A stretch of 64,000 bases of DNA from assembly GCA_937901525.1 (NCBI GenBank), contig CALDHX010000013.1, positions 1,515 through 65,514 on the forward strand, read 5' to 3'. Each line of letters begins with the position of its first letter. The stretch's first letter is position 1. The translations under genes were made by a program, and so were the position numbers. This document shows, piece by piece, positions 1 through 64,000 of this stretch. Origin of the DNA: an uncultured Bacteroidales bacterium (GTDB taxonomy: Bacteria; Bacteroidota; Bacteroidia; Bacteroidales; P3). The notes under the pieces are model-generated. The model was not told the DNA's origin. It did no database searches and saw only the letters and a program-made list of their open reading frames with translations.

Positions 1-458
1 AATTGTGGACCCAAACCATAAATCTGTCCCCTTGCTTGTGCCGCAACACCAATTACAGTAACCATCGTATCAAAACGAAAATGCTGTCCGAAAGCCTCAG
101 GCGTATAGGAATTACGTCCAAACCATGTCCCACCAAATGAAAGCGTTGTATAATTAAAAATACAACCCCATGTAGAATCATAATATGGAATAGGTGGATA
201 AACACTTCTTCTTGCCTGACAATGATACTCTTCCATTGTCCCATCACCAAGAAGCACACCAGGAACAAAAACTCTACAATCCCATGCAGCAGAATCTGTT
301 TTAAAATCATTATTACGATAAATCAAAACCGTATCATACTGAGTAACCAATAGAGTATCTTCGCTCAATCGAGAAATAATTAAAGGTGTTTGTGCAAATT
401 GAGCATAAATACAACTACTTACAGCAACAAATAAAATAAATAAAGCTATCTTTTTCAT
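1..458 (-). CDS. Secreted hypothetical protein, N-terminal part (gene runs off the window start). Not in the ORF track.
   Basis: Manual reverse-complement translation from ATG (cat at 456-458) gives MKKIALFILFVAVSSCIYAQFAQTPLII..., a signal peptide. The frame stays open to position 3 with no stop. The track ORF 53..310 is in another frame and looks like a shadow. Confidence 0.6.
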   Translation of the reverse strand, partial: MKKIALFILFVAVSSCIYAQFAQTPLIISRLSEDTLLVTQYDTVLIYRNNDFKTDSAAWDCRVFVPGVLLGDGTMEEYHCQARRSVYPPIPYYDSTWGCIFNYTTLSFGGTWFGRNSYTPEAFGQHFRFDTMVTVIGVAAQARGQIYGLGPQ

Positions 459-471
459 ATTTAACACCCTC

Positions 472-1911
472 CTATTTATATATATTCTCCAAATTTAAGT
501 TCTCGCAATTACCAACATAATATCCTGGCGTATATTCAGGTATAATAAAACTTCCAGAAGACACATTTTTCAAATAAGAAGTCTCTATCCGTTCAGTATC
601 GTGTTTATTTATATTTATTGGAAATGGTTTATTAATTATCGTGTTACAAGCAGTTGGTGGTGTTGTTTTATGAAAATAATCATGTATTGTAGATTCTATA
701 TTTATATCATATACCCCTCCTCTATCATTCTTATCACTTGTCAATACCATTAAACGTTCATTATGATGAGAATATGCCATATCTATTATATCTTTTGATG
801 CTATACCTCTGTATATTTCTGAAGACAAAAGATTTACAAATTTTGCATCATTATAATTCTCGTTAAACTTCACTCTATTTACAATAACAGAATGCAATCT
901 ACCTGAATACATACTGAATGTTAATGCAAAATTATCACCTTCCAAGTGTTTTATTTTTACATCATATATCCCTTTTGCTATATTAGTATCAAAATATGTA
1001 TTTGTCAGATTGTCATAATATTTTACCTCCATAATATTTTTAACTATTTGCATATCAGGTGTTGTAAACTTTCTATAAGCAAGTAATTTTGATGTTCTAA
1101 CAGCATTAGGTGTATAATAATTATTCACTGTATCGAATATCAATGACACTAATTCAGCACTACCTTGCGATACACTTATATCTTGAAATTTTTCAAATAA
1201 AGTATCCTTATCTGTTTGAAAAATTCTAACTTGATCTAATGTTACATCATGCAAAAGTACACAATCAAAGTATTTATCCGGTGGATATACCCATATTGGT
1301 GAAGAGCCTGGTGATAGCGATGGCAAAGCGTATGGCTCATATTCTTTTTTTATAGTGCCCATTGCAAATACACTCGTTGAATTTAAATTATTTACATCTG
1401 GAAATGTTATTATTTTATTTATTGTATATCCTATTGGTATGTATTTTACATTATCTACTCCCGTAACAAACAAATCATTCAATGGCACACTTGCTATATA
1501 GCCCTGTCTGTTTATTGTATTGAAATAACCACAAAAATAAACGGTATCTTTATAATAATTTATGTCTGTTATTCTTACTGAATCGGGCATCGTTATAAAC
1601 AAATATTTTGTACAATCGTCCGAAACAAAATCGTCTTCTTGAGTAAGCACTATTTTTGATATTATTTTTCCATCAGATTTTTGATAATCTGTTTTTCCCA
1701 CTGTCCTATAAACAGGTGATTTGTAAAAAATAGTATCAAAATCACATATTATTGTCTTTTGTGTATGAGGAACTATGGTATCTGAATGAGATAAAAAATT
1801 TATTGGCGAAGCACTCGCTGAAAGTTGCCCACATCGAAAAGGAGCTTGCGAATATAATGATTCAACAAAAAATATCGCCAAAAATAAAACAAAGAAAAAT
1901 CGACGATTCAT
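472..1911 (-). CDS. Secreted hypothetical protein (479 aa), no recognisable domain
   Basis: Long ORF with N-terminal signal peptide MNRRFFFVLFLAIFFVESLYSQ. Own TAnnTTTG promoter upstream. Confidence 0.7.
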   Translation of the reverse strand: MNRRFFFVLFLAIFFVESLYSQAPFRCGQLSASASPINFLSHSDTIVPHTQKTIICDFDTIFYKSPVYRTVGKTDYQKSDGKIISKIVLTQEDDFVSDDCTKYLFITMPDSVRITDINYYKDTVYFCGYFNTINRQGYIASVPLNDLFVTGVDNVKYIPIGYTINKIITFPDVNNLNSTSVFAMGTIKKEYEPYALPSLSPGSSPIWVYPPDKYFDCVLLHDVTLDQVRIFQTDKDTLFEKFQDISVSQGSAELVSLIFDTVNNYYTPNAVRTSKLLAYRKFTTPDMQIVKNIMEVKYYDNLTNTYFDTNIAKGIYDVKIKHLEGDNFALTFSMYSGRLHSVIVNRVKFNENYNDAKFVNLLSSEIYRGIASKDIIDMAYSHHNERLMVLTSDKNDRGGVYDINIESTIHDYFHKTTPPTACNTIINKPFPININKHDTERIETSYLKNVSSGSFIIPEYTPGYYVGNCENLNLENIYK

Positions 1912-1935
1912 AAGACTCTTTTTTTAATTGCGAGA

Positions 1936-1943
1936 CAAACATA
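1936..1943 (-). promoter_or_regulatory. -7 box TATGTTTG (minus strand) for CDS 472..1911. The -33 TTTG is at 1962-1965.
   Basis: caaacata on the plus strand is TATGTTTG on the minus strand, 25 nt upstream of the ATG. G-to-G distance to the -33 box is 26 nt. The spacer contains a T9 run (1945-1953). Confidence 0.55.
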
Positions 1944-1990
1944 CAAAAAAAAATGAATCGCCAAAATTTTTCAAAGAAAAAACAAAATAA

Positions 1991-2041
1991 ATCAAAGAAA
2001 AAAAGGATTTTTTCAATGAAAAAATCCTTTTTTTCTTTGAT
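1991..2041. terminator. Perfect 51-nt palindrome (25-bp arms), likely terminator of CDS 2061..3812
   Basis: atcaaagaaaaaaaggattttttca-a-tgaaaaaatcctttttttctttgat, checked base by base. It lies 20 nt downstream of the stop of the upstream minus-strand gene and has T-rich flanks on both strands. Confidence 0.6.
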
Positions 2042-2060
2042 TTTTTAAACTATATCTTTA

Positions 2061-3812
2061 TTATCTATTTACAGATATTTTCTTTGATGTGATACCTGAG
2101 TTAGATATTATCTTAACAAAGTAAGCTCCGTTGCTAAGGTTTGAAGTATTTATTTCAAATTTATTGTTTCCTGTTGCCAATGAAACTTCTCCTAATGAAA
2201 TCACTTCTCTTCCTAACATATCTACAACAGAAATATTAGCGTGAGTTGATTCTAACATAGAGATTTCAAGATTTAACATATCATTAACAGGGTTTGGATA
2301 AGCCAATGTTTGAAGTATTGCTCCTTCTGCTTGTTCTAATCCTACTAATGAAAGTATCTTAATATCAACTGCTTTGTAATCATCATAAGAAGAACCTGTT
2401 CCGTTTACTAATCTTGTTTCTGAACCATCGTAGATTTTGTATGTTGTACCACCATCTCCATATGAGTCAAATATTTCAAATACATAGCAACCAGTTTCAG
2501 TTAATGGAACTTCTACTGTATCTCTTACAACTACTTGTTGCGGATAGTAATCTGCTTCTTCTAATACATTACCATTTCCATCAGAAAGTTTCCAACTGCA
2601 TTCGTAAGCATATTGGTCTGTTTTTATGATAATTTTAAGTTTATCTCCGTTTCCTTCTTTTGGAGCGTCTTTCTTAATTGTTGCAGTCTTTTGTGCATCT
2701 TCAATAGGTGTACCATTTATTGAAACAACTTTTGCAAATACGTTTGTATTTTGACCAACATTTACTGCTACATCAGGTAATTCAACGAATACTTCTTGAT
2801 CTGATGTAATGCTTCCTGTCCAATCAAAAGTTTGTTCTGCTGTTACTGCTGATCCGTAAGCAATTTGCATATTTGTTATTGTACTTGCTCCATAGTTGTA
2901 AACTTTTAAAGCAAGAGAAGCTAAATCGTTACAACCATTTTGACCTTGTGCAGACATTGTTGTTGACATAGCTGCAAGTTCTGGAAGATTTGTAACTGTA
3001 GGTTTGCATTCTGAACCTGTATAGATTTCTTGTTGATCTCTTGCAACAAAGACTACTAATTTTAAGTGTCCAAGTTTTACTAATTCATTGCTGATTGAGC
3101 CAGGAATATTGTAAGTATATGTTCTTTGAATCAAAGTTCCAGCAGGAATAACATTTGATCCTTCTGGTGCAGTGATGTCATCACCCCATTGACCTGTTAA
3201 CATATCTCTCAACATATTCATGTGAATATATTGACCATCAGCTGTAACTTGTGAAGGGTTTGCACTTGCTCCTGATTGTGGTCCAATAATTGAGTCTTGT
3301 AATAAAACAACGTTTAATTTGTTTGAAGCAGTTGCTGCATCTGCTGTGTAATATGCCTCAACGTTTACTGTCATAACTCTTGTTGTTGCATCAATGCTTG
3401 CTTGTGCTGCAACGTTTACGAAAGATGCTTCTGCAAGAATTTGATTTCCACGAGATACAAATTCTCCTCTATTTAATATTGTTGCACCTCCTGAAAATGA
3501 GTGTCTATTTACTGTTCCAGCAGGGAATCCTTGCAATCCTGTTTGATTCATTATTGCTGTTCCCCATTGAGTTTGGTACATTGCTGCATAACTTCCTGTA
3601 TGTATGTTTATACCGAATACTCTTCCTGGATTGTCTTCTTCGTATTCTTTTACGATTCTGTGTCCGTCTGGACAATATCCACAATTTATACCTGTGAATT
3701 CTTCAAGAATAACATTTTTGTTAGCGGCTTCTGTTGATACAAACTGAGGAGTTTGTGCAGATACTGCAAAAGCTGCAAATAATCCTAAAAATGATAATAC
3801 AATTTTCTTCAT
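2061..3812 (-). CDS. Omp28-related thioredoxin-like (CxxC) surface protein with T9SS C-terminal sorting domain
   Basis: Signal peptide MKKIVLSFLGLFAAFAVSAQ. N-terminal EEFTGINCGYCPDGH motif typical of Omp28-related proteins. C-terminus LAYPNPVNDMLNLEI...GAYFVKIISNSGITSKKISVNR matches the T9SS type A CTD pattern. Confidence 0.75.
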   Translation of the reverse strand: MKKIVLSFLGLFAAFAVSAQTPQFVSTEAANKNVILEEFTGINCGYCPDGHRIVKEYEEDNPGRVFGINIHTGSYAAMYQTQWGTAIMNQTGLQGFPAGTVNRHSFSGGATILNRGEFVSRGNQILAEASFVNVAAQASIDATTRVMTVNVEAYYTADAATASNKLNVVLLQDSIIGPQSGASANPSQVTADGQYIHMNMLRDMLTGQWGDDITAPEGSNVIPAGTLIQRTYTYNIPGSISNELVKLGHLKLVVFVARDQQEIYTGSECKPTVTNLPELAAMSTTMSAQGQNGCNDLASLALKVYNYGASTITNMQIAYGSAVTAEQTFDWTGSITSDQEVFVELPDVAVNVGQNTNVFAKVVSINGTPIEDAQKTATIKKDAPKEGNGDKLKIIIKTDQYAYECSWKLSDGNGNVLEEADYYPQQVVVRDTVEVPLTETGCYVFEIFDSYGDGGTTYKIYDGSETRLVNGTGSSYDDYKAVDIKILSLVGLEQAEGAILQTLAYPNPVNDMLNLEISMLESTHANISVVDMLGREVISLGEVSLATGNNKFEINTSNLSNGAYFVKIISNSGITSKKISVNR

Positions 3813-3940
3813 ACTCTAAATTATTTAATGGTTTTAGATTGCGAAAATACGCTTTTTTAATGAATTGACAAATTTTCAGTAAAAAAATATAAAATAAACA
3901 TTAGTTATTTTTTATTTGCAAGTCTTAATGCTTTTTTATG

Positions 3941-3948
3941 TATCTTTG
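3941..3948 (+). promoter_or_regulatory. -7 box TATCTTTG for dxs
   Basis: Exact TAnnTTTG. It lies inside the track ORF 5' extension (3938), which argues for a downstream start codon. Confidence 0.55.
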
Positions 3949-3955
3949 CAATCAA

Positions 3956-5866
3956 ATGTTAGCAGATATGATTTCTACATATAAACAAGGAAATATTTTA
4001 AAGCGAATTAATTCACCAAGTGATTTAAAATCACTAAGTAAGGAAGAACTTTCAATTCTTGCAAAACAAGTAAGAGAGTATATATTGGAAGTGTTGAGTG
4101 AAAATCCTGGGCATTTAGCTTCAAGTCTTGGTGCTGTGGAACTAACAATTGCTTTACACAAAGTTTTTAATGCTCCCGAAGATCCTATTGTATGGGACGT
4201 AGGTCATCAAGCATACGTGCATAAGGTATTAACGGGTAGAAAAGATGAGTTTGTTAATATTAGAAAATTTGGAGGATTGAGTGGTTTCCCTAAAAGAAGT
4301 GAAAGTAAGTATGATTCTTTTGGTGTGGGACATGCCTCTACTTCTATTTCTGCTGCTTTGGCAATGGCTATTGCAGATAAATTGCAAGAAAAAGATAATC
4401 ATCATATTGCAGTTATTGGAGATGGTTCAATGACTGGTGGAATGGCATTTGAGGCTTTGAATCATGCTGGCTCTACTGATGCTAACTTGCTTGTAATTCT
4501 TAACGATAATGGAATTTCTATTGATAAGCGTGTTGGTGCTATGAGTCAATATTTGACAATGATAACATCTTCTGCTACTTATAATAGGGTTAAAAATAAG
4601 GTATGGAATCTTATGGGAGGTAACACTTCTAATAATAAGCCAAAAAGCTTTTTTAAGAAAGTGTCTTTCTCTGTTAAGTCTATGTTTTCTGGAAAGAGTA
4701 ATTTTTTTGAGGCTCTTAACATAAGATATTTTGGACCTGTTGATGGTCATGATTTGAATAGCCTTATTAAGACATTAGAGGATTTAAAAAATATAAAAGG
4801 TCCTAAATTATTACACATAATTACTAAAAAGGGAAAGGGACTTCCTATTGCCGAAAGTAATCCTACTACTTATCATGCACCTGGAATATTTAATCCTTTA
4901 ACAGGAGAAATACCCGAAAAGAAAACTTCTGATGAGATTCTTAAATTTCAAGATGTGTTTGGTGAGACTTTGGTTGAACTTGCAAAAGAAAACAAGAAAA
5001 TTGTCGGCATTACGCCTGCTATGCTCAGTGGTTGTTCAATGAATAAATTGCAAGAAGTTTTCCCTGAACGTACTTTTGACGTGGGAATTGCAGAAGAGCA
5101 TGCTGTTACTTTGAGTGCTGGTTTTGCTTGTCAAGGATTGATTCCTGTTTGTAATATATATTCTTCTTTTATGCAAAGAGCATACGATCAATTGATTCAT
5201 GATATTGCTTTACAGGGACTTGGGGTTGTAATATGTCTTGATAGAGCTGGTTTGGTTGGTGAAGACGGCGCTACTCATCATGGAGCTTTTGACTTGGCTT
5301 ACTTAAATTGTGTGCCAAATATAATAGTGGCTGCTCCAAGTGATGAGAATGATTTGAGAAATATGCTTTATACTGCTGTAAATCAAAAATCACCTTTTGT
5401 TATTCGTTATCCAAGAGGTAAGGGATATTTAAAAGATTGGCATAACGATATGAAAAATATCGAAATTGGTAAAGGCGTCAAAGTGAAAGACGGAAAGGAA
5501 GTTGCTATTCTATGTATCGGAAATACAATCCACATAGCAAAACAAGTTGCAAAAGAACTTGCAGAAAAGAATTTAGATATTGCTTTATTTGACTTTAAGT
5601 TTTTGAAACCTCTTGACAAGGAGTTAGCTAAACAAGCCTTAGAATCATACGATTATATCATAACTATGGAAGATGGAACCATAAACGGAGGGTTCGGAAG
5701 CAGTATTATAGAATTTGCTGTTAGCAATAATTTACACAAAACGATAGAAAGAATAGGAATACCTGACGAATTTATTGAGCAAGGTAGTGTAAAAGAGCTA
5801 CAAAAACTTTGTAAAATAGATTGCGAAAGTGTTAAGGAAAGAATTTTAAAGTTTAAAAATCTTTAA
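3956..5866 (+). CDS. dxs: 1-deoxy-D-xylulose-5-phosphate synthase
   Basis: Full-length similarity pattern to Dxs: SPSDLKSL N-terminus, GHQAYVHKVLTGR, thiamine-diphosphate motif GDGSMTGGMAFEALN, transketolase-like C-terminal half. Start set at ATG 3956 (3968 also possible) because the -7 box overlaps the ATG at 3938. Confidence 0.93.
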   Translation: MLADMISTYKQGNILKRINSPSDLKSLSKEELSILAKQVREYILEVLSENPGHLASSLGAVELTIALHKVFNAPEDPIVWDVGHQAYVHKVLTGRKDEFVNIRKFGGLSGFPKRSESKYDSFGVGHASTSISAALAMAIADKLQEKDNHHIAVIGDGSMTGGMAFEALNHAGSTDANLLVILNDNGISIDKRVGAMSQYLTMITSSATYNRVKNKVWNLMGGNTSNNKPKSFFKKVSFSVKSMFSGKSNFFEALNIRYFGPVDGHDLNSLIKTLEDLKNIKGPKLLHIITKKGKGLPIAESNPTTYHAPGIFNPLTGEIPEKKTSDEILKFQDVFGETLVELAKENKKIVGITPAMLSGCSMNKLQEVFPERTFDVGIAEEHAVTLSAGFACQGLIPVCNIYSSFMQRAYDQLIHDIALQGLGVVICLDRAGLVGEDGATHHGAFDLAYLNCVPNIIVAAPSDENDLRNMLYTAVNQKSPFVIRYPRGKGYLKDWHNDMKNIEIGKGVKVKDGKEVAILCIGNTIHIAKQVAKELAEKNLDIALFDFKFLKPLDKELAKQALESYDYIITMEDGTINGGFGSSIIEFAVSNNLHKTIERIGIPDEFIEQGSVKELQKLCKIDCESVKERILKFKNL

Positions 5867-6261
5867 TAGATTAGTATTTCTCCTATTATTTTGTTGTTTA
5901 TAGATATTTTATAACTTCCTGAGGGTATGTTTCCTATTGTGTAGGACATATTCTTAGGACATTTGCAATCAGTGTTTGTTTCTGTTTGCTCTGTTATTTG
6001 TATTATGTTATTTTTTATTGTTGCGGAAATTTTCACTTCTCCTTTACAAGGGTAAAAATTGTTGATTTTATTTATTGTCAACACAGATGTTGAGCTATGA
6101 TAGCTAAACGCGGCGTCCTTTTCTGTTATTTTCCCATTTTCATTTGGTATACATTCTTCTATGTAATTGATTGTTGTGCTTAGCTTAGATTTTTCATTGT
6201 TACATGAGGATATGAAAATTAGCATAAATAAGAATAGTGTAAGAATATTTGTTTTCTTCAT
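5863..6261 (-). CDS. Small lipoprotein, function unknown
   Basis: Signal peptide plus lipobox LIFISSC, 132 aa. Tightly packed behind the LRR gene with a 3-nt gap. Confidence 0.6.
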   Translation of the reverse strand: MKKTNILTLFLFMLIFISSCNNEKSKLSTTINYIEECIPNENGKITEKDAAFSYHSSTSVLTINKINNFYPCKGEVKISATIKNNIIQITEQTETNTDCKCPKNMSYTIGNIPSGSYKISINNKIIGEILIY

Positions 6262-6264
6262 GTT

Positions 6265-8580
6265 CTACTTTTGTAATATTACTTTTAATGTTTGTACTCC
6301 TTCGTTGGTTGTTACTCTTAAATTATATGTACCTGATGGAATAACTGATATATCTATTATTGATTGATTTTCAAATGAAATTATTAATTGTCCTGCTGTA
6401 TTTAGCACTTCTATTTGTTTTGCTTTTTTACTTAAATAAACAACTCCTCTTGTTGGATTAGGGTAACAGGTTAATTGTTCTATTGGAGTTATGTTTTCAA
6501 TAAGTGAAAATTTAGCTGTGTAGTTTTGTTCTTTTTCTGTTAGTATTACTTTTCTTGGATTTTCTTTTTCTCCATCTGTCCATTCAATAAATTGATAGCC
6601 ATTGAATGGTTCTGCTTTTATGGTAACTTCTGTATTTGGTTCATATAGTCCGCTTCCAGAAACATTTCCCATTGTTTTATCTTCGGCTGTTACTTCAATA
6701 GTGTATTTTTCTATTTCAACTTTTGCATAAGAGATAGTATCTTCCTTTGTTATTACTTGATTTTCTTTTACTGAAACTTCTTTCTGTATTGTCTCTTTTT
6801 CTTTTATTGGTGTAATTTCTTTTTGTTCTGTATTTACTCTTTGTGGTATTTCTATCTCTTTTGGCTTTTCTATTTGATAGATTGGTATTTTTACTTCTGG
6901 AATTTTTATATTATCCGCAATTAAAGGTAATAATACTTGATTATTTGTTGTAATAGAATCGGTTAATTCTGCATCTATTATTATTTCACTGATTTTCTTT
7001 TCTAAGTTCAAAGAAAGTAAAAAACTATCTTTTTCTACTGGTACTGTGATAACTATATCTTTTGGCAAATTTTTCCAAGTGTTATCGTAAATTTTTATTG
7101 GTTTTGTGTCTTTAAATGATAGTTGTTTTAATTTTTTGCAATTGTTAAATGCATAGTCAGATATTATTTCAAGGTTTGTGTTGAATAGTACAGATTTCAA
7201 ATTAACACATTGTTCAAAGGCTCCTAATCCTATTGTATTTAGATATGGAGGAAATTCTATTGAGCTTAAACTTGAACATTTATAAAACGCATAATTGCCT
7301 ATTGATTTTATATTCTCGCCAAAAGTAACTTTTTCTAATTTTGAACAAGTGTAAAATGTGTAATTTCTAATAGTATCTAAATTGCAAAGTTCTACTTGTT
7401 TTAAACTTGAACATTCTGTAAATGCAAATTCTCCTATTTCTTTTACTTTTGATAAGTCTATCTGTTTTAAATTTCTACATCTTTCAAAGGCATATTTCCC
7501 TATGGTCGTTACAGATGCTATATCTATTGATTTAAGATTTGAACAATTTTGGAAAGTATATCTGCCTATTGTATTTACTGCCGATGGAATATTTATTTGT
7601 TCTAAACTTACACAATTAGCAAAGGCTGCATTACCTATTGAGGTAACTGAGGTAGGAATATTTATGTTTTTTAAGTTTTTGCAATATTCAAAAGCGTTGT
7701 TATCTATTAATTCTATTGTGTGTGGTAATATTATTGTTGTTAAATTATAACAATATTTAAAGACTGAATTGTTTATTGTAGTTATTGAGTAAGGAATGTC
7801 TATTGAGGTTAGTGCTATACATGAGGCAAAGGACAATGCTCCTAAAAATTCAAGCGATGTTGGTAATGTTATTTTTTCAAGTTTGGTACAAGAAAAAAAG
7901 GCTTTGTCTTCTATTGATTTTAGATTTAATGGAAGTGATATATTATCTAAATTTCTACAAAATGCAAATGCAGATTCTCCTATGGTCTCTACTTTGTTTG
8001 GTATTTGTATGTTTCTAAGTTTTTCGCAAGAATAAAATGCGTATGATTCTATCTTGTTTAAATTATCTGGAAGTAATATTTGTTCTAATGAAATACAGTT
8101 TGAAAATGCATGCTTTGATATTTCTATTATGGAATTAGGTAAATTGATTTTTTGTAATTTTCTACAAGATAAAAATGCAGAGACTCCTATTTTTTGTAAT
8201 TTAGTTCCAATTTTTACTTCTCTTAAATTAGAGCAACCTTTAAAGGCTTCATTACCTATTATTGTTATAGAATCAGATATTGTTACTGATTTTAAATTCA
8301 TACAATTACTGAAAGCGTTATTTTCTATTGCTTTTACTACATAATGAACTCCATTATATTCTACAATATTTGGTATTATCAATTCTCCTGCGGGTTTTTC
8401 ATAGCCTATATACGAAGCTCCTATTGTATTGCTTACTGGTGCTGTTACAATAACAGTTGTTGTTTGTTCATCAATATTATAATATAATACTTGACCTGTT
8501 GGAGATGTCCTACTAAAATCAAATGCTATTGTTCTAATACATATAAGTAAAAAAAGGATTGTTATAATTGTTCTCTTCAC
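6265..8580 (-). CDS. BspA-like leucine-rich-repeat surface protein with Listeria-Bacteroides repeat domain and T9SS C-terminal sorting domain
   Basis: About 18 tandem ~23-aa repeats of the form IxIPxSVxxIGxxAFxxCxxLxx. A GYQFIEWTDG motif follows. C-terminus CYPNPTRGVVYLS...GTYNLRVTTNEGVQTLKVILQK. Confidence 0.85.
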   Translation of the reverse strand: MKRTIITILFLLICIRTIAFDFSRTSPTGQVLYYNIDEQTTTVIVTAPVSNTIGASYIGYEKPAGELIIPNIVEYNGVHYVVKAIENNAFSNCMNLKSVTISDSITIIGNEAFKGCSNLREVKIGTKLQKIGVSAFLSCRKLQKINLPNSIIEISKHAFSNCISLEQILLPDNLNKIESYAFYSCEKLRNIQIPNKVETIGESAFAFCRNLDNISLPLNLKSIEDKAFFSCTKLEKITLPTSLEFLGALSFASCIALTSIDIPYSITTINNSVFKYCYNLTTIILPHTIELIDNNAFEYCKNLKNINIPTSVTSIGNAAFANCVSLEQINIPSAVNTIGRYTFQNCSNLKSIDIASVTTIGKYAFERCRNLKQIDLSKVKEIGEFAFTECSSLKQVELCNLDTIRNYTFYTCSKLEKVTFGENIKSIGNYAFYKCSSLSSIEFPPYLNTIGLGAFEQCVNLKSVLFNTNLEIISDYAFNNCKKLKQLSFKDTKPIKIYDNTWKNLPKDIVITVPVEKDSFLLSLNLEKKISEIIIDAELTDSITTNNQVLLPLIADNIKIPEVKIPIYQIEKPKEIEIPQRVNTEQKEITPIKEKETIQKEVSVKENQVITKEDTISYAKVEIEKYTIEVTAEDKTMGNVSGSGLYEPNTEVTIKAEPFNGYQFIEWTDGEKENPRKVILTEKEQNYTAKFSLIENITPIEQLTCYPNPTRGVVYLSKKAKQIEVLNTAGQLIISFENQSIIDISVIPSGTYNLRVTTNEGVQTLKVILQK
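7120..8385 (-). repeat. Tandem ~69-nt (23-aa) LRR coding repeats, about 18 units; boundaries approximate
   Basis: Recurring xxAF...C..L..I motifs counted in the translated protein. The four plus-strand track ORFs at 7382-8344 are antisense shadows of this repeat. Confidence 0.7.
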
Positions 8581-8583
8581 TAT

Positions 8584-10152
8584 TTATTTATTTTGAGGGG
8601 GATAATCTATTGAATAATGCAAACCTACACTCTCTTTTCGGCTTTCCGCCATTTTAATAATTAAATAACTGTTTGCAATTAAATTTCTTAATTCACATAA
8701 TTGTGGCGTTAATACTGATTTATTGTACAACTCTTCTGTTTCTTCGTAAATCAGTTTCATTCTCTTGAATGCTTTCCTTAGTCTTAAATCACTCCTAACT
8801 ATGCCTACATAATTGGTCATTATCTGTTGCACTTCTTTGACCGATTGTGTTATTAGGCTTAATTCTTCATTCAAAACCATACCTTCTGCATTCCAATCTG
8901 GAACTTTATCACAAAAGTCTGTTGAAGATATTTTTTTTATTGAGTCTACGTATGCTCTATGTGAATAAACTAATGATTCTAATAAAGAGTTTGAAGCTAA
9001 CCGATTTGCTCCATGAAGTCCTGTGCACGAACATTCTCCTGAAGCATATAGATTAATAATACTTGTTCTTGAATATTGATCTACTTCTATTCCTCCACAA
9101 CAATAATGTGCAGCTGGAATTATAGGTATCATTTCCTGTGTTATGTTTATTCCTATTTCTAAGCATTTCGCATAAATATTAGGGAAATGACGCATTATTT
9201 CTTCTTTGCTAATGCCTCTACAATCTAAGTATTCATGTTCATCTCCTCGTTTTGTCATTTCTGCGTTTACAGCACGAGCTACAATGTCTCTTGGAGCTAA
9301 TGATCCTCTCTTATCATATTTTTCCATAAAAGACTCTCCTGCCATATTTTTTAATATTCCCCCCGCTCCTCTCATTGCTTCTGTAATAAGAAAAGAGGGT
9401 TTTTCTCTTGGATTAAATAACGAAGTAGGATGAAATTGTATAAATTCCATGTGTCTGAGCTTACCCTTTGCTCTGTGAACCATTGCTTGTCCATCTCCAG
9501 TTGCAATCAACGGACTTGTCGTTGTTGAATAAACATTGCCATTGCCACCTGTACACAACATTGTTACTTTTGAAAGATATGTGTCTATTGTATTTGTTTT
9601 TTTATCTAAAACATAGGCGCCATAACATCTAATATCTTCTCGTCTTTTATTCACTTCCTGACCTAAATGGTGTTGAGTGATAATATCTATTGTGTATTGA
9701 TTTTCTTTTATTATTACATTTGGGTGTGAACGAACTTTTTCTAATAAGGCTCTTTCTATTTCAAAACCTGTATTATCTCTATGATGTAATATTCTGTACT
9801 CAGAATGTCCGCCTTCTTTTGCTAAATCGTAAACACCTGTCTGTTTTTTATCAAAATTTGTTCCCCAATCTATAAGTTCTTTTATCCTATCGGTAGATTC
9901 TGTTATTGTTATTTTTACACTTTCAAAATCACATAAACCTGCCCCTGCAATTAATGTATCATTTATATGTTTTTCGTATGAGTCATTATCATACATTACA
10001 GCAGCAATGCCTCCTTGTGCATATTTTGTTGAACACTCGGAAGCATCTGATTTTGTTAGAATGCAAACTTTCCCGTACTCTGCAACTTTTAATGCATAAC
10101 TCAAGCCTGCTATTCCTGATCCTATTACCAAAAAATCTACCTTAAATCTCAT
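8584..10152 (-). CDS. nadB: L-aspartate oxidase
   Basis: FAD-binding N-terminus DFLVIGSGIAGLSYA, the YAQGGIAA motif, and succinate dehydrogenase/fumarate reductase flavoprotein-like architecture at about 520 aa. Confidence 0.9.
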   Translation of the reverse strand: MRFKVDFLVIGSGIAGLSYALKVAEYGKVCILTKSDASECSTKYAQGGIAAVMYDNDSYEKHINDTLIAGAGLCDFESVKITITESTDRIKELIDWGTNFDKKQTGVYDLAKEGGHSEYRILHHRDNTGFEIERALLEKVRSHPNVIIKENQYTIDIITQHHLGQEVNKRREDIRCYGAYVLDKKTNTIDTYLSKVTMLCTGGNGNVYSTTTSPLIATGDGQAMVHRAKGKLRHMEFIQFHPTSLFNPREKPSFLITEAMRGAGGILKNMAGESFMEKYDKRGSLAPRDIVARAVNAEMTKRGDEHEYLDCRGISKEEIMRHFPNIYAKCLEIGINITQEMIPIIPAAHYCCGGIEVDQYSRTSIINLYASGECSCTGLHGANRLASNSLLESLVYSHRAYVDSIKKISSTDFCDKVPDWNAEGMVLNEELSLITQSVKEVQQIMTNYVGIVRSDLRLRKAFKRMKLIYEETEELYNKSVLTPQLCELRNLIANSYLIIKMAESRKESVGLHYSIDYPPQNK

Positions 10153-10158
10153 AGATTG

Positions 10159-11028
10159 TTATTTTAAAGCTTCTGCACCACTACATATTTCTATGATTTC
10201 ATTTGTAATTGAAGCTTGTCGTGCTTTATTATAAGTAAGTTTAAGTTCTTTTAATAAGTTTGTTGCATTATCTGTTGCTTTATGCATAGATGTCATTCTC
10301 GCCCCATGTTCTGATGCAAATGAATCTAAAAAACATTTAAACAACTGTGTCTTTAATGATTGTGGAATTATAGAGTTTATGATTTCAACTTTAGATGGTT
10401 CAAAGATATAATCGTTATTTACATTTGACTCTTCTTGTTCAAATGAAATTGGAAGGAATGTCTCATAAGTTAATATCTGTGTAGAAGCGTTTTTAAATTG
10501 ATTATATATTATTTCTATCTTATCATATTTTTGATTTAAGAATTCTTTTATCAATAAATCACTTTCTTTAGCCACCATTTCAAACGACAAATTATCCCAA
10601 ATTTCATCGTTCTCTCCTACATAGTTTACACTATTTTGTTTCTTAAAAAAGTCAGTGCCTTTCTTTCCAAAAGTTTTTACATCTATTCTTATATCGGCAT
10701 TATTTGCTTTATAATACTCTATTCTTTGATTGGTTGCTTTTATTACATTTGAATTAAACGTTGAACACAATCCTTTGTTACTTGTCAATACTAAAAGTAA
10801 TACATTACTTACAATTTTTGTTTGTCTTGCAAGAGGTAATTCATCTTTTTCACTCCCACAAAGATTCTGTATTATTTCAGTCATCTTTGCTGAATATGGT
10901 CGCAACTTCAAAATTGCATTCTGAGATTTACGCAATTTTGAAGCTGACACCATTTTCATTGCACTCGTTATCTGTTGTGTTGAACTTACAGAAGCTATTC
11001 TTGTTCTAATTTCTTTAAGATTAGCCAT
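10159..11028 (-). CDS. atpG: F-type ATP synthase gamma subunit
   Basis: MANLKEIRTRIASVSSTQQITSAMKMVSASKLRK N-terminus and ITNEIIEICSGAEAL C-terminus are gamma-subunit signatures. Confidence 0.95.
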   Translation of the reverse strand: MANLKEIRTRIASVSSTQQITSAMKMVSASKLRKSQNAILKLRPYSAKMTEIIQNLCGSEKDELPLARQTKIVSNVLLLVLTSNKGLCSTFNSNVIKATNQRIEYYKANNADIRIDVKTFGKKGTDFFKKQNSVNYVGENDEIWDNLSFEMVAKESDLLIKEFLNQKYDKIEIIYNQFKNASTQILTYETFLPISFEQEESNVNNDYIFEPSKVEIINSIIPQSLKTQLFKCFLDSFASEHGARMTSMHKATDNATNLLKELKLTYNKARQASITNEIIEICSGAEALK

Positions 11029-11034
11029 AAATAA

Positions 11035-12615
11035 CTATGCTTTATATTTTCTACTTATTTCTTTTGCCACATCTTCCAACTTGCTCATGATTTGGTCATC
11101 AATCTTTCCACTTCCAAGTGAGAGTAACAACTCTTTTTCATTAGTTTCAAGATGGAATATAAATTCTTCTTCAAAGTTTTTAACTTTATTTATAGGCACA
11201 TCTCTCAACCAACCATTAGTTCCACAAGCAATAATTGCCACTTGATGCTCTACTCTCATTGGAGAATATTGCGCTTGTTTCAATATTTCAACATTTCGCT
11301 TACCTTTCTCCAAAACAAACTTAGTTGCTGCATCAAGATCAGAACCAAATTTAGAAAATGCTTCCAATTCTCTATATTGAGCTTGGTCTAATTTCAATGT
11401 ACCAGAAACTTTCTTCATCGATTTTATTTGAGCTTTACCTCCAACACGAGAAACAGATATACCAACATTAATAGCTGGTCTTATACCTGCATTAAACAAG
11501 TTTGTTTCAAGAAATATTTGACCATCAGTTATGGAAATCACATTTGTTGGAATATATGCAGAAACGTCACCAGCCTGAGTTTCTATAATAGGAAGAGCTG
11601 TCAAAGAACCTCCTCCCTTTACAAGATGTTTAATACTATCTGGCAAATCATTCATATTCTTAGCAACATTATCCTCATTGATAATTTTTCCAGCTCTTTC
11701 CAATAATCTTGAATGCAAATAGAACACATCTCCTGGATAAGCTTCACGTCCTGGTGGACGTCTTAATAACAAAGAAACTTCACGATAAGCAACAGCTTGT
11801 TTACTCAAATCATCATAAACAACTAACGCTGCACGTCCAGTATCTCTAAAATATTCTCCAATAGCAGCACCTGCAAATGGAGCATAGAATTGCATTGCTG
11901 CAGAATCTGATGCTGTCGCTGCTAAAACAATAGTGTAATCCATTGCACCTTTCTCTGTCAAAGTTCTAACTATATTTGCGACAGTAGAACCTTTTTGACC
12001 ACAAGCCACATAAATACAATAGACAGGTTCTCCTTTATCAAAAAATTCCTTTTGATTTAAGATTGTGTCTATTGCTATAGCTGTTTTACCTGTTTGTCTA
12101 TCTCCAATTATTAACTCTCTTTGACCTCTTCCAATAGGAATCATTGAGTCAACCGCTTTCAAACCAGTCTGCAAAGGTTCCTCTACTGGTTGTCTAAAAA
12201 TAACACCTGGAGCTTTTCTTTCAAGAGGCATTTCAAATAATTCACCCGCAATAGCACCTTTACCATCTATCGGTTCTCCTATAGTATTGATAACCCTACC
12301 TAATAATCCTTCTCCAACCTTTATAGATGCTATTCTTTTTGTTCTTTTAACTGTATCACCTTCATTTATAGATTCTGATTCACCCAAAATCACAACACCC
12401 ACATTATCCTCTTCCAAGTTTTGAACTATCGCTTGAACTCCATTATCAAATTCTACTAATTCCCCTGCTTGAACATTCATCAATCCATAAACTCTCGCAA
12501 TTCCATCTCCCACTGTCAAAACAGTACCAACCTCCTCTAAACTTGCTTCTAAATTAGAATTTGAAAGTTGCTTACGTAATATCGCTGTTATTTCTGATGG
12601 TTTAATTTCTGCCAT
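11035..12615 (-). CDS. atpA: F-type ATP synthase alpha subunit
   Basis: Walker [10 protein letters not shown], the conserved block [46 protein letters not shown], and its length. Confidence 0.97.
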
Positions 12616-12631
12616 ATCTATCGTTTATTTT

Positions 12632-13189
12632 TTAGAATATCTTTTCGTATATATTCTGGTTAAATTCTTTTTTTAATTTTGTTATTTGTTTACTAAAACT
12701 TGCATCATATTGTTTACCATCAACTGTTAAAGAAAAGCCCCCTAACAATTTAGGATTAACAAACAATTGCAAATCTATCTCCGATGACAATTTCCCTTCA
12801 ATATCCTTCTTAATACCATTTACAACATCTTCATCAAGTTTTTGTGCTGTTGTAAATTTAACTATCTTTATGTGCTTAAACTCCTTGTATAACTCCGTAT
12901 ATCTATCTGCTATTTCATATAAATACACATCCCTTCTTTTAGAAATCAACAACTCAATAAATAACAAAGAAACTTTTTCTACTTTATCATTGAAAATTTC
13001 GTGAATTATATCTTTCTTTTTTGAAGGTTTAATAACAGGATTCTTTAAGATAGCCTTCAATTGTGGAGATTCCTCACAAATCTTTTTTACCAATAACATA
13101 TCCTCATAAACTCTTTCCATTAATTCATTCTCTTGAGCAAGAACGAATAAAGACTGAGCATAACGAGTTTGTAATTTAAAACTATCCAT
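12632..13189 (-). CDS. atpH: F-type ATP synthase delta (OSCP) subunit
   Basis: 185 aa, positioned between atpF and atpA, with OSCP-like LGGFSLTVDGKQYDASF near the C-terminus. Confidence 0.85.
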   Translation of the reverse strand: MDSFKLQTRYAQSLFVLAQENELMERVYEDMLLVKKICEESPQLKAILKNPVIKPSKKKDIIHEIFNDKVEKVSLLFIELLISKRRDVYLYEIADRYTELYKEFKHIKIVKFTTAQKLDEDVVNGIKKDIEGKLSSEIDLQLFVNPKLLGGFSLTVDGKQYDASFSKQITKLKKEFNQNIYEKIF

Positions 13190-13191
13190 TG

Positions 13192-13686
13192 TTATTTAAG
13201 GTTTATTTCAGACATTCTCTTACTGATAATTTCATTACTTTTAGCCTTATCCGTAAGTTCATGCTTCAAAAGATCTTCAGCTATTTCAATAGAAAGATGA
13301 GCTATTTGATTCTTCAATTCAGTCATAGCATGCAATTTTTCATATTCAATATTTTCGCGTGCAGCCACAACTATCCTTTGAGCTTCTTTTTGAGCTTGTT
13401 CCTTAGCCTCTTCTATCATTTTTTCTTTTAACTCCTTTGTTTGTTGCAGCATCAAATCACGTTCTTTTTGAGCTTCAATTAACAATTGCTCATTACCTGC
13501 TTGCAATTGTTTCATTTCTTCCCTTGCAATAGCTGCTTCCTCCAAAGACTTTTTAATTTGCTCTTCTCTTTTAAACATCATTCCGATGACCACAGGCCAA
13601 CCAAATTTCCATAAAATAACTAATAGGATAACAAAAGTCAATGTCATCCAAAAGAGAAGTCCAATATCAGGTGTTAATAGTCCCAT
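13192..13686 (-). CDS. atpF: F-type ATP synthase subunit b
   Basis: One N-terminal TM helix followed by a long charged helix (164 aa), positioned between atpE and atpH. Confidence 0.85.
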   Translation of the reverse strand: MGLLTPDIGLLFWMTLTFVILLVILWKFGWPVVIGMMFKREEQIKKSLEEAAIAREEMKQLQAGNEQLLIEAQKERDLMLQQTKELKEKMIEEAKEQAQKEAQRIVVAARENIEYEKLHAMTELKNQIAHLSIEIAEDLLKHELTDKAKSNEIISKRMSEINLK

Positions 13687-13714
13687 ATATATTTAATATT
13701 AATTTCGATTCAAA

Positions 13715-13751
13715 AGCATAGCAACAAAACCAATCGTAAAGTTGCTATGCT
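13715..13751 (-). promoter_or_regulatory. Intercistronic stem-loop between atpE and atpF
   Basis: 11-bp perfect stem agcatagcaac / gttgctatgct with a 15-nt loop. On the minus strand it is followed by TTTGAAT. It lies in the 80-nt atpE-atpF gap. Confidence 0.5.
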
Positions 13752-13766
13752 CATATTTTTTGTTTG

Positions 13767-14027
13767 TTATTTCATTAATATAACTAACAAACAAACTACA
13801 TTAGCGAATAAAGCAACAGCTTCAACCAATGCGGCTGCAATAATCATATTGGAACGAATATCACCTGTTGCCTCAGGTTGACGAGCAATGGCGTCCATAC
13901 CATTACGTCCAATATTTCCAATACCTATACCTGCTCCAACAGCAGCTATACCTGCTCCGATACCTGCTAAACCATAACCGATTGTAGCATTGCTAACAGC
14001 TTCTAATAATAATGCTAAAGTTGTCAT
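13767..14027 (-). CDS. atpE: F-type ATP synthase subunit c
   Basis: 86-aa two-helix hairpin with glycine-rich helix 1 (GAGIAAVGAGIGIG), the ARQPE loop and a carboxylate in helix 2 (ALVEAVALF). Confidence 0.92.
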   Translation of the reverse strand: MTTLALLLEAVSNATIGYGLAGIGAGIAAVGAGIGIGNIGRNGMDAIARQPEATGDIRSNMIIAAALVEAVALFANVVCLLVILMK

Positions 14028-14080
14028 AATAATTATTTTTGTTATTTTAAAGTTACTTTAATTACCTATAAAAATGCGTT

Positions 14081-14088
14081 CAAAGTTA
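14081..14088 (-). promoter_or_regulatory. -7 box TAACTTTG (minus strand) for atpEFHAG
   Basis: caaagtta on the plus strand, 54 nt upstream of the atpE ATG. A caaa (-33-like) lies 25 nt further upstream. Confidence 0.5.
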
Positions 14089-14223
14089 TAATTTTTTTTG
14101 CATATCAAAGAGAAAAAAATAAAAAAAATACCTAACACAATTAAAACTTTCTATTTATCAGCTGATTATAAAATCAAAGTAAAAGTTTTACAAGAAAAAT
14201 ATTGCAGAAATTAAACAAAGATG

Positions 14224-14231
14224 TATCTTTG
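14224..14231 (+). promoter_or_regulatory. -7 box TATCTTTG for tRNA-Lys
   Basis: Exact TAnnTTTG 28 nt upstream of the tRNA 5' end. ATTG lies 27 nt upstream (G-to-G). Confidence 0.6.
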
Positions 14232-14258
14232 CAAACGCAAAATCAAAGATTTAGCGAA

Positions 14259-14331
14259 GTCTTCGTAGCTCAGCTGGTAGAGCAATTGACTCTTAATCAA
14301 TGGGTCCAGGGTTCGAGTCCCTGCGAGGACA
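14259..14331 (+). tRNA. tRNA-Lys (anticodon CTT)
   Basis: Manual cloverleaf: acceptor GTCTTCG/CGAGGAC, D arm GCTC-AGCTGGTA-GAGC, anticodon arm ATTGA-CTCTTAA-TCAAT, T arm CAGGG-TTCGAGT-CCCTG, discriminator A. Confidence 0.9.
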
Positions 14332-14370
14332 CTATTTTCAATTGCGATTCAAATTCGCAAAAAGGTTTTT

Positions 14371-15564
14371 ATGGAAATCAAAAATCAAATCAAACAAAAA
14401 GCACAACAACACTTCAGTAGTGTTGTTGCTATTCGTAGACACTTGCATCAAAATCCAGAACTTTCCAAGCAAGAAAAAGAGACGTCAAAGTATATTTGTT
14501 CAATCCTTGATACTATTGATGGAGTAGAATATCAATCTAACATAGGTGGATATGGAATATTTGGTTTTATAAAAGGGAGAAAACCAAATAAAAAAACAAT
14601 AGCATTAAGAGCAGACATAGATGCTTTACCAATAAAAGAAAGCACAAATCTTCCTTTTGCCTCTCTTAAAGAAGGTGTAATGCATGCTTGTGGTCATGAT
14701 GCTCATACTGCGATATTATTAGGTGCGATCAAAATTCTATCAGAATTAAGAGAAGAATTTGACGGACAAGTAATGTTTATCTTTCAACCATCAGAAGAAC
14801 ACTATCCAGGAGGTGCGATAACAATGTTAAATGATGGCATATTCAACAACATTACACCAAAAGCAATATTTGCACTTCACACAACGCCAGAAATAGAACG
14901 AGGAAAAATTGGAATAAAAGAAGGAAAATATATGGCTTCCACAGATGAGATATATATAGAAGTAAGAGGAAAAGGTGGACACGGAGCAACACCTGATTTA
15001 AATATAGATCCAATAGTAGCAGCCTCACATATCGTAATAGCCTTACAAACCTTAGTAAGCCGAAATGCGAATCCAACACTTCCTACCACATTTTCAGTAG
15101 GCACTTTCTTGGCAGAAGGTCGCACAAACATCATTCCATCAAAAGTATATTTAGAATGTATAATTCGCACCTTTGATAACGATTGGAGAAAACAAGCACA
15201 TAAATTAATACATAGAATAAGCGAAGAAACAGCACAAGCCTTTGGTGCGACAGCAGATGTTTTTATTGACCACGGCTATCCTTATTTATACAATAATCCA
15301 ACACTAACAAAAGCAACTCGCAATTTAGCACAAGAATATCTCGGTGAAGAAAACGTATTAGATATAGACATGAGAATGACAGCCGAAGATTTTGCTTATT
15401 TTGCTCAAAAAATTCCAGCATGTTATTTTAGACTTGGCACAAAAAAAGAAGGCTGTGAAATAACCAATCTACATACATCTAATTTTGATATAGATGAAAA
15501 TAGTATGCAAGACGCTATAGGATTGATGACTTATTTAGCAATAAAAAACCTTAACGCAGATTAA
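14371..15564 (+). CDS. M20D-family amidohydrolase (N-acyl-amino-acid amidohydrolase / hippurate hydrolase-like)
   Basis: RRHLHQNPELS, the metal site MHACGHDAHTA, and about 397 aa, typical of the family. Confidence 0.85.
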   Translation: MEIKNQIKQKAQQHFSSVVAIRRHLHQNPELSKQEKETSKYICSILDTIDGVEYQSNIGGYGIFGFIKGRKPNKKTIALRADIDALPIKESTNLPFASLKEGVMHACGHDAHTAILLGAIKILSELREEFDGQVMFIFQPSEEHYPGGAITMLNDGIFNNITPKAIFALHTTPEIERGKIGIKEGKYMASTDEIYIEVRGKGGHGATPDLNIDPIVAASHIVIALQTLVSRNANPTLPTTFSVGTFLAEGRTNIIPSKVYLECIIRTFDNDWRKQAHKLIHRISEETAQAFGATADVFIDHGYPYLYNNPTLTKATRNLAQEYLGEENVLDIDMRMTAEDFAYFAQKIPACYFRLGTKKEGCEITNLHTSNFDIDENSMQDAIGLMTYLAIKNLNAD

Positions 15565-15590
15565 ATATTTCAAAAAAATAATCACCTATT

Positions 15591-15634
15591 AAAATAAGAG
15601 ACTTTTATCAAGCATGAAAGTCTCTTATTTTTTC
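15591..15634. terminator. Bidirectional hairpin between convergent genes
   Basis: 15-bp arms aaaataagagacttt / aaagtctcttatttt with A and T runs on either side. It overlaps the stop codon of the DegT-family gene. Confidence 0.6.
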
Positions 15635-16735
15635 AATTATATAATTTTGCTGTTCCAAATCCAATTCTGTGTGCATAGGAAGAGACAAAACAGTTTGAGA
15701 AAGCTTTTCCGAAGTTTCCAATTCTCCACCTTGACGTGCAATTTGCAAGAAAGCCTTTTGCAAATGCAATGGAATAGGATAATAAATCATAGCAGGGATA
15801 TTCCAATCTTCAAGATACGCCTTCAATTCATCTCTTGTACCATCAGTTATTTTTAAAGTATATTGATGATAAACATGAGATGAATACGACATTTCAATAG
15901 GAGTTTCTATACTTTCTATATCCTTTAATCCATTTGTATAGATTTGTGCAGCTTCATATCTTGCCTTTTGATAGTCTTCAAGATGCTTTAACTTAACATT
16001 TAATATTGCAGCCTGAATAGAATCTAAACGAGAATTTACTCCCAATAAGTCATGATGATACCTAACTTTCATTCCGTGATTTGCAACCATTTTCATTTTT
16101 TCAGCCAACGCATCATCATTAGTAAATATAGCACCTCCATCGCCAAAACAGCCAAGATTCTTAGAAGGGAAAAAAGAAGTACAGCCAATTGTTCCTATTG
16201 TTCCAACTTTTTTCTTTGTTCCATCAGAGAAAGTATAATCAGCACCAATTGCTTGTGCAGTATCTTCAATCACATACAAATCATATTTTTTTGCAATAGC
16301 AAGAATTTCTTCCATAGGAGCTGCTTGTCCGAACAAATGCACAGGAATGATAGCTTTTGTTTTTACAGAAATTGCTTTTTCTATGTTTTTAGCTGTTACA
16401 TTAAAGGAGTCATAATCCACATCTACAAAAACAGGGCGAAAACCCAATAAGCCAATTACCTCAGCCGAAGCAATAAAAGTAAACGATGGGCAAATAATTT
16501 CGTCCGAAGGTTTTAACCCCAACGACATTATAGCTATTTGCAAAGCATCTGTTCCATTTCCACAAGGAATAACATGTTTAACAGAAAGAAACTTTGCCAA
16601 ATTATCTGCAAACTCATCTACTATTTTCCCTTTTATAAAAGCTGTTGAATCTATCACTTGTTGAATTGAAGAATCTATCTCAGACTTTATTTTCTGATAT
16701 TGACTCTTCAAATCTACCATTTGTATCTTATTCAT
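15608..16735 (-). CDS. DegT/DnrJ/EryC1/StrS-family PLP-dependent sugar aminotransferase
   Basis: GNGTDALQIA, the SFFPSKNLG lysine motif, and family-typical length. Start set at the internal MNKIQMVDLKSQY, which removes the overlap with serS. Confidence 0.87.
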   Translation of the reverse strand: MNKIQMVDLKSQYQKIKSEIDSSIQQVIDSTAFIKGKIVDEFADNLAKFLSVKHVIPCGNGTDALQIAIMSLGLKPSDEIICPSFTFIASAEVIGLLGFRPVFVDVDYDSFNVTAKNIEKAISVKTKAIIPVHLFGQAAPMEEILAIAKKYDLYVIEDTAQAIGADYTFSDGTKKKVGTIGTIGCTSFFPSKNLGCFGDGGAIFTNDDALAEKMKMVANHGMKVRYHHDLLGVNSRLDSIQAAILNVKLKHLEDYQKARYEAAQIYTNGLKDIESIETPIEMSYSSHVYHQYTLKITDGTRDELKAYLEDWNIPAMIYYPIPLHLQKAFLQIARQGGELETSEKLSQTVLSLPMHTELDLEQQNYIIEKIRDFHA

Positions 16736-16742
16736 AATAACA

Positions 16743-18017
16743 TTAGAATATAATTTCTGAACCAAAATATGTTTGTAATGCCTTTGGAATACGTATTCCA
16801 GACTCTGTTTGATTATTTTCCAATAAAGCAGCCACTATTCTTGGCAATGCCAATGCACTACCATTTAAAGTATGTGCTAATTGCGTTTTATTATTTTCGT
16901 CCTTATATCTTAATTTTAATCTATTTGCCTGATAGGTTTCAAAATTAGACACACTACTTACCTCTAACCAACGCTTTTGTGCAGCAGAATAAACTTCAAA
17001 ATCGTATGTTATTGCAGAAGTAAAACTCATATCTCCACCACATAGGCGTAAAATTCTAAATGGAAGTTCCAATTTTCTAAGCAATCCTGCAACATGATTC
17101 TTCATTAACTCCAATTGTTCATAGCTATGTTCAGGAGTATCAATACAAACAATCTCTACCTTATCGAATTGATGCAATCTATTAAGACCTCTCACATCTT
17201 TTCCATAAGAGCCTGCCTCTCTTCTAAAACATTGAGAATATGCACAACAAGAAATTGGCAAATTATTATGTTTTTGTATTGTATCTCTAAATATATTTGT
17301 TACAGGAACCTCAGCTGTTGGAATCATATAAAAGCCATCTAACGGAATAGCATACATTTGTCCTTCCTTATCTGGCAATTGTCCTGTTGCAAGAGCAGAA
17401 GATTCATTAACCATCAAAGGAGGTTGCACCTCAGTAAAGCCAGATTTACCAGCCTCATCTAAAAAGAAATTTATAAGAGCTCTTTGTAGTTTAGCCCCTT
17501 GTGATTTATAAACAGGAAATCCTGCACCTGTTATTTTATTTCCAAGTTCAAAATCTATTATATCATACTTTGCACAAAGAGTCCAATGTTCCACTGCACC
17601 AGAATAAAGTTGAGGAATTTCCCCTTCTTCATATACAATTTCATTATCCTCTGCTCCTTTTCCCTTTGGCACATCTTTATTTGGTAAATTAGGAATACTC
17701 AGCAACAAATCCCTTAAATCATTTTCAATTTTTGATAATTGTTCTCCTAATTCTTTTTCCTTTGCTTTACATTCGCTTGTTTTTGCCTTTAATTCTTCTG
17801 CTTCGGCAGCCTTTCCTTGTTTGAAAAGCATACCTATTTCTTTTGCCAAACGATTTGCCTCAGCTTTTATATTATCTAACTCAGTTTGAGTATTTCTTCT
17901 TTCGTTATCTATTAATATTACCTTATCTATTTTTGTTTCCGCATCAGAAAAATTTTTAACACCTAATCTTTCTATAACAAAATCTCTATTTTCTCTTATA
18001 AATCCTACTTGTAACAT
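16743..18017 (-). CDS. serS: Seryl-tRNA synthetase
   Basis: N-terminal coiled-coil arm plus class II core motifs (FRREAGS, LNGSALALPR), 424 aa. Confidence 0.96.
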   Translation of the reverse strand: MLQVGFIRENRDFVIERLGVKNFSDAETKIDKVILIDNERRNTQTELDNIKAEANRLAKEIGMLFKQGKAAEAEELKAKTSECKAKEKELGEQLSKIENDLRDLLLSIPNLPNKDVPKGKGAEDNEIVYEEGEIPQLYSGAVEHWTLCAKYDIIDFELGNKITGAGFPVYKSQGAKLQRALINFFLDEAGKSGFTEVQPPLMVNESSALATGQLPDKEGQMYAIPLDGFYMIPTAEVPVTNIFRDTIQKHNNLPISCCAYSQCFRREAGSYGKDVRGLNRLHQFDKVEIVCIDTPEHSYEQLELMKNHVAGLLRKLELPFRILRLCGGDMSFTSAITYDFEVYSAAQKRWLEVSSVSNFETYQANRLKLRYKDENNKTQLAHTLNGSALALPRIVAALLENNQTESGIRIPKALQTYFGSEIIF

Positions 18018-18032
18018 ATTATTTTCTCGTTT

Positions 18033-18569
18033 TTATTTATTTACTACTCTATCAAAAAATACATTTTTATTAGAAACGCTCATCACTATTGCCAACACAG
18101 TAGAGCATTCTGGCAAAAATGAGAGTTCTTTCGCTGCTAAACCCACAGAAAACATAACTCTACTATCAATTCTACTATCAGCTATTTGTGAACACATACT
18201 CCCTATTGCAATTCCTAAGTCATTTGAATTGAAAAAGCAAGGTGCAAAAGGTGCTTTCTCTTCTTTTTCTTTGCAAGAATCAAAACCACAATATCCACAA
18301 TCTAATCCCAAGACCTTAACCTTACTTCCTATAAGTATAACTGCCTGAGATTGTAAAACATTATTTGAATCTCTTAAAAGAAACTCTTGTCCTGTTTTTT
18401 GATTTAATTCTTTTAATTTTTCAGATATTTGTTCTAATTCTTTGCCGTAAGCAATTCTTATCTCTAAATTATCAACTCCTCTCGCCTTAGGTGCAGTTAT
18501 TGCTGAAAGTGATATTTTTTTAGCAAGAGATATTACTTGTTCTTCTATTATTTCTTTGGCATTTATCAT
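18033..18569 (-). CDS. DUF2148-like ferredoxin-domain protein
   Basis: Cys cluster GLDCGYCGFDSCKEKE in a 178-aa protein. The family assignment is from memory only. Confidence 0.65.
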   Translation of the reverse strand: MINAKEIIEEQVISLAKKISLSAITAPKARGVDNLEIRIAYGKELEQISEKLKELNQKTGQEFLLRDSNNVLQSQAVILIGSKVKVLGLDCGYCGFDSCKEKEEKAPFAPCFFNSNDLGIAIGSMCSQIADSRIDSRVMFSVGLAAKELSFLPECSTVLAIVMSVSNKNVFFDRVVNK

Positions 18570-18574
18570 AGCTT

Positions 18575-19171
18575 TTATTTTTTAAAAAGATATTCTATGA
18601 GTTTATCGGTCGCTTTTCCTCTATGCGATATTTTATTCTTTTCTTTCAAACTCATTTCTGCAAAACTTTCTCCATAACCATCAGGAATAAATATTGGGTC
18701 ATAACCAAATCCGCCTTTCCCATAGCGTTCTGTCAATATGCTTCCTTCACATCTTCCCTCAAATATTCTTTCTTTACCTTGTTCTATCAAACAAATGACA
18801 GTAGAAAAATATGCTTTACGATTAGTTTTGCCTTCCATCATTTCTAACATCAAGTCAATATTGTCGTCAAAGCTACATTTCTCTCCCGCAAAACGTGCCG
18901 AATACACACCAGGCTTACCATCAAGAGCCTCAACCATTAATCCTGTATCATCAGCAAAGCAATCCTTACCATATTTTTCCCAAATATATCTTGCTTTTTG
19001 GCGAGCATTTTCCTCTAATGTTTCTCCTGTTTCAGGAATATCTTCCCTGCAGCCAAGTTCTGAAAGAGTTATAATTTTTATTCTTTCTCCTAAAACTGAA
19101 CGTATTTCTTCTACTTTATGTTTATTATTAGTAGCAATTACTATTTCTCTCATCATTGATGTTTTTTTCAA
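18575..19171 (-). CDS. rdgB: Non-canonical purine NTP pyrophosphatase (RdgB/HAM1 family)
   Basis: IATNNKHKVEEI, DDTGL, GFGYDPIF and SHRGKA motifs. The start may be the internal MMREIV because a -7 box sits at 19176-19183. Confidence 0.9.
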   Translation of the reverse strand: MKKTSMMREIVIATNNKHKVEEIRSVLGERIKIITLSELGCREDIPETGETLEENARQKARYIWEKYGKDCFADDTGLMVEALDGKPGVYSARFAGEKCSFDDNIDLMLEMMEGKTNRKAYFSTVICLIEQGKERIFEGRCEGSILTERYGKGGFGYDPIFIPDGYGESFAEMSLKEKNKISHRGKATDKLIEYLFKK

Positions 19172-19191
19172 ACTGCAAAGTTAGTTTATTT

Positions 19192-20661
19192 TCATCGTAA
19201 CTGCAATAAATAAAGCTCTCTTTTCAATCCCAAGGATTCAAATTTTAATAACAAACTATCTTTTTTGTATTCCTTAAAATCTATTTCGCAAGTGTTTAAA
19301 AGGCTTGAACGAGACAAAGGAGTCTCTGCTCCAATAACATCTGTAATTATTTTTTTTGATTTTATTTCTTCTTTATTATATTTGTGAGCATAAATTACCT
19401 TTGGCATATTTTCCTTAGAATACTTATAAAGATAAAGATTCTCTGAGGCAGGTTTATCAAGCAAAACAAAAGTTGCATCGGGGTGAGTTTTCATCATTTC
19501 AACTATTTCTTCATTGCAAGAAAACTTACAAAACTTTTGAGGAATTAGTGCAAAACAAGTATTCCACAAAAGAAAAGCCAATCCAATGAAAAGCATAGCT
19601 TTGTGATTTGCAAAATAGTGAGTATAAAGCATAATAAGAATAAAAGGAATCATTATCATAAATTCTGCATTCCCATTAGAAAAAGCTGCAAAAAGAAATG
19701 ATAGAGCAAGAATTAACCAAAGAATTTTGACAAATTTTTTCTCATTATAAAGCGAAAGAGTGTGTTTTTTATTCTTTACAAAGTTTACGATTCCAAAAAC
19801 AAAGAAAAAAACAAAAAAAACAAAGAAAAAAACAAAAAAAGTAAAGAAAAAATTTAAAAAAACAAAGATATTTCCGTGCACTTGTAAGAACGTGCGAATC
19901 AGGCTAATAGAAGAGAGCAATAATACTTGTTTTAAATCGGGAGATTGAGCATAACCTTGAATGTAATCGTGAAGAACAAACGAGAAAAGAGCATTTAAAC
20001 TCAATTGATTAGTCTCAACAAAACAACAAATTGCGTAAACTATCGGTATTATTAAACTTATAAGAATGAAATACAAAACATATTTTCCTCTTTTGTTTAG
20101 CAACAAAGCTATAAACAAAGACAGATAGACTAAAATACTAAGTTGATGAGACAAACAAGCAATTACTATCGATAAAGACATTTTTATTAAACGTAAAATC
20201 GTATTTTCAGCAAGAAAGACTTGTAAGTAATAGATTGAAAGCATAGAAAAAAACAACGGAAGTATGTATGCTTCATTGTCAGTTGCAAATCGCATAAATC
20301 CAAAACAAGCCCCACAAAACACTATTGCAGAAAAAATAAAGTTTTCATTACGATTCACTCTCTTGATTATTCGCCTCAGCACAAGTAAAGTACCACAAGC
20401 CATTAGTGCGTTAAAGGTTTGAAAAATTGTTATCGGTTCAATATTTGTAAAAGCAAAGAGAGAGTAAATCAAACGACACACCCAGCAATATAAAAGATGA
20501 TGAGGACGTAATAACTCTTCGCCATGCAAAGATGAATAGGCATAAGAATAAGAATCGGACGTAGGGTTGTTTGACAAAAAAAAGATGTACAAAACCGCAA
20601 AGCCTACTACTGCCAAGTAAGAATAATTATATTTTAATTTGTTAAAGATTCGCAACTTCAT
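19192..20661 (-). CDS. Polytopic membrane protein, function unknown (GT-C-like topology is only a guess)
   Basis: 489 aa with many hydrophobic helices. Contains an in-frame 5 x 21-nt repeat encoding heptads rich in Phe and Val. Confidence 0.65.
   Translation of the reverse strand: MKLRIFNKLKYNYSYLAVVGFAVLYIFFLSNNPTSDSYSYAYSSLHGEELLRPHHLLYCWVCRLIYSLFAFTNIEPITIFQTFNALMACGTLLVLRRIIKRVNRNENFIFSAIVFCGACFGFMRFATDNEAYILPLFFSMLSIYYLQVFLAENTILRLIKMSLSIVIACLSHQLSILVYLSLFIALLLNKRGKYVLYFILISLIIPIVYAICCFVETNQLSLNALFSFVLHDYIQGYAQSPDLKQVLLLSSISLIRTFLQVHGNIFVFLNFFFTFFVFFFVFFVFFFVFGIVNFVKNKKHTLSLYNEKKFVKILWLILALSFLFAAFSNGNAEFMIMIPFILIMLYTHYFANHKAMLFIGLAFLLWNTCFALIPQKFCKFSCNEEIVEMMKTHPDATFVLLDKPASENLYLYKYSKENMPKVIYAHKYNKEEIKSKKIITDVIGAETPLSRSSLLNTCEIDFKEYKKDSLLLKFESLGLKRELYLLQLR
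19779..19883 (-). repeat. Five 21-nt-phased CAAAG-cored units inside the CDS
   Basis: c/t of (C/T)AAAG at 19779, 19800, 19821, 19842 and 19863, with exact 21-nt spacing. Two central units are near identical (caaagaaaaaaacaaaaaaaa / caaagaaaaaaacaaaaaaag). Confidence 0.85.
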
Positions 20662-20720
20662 TGCAAAAAGTTTTTTTTGTTTAATTCAATTGTTTATAAC
20701 GACAAAATCAATAAAAAACG

Positions 20721-20728
20721 TATATTTG
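20721..20728 (+). promoter_or_regulatory. -7 box TATATTTG for dnaG
   Basis: Exact TAnnTTTG ending 10 nt before the ATG, which implies a very short leader. Confidence 0.5.
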
Positions 20729-20738
20729 CAAAAGAATT

Positions 20739-22709
20739 ATGATAAAAAGAGAGGATATAGATAAGATTATTAACGCTGCTCGAATAGAAGAAGTAGTAGG
20801 CAGTTTTGTTGAACTTCGCAAAAGAGGTGTCAATTACATCGGTTTATGTCCTTTTCACAATGAAAAAACACCTTCTTTCAACGTAAACCCAGCCAAAGGT
20901 ATATTTAAATGTTTTGGATGTGGTGAAGGAGGCGACTCTGTTGCTTTTTTAATGAAGCACGAGCATTATACATATCCGGAAGCCTTACGTTGGTTGGCCA
21001 ATAAGTATGGAATACAAATAGAAGAGCAAGTCTTAACACAAGAAGAAGTAGCTCAGCAAAGCGAAAGAGATAGGATTTATCAAATAAACGACTTTGCACA
21101 AAAATATTTTCAAGAAACACTTTTTTCGGACAATGAAGGAAAAAGCATAGGTTTATCTTACCTAAGAGAAAGAGAACTTTCTGAGGAGACAATCAAACGT
21201 TGGGGAATAGGATACTGTAAAGATGCTGGCGATGATTTTTCAAAAAAAGCCTTAGCAAGGGGATTTACAAAAGAAGACCTTGTAAGTGCTGGCGTAAGTC
21301 TTATAAACTCAAACGATGGTAGCCTTTACGATAGATTTCGTGGCAGAGTATGTTTTCCTATTTATAATGTAGGGGGTAGAGTTTTAGGTTTTTCGGCACG
21401 AACTTTGAGAACAGATAAAGTAAAAGCCAAGTATGTGAACTCTCCTGAGAGTTTGATTTACTCAAAAGGTAAAGTATTGTTCGGATTGCATCTTGCCAAA
21501 AACGAAATCGTAAAACAAGACGAGTGTTTCTTGGTTGAGGGTAATATGGACGTTGTTATGATGAGTCAAAACGCTGTAACAAATGTCGTAGCAACTTCCG
21601 GGACAGCCTTAACCGAAGATCAAATAAGACTAATCAAGCGATACACAAAAAATGTTACGCTTTTATATGATGGAGATAGTGCAGGAATAAAAGCAACCTT
21701 TAAGGCTGTGAATCTTCTCTTAGAACAGGGTTTACATGTGAAGACTTTACTTTTCCCCGACAACGAAGACCCTGATTCTTTTGCAAGAAAACATACGCAA
21801 GATGAGTTTAAGAATTTTATAAAAAGCAATGCAGAAAACTTTATTCTTTACAAAACTAATCTTTTGCTTGCAGATGCGAAAGGTGATCCAATAAAACGAG
21901 CAGATTTAACAAGAAATATTGTAGAGACTATTGCTTTAATTCCAGATTTATTGGAAAGGAATGCTTACTTACAACAATGTAGTAAACTGCTTGATGTAAA
22001 AGAAGAAATACTTAGTGCAGAACTTTCAAAAATTCTTAGAAACAAAGCCGTCAAAGAGTCTTTAAAGCAACCTGAAAGCGAAAATCAACCAAGCGAATTA
22101 GAGCAAACGCCTATTGTAAAGCCGGTTGAAATTGCTAATAACGATATTGAATACAATAAAGAAAAGGCTATAATTTCTGTTTTATTCAATTACGCAAATC
22201 AAGTTACTACACAAGAGGTTTTTAACAAAGATGGAGATAAAGAAAACAGAGATTTATATGTTGCAAACTACATTGTATGCGATATTTTCAATGACAACAT
22301 TGCTTTTAGTAACGAATTGTTTAATGAAATCTTTACAACGTATAAGGATTGCATTTACAACGCAGAGGGTTTGCCAGAATTAAGATTTTTCATCTCACAT
22401 CAAAATCCAGAAATTGCGAAATTGGCAACAGATTTAGTTATGACGCCATACGTAGTTAGTCCAAATTGGGAAGAAAAAAATGAAATAAAAGTGCCACGCC
22501 CTGAAAACAAAGAAACAATGGACAAATACGTCAAAGACACCCTTCTTGATTTTAAATTATATAAAATAAACGGATACATAGAAGACGTAAAAAAAAGAAT
22601 TCCCCTTGCAGAAGGCGAATTTCAAATTGAGTTGCTAAATCTATTACAAAATTATCTCAACATAAGAAATGATATTGCAAAACTCTTAGGCAGAGTTTTT
22701 ATACCTTAA
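20739..22709 (+). CDS. dnaG: DNA primase
   Basis: Zinc ribbon CPFHNEKTPSFNV...FKCFGCGEGGD, a TOPRIM region (VEGNMDVV, LLYDGDSAG), 656 aa. Confidence 0.95.
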   Translation: MIKREDIDKIINAARIEEVVGSFVELRKRGVNYIGLCPFHNEKTPSFNVNPAKGIFKCFGCGEGGDSVAFLMKHEHYTYPEALRWLANKYGIQIEEQVLTQEEVAQQSERDRIYQINDFAQKYFQETLFSDNEGKSIGLSYLRERELSEETIKRWGIGYCKDAGDDFSKKALARGFTKEDLVSAGVSLINSNDGSLYDRFRGRVCFPIYNVGGRVLGFSARTLRTDKVKAKYVNSPESLIYSKGKVLFGLHLAKNEIVKQDECFLVEGNMDVVMMSQNAVTNVVATSGTALTEDQIRLIKRYTKNVTLLYDGDSAGIKATFKAVNLLLEQGLHVKTLLFPDNEDPDSFARKHTQDEFKNFIKSNAENFILYKTNLLLADAKGDPIKRADLTRNIVETIALIPDLLERNAYLQQCSKLLDVKEEILSAELSKILRNKAVKESLKQPESENQPSELEQTPIVKPVEIANNDIEYNKEKAIISVLFNYANQVTTQEVFNKDGDKENRDLYVANYIVCDIFNDNIAFSNELFNEIFTTYKDCIYNAEGLPELRFFISHQNPEIAKLATDLVMTPYVVSPNWEEKNEIKVPRPENKETMDKYVKDTLLDFKLYKINGYIEDVKKRIPLAEGEFQIELLNLLQNYLNIRNDIAKLLGRVFIP

Positions 22710-22745
22710 TCATTCTTTTATCTGAATTATAAGGAATATTATAAA

Positions 22746-22784
22746 TAAAAAGTCCGAGACGTTTTTTGCATCTCGGACTTTTTA
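22746..22784. terminator. Bidirectional rho-independent terminator between dnaG and the convergent lipoprotein gene
   Basis: aaaaagtccgaga-(11 nt)-tctcggacttttt: 9-bp GC-containing stem flanked by A5 and T5. Confidence 0.7.
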
Positions 22785-22807
22785 AGTTTTTATTTCTTGA
22801 ATCCTTT

Positions 22808-24637
22808 TTAGTTATTTACTATGTCTTGGAATTCTATCAACGATTGGTAACGTCTAAATTCTAAATCGTGTTTTGCTTGATACTTATATGCAGGTTCTTG
22901 TTGACACGCTTCTCTTAGATTCTTTAACAATCCTGGAACATCGTCTAATCTTGCATAGCAAACTGCTCTTAAATAATGTACTTCTGAGGTTTGGTCCATG
23001 CAACAATCTAATGTACGAATTGCATTTCCTGTATTTCCTGTTAGAAGTTGAAGTAATGCTAAATTGTATGTGCATTTTCTTCCGTCAAGTTGTTCTGCTG
23101 CTTCTTCGTATCTTGCTTGTTTGATTAGGATTATTGCTTGATTCATTTCTGCTTGGTCGTTGCCTGCTTCTATTGCTCTTTGTACGTATTGATCTGCTAA
23201 TTCTATGTCTTTATATGCTAATGCCATTAAAGATAGGTTTGCTAATATCATTCCGTTGTTTGGAGATAGTTTGTCGGCTGTTTCCAAAAATCTTTTAGAG
23301 TCTTCTAATTGATTTAGATATAATGCAATTGCTCCTGCGTTATTCCAACCTGCCCATTCTGATGCAAATCTTTCTGTTGCAGCTGTGTATATTTGCAATT
23401 TACTTGCGTAATTGTGTGTTAGTGATGCTGCATACATCAATTCATCAAATGTAAGATTGTCTGGATTTGTTATAGCCATTTTGGCTACTTCTTGTTCTGT
23501 TTTTTGTACTCCTGAGAAATTAAATGCTATTTCACCTCTTCTTAATGTAGGTAATATCTCACTTTCTATTTGATTAAAGATTACAGACATATTTCTGATT
23601 TCTTGTTCTCTTCTTATTCTGTCTGGTTGTGATTTTACTACATTGATAACTGTGTTCTTTTCTCTTAATGATGAACCTTCTACTAATCGTAGGAAGTTTT
23701 CCCAGTCTTCTCCTTTTGCACTTGAAGTGATAACTACATCTTGTTTTGCTTCTTCAACGTATTTTTGAATGTCTGCTTTTTTAACATTTTCTATTTTAGC
23801 TCTTTCTGTTAAAGCTTCTGTCAACATTCTATCAACAAGGTTTACTACTGCTTCTGCTCTTTTTTTGGAAAGACCTATATTGAAGGTTTCTTCTCCTTCT
23901 GGTGATGCCCATGCATTAACGAATATTTGACGAGGTACTTGGTTATTTACTATGTAACTCTTCATGCTTTCGTAATTCTTTTTGGCATCCATTTGTTTAT
24001 TTAGCTTGTTATTCCAATTAACTTCTGACATGTTTACGGTGAAGTAAACGTCTGTTGCCATAATTTCATCTGTTCTGACATTGTAATTGGAAGGTGCAAT
24101 GCTTAAATCTCCTCTTATGTCTACTCTGTTTGAGGTTGAGTTTATGCCTTCTGTAATTTTTACATTTCCTAATTTGATTGCTCCTGGATTTTCCATTGCT
24201 TCACTCCAAGTTGCATTTGCTTCATTTACTTCTGAGGCTTTATATGCTATTGGATTTAGGAATAATTTGGCACTTTCCATTCCTTGGCGATAAGCTACAG
24301 TATCTTTGTATACAAATCTTCCTCCCGATTTCTTTTCTATTGTCTTTCCATTCCCTTCTACTTTTGAGCCTTTAAGGTTCATTGGCGATAAAATTACTTC
24401 TCCTGTTTCCCATGTTAAAACAGGTTGTAAGTAAACTACAGCTTTCTTTTGAAAGTACTTTTCTGGTATGCTACCATTTATTGTTACTATCACTCTATCC
24501 GCATGTACTTCCATAGGATTAGGTGATATTTGGTATCTCACTTCATTGTGTTTTGTTTGCATCGTTTTTATACTTCCACAAGAAGCTATTAATAGAACTA
24601 TACTGAGGAATGTTAATACTGATACTGTTTTTCTCAT
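22808..24637 (-). CDS. Lipoprotein with OmpA-like peptidoglycan-binding signature and C-terminal TPR repeats
   Basis: Lipobox LLIASCGS. WASPEGEETFNIGLSKKRAEAVVNLV resembles the OmpA_C motif. The C-terminal third has TPR-like helical repeats. Confidence 0.65.
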   Translation of the reverse strand: MRKTVSVLTFLSIVLLIASCGSIKTMQTKHNEVRYQISPNPMEVHADRVIVTINGSIPEKYFQKKAVVYLQPVLTWETGEVILSPMNLKGSKVEGNGKTIEKKSGGRFVYKDTVAYRQGMESAKLFLNPIAYKASEVNEANATWSEAMENPGAIKLGNVKITEGINSTSNRVDIRGDLSIAPSNYNVRTDEIMATDVYFTVNMSEVNWNNKLNKQMDAKKNYESMKSYIVNNQVPRQIFVNAWASPEGEETFNIGLSKKRAEAVVNLVDRMLTEALTERAKIENVKKADIQKYVEEAKQDVVITSSAKGEDWENFLRLVEGSSLREKNTVINVVKSQPDRIRREQEIRNMSVIFNQIESEILPTLRRGEIAFNFSGVQKTEQEVAKMAITNPDNLTFDELMYAASLTHNYASKLQIYTAATERFASEWAGWNNAGAIALYLNQLEDSKRFLETADKLSPNNGMILANLSLMALAYKDIELADQYVQRAIEAGNDQAEMNQAIILIKQARYEEAAEQLDGRKCTYNLALLQLLTGNTGNAIRTLDCCMDQTSEVHYLRAVCYARLDDVPGLLKNLREACQQEPAYKYQAKHDLEFRRYQSLIEFQDIVNN

Positions 24638-24675
24638 TTTCCTTTTTATTGTTTATTATTATTTATAGTTAAGTA

Positions 24676-24951
24676 TTATTCGTTAACCACTTCTATTAAA
24701 ACATCGTTTTTGCTTACAATTTGTCCTTTTTCTATATTAACGCTCTTTACTACGCCATCTATTGTTGAACAAATTTGATTGTCCATTTTCATTGCGTGTA
24801 AGCAACATAATGGTTCGCCTTTTCTTACTTGTTGCCCTTCCTTTACAAACACTTCTAATATTGTTCCTGGAATAAATGCATATATTTCACCCGGAGCAAC
24901 TTTAACATATAGTTGTCTGTAATGAGTTCTTGTATTTTTATTTTCTGCCAT
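24676..24951 (-). CDS. Biotinyl-domain protein (biotin carboxyl carrier, 91 aa)
   Basis: Biotin attachment motif CLHAMKMDNQI within a lipoyl/biotinyl fold-sized protein. Confidence 0.85.
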   Translation of the reverse strand: MAENKNTRTHYRQLYVKVAPGEIYAFIPGTILEVFVKEGQQVRKGEPLCCLHAMKMDNQICSTIDGVVKSVNIEKGQIVSKNDVLIEVVNE

Positions 24952-25008
24952 TTCTATTTCTTTTTTAATTAATGAGACTTTTTTGTTCCTTTTTTATTTT
25001 TGTATATT

Positions 25009-26556
25009 TTAGAATGGTGGCAATCCATGTTTCTTTTGTGGATTTTCTTGCACCTTATTCTTACACATTTCTAAGGCATGCACAATGTAATCTCTTGTTT
25101 CTGCTGGTTGTATTACCGCATCTACATATCCGTAAGAAGCTGCCACGTATGGATTAGCGAATTTTTGTTTGTATTCTGCTATTTTTTCTTTACGTGTTTG
25201 CTCTGGATTTTCTGAATTCATTATTTCATTTCTAAATACAATGTTTGCTGCTCCTTCAGGTCCCATTACGGCAATTTCTGCAGTTGGCCATGCAAATACG
25301 AAATCTGCTTTCAAGTGTGAAGAACACATTGCTATATATCCTCCTCCGTATGCTTTTCTTAATATTACTGTTATTTTTGGAACAGTTGCTTCTGAATATG
25401 CATAAAGAATCTTTGCTCCATGACGAATAACTCCAGCGTGTTCTTGATCCACTCCTGGAAGATAACCTGGTAAATCTTCTAATGTTACTAATGGAATATT
25501 GAATGCATCGCAAAATCTTATGAATCTTGCTGCTTTATCTGATGAGTTACAGTCCAAAACACCTGCTAATGCTATTGGTTGATTAGCTACGAATCCTACT
25601 GTATCTCCATTTATTCTAGCAAATCCTATTACTATATTTGGAGCAAATAATTCTTGTACTTCCAAAAATTCAGAACCATCTACTATACTCTTTATGATAT
25701 TTCTAACATCATACGGTTGCGCTGGATCTGATGGGAAAATATTACTTACTTGATAATCTTCTATTCTTGGAGTTTTTGACGCAAAAGATTCTGCTTTCTT
25801 TGTATTGTTCCAAGGAATATATGTAAACAAACTCTTTATTTGGTCAAAACATTCTTGTTCGCTTTCTGCAAAGAAGTGAGCATTACCTGATATTTCAGCA
25901 TGTACTCTTGCTCCTCCTAAATCTTCTTGTGATATTTCTTCTCCTAATACAGTTTTTATCACTTCTGGTCCTGTGATAAACATCTTTGATATTTTATCCA
26001 CAACAAACACAAAGTCTGTCAATGCTGGCGAGTAAACAGCTCCTCCTGCACAAGGTCCAAGTATAACTGAAATTTGAGGAATTACTCCTGAGGCCATTGT
26101 GTTACGATAGAAAATATCTCCATAACCTGACAACGCATTAACCCCTTCTTGTATTCTAGCTCCACCCGAGTCGTTAATTCCCACTATAGGAATCCTTAAC
26201 TTCATGGCGTGATCCATTATTTTACATATCTTTTTAGCATGCATTAATCCAAGAGAACCTCCTGCTACTGTAAAGTCTTGTGCATATATACAAACAGGGT
26301 ATCCATTTATTGTTCCTGTTCCTGTTACTACACCATCGCCTGGAAGTTCTTTCTTTTCCATTCCAAAATCACGTCCAGCGTGTTGTATGAATAAATCATA
26401 TTCATGAAATGAACCTTCATCTAATAATTGAACTATTCTTTCTCTTGCTGTAAGTTTTCCAGTCGCTTTTTGCTTCTCTATTGCTTTCTCCCCTCCTCCT
26501 TGAAGCACTACTTGCATTCTCGACTTCAACTCTTGTGTCTTATTATTTACTGACAT
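25009..26556 (-). CDS. Acyl-CoA carboxyltransferase (methylmalonyl-CoA decarboxylase alpha / propionyl-CoA carboxylase beta family)
   Basis: 515 aa with conserved blocks GKLTARERI, AQDFTVAGGSLG, GINDSGGARIQEG and GPCAGGAVYSPALTDF. Confidence 0.92.
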   Translation of the reverse strand: MSVNNKTQELKSRMQVVLQGGGEKAIEKQKATGKLTARERIVQLLDEGSFHEYDLFIQHAGRDFGMEKKELPGDGVVTGTGTINGYPVCIYAQDFTVAGGSLGLMHAKKICKIMDHAMKLRIPIVGINDSGGARIQEGVNALSGYGDIFYRNTMASGVIPQISVILGPCAGGAVYSPALTDFVFVVDKISKMFITGPEVIKTVLGEEISQEDLGGARVHAEISGNAHFFAESEQECFDQIKSLFTYIPWNNTKKAESFASKTPRIEDYQVSNIFPSDPAQPYDVRNIIKSIVDGSEFLEVQELFAPNIVIGFARINGDTVGFVANQPIALAGVLDCNSSDKAARFIRFCDAFNIPLVTLEDLPGYLPGVDQEHAGVIRHGAKILYAYSEATVPKITVILRKAYGGGYIAMCSSHLKADFVFAWPTAEIAVMGPEGAANIVFRNEIMNSENPEQTRKEKIAEYKQKFANPYVAASYGYVDAVIQPAETRDYIVHALEMCKNKVQENPQKKHGLPPF

Positions 26557-26597
26557 AATATAATTATTTAGATTGAACTCTATTTATAAAATTTCGG

Positions 26598-26605
26598 CAA
26601 AGATA
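26598..26605 (-). promoter_or_regulatory. -7 box TATCTTTG (minus strand) for the carboxyltransferase operon
   Basis: caaagata on the plus strand, 42 nt upstream of the ATG at 26556. Confidence 0.5.
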
Positions 26606-26673
26606 CAAAAAAAAGTTTTTTTGTTAACAATTATACATAGTAAAAACGTTTTTAATCAAAGTTTGTTCTTTGA

Positions 26674-28551
26674 TTATCTACCAATATAAACTATTAAAAC
26701 AGATATATCCGCAGGAGAAACTCCACTTATTCGTCCTGCTTGACCTATTGTTTTAGGTCTGATTTTCGATAATTTCTCTCTTGCTTCAAATGATAAAGAT
26801 TTTAAAGCATGATAATCAAAATCTTCTTTTATTACTAAATTTTCATAATGCGCTAACTTGCTTACTATTTCCTCTTCTTTTTTTATGTAACTCTCGTATT
26901 TTACAAGGATTTCTGCACATTCCTCCACTTGTGTTCTTATTTCAAGCGGAGTTTTATTTATTTCACTATTAAGATATGGAACTTTGCTTTTTAGTAATTC
27001 TAAATTAACTTGTGGCCTTAATAATAATTGTGAAAGTTTTGTTTTCTGATTTATTGATGGAGTATTTAATTCTTTAAAACTTTCGTTAACTTCTTCTGGA
27101 AAGGCACTATTATTTTTAATAAAACAGACTATCCTATTTATATTTTCTTGTTTAGACTCCATCTTTTTCAATCTGTCTTCACTTGCTAATCCTATTGAAT
27201 GTCCTATTGGAGTAAGTCTTTGATCCGCATTATCTTGACGCAACAATATTCTATACTCTGCTCTTGAAGTAAACATTCTATATGGTTCATCTACTCCTTT
27301 TGTTATTAAGTCATCTATTAAAACTCCTATATAACTTTCAGAACGTTTTAAAACTATCGGCTCTCTATTCTTTACAAACATACAAGCATTTATACCAGAT
27401 AACAAACCTTGAGCACCTGCTTCTTCATATCCTGTGGTACCATTTATTTGACCCGCAAAAAATAACCCCTTGATAAGCTTTGTCTCTAAATTAGATTTTA
27501 ACTGCGTTGGAGGAAAATAATCATACTCTATTGCATAACCTGGTTTTTGAATTATAGCTTGTTCAAAACCAGGTATTCTTCTTAATGCTTTGTACTGTAT
27601 GTTTAATGGTAAAGATGAAGAGAAACCATTTATATAATACAAGTTACTATGCCTTGATTCTGGTTCTATGAATAATTGATGTTTATTTTTATCTGAAAAT
27701 CTTTCTATTTTATCTTCTATTGAAGGACAATATCTCGGACCTCTACCTTGTATTCGTCCTTGAAACATCGGAGATTTTTCAAAACCTTCTCTTAATATAT
27801 TATGAACCTCATCATTCGTATAAGCAAGATAGCAACTATTTTGTTCTATATATTCTATTTTAGAAGTAACGAAAGAAAATTGCTCTGGATTCTCATCTCC
27901 TTTTTGTTCTTGAAGTACCGAAAAATCTATCGTATCTCCAACTACCCTCATAGGTGTTCCTGTTTTTAATTTTTCTACTTCAAATCCTATTTCTTGCATT
28001 CTATTAGACAATCCTCTTGATGATTCTTCTCCTATTCTTCCACCCTCAAAATTAGTTTCTCCTATATGTATTTTACCATTTAAAAATGTCCCATTTGTTA
28101 AAATAACTGTTTTTGATTCTATTTTCAATCCTATTTTTGTAACAACCCCCTCTACTGCTCCACTATTGATTATTAAATCAACCACTTCATCTTGCCACAA
28201 TTGTAGATTAGGAACATTCTCAAGATATTTTCTCCAAGATATTCCAAAAGTAATATTATCCACTTGTGCTCTCGGACTCCACATCGCAGGACCTTTGCTT
28301 CTATTTAGCATTCTAAATTGCATCGTATTTTGATCTGTTACTATTCCAGACAATCCTCCTAACGCATCTATTTCTCTAACTATTTGTCCTTTAGCGACTC
28401 CTCCCATAGCTGGATTACAAGAAAGCTGTGCGATACTATTTAGATTTTGTGTTATAAGTAACGTTTTCGCACCTATCAATGCAGAAGCTCTTGCAGCTTC
28501 ACAACCTGCATGACCTGCCCCCACTACGATTACATCAAATTTTTGAAACAT
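26674..28551 (-). CDS. mnmG: tRNA uridine-5-carboxymethylaminomethyl modification enzyme
   Basis: FDVIVVGAGHAGCEAA FAD motif and full-length GidA pattern, 625 aa. Confidence 0.97.
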   Translation of the reverse strand: MFQKFDVIVVGAGHAGCEAARASALIGAKTLLITQNLNSIAQLSCNPAMGGVAKGQIVREIDALGGLSGIVTDQNTMQFRMLNRSKGPAMWSPRAQVDNITFGISWRKYLENVPNLQLWQDEVVDLIINSGAVEGVVTKIGLKIESKTVILTNGTFLNGKIHIGETNFEGGRIGEESSRGLSNRMQEIGFEVEKLKTGTPMRVVGDTIDFSVLQEQKGDENPEQFSFVTSKIEYIEQNSCYLAYTNDEVHNILREGFEKSPMFQGRIQGRGPRYCPSIEDKIERFSDKNKHQLFIEPESRHSNLYYINGFSSSLPLNIQYKALRRIPGFEQAIIQKPGYAIEYDYFPPTQLKSNLETKLIKGLFFAGQINGTTGYEEAGAQGLLSGINACMFVKNREPIVLKRSESYIGVLIDDLITKGVDEPYRMFTSRAEYRILLRQDNADQRLTPIGHSIGLASEDRLKKMESKQENINRIVCFIKNNSAFPEEVNESFKELNTPSINQKTKLSQLLLRPQVNLELLKSKVPYLNSEINKTPLEIRTQVEECAEILVKYESYIKKEEEIVSKLAHYENLVIKEDFDYHALKSLSFEAREKLSKIRPKTIGQAGRISGVSPADISVLIVYIGR

Positions 28552-28982
28552 TATTTCTTATTTAAAAGAGTTAAAAGTTCAGATAAGCACTCATCTTCCA
28601 ATCTTCTCATATTTTTACTTTCTTCTTTTGTTTTATCTTTAAAACCTAAAAGGTGTAAAACACCATGAATTATTACTCTATGCAATTCATCTAAATATGA
28701 AAGTTCTAATATTTTTGCATTATCTCTTATCCTATCAATAGATATAAAAATATCACCTGAAACGTTCTCCGTCTCTGAATAATCAAATGTTATAACATCT
28801 GTATAATAATCATGATTTAGAAATTCCTTATTTATATCTAACAATTGGTCATCTGAACAAAAAATATAAGAGATGTCTCCCATCTCTTTATTGTTAGCCT
28901 CAATAGTGTTTTTTATCCATTGTTTTAAAACCATTCTATTCTTTAAAGTAAAAGTAGTTTGAAACGAAAAGTTAATTCCCAT
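28551..28982 (-). CDS. ybeY: rRNA maturation endoribonuclease YbeY
   Basis: Zinc motif HGVLHLLGFKD, 143 aa. Its stop shares one nt with the mnmG start codon. Confidence 0.9.
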   Translation of the reverse strand: MGINFSFQTTFTLKNRMVLKQWIKNTIEANNKEMGDISYIFCSDDQLLDINKEFLNHDYYTDVITFDYSETENVSGDIFISIDRIRDNAKILELSYLDELHRVIIHGVLHLLGFKDKTKEESKNMRRLEDECLSELLTLLNKK

Positions 28983-28987
28983 AAGAC

Positions 28988-29455
28988 TTAAATATTTTGA
29001 TGCATTCTAATTAAATTGAATTGTTTAATTTTTTCTTGTCTGTCCACAAGTAATTCTGGTTGTATCCCATTTACAAAAAACAACACTTCTACCTTCCTCC
29101 CTTCTTTTGTTATTATCACTTGATCGCTTAACCTTGAAATCAGAAATACATTCAAATTGGTATCTTCGTCCATTTCCATATCTTTATTAAATATATATTG
29201 TGAAAATATTTCATCTTCACATTCAACAGAAAAGCTAATACCTCCTACACATTGTTCAAAATAAAACGATATTACCTTATTACTAAAGGCACTTCCATAA
29301 TACGAAATTATTAAGTCTAATATCTGTTCAATTGAAACAACTATCGCACCATAATAACAACTAATATTGTGTTCCTGACAAATATTCTCTACCAAACTCT
29401 CTATCTTTGAGATCTGATTTAAAGAAATTTTACTTTTATAACTTTTTGCATCCAT
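28988..29455 (-). CDS. Hypothetical cytoplasmic protein (155 aa)
   Basis: ORF with no signal peptide. Abuts the 1126-aa gene with zero gap (29455/29456). No motif I can name. Confidence 0.6.
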   Translation of the reverse strand: MDAKSYKSKISLNQISKIESLVENICQEHNISCYYGAIVVSIEQILDLIISYYGSAFSNKVISFYFEQCVGGISFSVECEDEIFSQYIFNKDMEMDEDTNLNVFLISRLSDQVIITKEGRKVEVLFFVNGIQPELLVDRQEKIKQFNLIRMHQNI

Positions 29456-32400
29456 CTATTTTTTCTGTGTTTTATTCTCTAAACTATAAAAATACTTATT
29501 CACCTTTTCTTTATAAAAAGGAGAATACATAGGTTGCATTTGCTTAAATATTTCCTCCTCCTTATCTTTCAATCCTTTGAAATCTAAAAAATCTTTTACT
29601 TCCGTATTTATTTTATCTTTTCCTTCTTTGGATTCTCTCTTTTTACCTTTTCCTTGTTTTTTTTCTGCCCTTTCGTGTTCAAGTAATCGAGTTAATATTT
29701 TTGCTTGACGATTAATCGTACTGCGACTTATTTTTTTATTTACGATTTCTTTTTCTGTTTGTTCCATTTGTTTGGAAATTTCATTAAGAAGTTTTGAGGG
29801 TTTACCTTGCTCCGCTTTTATTCTTTCTGCCTCTTTTTGCAACAACCTTCTTATCATCTCTTGTTGTGCAGCAGCTCGAGCTAATGATTCATTTAATTTT
29901 GAATTTTCGCCTATTTTCTTCCTGCCTTGCTGTTGTCCTTGTTCTAAATCTTTTTTTAATCGCTCTAATTCTCGATTCAAACTTTCTTGTAAATCTTTTA
30001 AACTTTGTTGAGATTGTTTTTTTTGTTGAGAAGATGAAGACGGATTATTACATTGTTGAGAAGAATTACTTTTGCTATTATTACTCTGTTGTTGATTCTG
30101 CATGTTTTCTAAACTTTCTCTCAACATTAAAGACAAATTATTCATTGATGACATTGCATATTGTTGCCACGAGAGTACAGAGTTATTTTTATAATTTGAA
30201 TAATGTGCTTGATTATATTGTAATAAAGTTGAAATTGATTTTTCTACATAGTCTACTATTTTATTCAATTCTTGATTTATCAAATAACCTATTTGAGTTT
30301 GTCGTTTACTTATTGCAAACAACGTATCTGAAATAGGTTGCATTTTTTCTTTCAAATGATATTGTTTTTTTATTATTTCTTGATACAACGGGTCTGAAAC
30401 TCTTGTCGTTCTTATATTATTCATTAAATCCTCTTGACCTTTTGATATTTTAATGAGATTTTTAAGGATTTGTCTGATATGTTCTATATCTTCCCCTAAT
30501 TGATTTGACAGATTAGTCTGACTTTGTTGCTTTATATTGTTTGACATCTGCTGCATTTGTTCAGAAGCTGACCTCATATTCTCGCTTGCTTTCTTAAATT
30601 TGTTTTGATTTAACTTTTCTTCTGCTTCTTTTTGATTTTTTTTAATTGAATTTTCTAATTGTTTATCTCTTTCAATAGACTTATAATCATCAATTTCTTT
30701 AGAAAGTTTTTCAATTTTTTTTAACTTTTCTAATTGTTCAGAAAATTCCTTTGAAATATCATTTTGTTTCTTTGAATTATTTTCTTTTTCCTTTGAATTA
30801 TTTTGTTCAGATAAAGATTTTTGTTTTTGAGATAATTCATCTAATTTATCAGTCAATTCATTTGTTAATTTTTCTAACTCTAAACGTTTATATATTTCTA
30901 TATTTTTATCCAGTTCCTTAGAGAGATTCTCGTTATTCATTTTAATATTATTTAGACTCTCATTAAGTTTATTCTTATCTATATTTTCCTCTGCAAGTTT
31001 CTTGATTTCTTCAAGAATTTCCTTCATTTGTTCATCTAATACTTTTTCAAACAATTCTTCTAACTCTCTTTGTTTTTTTAAAATATTTTCTTCTTGCTGA
31101 GTCAATTTCTCATCTAAATAATTATTCTCTTCTATTTGTTGTTTTATATCTTCTATTTGTTGTTTTATATCTTCTTGTTTTTTTATTAACTCTTCTATTT
31201 CTTGTTTATCTTGCCAAGATAGTTCTTTCTTGCCTATAAATTCTTTACTTAATTCATTAATTTTATTTTTTAATTCTTTAATAGAAGTCAAAACTTCTTC
31301 TGTTGTATTTTTTATATTTTTTGAATTAGTTTCTTTTTTCAATTCCAATTCTTCTTGCGTTGGAACATTCAACAAAAACACCTCACTTCTTATTGATTTT
31401 CCTCCAGTTATTGCATCATTATCTTTAACTTCAAAATAATATTCTACCTTATCACCTTGTTGTAGCAAAAGATCTGATAAATTATAGTAAAATTCTTGCG
31501 CATTTTCTTGTTTATTAATCTCTATTAAGTACGATTTACATATAGTATCATTCTTATTTATTTGATTTAAACAAAATTTTAATTCAGAAAATCCATAATC
31601 ATCTTTTATCTGTCCTCTAAATAATATTCTATCTGGCAAAATAGTATCTTTATATTCAACAACTACTATTTGAGGATATAAATCCTCTATAACTTTTAGT
31701 TGAACTCTTAACGTATCTGAATAATTCGAAAATCGATTTGTTGTTTTTATATAAAATTCCTCATCATTTATGAGAGTATGCGAATAAAAAAATTCACTTT
31801 TTTTGTTAGGTATAAACATTTTTTTTTCACTATCGTTTATAAACAGTATATTTTCCACATCACGAACCAACCCTTCCCAAATTATTTTTGATCCCTTAGG
31901 CACACAAACATCATTCAAAGAAGTAATAATCATAGGTTTCAATTTCGTATATACAGGAGGTATTGCCCTTACTCTAAGATTTACAATTATCGGTTTCGGA
32001 TAAACTGTTATCAAGTAACTCTTACTACTATATCCATTCGCATTAAAACTAATAATTGTATTTTTCTGTAATTGTGAAATCTTATATGAAAATGTAGTTT
32101 TGGTATTTTTCTTCATTTGAAACTCATTTTCTCCAACCTTAATGTAAACAACATCTGGCAAAGCCTTTCCCTTCATTTTTACTTCCACTACAAAATCTTC
32201 TTGTTGTAATATCTCCAAAGAAGAATTTTGTAATTCAAATATAAAAGGAGCTGGCTTTTCAAAATATTGAGTATGATTTATATACCTATAAGTACTTTGT
32301 TTCAAGAAGTCTGGAAAACAAACAATAATTACCAATAACACGACAACAACGGAAAGAGATATAAAACCTATTTTTTTTGTTTTTTTCTTATCTATTGCTT

Positions 32401-32836
32401 TATGAAATGTGATGGGATATAACTCTCTTGTTTTTTGTTCAATACTTGCTAACAAAATATCTGATTCTTCAATTAAAATCATTTGCTTTAATTGAAGAAG
32501 ATTCAATAATTTATCAGAAACCTCAGGAAAATAAGAACCTATTATCTTAGCTACATCTTCATATGATATTGTTTTCCCTATATTTAAAAGTTTTGTTAAT
32601 GGATAAACAACATATCGTATCAACAACAAAATAAAAAGTACAATATATATATACAATATTGTAGTTCTAACGATAATCCCATTATAACCTATAAATTCTA
32701 CAAGAATAAAGAATAAAAAAAATAATATTGAAAGAGCGATAAAATAAAACGCACCTTTAATTAAAAGGTTTTTATAATACTTGCGGATAAATCCGTTTAG
32801 TTTCTTTAATAGTAGATCATTTTTATTATTCTGCAT
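29456..32836 (-). CDS. Large membrane-anchored coiled-coil protein (architecture resembles DUF4175-family proteins)
   Basis: N-terminal TM hairpin and a third TM segment, then a beta-rich region, then about 600 aa of K/E/Q/N-rich predicted coiled coil. The start codon overlaps the atpB 3' end by 11 nt. Confidence 0.75.
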   Translation of the reverse strand: MQNNKNDLLLKKLNGFIRKYYKNLLIKGAFYFIALSILFFLFFILVEFIGYNGIIVRTTILYIYIVLFILLLIRYVVYPLTKLLNIGKTISYEDVAKIIGSYFPEVSDKLLNLLQLKQMILIEESDILLASIEQKTRELYPITFHKAIDKKKTKKIGFISLSVVVVLLVIIVCFPDFLKQSTYRYINHTQYFEKPAPFIFELQNSSLEILQQEDFVVEVKMKGKALPDVVYIKVGENEFQMKKNTKTTFSYKISQLQKNTIISFNANGYSSKSYLITVYPKPIIVNLRVRAIPPVYTKLKPMIITSLNDVCVPKGSKIIWEGLVRDVENILFINDSEKKMFIPNKKSEFFYSHTLINDEEFYIKTTNRFSNYSDTLRVQLKVIEDLYPQIVVVEYKDTILPDRILFRGQIKDDYGFSELKFCLNQINKNDTICKSYLIEINKQENAQEFYYNLSDLLLQQGDKVEYYFEVKDNDAITGGKSIRSEVFLLNVPTQEELELKKETNSKNIKNTTEEVLTSIKELKNKINELSKEFIGKKELSWQDKQEIEELIKKQEDIKQQIEDIKQQIEENNYLDEKLTQQEENILKKQRELEELFEKVLDEQMKEILEEIKKLAEENIDKNKLNESLNNIKMNNENLSKELDKNIEIYKRLELEKLTNELTDKLDELSQKQKSLSEQNNSKEKENNSKKQNDISKEFSEQLEKLKKIEKLSKEIDDYKSIERDKQLENSIKKNQKEAEEKLNQNKFKKASENMRSASEQMQQMSNNIKQQSQTNLSNQLGEDIEHIRQILKNLIKISKGQEDLMNNIRTTRVSDPLYQEIIKKQYHLKEKMQPISDTLFAISKRQTQIGYLINQELNKIVDYVEKSISTLLQYNQAHYSNYKNNSVLSWQQYAMSSMNNLSLMLRESLENMQNQQQSNNSKSNSSQQCNNPSSSSQQKKQSQQSLKDLQESLNRELERLKKDLEQGQQQGRKKIGENSKLNESLARAAAQQEMIRRLLQKEAERIKAEQGKPSKLLNEISKQMEQTEKEIVNKKISRSTINRQAKILTRLLEHERAEKKQGKGKKRESKEGKDKINTEVKDFLDFKGLKDKEEEIFKQMQPMYSPFYKEKVNKYFYSLENKTQKK
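30746..30808 (-). repeat. Three 21-nt-phased CTTTG-cored units inside the coiled-coil CDS
   Basis: c of CTTTG at 30749, 30770 and 30791. The units encode QNDISKE / KENNSKK / QNNSKE. 30767-30805 matches intergenic 56517-56555 at 36 of 39 positions. Confidence 0.85.
31129..31170 (-). repeat. Perfect 2 x 21-nt tandem duplication (cttctatttgttgttttatat) inside the CDS
   Basis: Identical units at 31129-31149 and 31150-31170, encoding DIKQQIE twice. Confidence 0.9.
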
Positions 32837-33893
32837 GTTCGTCTTCCGTAGCCATACCTATGTAAATAGCAGATAAAAGAGTGAACACATAAGCTTGGAT
32901 AAATGCAACTAAAACTTCCAAAGCTGTCATAAATAAAGCAAAAAACAATGGTAAAATAGAAGTTCCATAACCTAATGCAGCACTTTTTTCACCAAATATG
33001 AATATTATACAAATGAAACTTAATATCATAACGTGTCCTGCAGTAATATTTGCAAACAATCGTATCGTTAAAGAAAAAGGTTTTGTAAATAATCCCAAAA
33101 TTTCTACTACAGGCATAATAGGAAGAGGGAATTTTAACCACCATGGCACACCTGGCATATTAATTATATGTTTCCAATAGTGCTTATTTCCACTTATATT
33201 CGTAATAACAAAAGTAAATACAGCTAAACACAAAGTTACTGCTATATTTCCTGTAATATTTGCACCTCCTGGGAAAAAAGGGAACAAACCTAACAAATTT
33301 GAAAAGAAAATAAACAAGAAAGCTGTGAGTAGATATGGTAAATATTTTTGATACTTATGTTCTCCTATTGACGGAAGAGCTATATCATTTTTGATAAATA
33401 AAATAAAATATTCAACAACCGTTAATAAACCTTTTGGAGCTTGGCCTTCTCTATTTTTTGCAATACGTGCACCTTTTAAAACTAAAAATATTATCAATCC
33501 TGCAACTATAAAAATTGCAAAAACATTCTTGGTAATAGAAAAATCTAAGGGTTTTTTCCCAGTATACACGCCCTTATCATCTACACATATTATAGAACCC
33601 TCTAAACCTTCTCCATCTTTATCAGTAGCTATTTTATACCCCTTGTAAGGAGAATGTCCATGATGAAATTTACTTGACATAAACACATCAACTTTTCCAT
33701 CATTTATCAAGATAATTGGTAATGGAATTGAAACATCTAACGACTCATAAGTAAAGATATGCCAATAATAAGAATCACCCAAGTGTTCCATTATCAACTT
33801 ACCTGCATCAAATTTCTCAGTTTGCTCACTAGCAACTATGCTTCCAAATGAAGCAAAAAATAAAGCTAAAAATAAGAATATTCGTTTCATCAT
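32826..33893 (-). CDS. atpB: F-type ATP synthase subunit a
   Basis: Essential-Arg motif LTIRLFANITAGHVM, multi-TM C-terminal half, and the long N-terminal extension usual in Bacteroidota (355 aa). Confidence 0.9.
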   Translation of the reverse strand: MMKRIFLFLALFFASFGSIVASEQTEKFDAGKLIMEHLGDSYYWHIFTYESLDVSIPLPIILINDGKVDVFMSSKFHHGHSPYKGYKIATDKDGEGLEGSIICVDDKGVYTGKKPLDFSITKNVFAIFIVAGLIIFLVLKGARIAKNREGQAPKGLLTVVEYFILFIKNDIALPSIGEHKYQKYLPYLLTAFLFIFFSNLLGLFPFFPGGANITGNIAVTLCLAVFTFVITNISGNKHYWKHIINMPGVPWWLKFPLPIMPVVEILGLFTKPFSLTIRLFANITAGHVMILSFICIIFIFGEKSAALGYGTSILPLFFALFMTALEVLVAFIQAYVFTLLSAIYIGMATEDEHAE

Positions 33894-33915
33894 TAATATT
33901 ACTTTTTTGGAGAGG

Positions 33916-33923
33916 CAAATTTA
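33916..33923 (-). promoter_or_regulatory. -7 box TAAATTTG (minus strand) for atpB
   Basis: caaattta on the plus strand, 23 nt upstream of the ATG at 33893. Confidence 0.5.
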
Positions 33924-34051
33924 GTAAATAATTTTTGGAATGCAAGTATTTACTAAAATTTTTCTAACAATTAATTTCTAATTTCTATATTTTTTACTTT
34001 CCCCTTCTTATTTTTTCTCCACTTTATAGCTTTGTTATAAGTTTCTTTTCT

Positions 34052-34059
34052 TAATTTTG
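34052..34059 (+). promoter_or_regulatory. -7 box TAATTTTG for mrdA-rodA
   Basis: Exact TAnnTTTG 21 nt upstream of the ATG at 34080. Confidence 0.55.
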
Positions 34060-34079
34060 CAACCTATTTTTTAATAAAA

Positions 34080-35933
34080 ATGAGGGACGCTTTTTCATCA
34101 AGACGAATTATAGTTACAGCAATATTTATTATTGTTGGTATTGTTTATATCATAAGGCTTGCCCATCTTCAAATAATCGATGATTCCTATACTCAACTCG
34201 CTAATAGGAATGCTTTAAGACATATTACTCAATATCCTTCAAGAGGTCTTATTTATGATAGGAACGGAAAGTTATTAGTGTATAACGAAGCCGTTTATGA
34301 TTTAATGGTTATTCCTCGTCAAGTAAAAGATATTGACACCAACGAATTTTGTTCTCTCTTAAAGATCTCAAAAGAAGATTTTACAAAAAAGATGAATAAA
34401 GCTAAAAAATATTCTACTTATAGTCCATCTATATTTGAAAAACAAATCTCAAAAGAAGATTTTGCTCCACTTCAAGAAAAATTATACAAATTTGAGGGCT
34501 TTTATGCTCAAAGCAGAACATTAAGATTCTATCCAGATTCAGTCGCTTGTCATATTTTAGGATACATAGGAGAAGTGAACGAAAAGACTATTGAAAAAAA
34601 TCCTTACTATAAAAAGGGAGACTACATAGGAATGAGTGGTTTAGAAAAATCATACGAAAAAATTTTAAGAGGTAAAAAAGGTAGTAAAATAACATTAGTT
34701 GATGTTCACAATAGAGAAAAAGGGTCTTTCCAAAATGGAATGTACGATACCATAGCTATCGCTGGCAGCAATCTTTATAGTACGATTGATTTAGAATTGC
34801 AAAAATATGCAGAAAAAATTATGGCAAACAAAAGAGGTTGCATTGTTGCAATTGAGCCAAGTACAGGTGAAATTTTATGTTTTGTGTCCGCACCATACTA
34901 TAATCCCAATCTATTAGTTGGTCGTGTAAGAGGCAATAACTACAAAAAATTATCAGAAGATATTTCCAAACCATTATTTAACAGAGTATTAATGGCAGAA
35001 TATCCACCTGGTAGTATATTCAAGATTGCTCAATCTTTAATTGCGCTAGATATGGGCGTAATATCTCCGAGCACAGGCTTTGTTTGCGACAAAAGTTTAG
35101 TAGGTTGCCACAATCACCCTTCGGCTAGCAATGTTAGAGATGCAATAAAGATGTCTTGCAACCCTTATTTCTATAAAGTATTTCAAAGAGTAGTACAAAG
35201 AACAAATCCAAATACCGGAAAAATTGACAGTAAATATGGGTTAACTCAATGGAATTATGCTGCAAAAAGAATGGGTTTTGGAACTCGTTTAGATATTGAC
35301 CTTCCAAATACAAGAAAAGGGTATATACCTGACACAACTTTTTACAACAAATGGTATCCAAGCGGTTGGAATTTCTACACAATCTATTCCAACTCAATAG
35401 GGCAAGGTGAAGTTGGTGTTATTCCTTTACAAATGGCAAACTTTGCAGCTTTAGTTGCTAACAGAGGTTGGTATATAACTCCACATATTGTTAGAAATTT
35501 TGGAGATGAAACTCAAAAAACAAAATATGTAAAATATTCAGAAAAACATCATAGCATGATAGCTCCTGAATATTGGAATATTGCAGTGGAAGGAATGTAC
35601 GGAGTAGTGCATGAAGCTGGCGGGACTGCAAAAAGAGCAAAAATAGACGATATTGCAGTTTGTGGTAAAACAGGTACAGCCGAAAACATAGGAGATGACC
35701 ATTCTGTATTTATTTGTTTTGCGCCAAAAAACAATCCACAGATTGCCGTTGCCGTATATATAGAAAATGCACATGGAGGAGGAGGAACTTGGGCCGCACC
35801 AATAGCAAGTCTTATTGTTGAAAAACACATAAGAGGTAAAGTAGAAAGAGAAGAAATGGAGCAATATTATATTGAAACAAACCCTTGTCAACCTTTACCT
35901 TTAAAACGAAGAATAAAAACCAAGAAAAAATAA
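34080..35933 (+). CDS. mrdA: Penicillin-binding protein 2 (elongasome transpeptidase)
   Basis: N-terminal TM anchor and the motifs SIFK (SxxK), SCN (SxN) and KTGT. Immediately followed by rodA. Confidence 0.92.
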   Translation: MRDAFSSRRIIVTAIFIIVGIVYIIRLAHLQIIDDSYTQLANRNALRHITQYPSRGLIYDRNGKLLVYNEAVYDLMVIPRQVKDIDTNEFCSLLKISKEDFTKKMNKAKKYSTYSPSIFEKQISKEDFAPLQEKLYKFEGFYAQSRTLRFYPDSVACHILGYIGEVNEKTIEKNPYYKKGDYIGMSGLEKSYEKILRGKKGSKITLVDVHNREKGSFQNGMYDTIAIAGSNLYSTIDLELQKYAEKIMANKRGCIVAIEPSTGEILCFVSAPYYNPNLLVGRVRGNNYKKLSEDISKPLFNRVLMAEYPPGSIFKIAQSLIALDMGVISPSTGFVCDKSLVGCHNHPSASNVRDAIKMSCNPYFYKVFQRVVQRTNPNTGKIDSKYGLTQWNYAAKRMGFGTRLDIDLPNTRKGYIPDTTFYNKWYPSGWNFYTIYSNSIGQGEVGVIPLQMANFAALVANRGWYITPHIVRNFGDETQKTKYVKYSEKHHSMIAPEYWNIAVEGMYGVVHEAGGTAKRAKIDDIAVCGKTGTAENIGDDHSVFICFAPKNNPQIAVAVYIENAHGGGGTWAAPIASLIVEKHIRGKVEREEMEQYYIETNPCQPLPLKRRIKTKKK

Positions 35934-35958
35934 TTTTTTTCTTTGATTTATAAGAATA

Positions 35959-37227
35959 ATGGATAGAAAAAACAAAAGTTTACTTAGAAATATTGATTGG
36001 AGTGTTATCCTCATTTATTTAATCCTCGTTATATTTGGTTGGGTTAATATTTATGCCGCTGTTTATGACGGAGAAAGTGGCAATGTTTTTGATTTTTCAA
36101 CACGTTATGGAAAACAATTAATTTGGATAGGCGCCTCTCTTCTAATTGCGCTATTCGTTTTAGTTTTAGATCCCAAATTTTTTTCTCAAACATCATACAT
36201 AATATATGGTATATTCCTATTGATGCTAATATCAGTCTTATTTGTTGGCTCTGAAACCAAAGGTGCAAAATCCTGGTTTGGTTTTGGAGACTTTGGAATA
36301 CAACCATCTGAATTTGCAAAAGGAGCGACAGCATTAGCACTAGCAAAAACCCTATCATCTATTACAGCAGACTTCAAAAAAATGAAAACAAAATTATCTG
36401 CAATAACAGTAATAGCTATTCCAATGCTACTCATTTTGCTACAAAACGATACAGGCTCGGCATTAGTATTTTGTAGTTTTGTTTTTGTGTTATTTAGAGA
36501 AGGACTATCCTCATACGTTCTAATAATCGGAGCAACATGTATATTGTTATTTATATTAGCATTACTTGCCAACCAATACATTTTAATTGGAATTTACTTC
36601 ATTCTTATTATAAGCGCATATTTTATTTTAAGAAAGCGAATAAGAAAACTAAATATATGGATATTTATTTGCACTTTTATTGGAGCTTCGCTATTCACTT
36701 TAGCTGTTGATTTTGTTTTTGAAAACGTTTTAGAACCACATCAAAAAGACCGTATAGAAGTTTTACTTGGGAAAAAAGAAGATTTCAAAGGAGTAGGTTA
36801 TAATGTTAATCAAAGTAAAATTGCAATAGGCTCAGGCGGGATTACTGGTAAAGGATTCTTAAATGGGACACAAACAAAATTCAATTTTGTTCCCGAACAG
36901 GATACCGATTTCATATTTTGCACCATTGGAGAAGAATGGGGATTCATTGGAGCTTCTCTAACCGTAATTATTTTCATATTTCTATGTGCAAAACTCATAA
37001 AAATGGCTGAAAGACAACGATCTAAATTCGCCAGAATCTATGGATATTCAGTTGCAAGCATAATATTTTTTCACTTTTTCATAAATATAGGAATGACAAT
37101 AGGACTTTTACCCGTAATAGGAATTCCTTTACCCTTCATAAGCTATGGAGGGTCATCATTATGGGCCTTTACATTCCTTTTATTCATATTTATAAAACAA
37201 GACGCCCTACGTCAAGAATTAATTTAG
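35959..37227 (+). CDS. rodA: Rod shape-determining SEDS glycosyltransferase RodA
   Basis: FtsW/RodA/SpoVE pattern: 10-TM protein with QPSEFAK, PEQDTDFIF and PFISYGGSS motifs. Confidence 0.92.
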   Translation: MDRKNKSLLRNIDWSVILIYLILVIFGWVNIYAAVYDGESGNVFDFSTRYGKQLIWIGASLLIALFVLVLDPKFFSQTSYIIYGIFLLMLISVLFVGSETKGAKSWFGFGDFGIQPSEFAKGATALALAKTLSSITADFKKMKTKLSAITVIAIPMLLILLQNDTGSALVFCSFVFVLFREGLSSYVLIIGATCILLFILALLANQYILIGIYFILIISAYFILRKRIRKLNIWIFICTFIGASLFTLAVDFVFENVLEPHQKDRIEVLLGKKEDFKGVGYNVNQSKIAIGSGGITGKGFLNGTQTKFNFVPEQDTDFIFCTIGEEWGFIGASLTVIIFIFLCAKLIKMAERQRSKFARIYGYSVASIIFFHFFINIGMTIGLLPVIGIPLPFISYGGSSLWAFTFLLFIFIKQDALRQELI

Positions 37228-37272
37228 TATAAAATAATAATCACAAATTAGCGATATTTCAGCAAATATTTG

Positions 37273-37280
37273 TAATTTTG
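37273..37280 (+). promoter_or_regulatory. -7 box TAATTTTG for the LytM-domain gene
   Basis: Exact TAnnTTTG 11 nt upstream of the ATG at 37291. Confidence 0.45.
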
Positions 37281-37290
37281 GCGTTCAAAT

Positions 37291-38616
37291 ATGAAGCAAT
37301 TAAATTATAAATCCAAAGCAAAGAGCAATAAAACGACAAAATATATCATCATACTAATAATAAGTATGATAGCATTCCCATTTAATCTCTATTCACAAGA
37401 CAGAAACAAATTAGAAAAAGAAAAAATTAAATTAGAAAAAGAGATTGCTTCAATGAACAAAATACTCAATGAGACAAAAAAAACAAAAAAAATGTCCACT
37501 TCTGAGTTAAGAGTATTAGAAAAAAAGATAGCCCAAAGAAAAAAATTAATAAAAAACATCAATTCTCAAATGGGAATGCTTAATAACGAAATCAAGACTA
37601 CCCAACAATCAATTGGAGAATTATGCAAGGAAATAACTATCCTAAGAGAAAGTTATGCGCAAATGTTACGTTATGCACAAAAAAATAAAACAAATACCGA
37701 TAAACTATTATTCATATTTTCTTCAAAAGACTACAAAGAAGCTTATCAGAGATACATCTTTTTCCGACAATTTGGAGATTTACAAAAAGAAAAACTTGCG
37801 CAAATACAATCAAAAACTAACGAATTATCAAAACGTACAAGTGAATTAGAATTAAAACGTATAAACCAAGAAAAATTACTACAACAAGAATTAAAAAACT
37901 CAAAGGAACTTAACAAAGAAAAAACAGAAAAACAAAAAACTGTTAATCAATTACAAAAGAAAGAAAAGCAATTAGCCAAAAACTTAAAGAACAAACAACA
38001 ACAAGTTAAAAAGCTACAACAACAAATAGACAATGCCATTGCAGCAGAAGTCAAAAAACAAAAAGAATTAGCAGCCAAGAAGAAACAACAAATGGCTACC
38101 AACACAACAACAAACAAAAAAGAAGCAGAAGCCAATAAAGCAGCGATAGAAACAGCAAAGAAGAAGAATTACACAATAGCAACAACACCAGAAGAAGTCG
38201 CATTATCAAGCAGTTTTGAAGCCAACAAAGGAAAGCTACCTTGGCCAACATCACAAGGAGTAATAGTTTCACAATATGGCGTACACAAACACCCAGAAGT
38301 AAAAGGAGCTGTAATTGAAAACAAAGGAATAGATATTAGGACAACAAAAGGCTCTACCGTTAGGTCAATATTCAAAGGAGAAGTATCTAGAATTGCAAAA
38401 GGTCCAACAGGATTATTAGTAGTTATCATTAGACACGGAGAATACATGAGTGTTTACGCAAATCTAAAAAGCGTAAGTGTTAAAAATGGGCAAAAAGTCG
38501 ATACAAAACAAACAATCGGAACAGTAAGTACAAACGAAGATGGTGTAAGTGAATATAAATTTCAAATCTTTAAAGGAACACATCACTTAAATCCATCAAT
38601 TTGGTTAAGCAAATAA
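37291..38616 (+). CDS. EnvC-like coiled-coil protein with degenerate LytM (M23) domain, probably an amidase activator rather than a peptidase
   Basis: Signal/TM segment, about 250 aa of coiled coil, and a C-terminal M23 fold. The metal ligands are replaced: NKGIDI for HxGxD, YANL for YxHL, EYKFQI for HLHFE. Confidence 0.8.
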   Translation: MKQLNYKSKAKSNKTTKYIIILIISMIAFPFNLYSQDRNKLEKEKIKLEKEIASMNKILNETKKTKKMSTSELRVLEKKIAQRKKLIKNINSQMGMLNNEIKTTQQSIGELCKEITILRESYAQMLRYAQKNKTNTDKLLFIFSSKDYKEAYQRYIFFRQFGDLQKEKLAQIQSKTNELSKRTSELELKRINQEKLLQQELKNSKELNKEKTEKQKTVNQLQKKEKQLAKNLKNKQQQVKKLQQQIDNAIAAEVKKQKELAAKKKQQMATNTTTNKKEAEANKAAIETAKKKNYTIATTPEEVALSSSFEANKGKLPWPTSQGVIVSQYGVHKHPEVKGAVIENKGIDIRTTKGSTVRSIFKGEVSRIAKGPTGLLVVIIRHGEYMSVYANLKSVSVKNGQKVDTKQTIGTVSTNEDGVSEYKFQIFKGTHHLNPSIWLSK

Positions 38617-38629
38617 AACAAATTAAATA

Positions 38630-40693
38630 ATGATGAGAAAAAGATTAGTATTAAGTTTATTCGCATTAGTATTAGCATTTTCTAATATTTTTGCACAACA
38701 ACCTGCAAAATGGGATTTCAAAACAAAGAAAATCAATGATTCCATTTCTGAATTGATAATGCAATGCTCATTAAGTGGAGATTGGCATATTTATTCTCAA
38801 CACACAAAAGGAACTGAAAACCCAATAAAGTTTACTTTTGAAGAAAACGGAAAATATCAAGCAATAGGCAAGGTAAAAGAATCTCCAAAACCAATTGCAG
38901 AATATGATCCATTTGCAAAAGACACAACAAGATACTTTAAAAACAAAGTAACCTTTACACAAAGAATTAAAATAAAAAGCACAGAGGACTTCTCTGTAAA
39001 AGGAAATGTAGAATTTCAACTTTGTGAAAAAGGAAGCTGCATTCCACCCGATGATGTAGATTTTTCTTTCAATGTAAAAGGAAATCCAGCAGCAAATCAA
39101 GCAACAATAAACAACACAGAAGAAATAGCAAAAGCCACTGCAACAGAAACTCAAACCATATCAGAAGTTGAAAACAAAGAAGTAGAAAAAGAAGTTGCAA
39201 CAATAGAGCAAGCAAACGCAGAAGAAGCAACAGCACAAAAAGACAAATCAATGTGGGCTGCATTCTTTGTTTCATTTACAGCAGGATTATTAGCCTTAAT
39301 CACACCTTGCGTTTTCCCAATGATACCTATGACAATTTCATTCTTTATGAAAGGCAACACATCTAAACGTAAAGGAAGACAACAAGCCTTTTTCTTTGGA
39401 GGAAGCATCATCTTTATGTTTACAGTATTAGGTTTGATTCTATCTTGGGCACTTGGACCAAACGCAATGTACATAATCTCTACTCACTGGGTGCCAAATC
39501 TAATCTTCTTTGTAATATTTATGATATTCGCCTTCTCATTCTTTGGATTATTTGAACTAACAATGCCTTCAAAACTAATAAACAAATCAGACGAACAAGC
39601 AGACAAAGGCGGATACTTAGGAACATTCTTCATAGCATTAACAACTGTTTTAGTATCATTCTCTTGTACAGGTCCAATTCTTGGAGCAGCCTTAATAGAA
39701 ATGGCATCAGGTTCAAGCAATAGCTATGTATTCTTAATATCTATGATAGGATTTGCATTAGGATTTGCATTACCATTTACAATACTTGCAATGTTCCCAT
39801 CAATGCTAAAAAACATGAAATCAGGAGCATGGTTAAACACAGTAAAAATAGTATTCGGATTCATAGAAATAGCATTAGGATTGAAATTCCTTTCAATGGC
39901 AGACCTATCAGCAGGTTGGGGAATATTAGATAGAGAAACTTACCTTGCATTATGGATAGTTACATTTGCAATGTTAGGCTTCTACCTACTTGGAAAACTA
40001 AAATTCAAAGGCGATGCACCAGTTGAAAAAATTGGAGTACCACGTTTATTCCTTTCATTGATAGTATTCTCATTCGTAGTCTATATGATACCAGGCTTAT
40101 GGGGAGCACCATTGAAAGCAATTTCAGGATACATACCACCACAAACAACACAAGACTTTGACTTAATAAGAATAAATGCAGAAAATGCTTCTACCGTATC
40201 TACTAATACATCATCATTACCAGTAGATAGAAAATACGCAAAAGATCTTCACTTACCAACAGGATTTGAAGGCTTCTTTGACCTTGAAGAAGCAAAAGCA
40301 TACGCAAAACAAGTAGGAAAACCAATCTTCATAGACTTTACAGGAAAAACTTGTGCTAATTGTAGAGAAATGGAAAACTATGTTTGGGTAGACCCACAAG
40401 TAAAAAAACGTCTAACAGAAGAATACGTTATGGTAGCACTTTACGCAGATGTTAACACAATTGAATTACCTGAAAGCGAATGGGTAAAAACAAAAGACGG
40501 AAAAACAATAAAAACACTTGGAAAGAAAAACCATAACTACCAAATAGAACAATTCAACGCAAACGCACAACCATTATACGTTTTAATGGACGCAGATGGC
40601 AACCTACTTACAAAAGAACCAAAATCATACGACAGAGACATCAACAACTTTGTTAAGTTTCTTGATGAAGGTTTAGCAAACTTTAAAAAATAA
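38630..40693 (+). CDS. dsbD: Thiol:disulfide interchange protein DsbD-like (N-terminal periplasmic domain, CcdA-type TM core, C-terminal thioredoxin)
   Basis: TM-core motifs ITPCVFPMIPM and SCTGPILG, and C-terminal thioredoxin FIDFTGKTCANCREME. Confidence 0.85.
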   Translation: MMRKRLVLSLFALVLAFSNIFAQQPAKWDFKTKKINDSISELIMQCSLSGDWHIYSQHTKGTENPIKFTFEENGKYQAIGKVKESPKPIAEYDPFAKDTTRYFKNKVTFTQRIKIKSTEDFSVKGNVEFQLCEKGSCIPPDDVDFSFNVKGNPAANQATINNTEEIAKATATETQTISEVENKEVEKEVATIEQANAEEATAQKDKSMWAAFFVSFTAGLLALITPCVFPMIPMTISFFMKGNTSKRKGRQQAFFFGGSIIFMFTVLGLILSWALGPNAMYIISTHWVPNLIFFVIFMIFAFSFFGLFELTMPSKLINKSDEQADKGGYLGTFFIALTTVLVSFSCTGPILGAALIEMASGSSNSYVFLISMIGFALGFALPFTILAMFPSMLKNMKSGAWLNTVKIVFGFIEIALGLKFLSMADLSAGWGILDRETYLALWIVTFAMLGFYLLGKLKFKGDAPVEKIGVPRLFLSLIVFSFVVYMIPGLWGAPLKAISGYIPPQTTQDFDLIRINAENASTVSTNTSSLPVDRKYAKDLHLPTGFEGFFDLEEAKAYAKQVGKPIFIDFTGKTCANCREMENYVWVDPQVKKRLTEEYVMVALYADVNTIELPESEWVKTKDGKTIKTLGKKNHNYQIEQFNANAQPLYVLMDADGNLLTKEPKSYDRDINNFVKFLDEGLANFKK

Positions 40694-40713
40694 GAATAAG
40701 AAATAATCAACAC

Positions 40714-40748
40714 AAGAAGGGAAGTAATGCTTCCCTTCTTATTTTTTT
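40714..40748 (+). terminator. Rho-independent terminator of dsbD
   Basis: 11-bp stem aagaagggaag / cttcccttctt with a 5-nt loop, followed by ATTTTTTT. It lies inside the 5' extension of track ORF 40727. Confidence 0.75.
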
Positions 40749-40756
40749 ATAAAAAT

Positions 40757-41308
40757 ATGTTTGACTTCGTAAGCATAGACTTTGAAACAGCAGACAAATA
40801 CATACCCTGCTCACTTGGACTGACAGTAGTAGAAAACTCACAAATAGTTTGCACAAAAAATTGGTTAATAAAACCAATCTGTTTCCCCTATTTTCATTTC
40901 TACGCACAAAAAATACACGGCATACACAAAGAAGACGTAGAAAACAAACCAGAATTCAATCAACTATGGCACGAAATAGAACCATATCTTTACGACAAAA
41001 TCATAATAGCACACAACGCCTCATTTGACATAAACGTACTTAGAAAAACCCTTCTACACTACGGCATACCAAAACCAAAAGCAAGATACCTTTGTACCTA
41101 TCAACTCTCACGCATAGTATGGAAAGAATCCACAAAATTCTCATTAGACCACCTATGCAATCAAGAAAACATAGCACTAAATCACCACAAAGCAGAATCA
41201 GACGCAGAAGCCTGTGCAAGACTCTTTCTAAGAGAAGCCGAAATCTTAGAAGCAAATAATTTCTACGAATTAAAACAAAAAACAAAACTTAGACTAACAA
41301 GAGTATAA
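40757..41308 (+). CDS. DEDD-family 3'-5' exonuclease (DnaQ/epsilon-like)
   Basis: ExoI motif FVSIDFETAD, ExoII IIAHNASFDINVL, ExoIII HHKAESDAEA. Start moved to ATG 40757 because the dsbD terminator occupies 40714-40748. Confidence 0.82.
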   Translation: MFDFVSIDFETADKYIPCSLGLTVVENSQIVCTKNWLIKPICFPYFHFYAQKIHGIHKEDVENKPEFNQLWHEIEPYLYDKIIIAHNASFDINVLRKTLLHYGIPKPKARYLCTYQLSRIVWKESTKFSLDHLCNQENIALNHHKAESDAEACARLFLREAEILEANNFYELKQKTKLRLTRV

Positions 41309-41311
41309 GAC

Positions 41312-42208
41312 CTATTTACTCCCTATCTTTTTAATCTTATCTTGCAAAACAATCAAAAGAACCGAAATCAAAATAAGAACAATTCCACAAGCAAGATTCA
41401 AAGTAAAGACCTCATTAAAAACAAAAACCCCTATCACCACCGCAGTCAAAGGTTCCAAAGCCCCCATAATAGAAGTAGGCGTTGAACCAAGAATTTTCAC
41501 AGCAATATTCATCAAACACAAAGACATAATAGTAGTAACCACAGAAAGCAAAAGAATATAAACAACCTGATTAAGATTAGTTATCGGTTGAATATAAAAA
41601 TCCTTATTTGTAAAAGAGAACAATCCCACACAAACAAGACAAAACATCAAAGCATAAAAAGTAAGTTTAAAAGTAGAAAAACAAAGAGAAGACTTATTGA
41701 CCACAATCATATACAAAGCATAGCTCAAAGCAGAAAGCAAAACAAGAATCACACCCGTAGTATTCAACACCATACCCTCACCCGAATAATACAATAAACA
41801 AACCCCGCCAAAAGCCAACGCAATAGAAAAGACAACCGCAGGAGTAATCCTTTCCTTAAAAAACACAGCCATTATCAAAGCCACCATAATAGGGTGAGTA
41901 AAAAGCAAAGTAGAAGCCACACCCGCAGGCATATAAAGAAAACTCATAAACAAAGAAAGCGAAGAAATAGCAAACAAAACACCCAAAGAAGCCAAGACAA
42001 GCACTTGCTTTTTGTTTACCTTAAAAGAAATCCTTTTTGCCATCATTATACAAGCGAGAATAATCACAGCAAAACCAAACCTATAAAACAAAACAGAAGT
42101 AGTACTCATTCCCTCCTGATAGAGATTCAACGCTCCAAGAGGATTCATTCCATAACATATTGCGGACAATATTCCACAAACAATTCCCTTTGCCTTTTCC
42201 GATTTCAT
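41312..42208 (-). CDS. DMT-superfamily (EamA-type) transporter
   Basis: 298 aa, 10 predicted TM helices in two EamA-like halves. Confidence 0.8.
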   Translation of the reverse strand: MKSEKAKGIVCGILSAICYGMNPLGALNLYQEGMSTTSVLFYRFGFAVIILACIMMAKRISFKVNKKQVLVLASLGVLFAISSLSLFMSFLYMPAGVASTLLFTHPIMVALIMAVFFKERITPAVVFSIALAFGGVCLLYYSGEGMVLNTTGVILVLLSALSYALYMIVVNKSSLCFSTFKLTFYALMFCLVCVGLFSFTNKDFYIQPITNLNQVVYILLLSVVTTIMSLCLMNIAVKILGSTPTSIMGALEPLTAVVIGVFVFNEVFTLNLACGIVLILISVLLIVLQDKIKKIGSK

Positions 42209-42261
42209 AAACCTTTAAAAATGCAAAAGGGCTTCAAGACTTGAAATCTTAAAACCCTTTG

Positions 42262-42335
42262 CGGTCCGGACGAGACTCGAACTCGCGACCCCATGCGTGA
42301 CAGGCATGTATTCTAACCAACTGAACTACCGGACC
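42262..42335 (-). tRNA. tRNA-Asp (anticodon GTC)
   Basis: The reverse complement folds as GGTCCGG-TA-GTTC..GAAT-A-CATGC-CTGTCAC-GCATG-GGGTC-GCGAG-TTCGAGT-CTCGT-CCGGACC-G. Confidence 0.9.
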
Positions 42336-42374
42336 AACTTTCGCTTTACTGAGTTATTCCCTCATTTGCGATTG

Positions 42375-42382
42375 CAAAGATA
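42375..42382 (-). promoter_or_regulatory. -7 box TATCTTTG (minus strand) for tRNA-Asp. The -33 TTTG is at 42402-42405.
   Basis: caaagata 40 nt upstream of the tRNA 5' end. G-to-G spacing to the -33 box is 27 nt. Confidence 0.65.
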
Positions 42383-42465
42383 CAACCTTTTTTTGAACTA
42401 CCAAACATTTTTTGCATTTTTTTTATTTTTTTCTTGAAAAATTTGTGTAATCTATTGTTTTATTG

Positions 42466-42473
42466 TACTTTTG
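42466..42473 (+). promoter_or_regulatory. -7 box TACTTTTG for ssrA. The -33 TTTG is at 42442-42445.
   Basis: Exact TAnnTTTG 17 nt upstream of the tmRNA 5' end. The -33 box is 28 nt upstream (G-to-G). Confidence 0.65.
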
Positions 42474-42489
42474 CAAACGAATTAATTAA

Positions 42490-42886
42490 GGGCCTGGGTT
42501 GGTTTTGACAGCAAGGCAAATGATTAAGTAAGCATGCAGGCTAAGGTAACACAAGCCTCAACCAGAGTTACAAAACAATAATTGGCGAAAATAACTACGC
42601 TCTTGCAGCTTAGTCGAAGTATAGTAGACTACATTTGCGAATCGGTGTAAAGTACATCGAGCAAGACATCTCTCCAAGACCTTTTTTCCGTGGTTAAGGA
42701 CTAAGAGGTGCTAGCAAAACGGAAATAACCTTAATGGAGCTTTGACATTAGGGTGAAAATTTAAAAGATAAGGTTAAAGCAGGGTGTTTGTCCCTTAGCT
42801 TTTTCACGAAAATGAAGGACAAAATAAGCATGTAGAAAGCTTAGTTGTTTCTTGTTTGGACCAGAGTTCGAATCTCTGCAGGTCCA
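42490..42886 (+). ncRNA. ssrA: tmRNA (SsrA), tag reading frame 42584-42613 encoding GENNYALAA-stop
   Basis: 5' GGGCCTG pairs with 3' CAGGTCC-A, including the G3:U70 alanine identity pair. Also GGTTTTGACAGC near the 5' end, a T-arm-like GGACCAGAGTTCGAATCTCTG, and the in-frame ggc gaa aat aac tac gct ctt gca gct tag. Confidence 0.92.
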
Positions 42887-42900
42887 CTCTTTAAAACAAA

Positions 42901-42951
42901 AAAATATCTCTTAGGTTTGGTAAATCCTTCCTAAGAGATATTTTGTTTTTT
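42901..42951. terminator. Terminator after ssrA, bidirectional with the convergent OMP gene
   Basis: 15-bp arms aaaatatctcttagg / cctaagagatatttt with a 14-nt loop, followed by GTTTTTT. Confidence 0.75.
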
Positions 42952-42986
42952 CTTTGTTTTATTTTAAATATCTTTCTTCTCTTTCT

Positions 42987-43691
42987 TTAAAAGAATATAG
43001 ATACTCCGAACATAAGGCGATTTATTCCTTCATCAAAGCTATTAGAGAAATCATGACCAATAACTGAATGAACATATTTGTAATTTGTATTTCCTAATAA
43101 AGGCAAGAAATAAGATACATTTAATTGAAATCTATGTTTTGCTTTAATTTCTATTCCTGCTCTTAGTGCAAAATCAAGTGTTAATGGATTTTCAAAACTT
43201 AAATATTCTGTGTTAGAAATAACTGTATTGTATTCTGGAAGAGGTGTTTCAATGTGATATAGTTCTTTTTCTTTTGTTAAGTAGAATGAGGCATTTGCTC
43301 CTGCTGCTGCAAGAAAATTAACGTTTTGTGTGATAGGCAATCTATAATTTACAAGTATAGGAAGACTTAATGTATGAATAGAGTAATTGTCTTCTATACT
43401 TGATATTGGGTTATTAATAGTTAATAAATGATTTGTATATCCTGGCTCTGCGGTTAATGAAAAGGTATTCTTCTTGTTTAACATGTATTCGTATTTGAAT
43501 GCAATATCAAATGCAACTGCACTTTTCAAATCGGTAACACCACGATCTATTACTTCAACATAGTCTTTTCCCATTGGAAAACTTCCAAAATCTAAGCTAA
43601 GACCGAAATTGTGTTTTTTCAAATCTTCTTGTTGTGCAAACATTGTGCAACACAACATAATTCCTACAAGTGTTAAAAATGTCTTTTTCAT
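42987..43691 (-). CDS. Small outer-membrane beta-barrel (porin-family) protein
   Basis: Signal peptide, alternating hydrophobic beta-strand pattern, C-terminal ...FGVSIFF, 234 aa. Confidence 0.7.
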   Translation of the reverse strand: MKKTFLTLVGIMLCCTMFAQQEDLKKHNFGLSLDFGSFPMGKDYVEVIDRGVTDLKSAVAFDIAFKYEYMLNKKNTFSLTAEPGYTNHLLTINNPISSIEDNYSIHTLSLPILVNYRLPITQNVNFLAAAGANASFYLTKEKELYHIETPLPEYNTVISNTEYLSFENPLTLDFALRAGIEIKAKHRFQLNVSYFLPLLGNTNYKYVHSVIGHDFSNSFDEGINRLMFGVSIFF

Positions 43692-43935
43692 ACTTTTATT
43701 TTTAAAAAATTAATAATTCATGTCAAATTCTATCGTTCTACTATTATTGCATTTTACTTTTGTTTTATAATTTGTTTCTTCACATGCCACAAATGGCAAC
43801 ATAAGCATTAAATGCTAAACGTTTTACTATTCTTTTTATTGTTATTTTCAAGATTCTTTAAAAGAGTTACAGAAATAAGTCCAAGTAAATCAAGAAAATA
43901 GAATTACGAAAAAAAGTCTTTGTTTTTTTCTTTTT

Positions 43936-43977
43936 TTTCTTTGATTTTTTTAATTTTTTCTTTGATTTTTTTTGAAA
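43936..43977. repeat. Two 21-nt-phased TTTCTTTGA units, bracketed by a 13-bp inverted repeat (43909-43921 / 43982-43994)
   Basis: c of CTTTGA at 43939 and 43960. The inverted repeat is aaaaaaagtcttt / aaagacttttttt. Confidence 0.8.
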
Positions 43978-44014
43978 AAGTAAAGACTTTTTTTTGAGCT
44001 TTCTTTACTTTATT

Positions 44015-44338
44015 TTAATGAACCATTTTTAAGCCAATAATTGACGCAATAAGTGTAAAGGTAAACAAAAGTCTAAGAAAAGAAGCCGGCTCTTTGAAGA
44101 TAAAAATCCCTATTAACACTGCTCCAACTGCTCCTATTCCCGTCCAAACAGGGTAAGCCGTTCCGATAGGTATTGTTTTTGTTGCCTTAGTTAGAAGAAT
44201 CATACTCAGAATATAAAACATCACAAATGCTGCATACCATAAAGTTGCTTTATTTCCCGAAGCGAGATTGCCTTTTCCAAGACAAAAGGTGAAAAATGTT
44301 TCACACAAACCTGCTAAAATCAAGATTACCCAATTCAT
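44015..44338 (-). CDS. sugE: SMR-family small multidrug/quaternary-ammonium efflux protein (SugE-like)
   Basis: 107-aa four-TM protein with the essential Glu in TM1 (LAGLCETFFTF). Start set at MNWVILI because a -7 box (TATTTTTG, 44373-44380) lies inside the track ORF extension. Confidence 0.85.
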   Translation of the reverse strand: MNWVILILAGLCETFFTFCLGKGNLASGNKATLWYAAFVMFYILSMILLTKATKTIPIGTAYPVWTGIGAVGAVLIGIFIFKEPASFLRLLFTFTLIASIIGLKMVH

Positions 44339-44406
44339 TTCTATTAAATCCGTTTTTTTTATTAAGAGAATGCAAAAATACAAAATTGTTTTTAATTATT
44401 TTTTCT

Positions 44407-44414
44407 TAACTTTG
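44407..44414 (+). promoter_or_regulatory. -7 box TAACTTTG for the PatB/MalY-like gene
   Basis: Exact TAnnTTTG ending 4 nt before the ATG at 44419, implying an essentially leaderless mRNA. Confidence 0.45.
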
Positions 44415-44418
44415 CCGT

Positions 44419-45606
44419 ATGGAAAAACAATATAACTTTGACCAAAACATAGAAAGAAGACATTCTGACTGTGTAAAATATGACTCTCTTCCCGATACTT
44501 ACGGAAGAGATGACCTATTGCCTTTATGGGTTGCTGATATGGATTTTCGCTCTCCTGATTTTGTTATGGAGGCTATAAGAAAACGTTGCGAGCATGAGGT
44601 ACTTGGCTATGGCAATCCTTCAAAAAATTATTGGAATGCTGTAATCAATTGGCTGGACAGAAGATATAATATCTCTTGTCAAAGAAACGATTTGCATTTT
44701 ATTCCGGGTATTGTAGCAGGTATTTCGTTTGCTTTGCTTTCTCTTACAAAAGAGGGCGATAAAATCTTGGTTACAACTCCTGTTTATCCGCCTTTTGTCA
44801 ATCTTCCTCAGTCTTGCAATCGCACTTTGGTGTGTAGCAACCTAAAAATAGAGAATGGCCGTTTTCTTATCGACTTTGAGGATTTTGAAAAAAAGATTGA
44901 TGGTTGCAAACTCTTTATTATGAGTAATCCTCACAACCCTGCGGGAACAATTTGGGGAAAAGAAACCTTGGAAAGAATAGCCGAAATCTGCCAAAGAAAG
45001 AATGTAATAGTTATTAGCGATGAAATTCACGCCGATTTAACGCTTAATGGCAACAAACACGTGAGTTATAGCACGGTTTCTAAGCATGCCTTTGAACATA
45101 GCATAACTTTTATGGCTCCAAGCAAGACTTTTAACATTGCAGGCTTAGGAAGTTCGGTTTGTTACATTGGAAACGAGTCGCTTCGCAAACAATACTTTGG
45201 TTGGATTGATGCAATGGGTGTGGCATACGGCAATATTTTTGCTTACACTGCGGCAGAGGCTGCTTTTTCTTATGGAGAGGATTGGCTAAATCAAATGCTT
45301 GAATATTTGAAATCTAATATCGCTTTGCTTGAAAGCTTTGTTAAGGAGAATCTTCCAAAGGTAAAAATGGTTCTTCCTGAGGCTTCTTTCTTGGCGTGGT
45401 TGGATTTTAGCAATTATAACAAATCTCACAAAGAATTAGCTGAATTATTTATCAATAAAGCCGGGGTTGTGTTGAACGATGGCACTACTTTTGCTCCAAA
45501 ATCAATAAATTCACAATACAATTGTTGCTTCCGCATCAATTTAGGCTGTCCTCGTGCAACTTTACTTGAAGCTTTGCAACGTATTGCTAATAGTTTGAAA
45601 GATTGA
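44419..45606 (+). CDS. PatB/MalY-family PLP-dependent C-S lyase (cystathionine beta-lyase-like)
   Basis: Class I/II aminotransferase fold with LWVADMDF, NPHNPAG and the PLP lysine context APSKTFNIAG. Confidence 0.85.
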   Translation: MEKQYNFDQNIERRHSDCVKYDSLPDTYGRDDLLPLWVADMDFRSPDFVMEAIRKRCEHEVLGYGNPSKNYWNAVINWLDRRYNISCQRNDLHFIPGIVAGISFALLSLTKEGDKILVTTPVYPPFVNLPQSCNRTLVCSNLKIENGRFLIDFEDFEKKIDGCKLFIMSNPHNPAGTIWGKETLERIAEICQRKNVIVISDEIHADLTLNGNKHVSYSTVSKHAFEHSITFMAPSKTFNIAGLGSSVCYIGNESLRKQYFGWIDAMGVAYGNIFAYTAAEAAFSYGEDWLNQMLEYLKSNIALLESFVKENLPKVKMVLPEASFLAWLDFSNYNKSHKELAELFINKAGVVLNDGTTFAPKSINSQYNCCFRINLGCPRATLLEALQRIANSLKD

Positions 45607-45668
45607 TATTGTTTTCAGGTTGTAGAAATAAAAAATGCAAAAATTTTTGCAGATTTAAAAAAAAGCAG

Positions 45669-45676
45669 TATCTTTG
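45669..45676 (+). promoter_or_regulatory. -7 box TATCTTTG for tRNA-Cys. The -33 TTTG is at 45646-45649.
   Basis: Exact TAnnTTTG 20 nt upstream of the tRNA. G-to-G spacing to the -33 box is 27 nt. Confidence 0.65.
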
Positions 45677-45695
45677 CAACCTGAAAACGAGATAA

Positions 45696-45766
45696 GGTCT
45701 CTTGGCCGAGTGGCTAGGCACCGGTCTGCAAAACCGTCTACTCCAGTTCGAATCTGGAAGAGACCT
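45696..45766 (+). tRNA. tRNA-Cys (anticodon GCA)
   Basis: Acceptor GGTCTCT/AGAGACC, anticodon loop CTGCAAA, T arm TCCAG-TTCGAAT-CTGGA, discriminator T (U73, as expected for Cys). There is one C-U mismatch at 27:43. Confidence 0.85.
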
Positions 45767-45772
45767 CAAAAG

Positions 45773-45805
45773 AAAAAGGTTACTTAAAATTAAGTAACCT
45801 TTTTT
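45773..45805. terminator. Bidirectional terminator between tRNA-Cys and the convergent ABC transporter gene
   Basis: 14-bp arms aaaaaggttactta / taagtaaccttttt with a 4-nt loop. Confidence 0.75.
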
Positions 45806-45810
45806 ATTTT

Positions 45811-47634
45811 TTATACATCTAAGCTTTGCATATTCACAAGGCGAGAATATATGCCTCCTTTTTCTAAAAGTTCTTTGTGATTGCCACTTTCTACAATTTT
45901 TCCTTTATCCATAACCAAAATAACATCAGCATTCATTATCGTTGTCAAACGATGTGCTATCACAACCGAAGTCCTATTTTTCATTAACTGTGTTAGGGCT
46001 TGCTGAACTTCGTGTTCGTTTTGCGTATCTAAGGCAGAAGTAGCTTCATCTAAAAGAAGAATTTCGGGATTCTTCAACACAGCTCTTGCAATACAGAGTC
46101 TTTGTCTTTCTCCTCCTGAAAGACTCAGTCCTCTATCGCTTAGGTGTGAGTAATATCCTTTTTCCATTTTGGAAATGAAAGAATCGGCATTTGCAATCTT
46201 TGCTGCGGCAACTACTTCTTGCATTGTAGCCGAAGGATTGCCAAAAGCAATGTTTTTAAATATTGTGTCGTTGAAAAGAATTGCCTCTTGTGTAACAATT
46301 CCTATTTTATCTCTTAAAGAAGATATTGACAATTGTTTGATATTTATGCCATCAAAAAGAATTTCTCCTGAACTTACGTCTGCAAAACGTGAAATTAAAT
46401 CAAGTAGTGTTGATTTTCCTGCACCAGATTCTCCAACTAAGGCTACAACTTGTCCTTTTTTTATTGTAAGATTTATATCTTTTAATACGTTTTCTGAACT
46501 ATTTTCATAGGAAAAGAAGACATTGCGAAATTCTATCTTGTCTTTAAACTCGTTTACTTGCAAAGGAGTTTCTACTTCTGTGATTTTTTCTTCTGCATCA
46601 AGGATTTCATAAATTCTTATTGCTGCTGCATCTCCTTTTTGCATATTATAATAGGCTGTTGAAAGCTCTTGCAAAGGAGAAATTACTTTTGCAAAAATCA
46701 AAGTAAAGCCTATCAGAATTGCTGCTGACATTTTGCCTGCTAAGACTAATTCTCCTCCAAACAAAACTACAGCTACAAGCACAAATATTGCTAAAAATTC
46801 TGTTAAAGGTGAGGCTAATTCTTTTCTTCTAAATATTTTAGTCATCACCTTGGTGTAATAGTCGTTTGATTGCGAGAATTTCTCTTTTGTTACCTTTTCT
46901 GCTCCGTATGATTTTATAGCTCTAAGTCCTCCAAGCGTCTCTTCGCATTGCGACATTAAAACTCCCATTTCTTTTTGTCCTTTAATGGAGTTACGTTTTA
47001 AGCTATTGCCTATTTTCTTTATTAAAAAATATGCAATAGGTAAGACCACAACAATAAATAAGACCAATTGCCAAGATGCAATTATGAGTGCTGAGAAGAA
47101 AACCAAAACCATAATGGAATCTTTCACCAACATCTGCAAACTACTCACTACACTCCATTCTATATCGGCTAAGTCGGAGGTTAATCTCGACATAATATCG
47201 CCTTTTTTCTTGTCTGAAAAAAAGCTAAGTGGTAGAATACATATTTTTTTGTAAACATCGTTTCTCAAATCGTTTACAAGTCCATTGCGAATAGGCACAA
47301 TAAAATACATTCCTAAATAACGGAAAAGTGCAGAAAAGAAAATGCAAACAATATATACTACTCCTATTGCTATCAAACAAGGATATATGCCATAGATTTC
47401 TTTGTAAGCATTTAAGTGAAAAGAGAAATAATCCATCAAAGCGTCTTTGTCAAGACTTAATTCCGGACATTGCAAAGGTGCTTCTATGACTCCGAATAAT
47501 ACCGAAATGAATGGAATTATCATTACAAAGGAAAAAAGCGAAAAGAAAACGTATATAAGGTTTGAAACTACGTTTAAAACTATGTCTTTCTTATAGTTCA
47601 AAATATATTTAAAAACCCTAAATACGTTTTTCAT
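45811..47634 (-). CDS. ABC exporter, fused permease-ATPase (MsbA-like lipid/multidrug type)
   Basis: Six-TM N-terminal domain, Walker A GESGAGKST, signature LSGGERQRLCIARA, Walker B ILLLDEATSALD. Confidence 0.9.
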   Translation of the reverse strand: MKNVFRVFKYILNYKKDIVLNVVSNLIYVFFSLFSFVMIIPFISVLFGVIEAPLQCPELSLDKDALMDYFSFHLNAYKEIYGIYPCLIAIGVVYIVCIFFSALFRYLGMYFIVPIRNGLVNDLRNDVYKKICILPLSFFSDKKKGDIMSRLTSDLADIEWSVVSSLQMLVKDSIMVLVFFSALIIASWQLVLFIVVVLPIAYFLIKKIGNSLKRNSIKGQKEMGVLMSQCEETLGGLRAIKSYGAEKVTKEKFSQSNDYYTKVMTKIFRRKELASPLTEFLAIFVLVAVVLFGGELVLAGKMSAAILIGFTLIFAKVISPLQELSTAYYNMQKGDAAAIRIYEILDAEEKITEVETPLQVNEFKDKIEFRNVFFSYENSSENVLKDINLTIKKGQVVALVGESGAGKSTLLDLISRFADVSSGEILFDGINIKQLSISSLRDKIGIVTQEAILFNDTIFKNIAFGNPSATMQEVVAAAKIANADSFISKMEKGYYSHLSDRGLSLSGGERQRLCIARAVLKNPEILLLDEATSALDTQNEHEVQQALTQLMKNRTSVVIAHRLTTIMNADVILVMDKGKIVESGNHKELLEKGGIYSRLVNMQSLDV

Positions 47635-47647
47635 TGCTTTCTTATTT

Positions 47648-49057
47648 TTAGTAGCGATAATGTTCTGCTTTATAAGGACCGTCTACATTTACTCCTATGT
47701 AATCGGCTTGTTTTTGTGTTAGTTTTGTAAGTTTTACTCCTATGTTTTCCAAATGAAGTCTTGCTACTTCTTCGTCTAACTCTTTTGGAAGACGGTAAAC
47801 TCCTACTTCATATTTCTTTGTCCAAAGATCAATTTGTGCAAGTGTTTGATTTGTGAAAGAATTACTCATTACAAACGAAGGATGTCCTGTTGCACAACCA
47901 AGATTTACCAATCTACCTTCGGCTAATAAGTAAATGCAGTGTCCGTCCTCGAAAATAAACTTATCAACTTGTGGTTTGATGTTTACTTTCTTTATTCCTG
48001 GATAGTTTTCCAACTTTTCAACTTGAATTTCGTTGTCAAAGTGTCCTATATTACATACTATGGCTTCTGTTTTCATTCTTGCCATATCTTCAACTGTGAT
48101 TACATCGCAGTTTCCTGTTGTTGTAACATAGATATTTCCTTCTTTCAAAGCGTCTTGCAAAGTTGTAACTTCAAATCCCTCCATTGCAGCTTGTAAAGCA
48201 CAAATTGGGTCAATTTCTGTTACTAAAACTCTCGCTCCATATCCACGCATACTTCTTGCACATCCCTTTCCAACATCGCCATATCCACAAACAACAACTA
48301 CTTTTCCTGCTATCATAACGTCTGTTGCACGTTTGATTCCGTCTGCCAATGATTCTCTACAACCATATAAGTTATCAAATTTACTTTTTGTTACAGAGTC
48401 GTTTACATTTATTGCAGGAATTAACAATTCTCCTCTTTCCATCATTTGATATAAGCGATGAACTCCTGTTGTTGTTTCTTCGCTAACTCCTTTTAGGGTT
48501 TTAAGAATTTTATGCCATTTTTGAGAATCTTCTGCGTAAACAGCCTTTAAGGTTTTCAACACTATTGCTTCTTCTGTGTTAGAGGCTTCTTTGTCAAGTA
48601 AAGAAGGGTCGTTTTCTATTGCGTATCCCTTGTGTACTAATAAAGTTGCGTCTCCACCATCGTCTACAATCAAGTCTGGACCTTCTCCATTAGGGAAAGA
48701 AAGTGCTTGATTTGTACACCACCAATATTCTTCTAAACTTTCTCCCTTCCATGCAAAAACAGGAACTCCACGTTCTGCAACAGCAGCCGCAGCATGATCT
48801 TGTGTAGAGAAGATATTGCAAGAGCACCATCTTACATCAGCTCCTAATTCTGTTAATGTTTCAATAAGAACTGCTGTTTGAATTGTCATGTGCAAAGAAC
48901 CCATGATTCTTGCTCCTTTTAACGGTTTTTCTTTTCCGTATTTTGCTCTCAATGCCATTAAACCCGGCATTTCTTTTTCAGCAATTTCAATTTCTTTTCT
49001 ACCAAAGTCTGCCAAAGACATATCAGCAACTTTGTATTTCAATGTATAGTCTGTCAT
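47648..49057 (-). CDS. ahcY: Adenosylhomocysteinase
   Basis: [35 protein letters not shown]-terminus and NAD motif [12 protein letters not shown]. The 48-codon 5' extension in the track overlaps the alkaline phosphatase gene and is rejected. Confidence 0.95.
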
Positions 49058-49071
49058 TTTTATATTATTTT

Positions 49072-50121
49072 TTATTTTTTTATCAATGAATAAATTTTCC
49101 AAAACACGTCTGTGTTTTGCATTACGCCTGTAAAATTTTCTGCTCCTACACCATAAGAAAATATTGGCACGGGAACTGCTGTGTGATGCCAAGAAGTCCA
49201 CTCGTCTTTCGTTAGATTGTTGTCGGCAGGCAAAGTAAGTCCTCCTGTTTCGTGGTCAGCAGTAACGACAATCAAAGTTTCGCCGTTCTTTTTTGCAAAT
49301 TCAAGAGCAATTTCCACACATTTATCAAAGTCTTTTACCTCATCAATCATCTCATTGTATTTATGTAAATGTGCTTCCATATCTATTTTACTTCCTTCAA
49401 GCATAAGGAAAAAGCCATTCTCATTTTTAGAAAGCGTATTCAGCGTTTTTTCTAAACTTTCTGGCAATACATCTCCTCTTTTCTTTGCATTATCTAAGTG
49501 TCCTTCGCCAAGAAGTGCATAAAATCTATCGGATTTAGTGTTTTTTATTTGTTCTAAATCGCTATATATTTCATATTTTTTCTTAGTAAGCGAGTCTATT
49601 AGGTTTAATTTATCTTTTCGCTTTGAGGCAACAAACCTATCTTTTCCTCCTCCTATAACAATATCAATGTTTTCTTTGATAAAGCTTAGTGCTATTTCAT
49701 CTTGCTGATTACGGTCTTTGACATTTGCTACAAAACTTGCAGGTGTGGCATGTGTAACATCACAAGAAGTAATTATTGCAGTACTTTTACCTTGATTTTT
49801 TGCTATTTTCAAAAGCGAAAGATGAGAATTTGAAAGAGAATCTAAGCCTATTGAACCATAAAGTGCTTTTTGTCCGATTGCAAGTGCTGTTCCTCCTGCT
49901 CCTGAATCGGTTACTTCTTTGTTTGCGCAATATGTGATTGACAATCCAACGTATGGCATTGTGTAGATTGTCAATTGTTTATCATTTGCAAGGTATGCAG
50001 CGTATGTTTGTGCTACTCCCATTCCGTCTCCTATGAGAAAAATTACATTTTTAGGTTTTGGTTGAGAGTAAAGATTAGCAAATAAAAATATTGCTAAAAA
50101 TGCTAAGATTATCTTTTTCAT
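49072..50121 (-). CDS. Alkaline phosphatase (PhoA family), secreted
   Basis: Signal peptide [20 protein letters not shown], active-site region [28 protein letters not shown]. Start at 50121 forms a TAATG overlap with the ddl stop. Confidence 0.85.
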
Positions 50122-51104
50122 TATAGACCTAATTGTTCTAAAAGAGTTTGATATAACCATTTTGTATCGCGTCCCATTGCACGAACTTGTTGAGGAACTA
50201 TGCTTTGAGCCGATTGTCCTGGTGTTGTATTGACTTCAAGGAAGAAAAGTTTGTCGTCTTTCTCACGATAAATGAAGTCTATTCTACAAACTCCTGAGCA
50301 ATTTAGCCTTTTATATAATTTTTTTGTTGTTTCTTGTACTCTAAGCATCAATTCATCGCTCACTTGTGCAGGAGTTATTTCGTTTGAAAGCCCATTGTAT
50401 TTTGCATCGTAATCAAAAAATTCTGTTTGTGATACGATTTCTGTCGCAGGAAACGCAATGATTTCTTTTTCTCCTACTTGCATCACTCCACAACTAAATT
50501 CCCTTCCTTCAATAAATTCTTCTATTAAAACTTTATGATGAACATCAAAGGCTTTTTCAATAGCTGGCAAAAGGTCTTCTTTGCAAGAAACTTTGCTCAT
50601 ACCGATTGAAGAGCCTCCTTCTGAGGGTTTTACAAATAAAGGAAAGTTAATTGTTGAAGAAATCTTATCTAAGTCTAATTCTTCATCTTTAAAAACACTT
50701 GTATTCTTTGCTACGTTTACTATATCAAAACTTCTAACAAGTGCATTGCAGACCTCTTTGTCAAATGTTATTGTAGAAACAAGTGCAGAGCAAGTTGTGT
50801 AAGGAATATTTAGCATATCGAAATATCCTTGCAACAATCCGTTTTCACCAGGCGTGCCATGAACAATTATTAACGCCCCTTCAAAGTTGATTTTTTCTCC
50901 ATTTAATGTGAGAGAAAAGTCATTTTTGTCTATTTCTATATGTTTGTCTTCTACACAATAGTACCACGATTGTTTTTCTATTACAATTGTGTAAACATTA
51001 TATTTGTTTGTATCTATATTTTGTGCTATTTGTCCTGCTGAACGAATAGATATTTCATATTCTCCTGAGTATCCACCTGCTACAAGTGCTATATTTTTTT
51101 TCAT
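50121..51104 (-). CDS. ddl: D-alanine--D-alanine ligase
   Basis: ALVAGGYSGEYEISIRSA N-terminus, ATP-grasp motifs, C-terminal EVNTTPG, 327 aa. Confidence 0.93.
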   Translation of the reverse strand: MKKNIALVAGGYSGEYEISIRSAGQIAQNIDTNKYNVYTIVIEKQSWYYCVEDKHIEIDKNDFSLTLNGEKINFEGALIIVHGTPGENGLLQGYFDMLNIPYTTCSALVSTITFDKEVCNALVRSFDIVNVAKNTSVFKDEELDLDKISSTINFPLFVKPSEGGSSIGMSKVSCKEDLLPAIEKAFDVHHKVLIEEFIEGREFSCGVMQVGEKEIIAFPATEIVSQTEFFDYDAKYNGLSNEITPAQVSDELMLRVQETTKKLYKRLNCSGVCRIDFIYREKDDKLFFLEVNTTPGQSAQSIVPQQVRAMGRDTKWLYQTLLEQLGL

Positions 51105-51127
51105 TTTATGATTTTATTACTTTAAAA

Positions 51128-51454
51128 CTAACTTTCCAATTGAGATTTCATATCTAATAGCATTGCTTTCATCTCATTTAAGGTTGCTATTAATTCAAAT
51201 TTAGGATCTAAGTATTGTTGCTTATTTGATTGCAAGAGTTTCTTAACCCCATCTAATGAATAACCACAATCTCTTGTAAAGTAAAGAATTTTTTTCAAAA
51301 ACTCAATATCTTTATCTGCGTATCTTCTTACACCAGCATTTGTTCGATGTGGTTTTAAGTTGCTAAATTCTTTCTCCCAATAACGCAATGTTGAAGCAGG
51401 AAGCTCTAACATTTCGGCAACTTCGTTAATTGTATAGAATAATTTACCTTTCAT
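51128..51454 (-). CDS. MerR-family transcriptional regulator
   Basis: N-terminal HTH YTINEVAEMLELPASTLRYWEKEF, 108 aa. Confidence 0.85.
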   Translation of the reverse strand: MKGKLFYTINEVAEMLELPASTLRYWEKEFSNLKPHRTNAGVRRYADKDIEFLKKILYFTRDCGYSLDGVKKLLQSNKQQYLDPKFELIATLNEMKAMLLDMKSQLES

Positions 51455-51458
51455 TTTA

Positions 51459-51466
51459 CAAAATTA
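51459..51466 (-). promoter_or_regulatory. -7 box TAATTTTG (minus strand) for the MerR-ddl transcription unit
   Basis: caaaatta on the plus strand, only 4 nt upstream of the ATG, implying a leaderless transcript. Confidence 0.45.
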
Positions 51467-51506
51467 GTGATTATTTTTCACTTAACGCTGAATGAGATTT
51501 TTTTTT

Positions 51507-51590
51507 CAAAGAAAAAATGAAATTTTTCTTTGAAAAAATAAAAAAAAGCAAAGAAAAAATTTCAAAAATCAAAGAAAAAAAATTGAAGAA
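51507..51590. repeat. 21-nt-phased CAAAGAAAAA units (51507, 51549, 51570), with an inverted copy at the intervening slot (51528-51532)
   Basis: Spacings are 42 and 21 nt. tttcaaagaaaaa / tttttctttgaaa form a 13-bp inverted repeat. A/T tracts occur about every 10-11 nt. Confidence 0.8.
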
Positions 51591-51593
51591 AAC

Positions 51594-51624
51594 AAAAAAA
51601 AGAGACAATCACTTGTCTCTTTTT
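51594..51624 (-). terminator. Rho-independent terminator of the T9SS-cargo operon
   Basis: agagacaa-tcac-ttgtctct stem-loop, followed on the minus strand by T8, 20 nt downstream of the stop at 51645. Confidence 0.75.
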
Positions 51625-51644
51625 ATAATAATAATCACAAAATA

Positions 51645-52370
51645 TTAGTGTCTTACAACTAATTTCTTTGTTGAAATTGTTGTATCGTCTGCTATGATTG
51701 AGTAGAAATAAACTCCGTTAGGCAATTCTGCTGTGTTTATATTAGCTACTGATTTTACTCCTACTTTTGCAGGTATTGTTTTAACTGTTTTTCCAACCAT
51801 GTTACGAACTGCAATTTCTGCATTAGAGTAATTTGCAGGTATTGAATAAGAAACTTTTACGTTGTTTACAGCTGGATTTGGATAAGCACTCAATGAAAGT
51901 GAGGTTGCTTTTGTTTCTTCTAATCCTACTTCATCATAATATTTTACATAAAAGCTTTCTAATGTTTCATATTCACCTTCGGTTGCTGCGGCTTTCATTA
52001 TGTTTACTTTTATAATAACTGTGTTTGTGTTTGCTGGGTAATAAGCTATGTCAAACTCAGTATATTCTTCATTTGGATTAAGTGTAACAGGTCCTGCAAA
52101 GGTTCCTTCTGTGCAATTGCCAAAACACATTAAGAATTCTGTGTTTTCTTCTCCAAATGTTTTTTCATAACTAATGTAAGTATCAATCGGACTTTCTGTA
52201 AGATTAGTTAAGAAAAAGAATGCCTTTGATTCTTCTCCTTGAACCACTTCTATTCTCAAAGTATCATTAGAAACATATTCTTCTCCTTGATATGTCATTC
52301 TGAAACTTTGTTGTGCACTTACTCCAAGCACAATAAATAACATCGCAATAAATAAATACGTCTTTTTCAT
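51645..52370 (-). CDS. Secreted protein with T9SS C-terminal sorting domain
   Basis: Signal peptide and C-terminus LSAYPNPAVNNVKVSY...GVYFYSIIADDTTISTKKLVVRH. Confidence 0.75.
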   Translation of the reverse strand: MKKTYLFIAMLFIVLGVSAQQSFRMTYQGEEYVSNDTLRIEVVQGEESKAFFFLTNLTESPIDTYISYEKTFGEENTEFLMCFGNCTEGTFAGPVTLNPNEEYTEFDIAYYPANTNTVIIKVNIMKAAATEGEYETLESFYVKYYDEVGLEETKATSLSLSAYPNPAVNNVKVSYSIPANYSNAEIAVRNMVGKTVKTIPAKVGVKSVANINTAELPNGVYFYSIIADDTTISTKKLVVRH

Positions 52371-52401
52371 ATTGATCTTAATTTTTTATTTGTTTAACAA
52401 T

Positions 52402-53220
52402 TTATAATTCTATTTCGTTTACTTGCAATACTTCTCCTGTTGCATTGTCTGTTATCATCACAACAACTGCACAATTCTCTTTCACCCATTTGTCAGAGCC
52501 TGTAATCAAATAATTTTTCTCTATTACATCTCCTTGTTTGAAAGAATTAGCAAGCGGCATGTCCTTTAACGGATTTTCTCTCAATACATGCTTGAAAGTA
52601 TATTGTTGAAGAACACTTGCAACGTTTTGAATACCTTCTATTCCGCTTTCAGTAACATATAAAGTCAAAGAAAGTTCAGAATCAACAGTTTTTAAAACAT
52701 CTATTTTTGTACTTACTAATATGTTTTTACCTTCAAGAATTTCTGCTCCTAATGAAATATTGAAATTATGTGAGGTTGATGCCATTTTTTCTGCTATTTT
52801 CGCAGCCCATTCTTCCACATTTTTATTATAAGGAGCTTGTCTATTTATCAATATTGCAGGTTGGTCTTGGACTTTAAAAGTTTGCTTCAATTCATCTCCG
52901 TAAGGTGTGCGAAAATCCAAGTTATTATTTTCATGAGTTGGACTTGCCAAACGACCTGTGTGCACTGCACTAACCACAAGTCTCTCTCCGTATTTTCCCA
53001 TCTCTGCTTCCAATGCTTCTGTTCCTTTTGGACAATTTGGACAATTCCAAGCAGTAAAGTCTTCTACTAAAATAGCTTGCTTAGATTGTTGTTTTGTAAT
53101 AGGAGTTGTTAAATCTGTTTCCCCTATGATTGGTATCAATCTTTCATTTTCATCATAATTTTCACAAGATGCAAAAATCAATGAGCTTATTACTAATATT
53201 GTATTTAATATCTTTCTCAT
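52402..53220 (-). CDS. Omp28-related thioredoxin-like (CxxC) lipoprotein
   Basis: Lipobox LIFASC and VEDFTAWNCPNCPKGTEA, matching the motif context of CDS 2061..3812. Confidence 0.7.
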   Translation of the reverse strand: MRKILNTILVISSLIFASCENYDENERLIPIIGETDLTTPITKQQSKQAILVEDFTAWNCPNCPKGTEALEAEMGKYGERLVVSAVHTGRLASPTHENNNLDFRTPYGDELKQTFKVQDQPAILINRQAPYNKNVEEWAAKIAEKMASTSHNFNISLGAEILEGKNILVSTKIDVLKTVDSELSLTLYVTESGIEGIQNVASVLQQYTFKHVLRENPLKDMPLANSFKQGDVIEKNYLITGSDKWVKENCAVVVMITDNATGEVLQVNEIEL

Positions 53221-53232
53221 CTCTAATTATTA

Positions 53233-54921
53233 TTAAAAGCTACTTGTTATTGTCATAAACAAACCGTTTGAAGCTGGCACTTCTCTACACACACCTCCTA
53301 TACAAATTATACCGCTTCTTTGTTTTCCATAGCTCAACGACACTCTTGTTGTTTTGTATGTTGAACCTAATGCTACGCTGTAATAATGTGTTTTGTCTCC
53401 TACTTCATTTCCATAGTTCCATTGGTCAGATAGTGCAAAAAACCATTTGCCTGCAAAATTATATTCAGCAGTTGCTTGTAGCCAATCGCCAGTTGCCCAT
53501 TCTCCATAGTTTTGTTCGGTTAATAACCATTGAACTTCTCCTCTTACTGAATGTTTTTTAGAGATTTTATATGTAGCATCGGCAACAAATATGTTAGCAT
53601 AAACATTTTCTGCCTCAGGGTGACCAAACGCAATTGGGTTAAAAATTTGGTTAGAGTACATTAAATTTAATTTTAAGTCTCTATTGATTTTTTTTCCTAT
53701 TTCAAAGTTGATTTCTTGGAAATATAAATCGTCTCCAACTTTAAAGAAATTTGAAGTATATCCTTCTGTACCCATTTGATTCAAAGCATAACCTACTATT
53801 GGTTGTTGATCTATTGAATGAACTCTTGAATAGTTTAATTTTAATTCTGTTCCATATTTACCACCCAAAAGAGTATTCTTTTTTATCTTATACATAATAT
53901 CGGCTTGTATTCCCATTTCGCCATTAACTTGTGTTGCGTAAGGATACATCGCCATAAGAGAATAAGCATGTTGACGAGTAATCGCAGGAAGGTAATTAAC
54001 ATTTAACATATTTCCTGTTTCGCTTCTCTTAGATTTGAAACTCATGTTGTCAATTCTTTTTGCTTCAAGAGAAATTCCTAATCCTTTTACAGAATATGAA
54101 GCTTTCAAAAGCAAAGCGTTTCCTGGTTTGTAAATATATCCATTCACAGCATTTGGATCTTGTCCTTTGTAAGCATATTCTCCTGAAAGAAAGAAGGCTT
54201 TGTGAGAAAAATCAAAACGAACTGCCATTGCACCAACATTTTCTGGTATAATCATCTTATACATATTACCATCTAATGTTATGATTTTTGGATTTGCTTG
54301 TTCATAAACTGAAACAAAACTTCCTCCAAGTGTAAGGCGAGTTGCAGAGGCATTAAGTTTTGTAATTAAATCATTCAAAGAAATCTCAGCATCAAGTCCT
54401 CTAATGAGTCCGTTATTGTTTTTCCAAATGTCTTCCCAATAATATCTTTGTTTTCCTATGACTCCTTTGATTGAAACTCCACTTACAGGTTTTGCAACTA
54501 TTCTTAATCCGTCCATTGCATTGTCCAGTCCTAAGTTTCTTTCTTCGTATGAACGGAAAATTAAGCCATTTCCAAATTGTTCATAGTAATTACCAACTGT
54601 TACTTCTAAATAATCTTTTTTATAAGAGGCGTAACGATATGGAATGCCGACTCCTTTGTATTGAGCATCAAATCCAAGAATCGGATTAAGGTATGATTCA
54701 AATCTTAAACCAGCAGAGAAATCTCCACTTGTGTAATTGATATTTGCAAATGCGTTACTCAAAAGTTTTTCATTCACTTTTTCTGCCCCAATTATACTAT
54801 CTTCTTTTGAGGCTTGAATATCCATTTGAAAATTCCCTGTTACTTTTCCTCCTAATATGCTTTGAGCGTAAGAGGTTAAAGAAAACAAAGAAAGAAATAA
54901 AATTACTAATATTTTTTTCAT
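53233..54921 (-). CDS. Large outer-membrane beta-barrel protein (DUF6029-like; family name from memory)
   Basis: Signal peptide, 562 aa of alternating beta-strand pattern, C-terminal aromatic residue ...MTITSSF. Confidence 0.6.
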   Translation of the reverse strand: MKKILVILFLSLFSLTSYAQSILGGKVTGNFQMDIQASKEDSIIGAEKVNEKLLSNAFANINYTSGDFSAGLRFESYLNPILGFDAQYKGVGIPYRYASYKKDYLEVTVGNYYEQFGNGLIFRSYEERNLGLDNAMDGLRIVAKPVSGVSIKGVIGKQRYYWEDIWKNNNGLIRGLDAEISLNDLITKLNASATRLTLGGSFVSVYEQANPKIITLDGNMYKMIIPENVGAMAVRFDFSHKAFFLSGEYAYKGQDPNAVNGYIYKPGNALLLKASYSVKGLGISLEAKRIDNMSFKSKRSETGNMLNVNYLPAITRQHAYSLMAMYPYATQVNGEMGIQADIMYKIKKNTLLGGKYGTELKLNYSRVHSIDQQPIVGYALNQMGTEGYTSNFFKVGDDLYFQEINFEIGKKINRDLKLNLMYSNQIFNPIAFGHPEAENVYANIFVADATYKISKKHSVRGEVQWLLTEQNYGEWATGDWLQATAEYNFAGKWFFALSDQWNYGNEVGDKTHYYSVALGSTYKTTRVSLSYGKQRSGIICIGGVCREVPASNGLFMTITSSF

Positions 54922-54928
54922 TTAATTA

Positions 54929-55426
54929 TTATTTTTCTTCTGCGATAACTTTACGTATTGCTTCAATCAATCCTTCTTCATCACCAGGTGCGTAACCTAC
55001 ATGTTGCCAAACAATTTCTCCTTTTCCATTTACAACAAATGTATGTGGCGGATTATTTACACCCATCGCTCTTTTAAATTCACTATTCACATCAAGCAAA
55101 ATTTCATACTCCCATTCTGATGTATTTACCAAAGGTTGAACTTTTGATTGTGTACGACTATCATCTATTGATACAGCAAAAATTTTCATTCCTGTTTCTT
55201 CTTGCCATTCTTCGTAAAGTTCTGCAAAAGTACTTAACTCCATTAAGCAAGGTTTACACCAAGTTGCCCAAAAACATATTGCAAATGGTTTTCCTTCGTT
55301 GTTAATTTCTTTTGTGTTTATTGATTTCCCATCAAGAGTTTTTAAATCTACACTTGGAAGTGTTTGTTGTGCATATATCATCAATGAACATATTGAAGCT
55401 ATTGCAAATAAAATCATCTTTTTCAT
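54929..55426 (-). CDS. TlpA/ResA-family periplasmic thiol-disulfide oxidoreductase
   Basis: Signal peptide and redoxin motif FWATWCKPC, 165 aa. Confidence 0.88.
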   Translation of the reverse strand: MKKMILFAIASICSLMIYAQQTLPSVDLKTLDGKSINTKEINNEGKPFAICFWATWCKPCLMELSTFAELYEEWQEETGMKIFAVSIDDSRTQSKVQPLVNTSEWEYEILLDVNSEFKRAMGVNNPPHTFVVNGKGEIVWQHVGYAPGDEEGLIEAIRKVIAEEK

Positions 55427-55440
55427 ACGTGTGCGTGTGT

Positions 55441-56412
55441 TTAATTATTTCTTTTTACTAATATTTCTACTAATTGTTCTAATATTTCTCTGTATTGACT
55501 TTCTGGCAAATTAGATAAAACTTCTTTTGCTTTATTGCTATAATATTTTACCTGCTCCTCTGTCTTTTCAATGCTGCCTGACTTTGATATATCTAAGACT
55601 AATTTTAATACATCTTCATCAGACTTGTCTTTTTGTTTGACAAAATTTATTACATTTAGTTTAACCTCTTCGTTTAGTGTATCTATATAATCTAAGATTG
55701 GTAAGGTGAATTTGCATTCCTTTATATCATTTCCATATTTCTTTCCACTGACTTGACTTATCTCAAAATCTAAAATATCATCTTTGATTTGAAATGCTCT
55801 TCCTAATAATCTGCCAAATTCTTCTGCGTATTTAGTATAGTCTTTATCTGTTGTAGCAGTTTTTGCTCCAATATAAGCCGATGCTCCTAATAAAGAAGAT
55901 GTTTTATAGTCTATTACGCTAAAATATGCCTCACGAGAAATATCTCCTTTCTCTAAAACGTCTTTTTGCAACAATTCTCCCATTGGCAATTCTCTTGCTA
56001 TTTTGGAATAAATTGGCAAAAGCTCAAAATCTTCCTTTGTATGAATTAATTGTAAAGACTTACCAAAAAGATAATCTCCATACAATATTGCAGCATTATT
56101 TCCCCAACGTGAATTGATTGTAGGTTGATTTCTTCTTAAATCACTATTATCTAACACATCATCGTGAGCTAATGATGCGGTATGCAGTAATTCTACAATT
56201 ATTGCAGAACGATAAGTAGAATCGCTAAGACCTCCACAGGCCTTTGCTACTAATAACGTAAGAAGTGGGCGTATTTTTTTACTTTTTTGAGAAAGAGAAT
56301 AGGATAATATATCAGAAAGCATTCCTACATCGCTTGTTTTGCATTCCTGATACATCACTTCAAAAGTGTTTAGCTCGTTTTCTATCGTTTTTGCTATGTC
56401 TTTTATATCCAT
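55441..56412 (-). CDS. ispB: Long-chain polyprenyl diphosphate synthase
   Basis: First DDxxD motif LAHDDVLDNSDLRRN and second FQIKDDILDF, 323 aa. Confidence 0.9.
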   Translation of the reverse strand: MDIKDIAKTIENELNTFEVMYQECKTSDVGMLSDILSYSLSQKSKKIRPLLTLLVAKACGGLSDSTYRSAIIVELLHTASLAHDDVLDNSDLRRNQPTINSRWGNNAAILYGDYLFGKSLQLIHTKEDFELLPIYSKIARELPMGELLQKDVLEKGDISREAYFSVIDYKTSSLLGASAYIGAKTATTDKDYTKYAEEFGRLLGRAFQIKDDILDFEISQVSGKKYGNDIKECKFTLPILDYIDTLNEEVKLNVINFVKQKDKSDEDVLKLVLDISKSGSIEKTEEQVKYYSNKAKEVLSNLPESQYREILEQLVEILVKRNN

Positions 56413-56441
56413 TCCCTTGAAAAACTAAACGTTTTAACGTG

Positions 56442-56449
56442 CAAATATA
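56442..56449 (-). promoter_or_regulatory. -7 box TATATTTG (minus strand) for ispB
   Basis: caaatata on the plus strand, 30 nt upstream of the ATG at 56412. Confidence 0.5.
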
Positions 56450-56474
56450 CAAAAAATATAGAAAACCAATAATT

Positions 56475-56558
56475 TTTCTTCGTTTTAGGAAATTATTTCT
56501 TTGTTTTGAAAAAATATTTCTTTGAATTATTTTATTTTTTCTTTGAATTATTTTTAAT
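56475..56558 (+). repeat. Four exactly 21-nt-phased TTTCTT(T/C)G units
   Basis: Units are tttcttcgttttaggaaatta / tttctttgttttgaaaaaata / tttctttgaattattttattt / tttctttgaattatttttaat, with the c of the core at 56478, 56499, 56520 and 56541. Confidence 0.9.
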
Positions 56559-56562
56559 TTTG
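56555..56562 (+). promoter_or_regulatory. -7 box TAATTTTG for the ubiA-like/rSAM/comEC operon
   Basis: Exact TAnnTTTG 28 nt upstream of ATG 56590. It lies inside the TTG-initiated 5' extension of track ORF 56506. Confidence 0.55.
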
Positions 56563-56589
56563 TGCCTTATTATAATTGAAATTACAACA

Positions 56590-57606
56590 ATGAAAAGTTT
56601 AAAGATTTGGTTACAAAATGCAAGAATGGTTTCATTAGCTCAAAGTTTGCTTCCTGCAATTTTAGCTGTAATTATAGCAATCAATGAGCAAGATTTCAAT
56701 ATTTTTCTTGCAATATTAGCAGTATTAGGTGTTGTTTCAGCACATTTAGGCATGAATTTAGCTGATGATTTTTTTGATTATAAAGTCAATACCGCAGAAA
56801 GCAGAAAAGAACTCTCTCGTCAAGGTTTTAGAGCAAGGATTGTAAAATATCCTTATCTTACATCTAATCAGGCAACTCTTGGTGATTTAAAACGAGCTAT
56901 TATTCTTTTTCTTCTTTTTGCAACAATAATGGGAGGAATTATTTTAGCTCTACGTTTTAATTGGTTGATAGTTCTAATTGCTTTCCTAACTTTATTCTTA
57001 GGAATCTCTTATTCTGGATTTCCTTTTAAGTTTTCATATATAGGATTAGGCGAATTGGTTATCGGAATCATTTTTGGGCCACTTTTAATGATGGGAGTAT
57101 ATATCGCAAGTGCTAATAGATTGGACACTTCTGTTGTTTTAGCCTCTATTCCCGTTGGTTTGTTGGTGGTAAATATTCTTTTTACACATAGTTTCATTGA
57201 TCAAAAAGCAGATGAAAGTGCAGATAAAATGACTTTTGCTCGATTGCTAAAAACAAATAAGGCAAATTTAACTGCAAGCATATTATTTAATTTCATACCT
57301 TATTTAATTATTGTCGCAGGTGTTATATTGAAATATTTACATCCTCTTTATCTTTTAATTTTCCTTGTTTTGCCAAGAAGCATTTGGTTAATAAAAAGTT
57401 TGATTGAGTTTACTAAATCAAACAATACAACTCTTGCAAAACCGCCTAAATATATGGGTAACATGGGAGATTGGGAAAAATTCCAAACAGCAGGAATTGA
57501 TTGGTTTATGGCTCGTTGGCTTGCAGCGAGAAACATACTTTCGTTATTTTGTATAGTAATAATTATAGTTAATATCATATTATGGTTAAGCAAATGTTTT
57601 ATTTAG
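56590..57606 (+). CDS. UbiA-superfamily prenyltransferase, MenA-like
   Basis: N-terminus IWLQNARMVSLAQSLLPAIL, first Asp-rich motif NLADDFFDY, second DQKADESADK, about 9 TM helices. Start moved to ATG 56590. Confidence 0.8.
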   Translation: MKSLKIWLQNARMVSLAQSLLPAILAVIIAINEQDFNIFLAILAVLGVVSAHLGMNLADDFFDYKVNTAESRKELSRQGFRARIVKYPYLTSNQATLGDLKRAIILFLLFATIMGGIILALRFNWLIVLIAFLTLFLGISYSGFPFKFSYIGLGELVIGIIFGPLLMMGVYIASANRLDTSVVLASIPVGLLVVNILFTHSFIDQKADESADKMTFARLLKTNKANLTASILFNFIPYLIIVAGVILKYLHPLYLLIFLVLPRSIWLIKSLIEFTKSNNTTLAKPPKYMGNMGDWEKFQTAGIDWFMARWLAARNILSLFCIVIIIVNIILWLSKCFI

Positions 57607-58478
57607 CCAAATGGTTCTTTGGTGCTAAATTTTTTAATCAAAAAAAAACACTACAAAGTGTAATATTTATATCAGATAAATGTAACCTTGCTTGTAAGCA
57701 TTGCAACGTTTACAACTACGAAAATCCAAATATAAAGACTTACGAACAAATAAGAGAAGAATTAATCTATTGTTATGAGCAAGGATCTCGCTTTATAGAC
57801 TTTGAAGGAGGCGAACCATTTATTTGGGAAGATGGAGAAAAACGCATAGACGACCTAATAGATTTAGCAAAGTCCATAGGATTTTATTCTTGCACAATTA
57901 CAACAAATGCACAAAGGCCTTTTATCAACTCACGTGCCGATAGCATTTGGGTAAGCCTTGACGGAGTTGGAGAATATCACGAAAGAATTAGAGGAAAAGG
58001 CACTTTTGCTAATTTAGAAAAGAACATCTCTACATGTAATCACAAAGCATTGAGTGTAAATATGGCAATAAACACTCTAAACTATGAATCAGTTGCCAAG
58101 ACAATAGAATATGCAAAGAATAGCCCTTATATAAAATCTATTTCATTGAATTTCCATACTCCATTTAAAGGCACAGAATACCTTGCCTTAGATATGGAGA
58201 AAAGACAAGAAATAATAGATATGATTATTTCCTATAAGAAAAAAGGTTATCCTATCATGAATTCCGTTGCAGGATTAAAAAAAATGAAAAAATTAGATTT
58301 CACTCCTCAATGTTGGGTAACAAATTTCATTTTTTCAGATGGAACAAAAACAACTCAATGTATAGGAAAAGAACAAGGAGTTTGTGATAAATGTGGTTTT
58401 TGTATGGCAGGAGAAATGAATGCTGTTTTCAATTTCCACCCAAGCACTATTTTTGCAGGACTTAAATTAAGATTATAA
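57582..58478 (+). CDS. Radical SAM enzyme with C-terminal Cys-rich (SPASM/twitch-like) auxiliary-cluster region
   Basis: CxxxCxxC motif SDKCNLACKHCNVY, a GGEPF glycine motif, and the C-terminal C-x17-C-x7-C-x2-C-x2-C. Overlaps the prenyltransferase stop by 13-25 nt. Confidence 0.85.
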   Translation: MVKQMFYLAKWFFGAKFFNQKKTLQSVIFISDKCNLACKHCNVYNYENPNIKTYEQIREELIYCYEQGSRFIDFEGGEPFIWEDGEKRIDDLIDLAKSIGFYSCTITTNAQRPFINSRADSIWVSLDGVGEYHERIRGKGTFANLEKNISTCNHKALSVNMAINTLNYESVAKTIEYAKNSPYIKSISLNFHTPFKGTEYLALDMEKRQEIIDMIISYKKKGYPIMNSVAGLKKMKKLDFTPQCWVTNFIFSDGTKTTQCIGKEQGVCDKCGFCMAGEMNAVFNFHPSTIFAGLKLRL

Positions 58479-58479
58479 T

Positions 58480-59751
58480 ATGTTTAAACGCCCAATTATT
58501 ATCCCTCTTATCTTTTTGATTATTGGGATAATAATTGTGGATTCTTTTATTCCCGTTTTCTTTGTCAATGATCACTATTCTGTTCATTTTGACAAAGCAA
58601 TCTCTTTTCGCTATTTAATTACAGATAATTATAAACCAAAAACTAATTGGACGACCTATCAAGCAAAAGTCATTGAATATTTTGACGGAAACAGTTGGCA
58701 AAAAACCAAAGGAAAAGTTTTAATCAATTTCCCAAAAGATTGTAAACAGTTTAACTATGGAGACGTAATTGAAAGCAAGGAAAGAATGCAGAGAATACGT
58801 AATTTCAAAGGCCTTACATTTGATTACCAAAAATACATGAATCACAAACGTCTATATCATAATGTTTACTGCAAAGATTACAAAATAATCAATCACAATA
58901 AAGGGAATAAAATCATAAAATGGGCAAAAAACGCTAACGAAAGTCTTAAAAACAGGATAAAATCCTCAAACATTTCACAACGAAACGCTAATCTTGCAAT
59001 TTCTTTATTACTTGGAGACAAGTCAAAACTTGATTTAGATATAAAAAACAGTTTTTCTATAACAGGAATTGCGCACATATTATGCGTTTCAGGTCTTCAC
59101 ATAGGTTTAATCCTTGGATTTATTCAATTAATCACTAAATTTATCTGTCTTTTTGGCTTACGATTCTATTATCTTAGACAAATATTATTAGTTATTATTG
59201 CTTGGCTAATCGCATTGATTATAGGTTGCAGTCCATCTTCATTAAGAGTTGCGTTAATGTTTACAATACTTATTCTTTCTAAGCATCTGCCAATTCAAAC
59301 CGATTCATTAAACACTCTTTATTGTACTGCATTTTTTCTATTGCTTACAAACCCATTACTTTTATTTGACATAAGTTTTCAGCTCTCATTTTTGGCCGTC
59401 TTAGGCATATTAGTATGCGTGCCAATCATTGAAAGATTTCTCTCAAAGCACAAAACGAAGAATTTTTTCAAACCAATAATTCAAAATGCAACAATAAGTC
59501 TCTCGGCACAAGCCTTTACAGCTCCTATTATCATTTATAATTTCAAAACATTCCCTATTTTATTCTTGCTAACCAATATTATTGTTGTTCCTTTTCTTGG
59601 GTTTGTTTTAATAAGTATTATTACATTGATTCTTTTTGTAGAAATTCCGCTACTAAACACTATAACATCTTTCTTAGTTGAAATAGAGTTAGACGTTTTA
59701 ATTGCTATTGCTAATTTTTTTAAGAATTTAACCTTAGCAATAACTATTTAA
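58480..59751 (+). CDS. comEC: ComEC/Rec2-family membrane channel protein, short form without a metallo-beta-lactamase domain
   Basis: N-terminal OB/DUF4131-like region and the competence-domain motif ITGIAHILCVSGLHIGLI, 423 aa. Starts 2 nt after the rSAM stop. Confidence 0.78.
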   Translation: MFKRPIIIPLIFLIIGIIIVDSFIPVFFVNDHYSVHFDKAISFRYLITDNYKPKTNWTTYQAKVIEYFDGNSWQKTKGKVLINFPKDCKQFNYGDVIESKERMQRIRNFKGLTFDYQKYMNHKRLYHNVYCKDYKIINHNKGNKIIKWAKNANESLKNRIKSSNISQRNANLAISLLLGDKSKLDLDIKNSFSITGIAHILCVSGLHIGLILGFIQLITKFICLFGLRFYYLRQILLVIIAWLIALIIGCSPSSLRVALMFTILILSKHLPIQTDSLNTLYCTAFFLLLTNPLLLFDISFQLSFLAVLGILVCVPIIERFLSKHKTKNFFKPIIQNATISLSAQAFTAPIIIYNFKTFPILFLLTNIIVVPFLGFVLISIITLILFVEIPLLNTITSFLVEIELDVLIAIANFFKNLTLAITI

Positions 59752-60307
59752 ACAATTGTAATTTAGATTTTGAATAAGTGTAATAGACATCTCTTCCATT
59801 AAGCGTTGCTTCCTCTGACATACCAGGATAAATTACAACAAGAGGTGTTTCAAAACTAAAAATAATTCTATCAGACACTTTTACAATTGAAACAAATGGT
59901 GAAATACTATTGTAATTCATTCTTCCATCTTCCCCTTTTGTGTATGCAGCAACAGACAATTCACCTATATATTGGTATCTACCTTTATTAAAAGAAACAA
60001 CATCGCAACCTATACTATAATCCACCTTTTTATCTAAAAGCAAAATGAAGGTTTTCAACTTTGAATTATAATAAACTCTCGGGCTTACCACAACATCTTC
60101 CTCTGTTGTTTCATATTTGTGTCCACAAATATTCAATTCACTATTACTTACTCGTTGTATAACAAGAGTATCTTTTGCTGCCACATAAACCTTTACTTCA
60201 TCGTTTGATAATTGTTGCACAACATCTACAACCTCATAACTATATTGAGAAAACGCATTCAAACTACAAAGAATGCAAAGAGAAAAACTTAATAATAATC
60301 TTTTCAT
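59744..60307 (-). CDS. Secreted hypothetical protein (187 aa)
   Basis: Signal peptide MKRLLLSFSLCILCSLNAFSQ. Start overlaps the upstream stop by 1 nt. Confidence 0.6.
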   Translation of the reverse strand: MKRLLLSFSLCILCSLNAFSQYSYEVVDVVQQLSNDEVKVYVAAKDTLVIQRVSNSELNICGHKYETTEEDVVVSPRVYYNSKLKTFILLLDKKVDYSIGCDVVSFNKGRYQYIGELSVAAYTKGEDGRMNYNSISPFVSIVKVSDRIIFSFETPLVVIYPGMSEEATLNGRDVYYTYSKSKLQLFK

Positions 60308-61023
60308 TATTGTCTTGGTTTTAATAAAATACCATCTACATCATATATTTCTACGCCTTGTGGCGTTCCATCTGAAAGAAAATATTCCCATTTGCCTATT
60401 TTCTTTCCCATTTTATATTGCCCTTTTATCAATGTGCCACCTTCTTTTGTGAAAACTTGATAAAGGCTATCTTGCATACCATCTTTATAATAATGTATAG
60501 AATTTATTTGTCCGTTTTCATACCAAGAAATACTTTCACCTTGTTGAATATTTCCTATTGTATTAATTTTTTGACAAATAGAGAAGTCTTCAAAAAATTT
60601 ATAAAAAACCTCTCCATTAGTTTTTTTGACTTTAATATCACACAAACCATTATCTTCTGCAAAATGCAAAGATAACACTCTATCTTCTGAGGAAACTATT
60701 TCCTTTGCTTTATTATCATTAACTATCCACTTACTTCCTGCTTCATTATTGGTAAAATCTGCTTTTGCAAACACATCTCCTGTTGAAAAATAAAACACCC
60801 ATTCACCTGTCTTATTACCATCTTTATCAAATCCTCCTACTATTCGTTTTTGCTTATTATCATAATAATGTATTTCTTTAACTTTTATCTTTTTACCATT
60901 ATCCTCTTTATATAAATAGACCAATTTAGAGGCTCCATTATCATATTTTTCTATCACTTCTTCTTTTGTACAAGAAAGAATTAAAAAGAAAACTCCAAAA
61001 ATCAAAATAAGATTCTTTTTCAT
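60307..61023 (-). CDS. Lipoprotein with MORN-variant (YwqK-like) repeats
   Basis: Lipobox FLILSC and repeated G(E/K)W.(F/Y)(Y/F)..G motifs (GEWVFYFSTGD, GKWEYFLSDG). Confidence 0.65.
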   Translation of the reverse strand: MKKNLILIFGVFFLILSCTKEEVIEKYDNGASKLVYLYKEDNGKKIKVKEIHYYDNKQKRIVGGFDKDGNKTGEWVFYFSTGDVFAKADFTNNEAGSKWIVNDNKAKEIVSSEDRVLSLHFAEDNGLCDIKVKKTNGEVFYKFFEDFSICQKINTIGNIQQGESISWYENGQINSIHYYKDGMQDSLYQVFTKEGGTLIKGQYKMGKKIGKWEYFLSDGTPQGVEIYDVDGILLKPRQ

Positions 61024-61048
61024 CGTCGTTTAGTAAATTTATTTTTGG

Positions 61049-61056
61049 CAAAGTTA
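61049..61056 (-). promoter_or_regulatory. -7 box TAACTTTG (minus strand) for the 61023 operon
   Basis: caaagtta on the plus strand, 26 nt upstream of the ATG. Confidence 0.5.
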
Positions 61057-61130
61057 CAACTAAATGCAAAAAAAACTAATAAAAAATTAAAACTTTTCGT
61101 ATTTTTTTATTGTTATTTCAAAGAATGATG

Positions 61131-61138
61131 TATCTTTG
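61131..61138 (+). promoter_or_regulatory. -7 box TATCTTTG for the ferredoxin gene
   Basis: Exact TAnnTTTG 33 nt upstream of ATG 61171. ATTG lies 26 nt upstream. Confidence 0.55.
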
Positions 61139-61170
61139 CAAAAGTTTTAAACCCTAAAAAATTAAAGAAA

Positions 61171-61341
61171 ATGGCTTATAAAATTACAGACAGTTGTGCA
61201 GCATGTGGCACATGTATTGATGAATGTCCAGTAGGAGCAATATCTGAAGGCGATATCTATGTAATAGATGCAGAAAAATGCGTTAGCTGTGGAACATGTG
61301 CTGACGTTTGTCCTATGGAAGCAATTCAACCTGAAGATTAA
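61171..61341 (+). CDS. 2x[4Fe-4S] ferredoxin (56 aa). Not in the ORF track.
   Basis: Manual translation gives MAYKITDSCAACGTCIDECPVGAISEGDIYVIDAEKCVSCGTCADVCPMEAIQPED, with two CxxCxxCxxxCP motifs. Has its own promoter and terminator. Confidence 0.88.
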   Translation: MAYKITDSCAACGTCIDECPVGAISEGDIYVIDAEKCVSCGTCADVCPMEAIQPED

Positions 61342-61364
61342 TTCTTACAGAGAGAAATTGAAGG

Positions 61365-61396
61365 AAGCCCTATGTATTTGTGCATAGGGCTTTTTT
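61365..61396 (+). terminator. Rho-independent terminator of the ferredoxin gene
   Basis: aagccctatg-(8 nt)-catagggctt followed by TTTT. Confidence 0.75.
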
Positions 61397-61419
61397 AATA
61401 TTAACAAAAGATTTAGATT

Positions 61420-62079
61420 ATGAACATATCAGATTTATGCAAGAAAATAGCAGAAAAATCTTCTTTGCTTGATAATATTTTGAATAACACAAAGGATTCT
61501 TTCTTCCTTTTCAAAGAAACTGCACAAGAAATAATAAAACAAATGCAAAAAGACTCTCCTGAGACTAAATTTGTATTTCAAAACAAATCAGAATTAGAAT
61601 TTGAAATTCGTTTTGGCGAAGACATTCTAATCTTTACTATGCATACAAATATTTTTGAATTTTCTCGACAACACGAAGTAATGAAATTGCCTTACGTAAC
61701 GCAAGACAAAGAACGCTCTTTTTGTGGAATGATAAATATTTACAACTTTCTATCAGATTCTTTTGACTACGATAGAGATTATGATATAGGATATTTAATA
61801 GGAAGAGTATTCATAAATAAGGAAAATCACTACTTCATAGAAGGCAAAAGAGAAGTTGGTTTATTATACTCAAATTTTAACACATCTGTCATAAATAAGG
61901 ACTCTGTTAGTAGCATAATACTCTCTTCAATGGAATATGCTAACAATTTTGACCTATTAGTTCCGCCTTTTGATGAAGTAAAAACCATAAGCGTTGGCGA
62001 AATGAAGCTAAATTCCTCTGCAAAAAGATTTATTACAGCAAAAAGATTAGGCTTTGAATTTCAGCAAGATAGAGAATAA
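61420..62079 (+). CDS. Hypothetical cytoplasmic protein (219 aa)
   Basis: Clean ORF with no signal peptide and no motif I recognise. Confidence 0.6.
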   Translation: MNISDLCKKIAEKSSLLDNILNNTKDSFFLFKETAQEIIKQMQKDSPETKFVFQNKSELEFEIRFGEDILIFTMHTNIFEFSRQHEVMKLPYVTQDKERSFCGMINIYNFLSDSFDYDRDYDIGYLIGRVFINKENHYFIEGKREVGLLYSNFNTSVINKDSVSSIILSSMEYANNFDLLVPPFDEVKTISVGEMKLNSSAKRFITAKRLGFEFQQDRE

Positions 62080-62113
62080 TCAAGAAAAAAAATGAAAAAA
62101 ATCTTAAAAAAAA

Positions 62114-62144
62114 TTTGGTAGTATAGAATTTTGTTGTAATTTTG
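62114..62144 (+). promoter_or_regulatory. tRNA-Glu/rpsT promoter: -33 TTTG (62114-62117) and -7 TAATTTTG (62137-62144)
   Basis: G-to-G spacing of 27 nt. Preceded by three A7-A8 tracts spaced about 10.5 nt apart (62085-62113). Confidence 0.65.
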
Positions 62145-62165
62145 CATCGTCAAACAAGGCAAGAC

Positions 62166-62240
62166 GCCCCGTTCGTCTAGTTGGCCTAGGACGCAAGATT
62201 TTCATTCTTGAAATCAGGGGTTCGAATCCCCTACGGGGTA
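62166..62240 (+). tRNA. tRNA-Glu (anticodon TTC)
   Basis: GCCCCGT-TC-GTCT-AGTTGGCCTA-GGAC-G-CAAGA-TTTTCAT-TCTTG-AAATC-AGGGG-TTCGAAT-CCCCT-ACGGGGT-A. The 1:72 pair is G-U. Confidence 0.85.
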
Positions 62241-62276
62241 CTAAAGATTTAAAGAAAAAGAGAAAGAAAAAAAGAG

Positions 62277-62531
62277 ATGGCAAATCATAAAAGTGCAATA
62301 AAAAGAGTTCGTGCAAACGACAAGAAAAGAATAGCAAATCGTTACTATGCTAAAACAATGAGAAATGCTTTAAAAGATTTCAGAATGACTGAAGACTTAA
62401 ACGAAGCAGCTACTAAATTACCTAAATTGGTTGCTCAAATAGACAAATTAGCTAAGCGTTCTGTTATTCACAAAAACAAAGCAGCAAATCTTAAATCAAA
62501 ATGTATGAAGAGAGTTGCTTCTGTTAAATAA
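62277..62531 (+). CDS. rpsT: 30S ribosomal protein S20
   Basis: [23 protein letters not shown]-terminus, 84 aa, basic. Confidence 0.95.
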
Positions 62532-62563
62532 AGACATCTTAAAAACAAAAACATAAAACCTCC

Positions 62564-62590
62564 AAAGCCCCTTATCCTTAAGGGGCTTTT
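62564..62590 (+). terminator. Rho-independent terminator of rpsT
   Basis: aaagcccctta-tcct-taaggggcttt followed by T-rich sequence. Confidence 0.75.
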
Positions 62591-62606
62591 CCGTTATATA
62601 TAAGTT

Positions 62607-63383
62607 ATGAAGCTAATTGACACACATACTCATTTGTATGAAGAAAGTTTTACTGAGGATTTGGACTTGGTAATAAAGAGAGCAAACGACAATGGCATAT
62701 ATAGAATGTATATTCCAAACGTTGATGAAACCACAATAAAGCCTCTAATTTCTCTTTGTGAGAAATATGATTGTTGCAAGCCGATGATGGGACTTCACCC
62801 TACAAGTGTAAAAGAAAATTTTAAAGATTCCCTATCTATTATCAAAGAAACATTATTTGAAAATCCCGAAAAATTTTGTGCAGTTGGCGAAATAGGAATA
62901 GATTTGTATTGGGACAAAACCTTTTTAGAACAACAAACAATAGCATTCAAAGAACAAATTTCTTGGGCTTTGGAATTAAAAAAACCATTCATTGTACACG
63001 CAAGAAAAAGCTTTGATGAAATATATCATTGCTTAAAATCCATAAACAAAAACAAATACTCTGGAATATTTCATTGCTTTGGAGGAGATTTAAACCAAGC
63101 AAAATTACTAATCGAAATGGGATTTAAGATAGGAATTGGCGGAGTAATTACATTTAAAAACTCAAAACTATCAGAAATCGTAAAACAAATAGACATAAAA
63201 GACATAGTTTTAGAAACCGATTCGCCATATCTTGCACCCGTACCACACAGAGGAAAACGCAATGAAAGTGCCTACATATTAGATATAGCAAAATTTATAG
63301 CCGAAGTAAAAGAAATGCCATTAGAACAAGTAGCCGAAATCACAACACAAACAGCCTTAAACATATTTGAAAATGAAAATTAA
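62607..63383 (+). CDS. tatD: TatD-family metal-dependent hydrolase/DNase
   Basis: IDTHTHL N-terminus, VGEIGIDLYW, FIVHARKS, ETDSPYLAP. Confidence 0.92.
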   Translation: MKLIDTHTHLYEESFTEDLDLVIKRANDNGIYRMYIPNVDETTIKPLISLCEKYDCCKPMMGLHPTSVKENFKDSLSIIKETLFENPEKFCAVGEIGIDLYWDKTFLEQQTIAFKEQISWALELKKPFIVHARKSFDEIYHCLKSINKNKYSGIFHCFGGDLNQAKLLIEMGFKIGIGGVITFKNSKLSEIVKQIDIKDIVLETDSPYLAPVPHRGKRNESAYILDIAKFIAEVKEMPLEQVAEITTQTALNIFENEN

Positions 63384-64000
63384 AAGAATCATCGCATTAC
63401 TAATTGCAAGCATTATTTCCACCTTAGGATTGATAGCACAAGAAAATCAAACGCAAACAAATGGAAAGCCAATCATTCAAGTATTTGGCGATTTCTACAC
63501 AGGCTTTGGAGACAACAAAGAAGAAGCGGGCTTTGCACTAAACAGAGCATACTTAGGCTATCAATACGAACTAAAAAAGGGCTTATCAATAAAAGCAGTT
63601 ATGGACATAGGCGAGTCAAAGCAAGTAAACGACTATCAACGCATAGCCTACATAAAAAACGCACAAATTTCATGGAAACGCAACAATCTTACGCTTAACG
63701 CAGGATTGATTTCCACAACACAATTCAACGAAATAGAAAAATTTTGGGGCAAAAGATACGTAGCAAAATCCTTTCAAGACGAATATAAATTTGGACATAG
63801 TGCAGACTTAGGGCTATCGGCAGCATATAAATTTGGAGAAATTCTCTCAATTGATGCAATCATAACAAACGGAGAAGGATATAAAAAACTACAACAAAAC
63901 AATAGTTTTCAATATGGCTTAGGAGCAACAATAAACCCAATAAAGAATTTGTATTTTCGCCTATACGGAGGAGTAAACGATGAAAATCAAGCAAATTTCT
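63373..64000 (+). CDS. Outer-membrane porin-like protein, N-terminal part (runs off the window end). Not in the ORF track.
   Basis: ATG at 63373 overlaps the tatD stop. Translation gives MKIKRIIALLIASIISTLGLIAQ... (signal peptide), then an alternating beta-strand pattern (FALNRAYLGYQYEL, LGLSAAYKFGE). The frame is open to the window edge. Confidence 0.6.
   Translation, partial: MKIKRIIALLIASIISTLGLIAQENQTQTNGKPIIQVFGDFYTGFGDNKEEAGFALNRAYLGYQYELKKGLSIKAVMDIGESKQVNDYQRIAYIKNAQISWKRNNLTLNAGLISTTQFNEIEKFWGKRYVAKSFQDEYKFGHSADLGLSAAYKFGEILSIDAIITNGEGYKKLQQNNSFQYGLGATINPIKNLYFRLYGGVNDENQANF

Follow-up and report, generated by a model that had tools for sequence, protein, structure and literature searches.

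Few components of bacterial genomes are as poorly understood as interspersed repeats such as the REP/BIME elements and, to our knowledge, almost nothing is known about those of gut Bacteroidales beyond Porphyromonas gingivalis. The iterons of plasmids and phages are direct repeats of 17-22 bp, placed about two helical turns apart, to which a Rep initiator binds cooperatively. The BOX elements of Streptococcus pneumoniae (boxB, 45 nt) and the cyanobacterial STRR (7-nt) and LTRR repeats are intergenic, lineage-specific and contain a tandem module, and their function is debated; we know of no report of a helical-repeat lattice for any of them. UP elements are located at about -40 to -60 from the promoter. 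REP/BIME repeats are bound by nucleoid and DNA topology proteins, according to two sources (PMC2817692, PMC3733652). BrickBuilt, a minisatellite MITE of P. gingivalis with a 23-nt unit, has up to 22.8 copies per element, and its leader and tail, conserved stretches of up to ~300 nt, carry terminal inverted repeats (PMC4596501).

The locus described here belongs to a stretch of 64 kb with ~31% G+C (from here on, the window) and is the spacer between two divergent genes, ispB (polyprenyl synthase, PF00348), starting at 56412, and a UbiA-family prenyltransferase gene with its ATG at 56590. The array found in this spacer has cores CTTCG at 56478 and CTTTG at 56499, 56520 and 56541, in exact steps of 21 nt. 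On the ubiA side it ends on TAATTTTG, which matches TAnnTTTG, the -7 promoter consensus of Bacteroidetes; the ATG lies 28 nt past it. An initial annotation of this DNA had placed the four cores and the -7 box at precisely these positions, and the other sites that it listed with the same period are all correct as well (1972/1993, 19779/19800/19821/19863 with TAAAG at 19842, 30749/30770/30791, 43939/43960 and 51507/51549/51570). Its list can be extended with further in-phase sites at 43918, 51528 (flipped), 2014 and 2035, and with a whole lattice at 42910/42931/42952. The coordinates of all these features are collected in Table 1.

Table 1. Periodic repeats, hairpins, candidate promoter elements and in-gene look-alikes of the window.
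Feature	Coordinates	Strand	Description
Four-core lattice	1962..2045	-	CAAAG 1972, 1993; CAATG 2014; CTTTG 2035
Look-alike within a CDS	19779..19868	-	Transmembrane helix FFTFFVF/FFVFFVF/FFVFGIV of a 489-aa GT39/PMT_2-family membrane protein
Look-alike within a CDS, not a member	30746..30804	-	Heptads NNSKEKE/NNSKKQN/DISKEFS of a 1126-aa coiled-coil protein
Hairpin directly 3' of tmRNA, plus one direct unit	42905..42965	+	CTTAG 42910/CTAAG 42931, CTTTG 42952; one lattice
Three-unit direct array	43917..43975	+	CTTTG 43918, 43939, 43960; lattice runs on to TAAAG 43981
Hairpin 3' of SMR (Multi_Drug_Res) gene	43976..44014	-	Inverted pair TAAAG/CTTTA; predicted fold -7.1 kcal/mol, z=-3.9
Four-core lattice upstream of MerR-family gene	51491..51603	-	CAAAG 51507, CTTTG 51528 (flipped, in phase), CAAAG 51549, 51570 (plus-strand coordinates)
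Terminator-like hairpin of upstream Por_Secre_tail gene	51597..51624	-	12 pairs, then a T-run; conserved in relatives
Likely -7 box of ispB, TATATTTG	56441..56448	-	Inferred; invariant in relatives; left bound of the array
Four-unit direct array	56471..56561	+	ispB/ubiA divergent spacer; T-rich strand toward ubiA
Candidate -7 box of UbiA-family gene, TAATTTTG	56555..56562	+	Read directly; in all relatives

The 21-nt phasing and the existence of a repeat family, both claimed from the first inspection, are borne out by the statistics. The window has 10 same-strand pairs of CTTTG or CAAAG at a distance of 21 nt where 0.5 would be expected, a count reached by 0 of 200 local dinucleotide shuffles, and 8 such pairs at 42 nt (0.55 in the same kind of shuffles). 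The pattern TTTTTCTTTG-N(1-31)-TTTTTCTTTG has four matches, all with a gap of 11 nt, and none in 100 shuffles. Tandem Repeats Finder (score >=60) gives a period-21 solution for 9 of the 10 tandem repeats of the window, the exception being a period-28 array at 33903. The family is better described as a strand-symmetric pentamer, CWWWG, embedded in A/T-only DNA on a 21-bp lattice. With this description, in the ~4.9 kb of intergenic DNA of the window the distance of 21 nt is found 13 times (0.2 expected), 20 and 22 nt not once, 42 nt 7 times and 63 nt twice. In ~15.2 kb of intergenic DNA from eight loci of relatives, the corresponding counts are 30 at 21 nt (0.8 expected), 3 at 20, 2 at 22, 23 at 42 and 12 at 63 nt. 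No spacing other than 21, 42 and 63 nt is enriched in the intergenic DNA of either set. In total ~64 kb of the source genome and ~150 kb from relatives were used; the intergenic mask derives from gene calls by a simple ORF heuristic, and the relatives' loci were obtained through protein homology and not through the repeat pattern.

Chance low complexity of A/T-rich DNA, or an assembly artefact, is the most trivial explanation for such an array, and a genome of 31% G+C has indeed frequent T-runs and TTTG. However, the counts exceed those of all the shuffles, the same spacing peak reappears in the relatives chosen by protein homology, and the arrays recur in independent assemblies from different samples. 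An artefact is ruled out because nine other contigs of the same species, from different samples, have a spacer array identical to that of the window. We consider that this explanation can be practically discounted.

Five lattices were found in the window (cores at 1972-2035, 42910-42952, 43918-43960, continuing to 43981, 51507-51570 and 56478-56541). All of them are intergenic, none contains an off-lattice CWWWG, and about one third of the intergenic CWWWG sites take part in them. Each unit of 21 bp consists of the pentamer, usually as T5-7CTTTG, and 16 bp of nearly pure A/T, so that the lone C and G of every unit come back to the same side of the helix after each two turns. The logo of 55 distinct units is T-rich from -5 to -1, has the core CTT(T/A)G and TTT at +6 to +8, and is elsewhere just A/T-rich; a GAAA-N3-TTTC (Lrp/FFRP-like) motif in the spacer is unsupported by it. 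Direct arrays have 2-5 units placed head to tail. Flipped cores keep the phase, as CTTTG 51528 does among CAAAG cores and CAATG 2014 between CAAAG 1993 and CTTTG 2035. Irregular units of 22-23 nt are found in L383, in L129 upstream of a tRNA and in the window from 43981 to 44003 (L numbers designate sequences of relatives).

The neighbourhoods of these lattices are diverse. The two direct units at 1962..2045 are upstream of the gene at 472-1911, and the array before the MerR-family gene has the Por_Secre_tail hairpin directly 5' of it in the direction of transcription. A block of 98 nt that includes the array at 43917 has 91.8% identity to positions 17732-17828 of L130, which is a different locus; L110 was considered as the orthologue of this array and rejected, no tblastx match being found.

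The repeat family is real, new and interspersed, and resembles most closely REP/BIME and BrickBuilt. With the former it shares being short (20-40 bp), extragenic (as are all five lattices of the window) and multi-copy, with units that are single, clustered or in inverted pairs that form hairpins near the 3' ends of genes, lineage-specific sequence variants, and regular spacing in either orientation. It differs in having A/T-rich units that are no more than quasi-palindromic and are mostly arranged head to tail in direct arrays, and in its strict 21-bp register. There is no palindromic stem-loop within each unit, only inverted neighbours being able to pair, and neither of the end tetranucleotides GTAG and CGTC that PMC3733652 gives for REPs appears in the logo of the 55 distinct units. 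No Pfam family of RAYT (Y1 transposase) was detected among the genes listed for ~29-64 kb of the window.

The likeness to BrickBuilt includes the order Bacteroidales, an exclusively intergenic location, imperfect tandem units of fixed length and about two helical turns, conserved and non-conserved positions within the unit, many dispersed copies and a limited host range (PMC4596501). Here, in contrast, the unit has 21 nt instead of 23, the copies are only 2-5 and there are no shared flanks: comparing all against all the 250 nt that flank four arrays of the window gave only matches of 9-18 nt (best E=0.001). A MITE with leader and tail was discarded, there being no common flanks.

The units also recall iterons, since they are direct repeats within the ~17-22 bp range in a phase of about two turns, with conserved cores on one face and a variable spacer. 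Iterons, however, cluster at one origin beside a rep gene, whereas in 64 kb this family occupies five or more separate spacers of the chromosome, with flippable cores and unrelated neighbours (ispB, ubiA, MerR-family, tmRNA, SMR and OMP genes), none of them an initiator. BOX, STRR and LTRR are alike in being lineage-specific intergenic repeats with a tandem module and differ in the size of the unit. That no Bacteroidota family with such properties had been described, as first suspected, agrees with our literature search, which returned nothing relevant on Bacteroidales repeats of 21 bp, on the motif or on Onthomorpha.

A way to appreciate what is preserved in an array is to compare orthologous copies. 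At the ispB/ubiA spacer the four units are found in exact register in relatives L129-L133, species with 86-90% identity in UbiA. In a comparison of three species the cores have identities of 0.90-0.97, while the spacers (0.66-0.77) are comparable to the fourfold degenerate sites of the flanking genes (0.64-0.73). Fourfold sites are thus 27-36% diverged, yet the four units are still in register, and the 84 nt of the array are free of indels across the three species despite the T-runs. The adjacent 5'UTR, of 27 nt, is unalignable among them. The two-turn register, the symmetric core and the conservation restricted to the core point to a constraint that would act on the duplex itself. The proposal that these are iteron-like sites on one face of the helix fits this pattern of conservation, with cores and register kept and spacers changing at a neutral rate, and fails as regards location, which is not the origin of a replicon.

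Conservation is nevertheless not universal, and at some loci the arrays are dispensable. In the more distant relative L134, where synteny is broken, the -7 box of ubiA is present and the array absent. Upstream of the MerR gene there are four cores in the window and in L133, three in L129 (two of them flipped) and one in L131. The last two genomes are 95.9% identical over an alignment of 18.8 kb, and they differ at this point by exactly 42 nt. An array of ~130 nt in the atpB/PBP spacer is found in L137 alone, and the spacer after the SMR gene has 3, 3, 2 or no units depending on the relative (several have none), one of the units being of 22 nt. Copy number at orthologous loci, which the first reading proposed to compare, has been seen to differ, although only between genomes that are at most 96% identical: the ispB/ubiA array has one and the same length in ten sequences of the same species, among which the 5'UTR does differ. 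This is unlike the high strain variability in copy number of contingency loci.

There are also signs of exchange between arrays. In both arrays of L133 the first three units have CTTAG and the fourth has CTTTG; the two units upstream of a tRNA are CATAG in L131 where L129 has CAAAG; a unit CTTAGGTTTAGAAAAATATT(T/C), 20/21 identical, appears at non-orthologous loci of L133 and L137; and an array in the rsfS/TPR spacer of L181 resembles the ispB/ubiA array unit by unit. Such patterns require either that sequence has passed from one copy to another or that entire arrays share an ancestor. An organism-wide shift of specificity from CTTTG to CTTAG was considered and rejected, the tmRNA hairpin of the window having CTTAG and L137 having both forms, i.e., a mosaic.

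These observations nourish a serious rival, namely a selfish or neutral minisatellite, descended from one 21-bp progenitor, whose register would be kept by whole-unit slippage, unequal exchange and ectopic conversion, with the arrays idle and only the hairpins co-opted as terminators. Conversion between copies, and not selection, could keep cores and register. Whole-unit indels between nearly identical genomes, presence or absence at orthologous spacers, the concerted variants and the order of several units common to non-orthologous loci (the L133 arrays; L181 and ispB/ubiA) are all in its favour, and so are the occurrence of arrays in divergent, tandem and convergent spacers alike and a relocated OMP cassette that is flanked by repeats of the family. 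It fits less well with a copy number constant in the ten same-species sequences, with four units in register and indel-free T-runs at such divergence, with cores conserved far above spacers, or with the lack of shared flanks, terminal inverted repeats and target duplications. We regard this rival as somewhat unlikely. The minisatellite subject to gene conversion put forward at the outset is thus supported for the intergenic arrays by the 42-nt difference and the concerted variants, with two corrections: it is not hypervariable, and its spread into coding sequences is not supported.

The latter point deserves some detail because one of the first explanations had the repeat spread by conversion and tolerated within genes, and a match of 36/39 between 56517-56555 and 30767-30805 had been noted. 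The count is exact. It is also much better than the best matches of generic A/T-rich 39-mers, mostly 25-29/39, so that the match is not typical of random low-complexity pairs. It is not unusual among arrays, though: 43931 and 51544 (minus strand) also match at 36/39, and further pairs at 33-35. With a fixed core, an A/T-only spacer and internal duplication, 36/39 falls inside the span of 33-36 found for pairs of arrays and is no proof of a transfer. The match shows membership of a sequence class rather than direct copying, and ectopic conversion between 56517 and 30767 may nonetheless have taken place.

Within the two genes, the repeat has an explanation in the proteins. CTTTG at 30746..30804 is the reverse complement of tCA AAG, encoding Ser-Lys, and the relatives of the coiled-coil protein have (T/S/N)K at the same spacing of seven residues, L259 with one extra heptad. 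The GT39/PMT_2 ORF (19192-20661) has FFV every seven residues in common with its close relatives, and no indel is found at the position of the array against homologues of the same length down to 42% identity. In-frame insertion of the repeat into coding sequences was accordingly rejected: the GT39 homologues are gapless, the heptad repeat of the coiled-coil protein is ancestral, and the same effect is seen, with a sequence of its own, in the ATP synthase c-subunit. The two in-gene copies are, to judge from these alignments, independent look-alikes, with a 21-nt period that reflects the seven-residue periodicity of coiled coils and membrane helices written in A/T-rich codons. The c-subunit repeat of period 21 (13925-13973), of unrelated sequence, codes for GAGIAAV/GAGIGIG. 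In L222, which is a coiled-coil CDS, KEKIEKx heptads yield the same DNA pattern.

When a unit is flipped in register, its core and flanks can pair with those of the neighbour to give a hairpin with a loop of 16 nt. For the single strands of direct arrays no structure is predicted (z -1.1 to -1.7). The most stable case is 1993-2039, a near-perfect palindrome of 47 nt located 3' of the gene 2061-3812 (predicted fold -30.0 kcal/mol, z=-10.6), followed by the hairpin at 42905-42950 (-20.9 kcal/mol, z=-6.4), immediately after the tmRNA (42490-42889). The tmRNA site has CTTTG/CAAAG in L136 and L137. At the SMR site the relatives have CAAAG/CTTTG, the change in the window being compensatory relative to L136 and L389. 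In L136 a single lattice of six cores extends from the tmRNA hairpin through an array of two units to the hairpin of the SMR gene, all between convergent genes. Across genomes the arms appear as CTTTG/CAAAG, CTTAG/CTAAG, CTATG/CATAG and CTTTA/TAAAG, and because these changes are compensatory they argue that base pairing of the arms matters. By their position alone, the hairpins located 3' of the tmRNA and of protein genes are most likely terminators.

The hairpins suggest another possibility, i.e., that the whole element works as RNA, the arrays extending intrinsic terminators with repeated U-tracts that would pause or end transcription as a back-up, or would form U-rich 3' tails for an RNA-binding protein. 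Along these lines, transcription past a hairpin or an RNA gene leads into an array in its T-rich orientation at 1962, 51500, L062, L022, L136 and L129-17742. Yet the ispB/ubiA array has a divergent promoter on either side and no gene upstream, the arrays at L110 and 43917 are A-rich in the transcribed direction, the arrays themselves lack predicted structure and a register matched to the helical repeat makes no obvious sense for RNA, which leaves this option as quite improbable. A known RNA family was discarded for the array: Rfam, at the gathering threshold, finds in the window only the tmRNA and four tRNAs.

A role in promoters was also considered. The cores were discarded as -33 or -7 elements themselves, TTTCTTTG lacking the conserved A of TAnnTTTG and the distance from TTTG to the -7 box being 9, 30 or 40 nt and not ~19. 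The first interpretation had included intrinsically curved DNA similar to UP elements, in which T-tracts in helical phase would curve the DNA and thereby activate the adjacent promoter. The likeness lies in the helically phased A/T tracts that precede some promoters, with two T-tracts for each 21 bp. In a wedge model (with literature parameters) applied to six arrays, that of ispB/ubiA, which abuts the -7 box, is at the 99.5th percentile of curvature of the window, but the others range only from 69 to 96. Phased A-tracts and UP elements require no CWWWG core, and neither its conservation nor the concerted changes in its middle bases would be explained by curvature. They are also promoter-proximal by definition, whereas the last core is 14, 33 or 45 nt from the -7 box, with no constant distance. 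A UP-element role cannot be general because arrays also sit between convergent genes, as in L136 and L129, where there is no promoter. As an account of the family, curvature is very improbable.

As to the distribution of the family, the host appears to be close to the gut Bacteroidales of the type of Candidatus Onthomorpha, and L136 (assembly JAZRIM01) has ~85% nucleotide identity to the window. When GTDB species genomes were scanned with the TTTTTCTTTG pair pattern given above, the matches listed had period 21 in 10 of 16 cases for Bacteroidales, in 3 of 16 for other Bacteroidota and in 3 of 106 for other taxa, the last favouring periods of 15, 18, 27, 30, 33 and 36. In viral contigs, period 21 appeared in 13 of the 143 matches listed for this pattern, none with A/T-only spacers. 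JGI metagenomes, scanned with a three-unit pattern, had the (21,21) spacing in 16 of the ~230 matches listed, with periods of 15, 18, 27 and 24 dominating, and only L181 and L257 among those matches look like the intergenic family. In other phyla, viral contigs and JGI metagenomes the periods of the motif are, among the matches listed, mostly multiples of 3. Arrays resembling the family within Bacteroidales belonged, again among the matches listed, to two Ca. Onthomorpha MAGs and two other gut MAGs of low G+C. The preference for 21 bp is apparently a property of the lineage and not of the motif, because the matches listed for other taxa, viral contigs and JGI metagenomes favour other periods.

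Taken together, these comparisons suggest, at about even chances, that the array at 56475-56558 belongs to a family of short intergenic repeats, interspersed and confined to one lineage, whose copies would act as same-face docking or insulator arrays when direct and as terminator hairpins when inverted. The direct arrays would provide a docking lattice, on a single face of the helix, for an abundant DNA-binding or nucleoid protein; docking is favoured because of the two-turn register, the symmetric core and the conservation of cores but not of spacers. Alternatively they may serve as a structural insulator between transcription units. Inverted pairs of units would act as terminators, and the family would evolve by gain and loss of whole units together with exchange of sequence between copies. 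A more speculative extension, which we consider rather doubtful, is that the lattice could be the footprint of an undescribed DNA-organising protein of Bacteroidales, a symmetric dimer that would read the C and G of CWWWG and polymerise every two turns as an insulator or nucleoid anchor at the boundaries of transcription units. We know of no H-NS-like protein in the phylum Bacteroidota.

The constraint found here stands out for its clarity, in that the register of two turns and the symmetric core of 5 bp are kept while the 16-bp spacers change at a neutral rate, and it provides a concrete model of a binding site that can be tested on synthetic DNA although the host is uncultured. A word of caution applies to A/T-rich genomes, in which 21-nt periodic repeats within coding sequences arise from alpha-helical heptads and have to be kept apart from non-coding families. 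The repeats of this family mark recombination joints, such as those of the relocated OMP cassette, and supply putative terminator hairpins, and for these reasons they are relevant to the annotation and assembly of MAGs abundant in animal guts.

A period of 21 nt is also found inside genes. The tandem repeat in the ATP synthase c-subunit-like gene is G+C-richer than the intergenic family (A/T-rich arrays with CWWWG cores every 21 bp), is unrelated to it in sequence, and codes for the glycine-zipper heptads GAGIAAV/GAGIGIG of the 86-aa product. It is a clean case of the helix periodicity of a membrane protein giving rise to a 21-nt periodicity in the DNA. The 1126-aa coiled-coil (DUF4175-like) gene, which has the look-alike at 30746-30804, contains a second period-21 repeat, presumably further heptad repeats of that protein. 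The spacing of CWWWG shows a mild enrichment in coding DNA as well, both in the window (12 at 21 nt and 16 at 63 nt, against a mean of 7.3) and in its relatives (47 and 44, respectively, against 20.8), a result that agrees with heptad periodicity being widespread where codon usage is A/T-rich.

Features described here and their window coordinates
Feature	Position	Strand	Details
Period-21 repeat, ATP synthase c-subunit-like gene	13925-13973 (gene 13767-14027)	minus	
Period-21 repeat, coiled-coil gene	31128-31207		3.8 copies, consensus TCTTCTATTTGTTGTTTTATA
Period-28 imperfect repeat, atpB-like/PBP divergent spacer	33903-33963		
OMP cassette: beta-barrel gene (234 aa), its hairpin and promoter region	42898-43760 (with 43761-43847 and 43908-44005)		L130 copy at 17834-18707
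SMR (Multi_Drug_Res) gene, 107 aa	44015-44338	minus	
ispB leader and promoter region	56413-56470		cccttgaaaaactaaacgttttaacgtgcaaatatacaaaaaatat
Spacer upstream of tRNA gene (62166-62240)	62079-62165		L129/L131/L133 ~15480-15590

Upstream of the tRNA gene, three related loci carry an A-rich two-unit array of period 22-23, with cores CAAAG (L129), CATAG (L131) and CAAAG/CTAAG (L133); the corresponding cores of the window have decayed to CAAGA and CTTAA, and this spacer is an example of array loss through point mutation. Within the repeat of the atpB-like/PBP spacer, the motif GCAA(A/G)T(A)TTTA(G/C)TAAA(T/A)A occurs twice; its first copy is kept in the related loci L136, L137 and L259, and L137 has in this spacer an extra CTTAG-type array of ~130 nt. 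The ispB leader and promoter region, its palindrome AAACGTTT/AACGTTTTAACGT included, has hardly changed between species with fourfold sites ~30% diverged, and ispB may be regulated at this site.

The OMP cassette shares 93.7% identity with its copy in L130, a locus of a relative's genome in which it lies at a different place, after a gene homologous to that at window 63361+; the overall identity of the two genomes is only ~88%. Between these two copies, the array block flanking the cassette is circularly permuted relative to it. Both L136 and L389 are devoid of the cassette, and there the hairpin 3' of tmRNA, the array and the SMR hairpin are contiguous. The OMP gene cassette looks to have moved via recombination between repeats of the family. 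The neighboring SMR gene has a wholly different downstream context among genomes (an OMP, AraC, TRCF or AAA_14 gene), and across the assembly collection, 579 blocks contain the identical 107-aa sequence. This small gene, which adjoins a rearrangement hot spot, is unusually conserved or widely shared.
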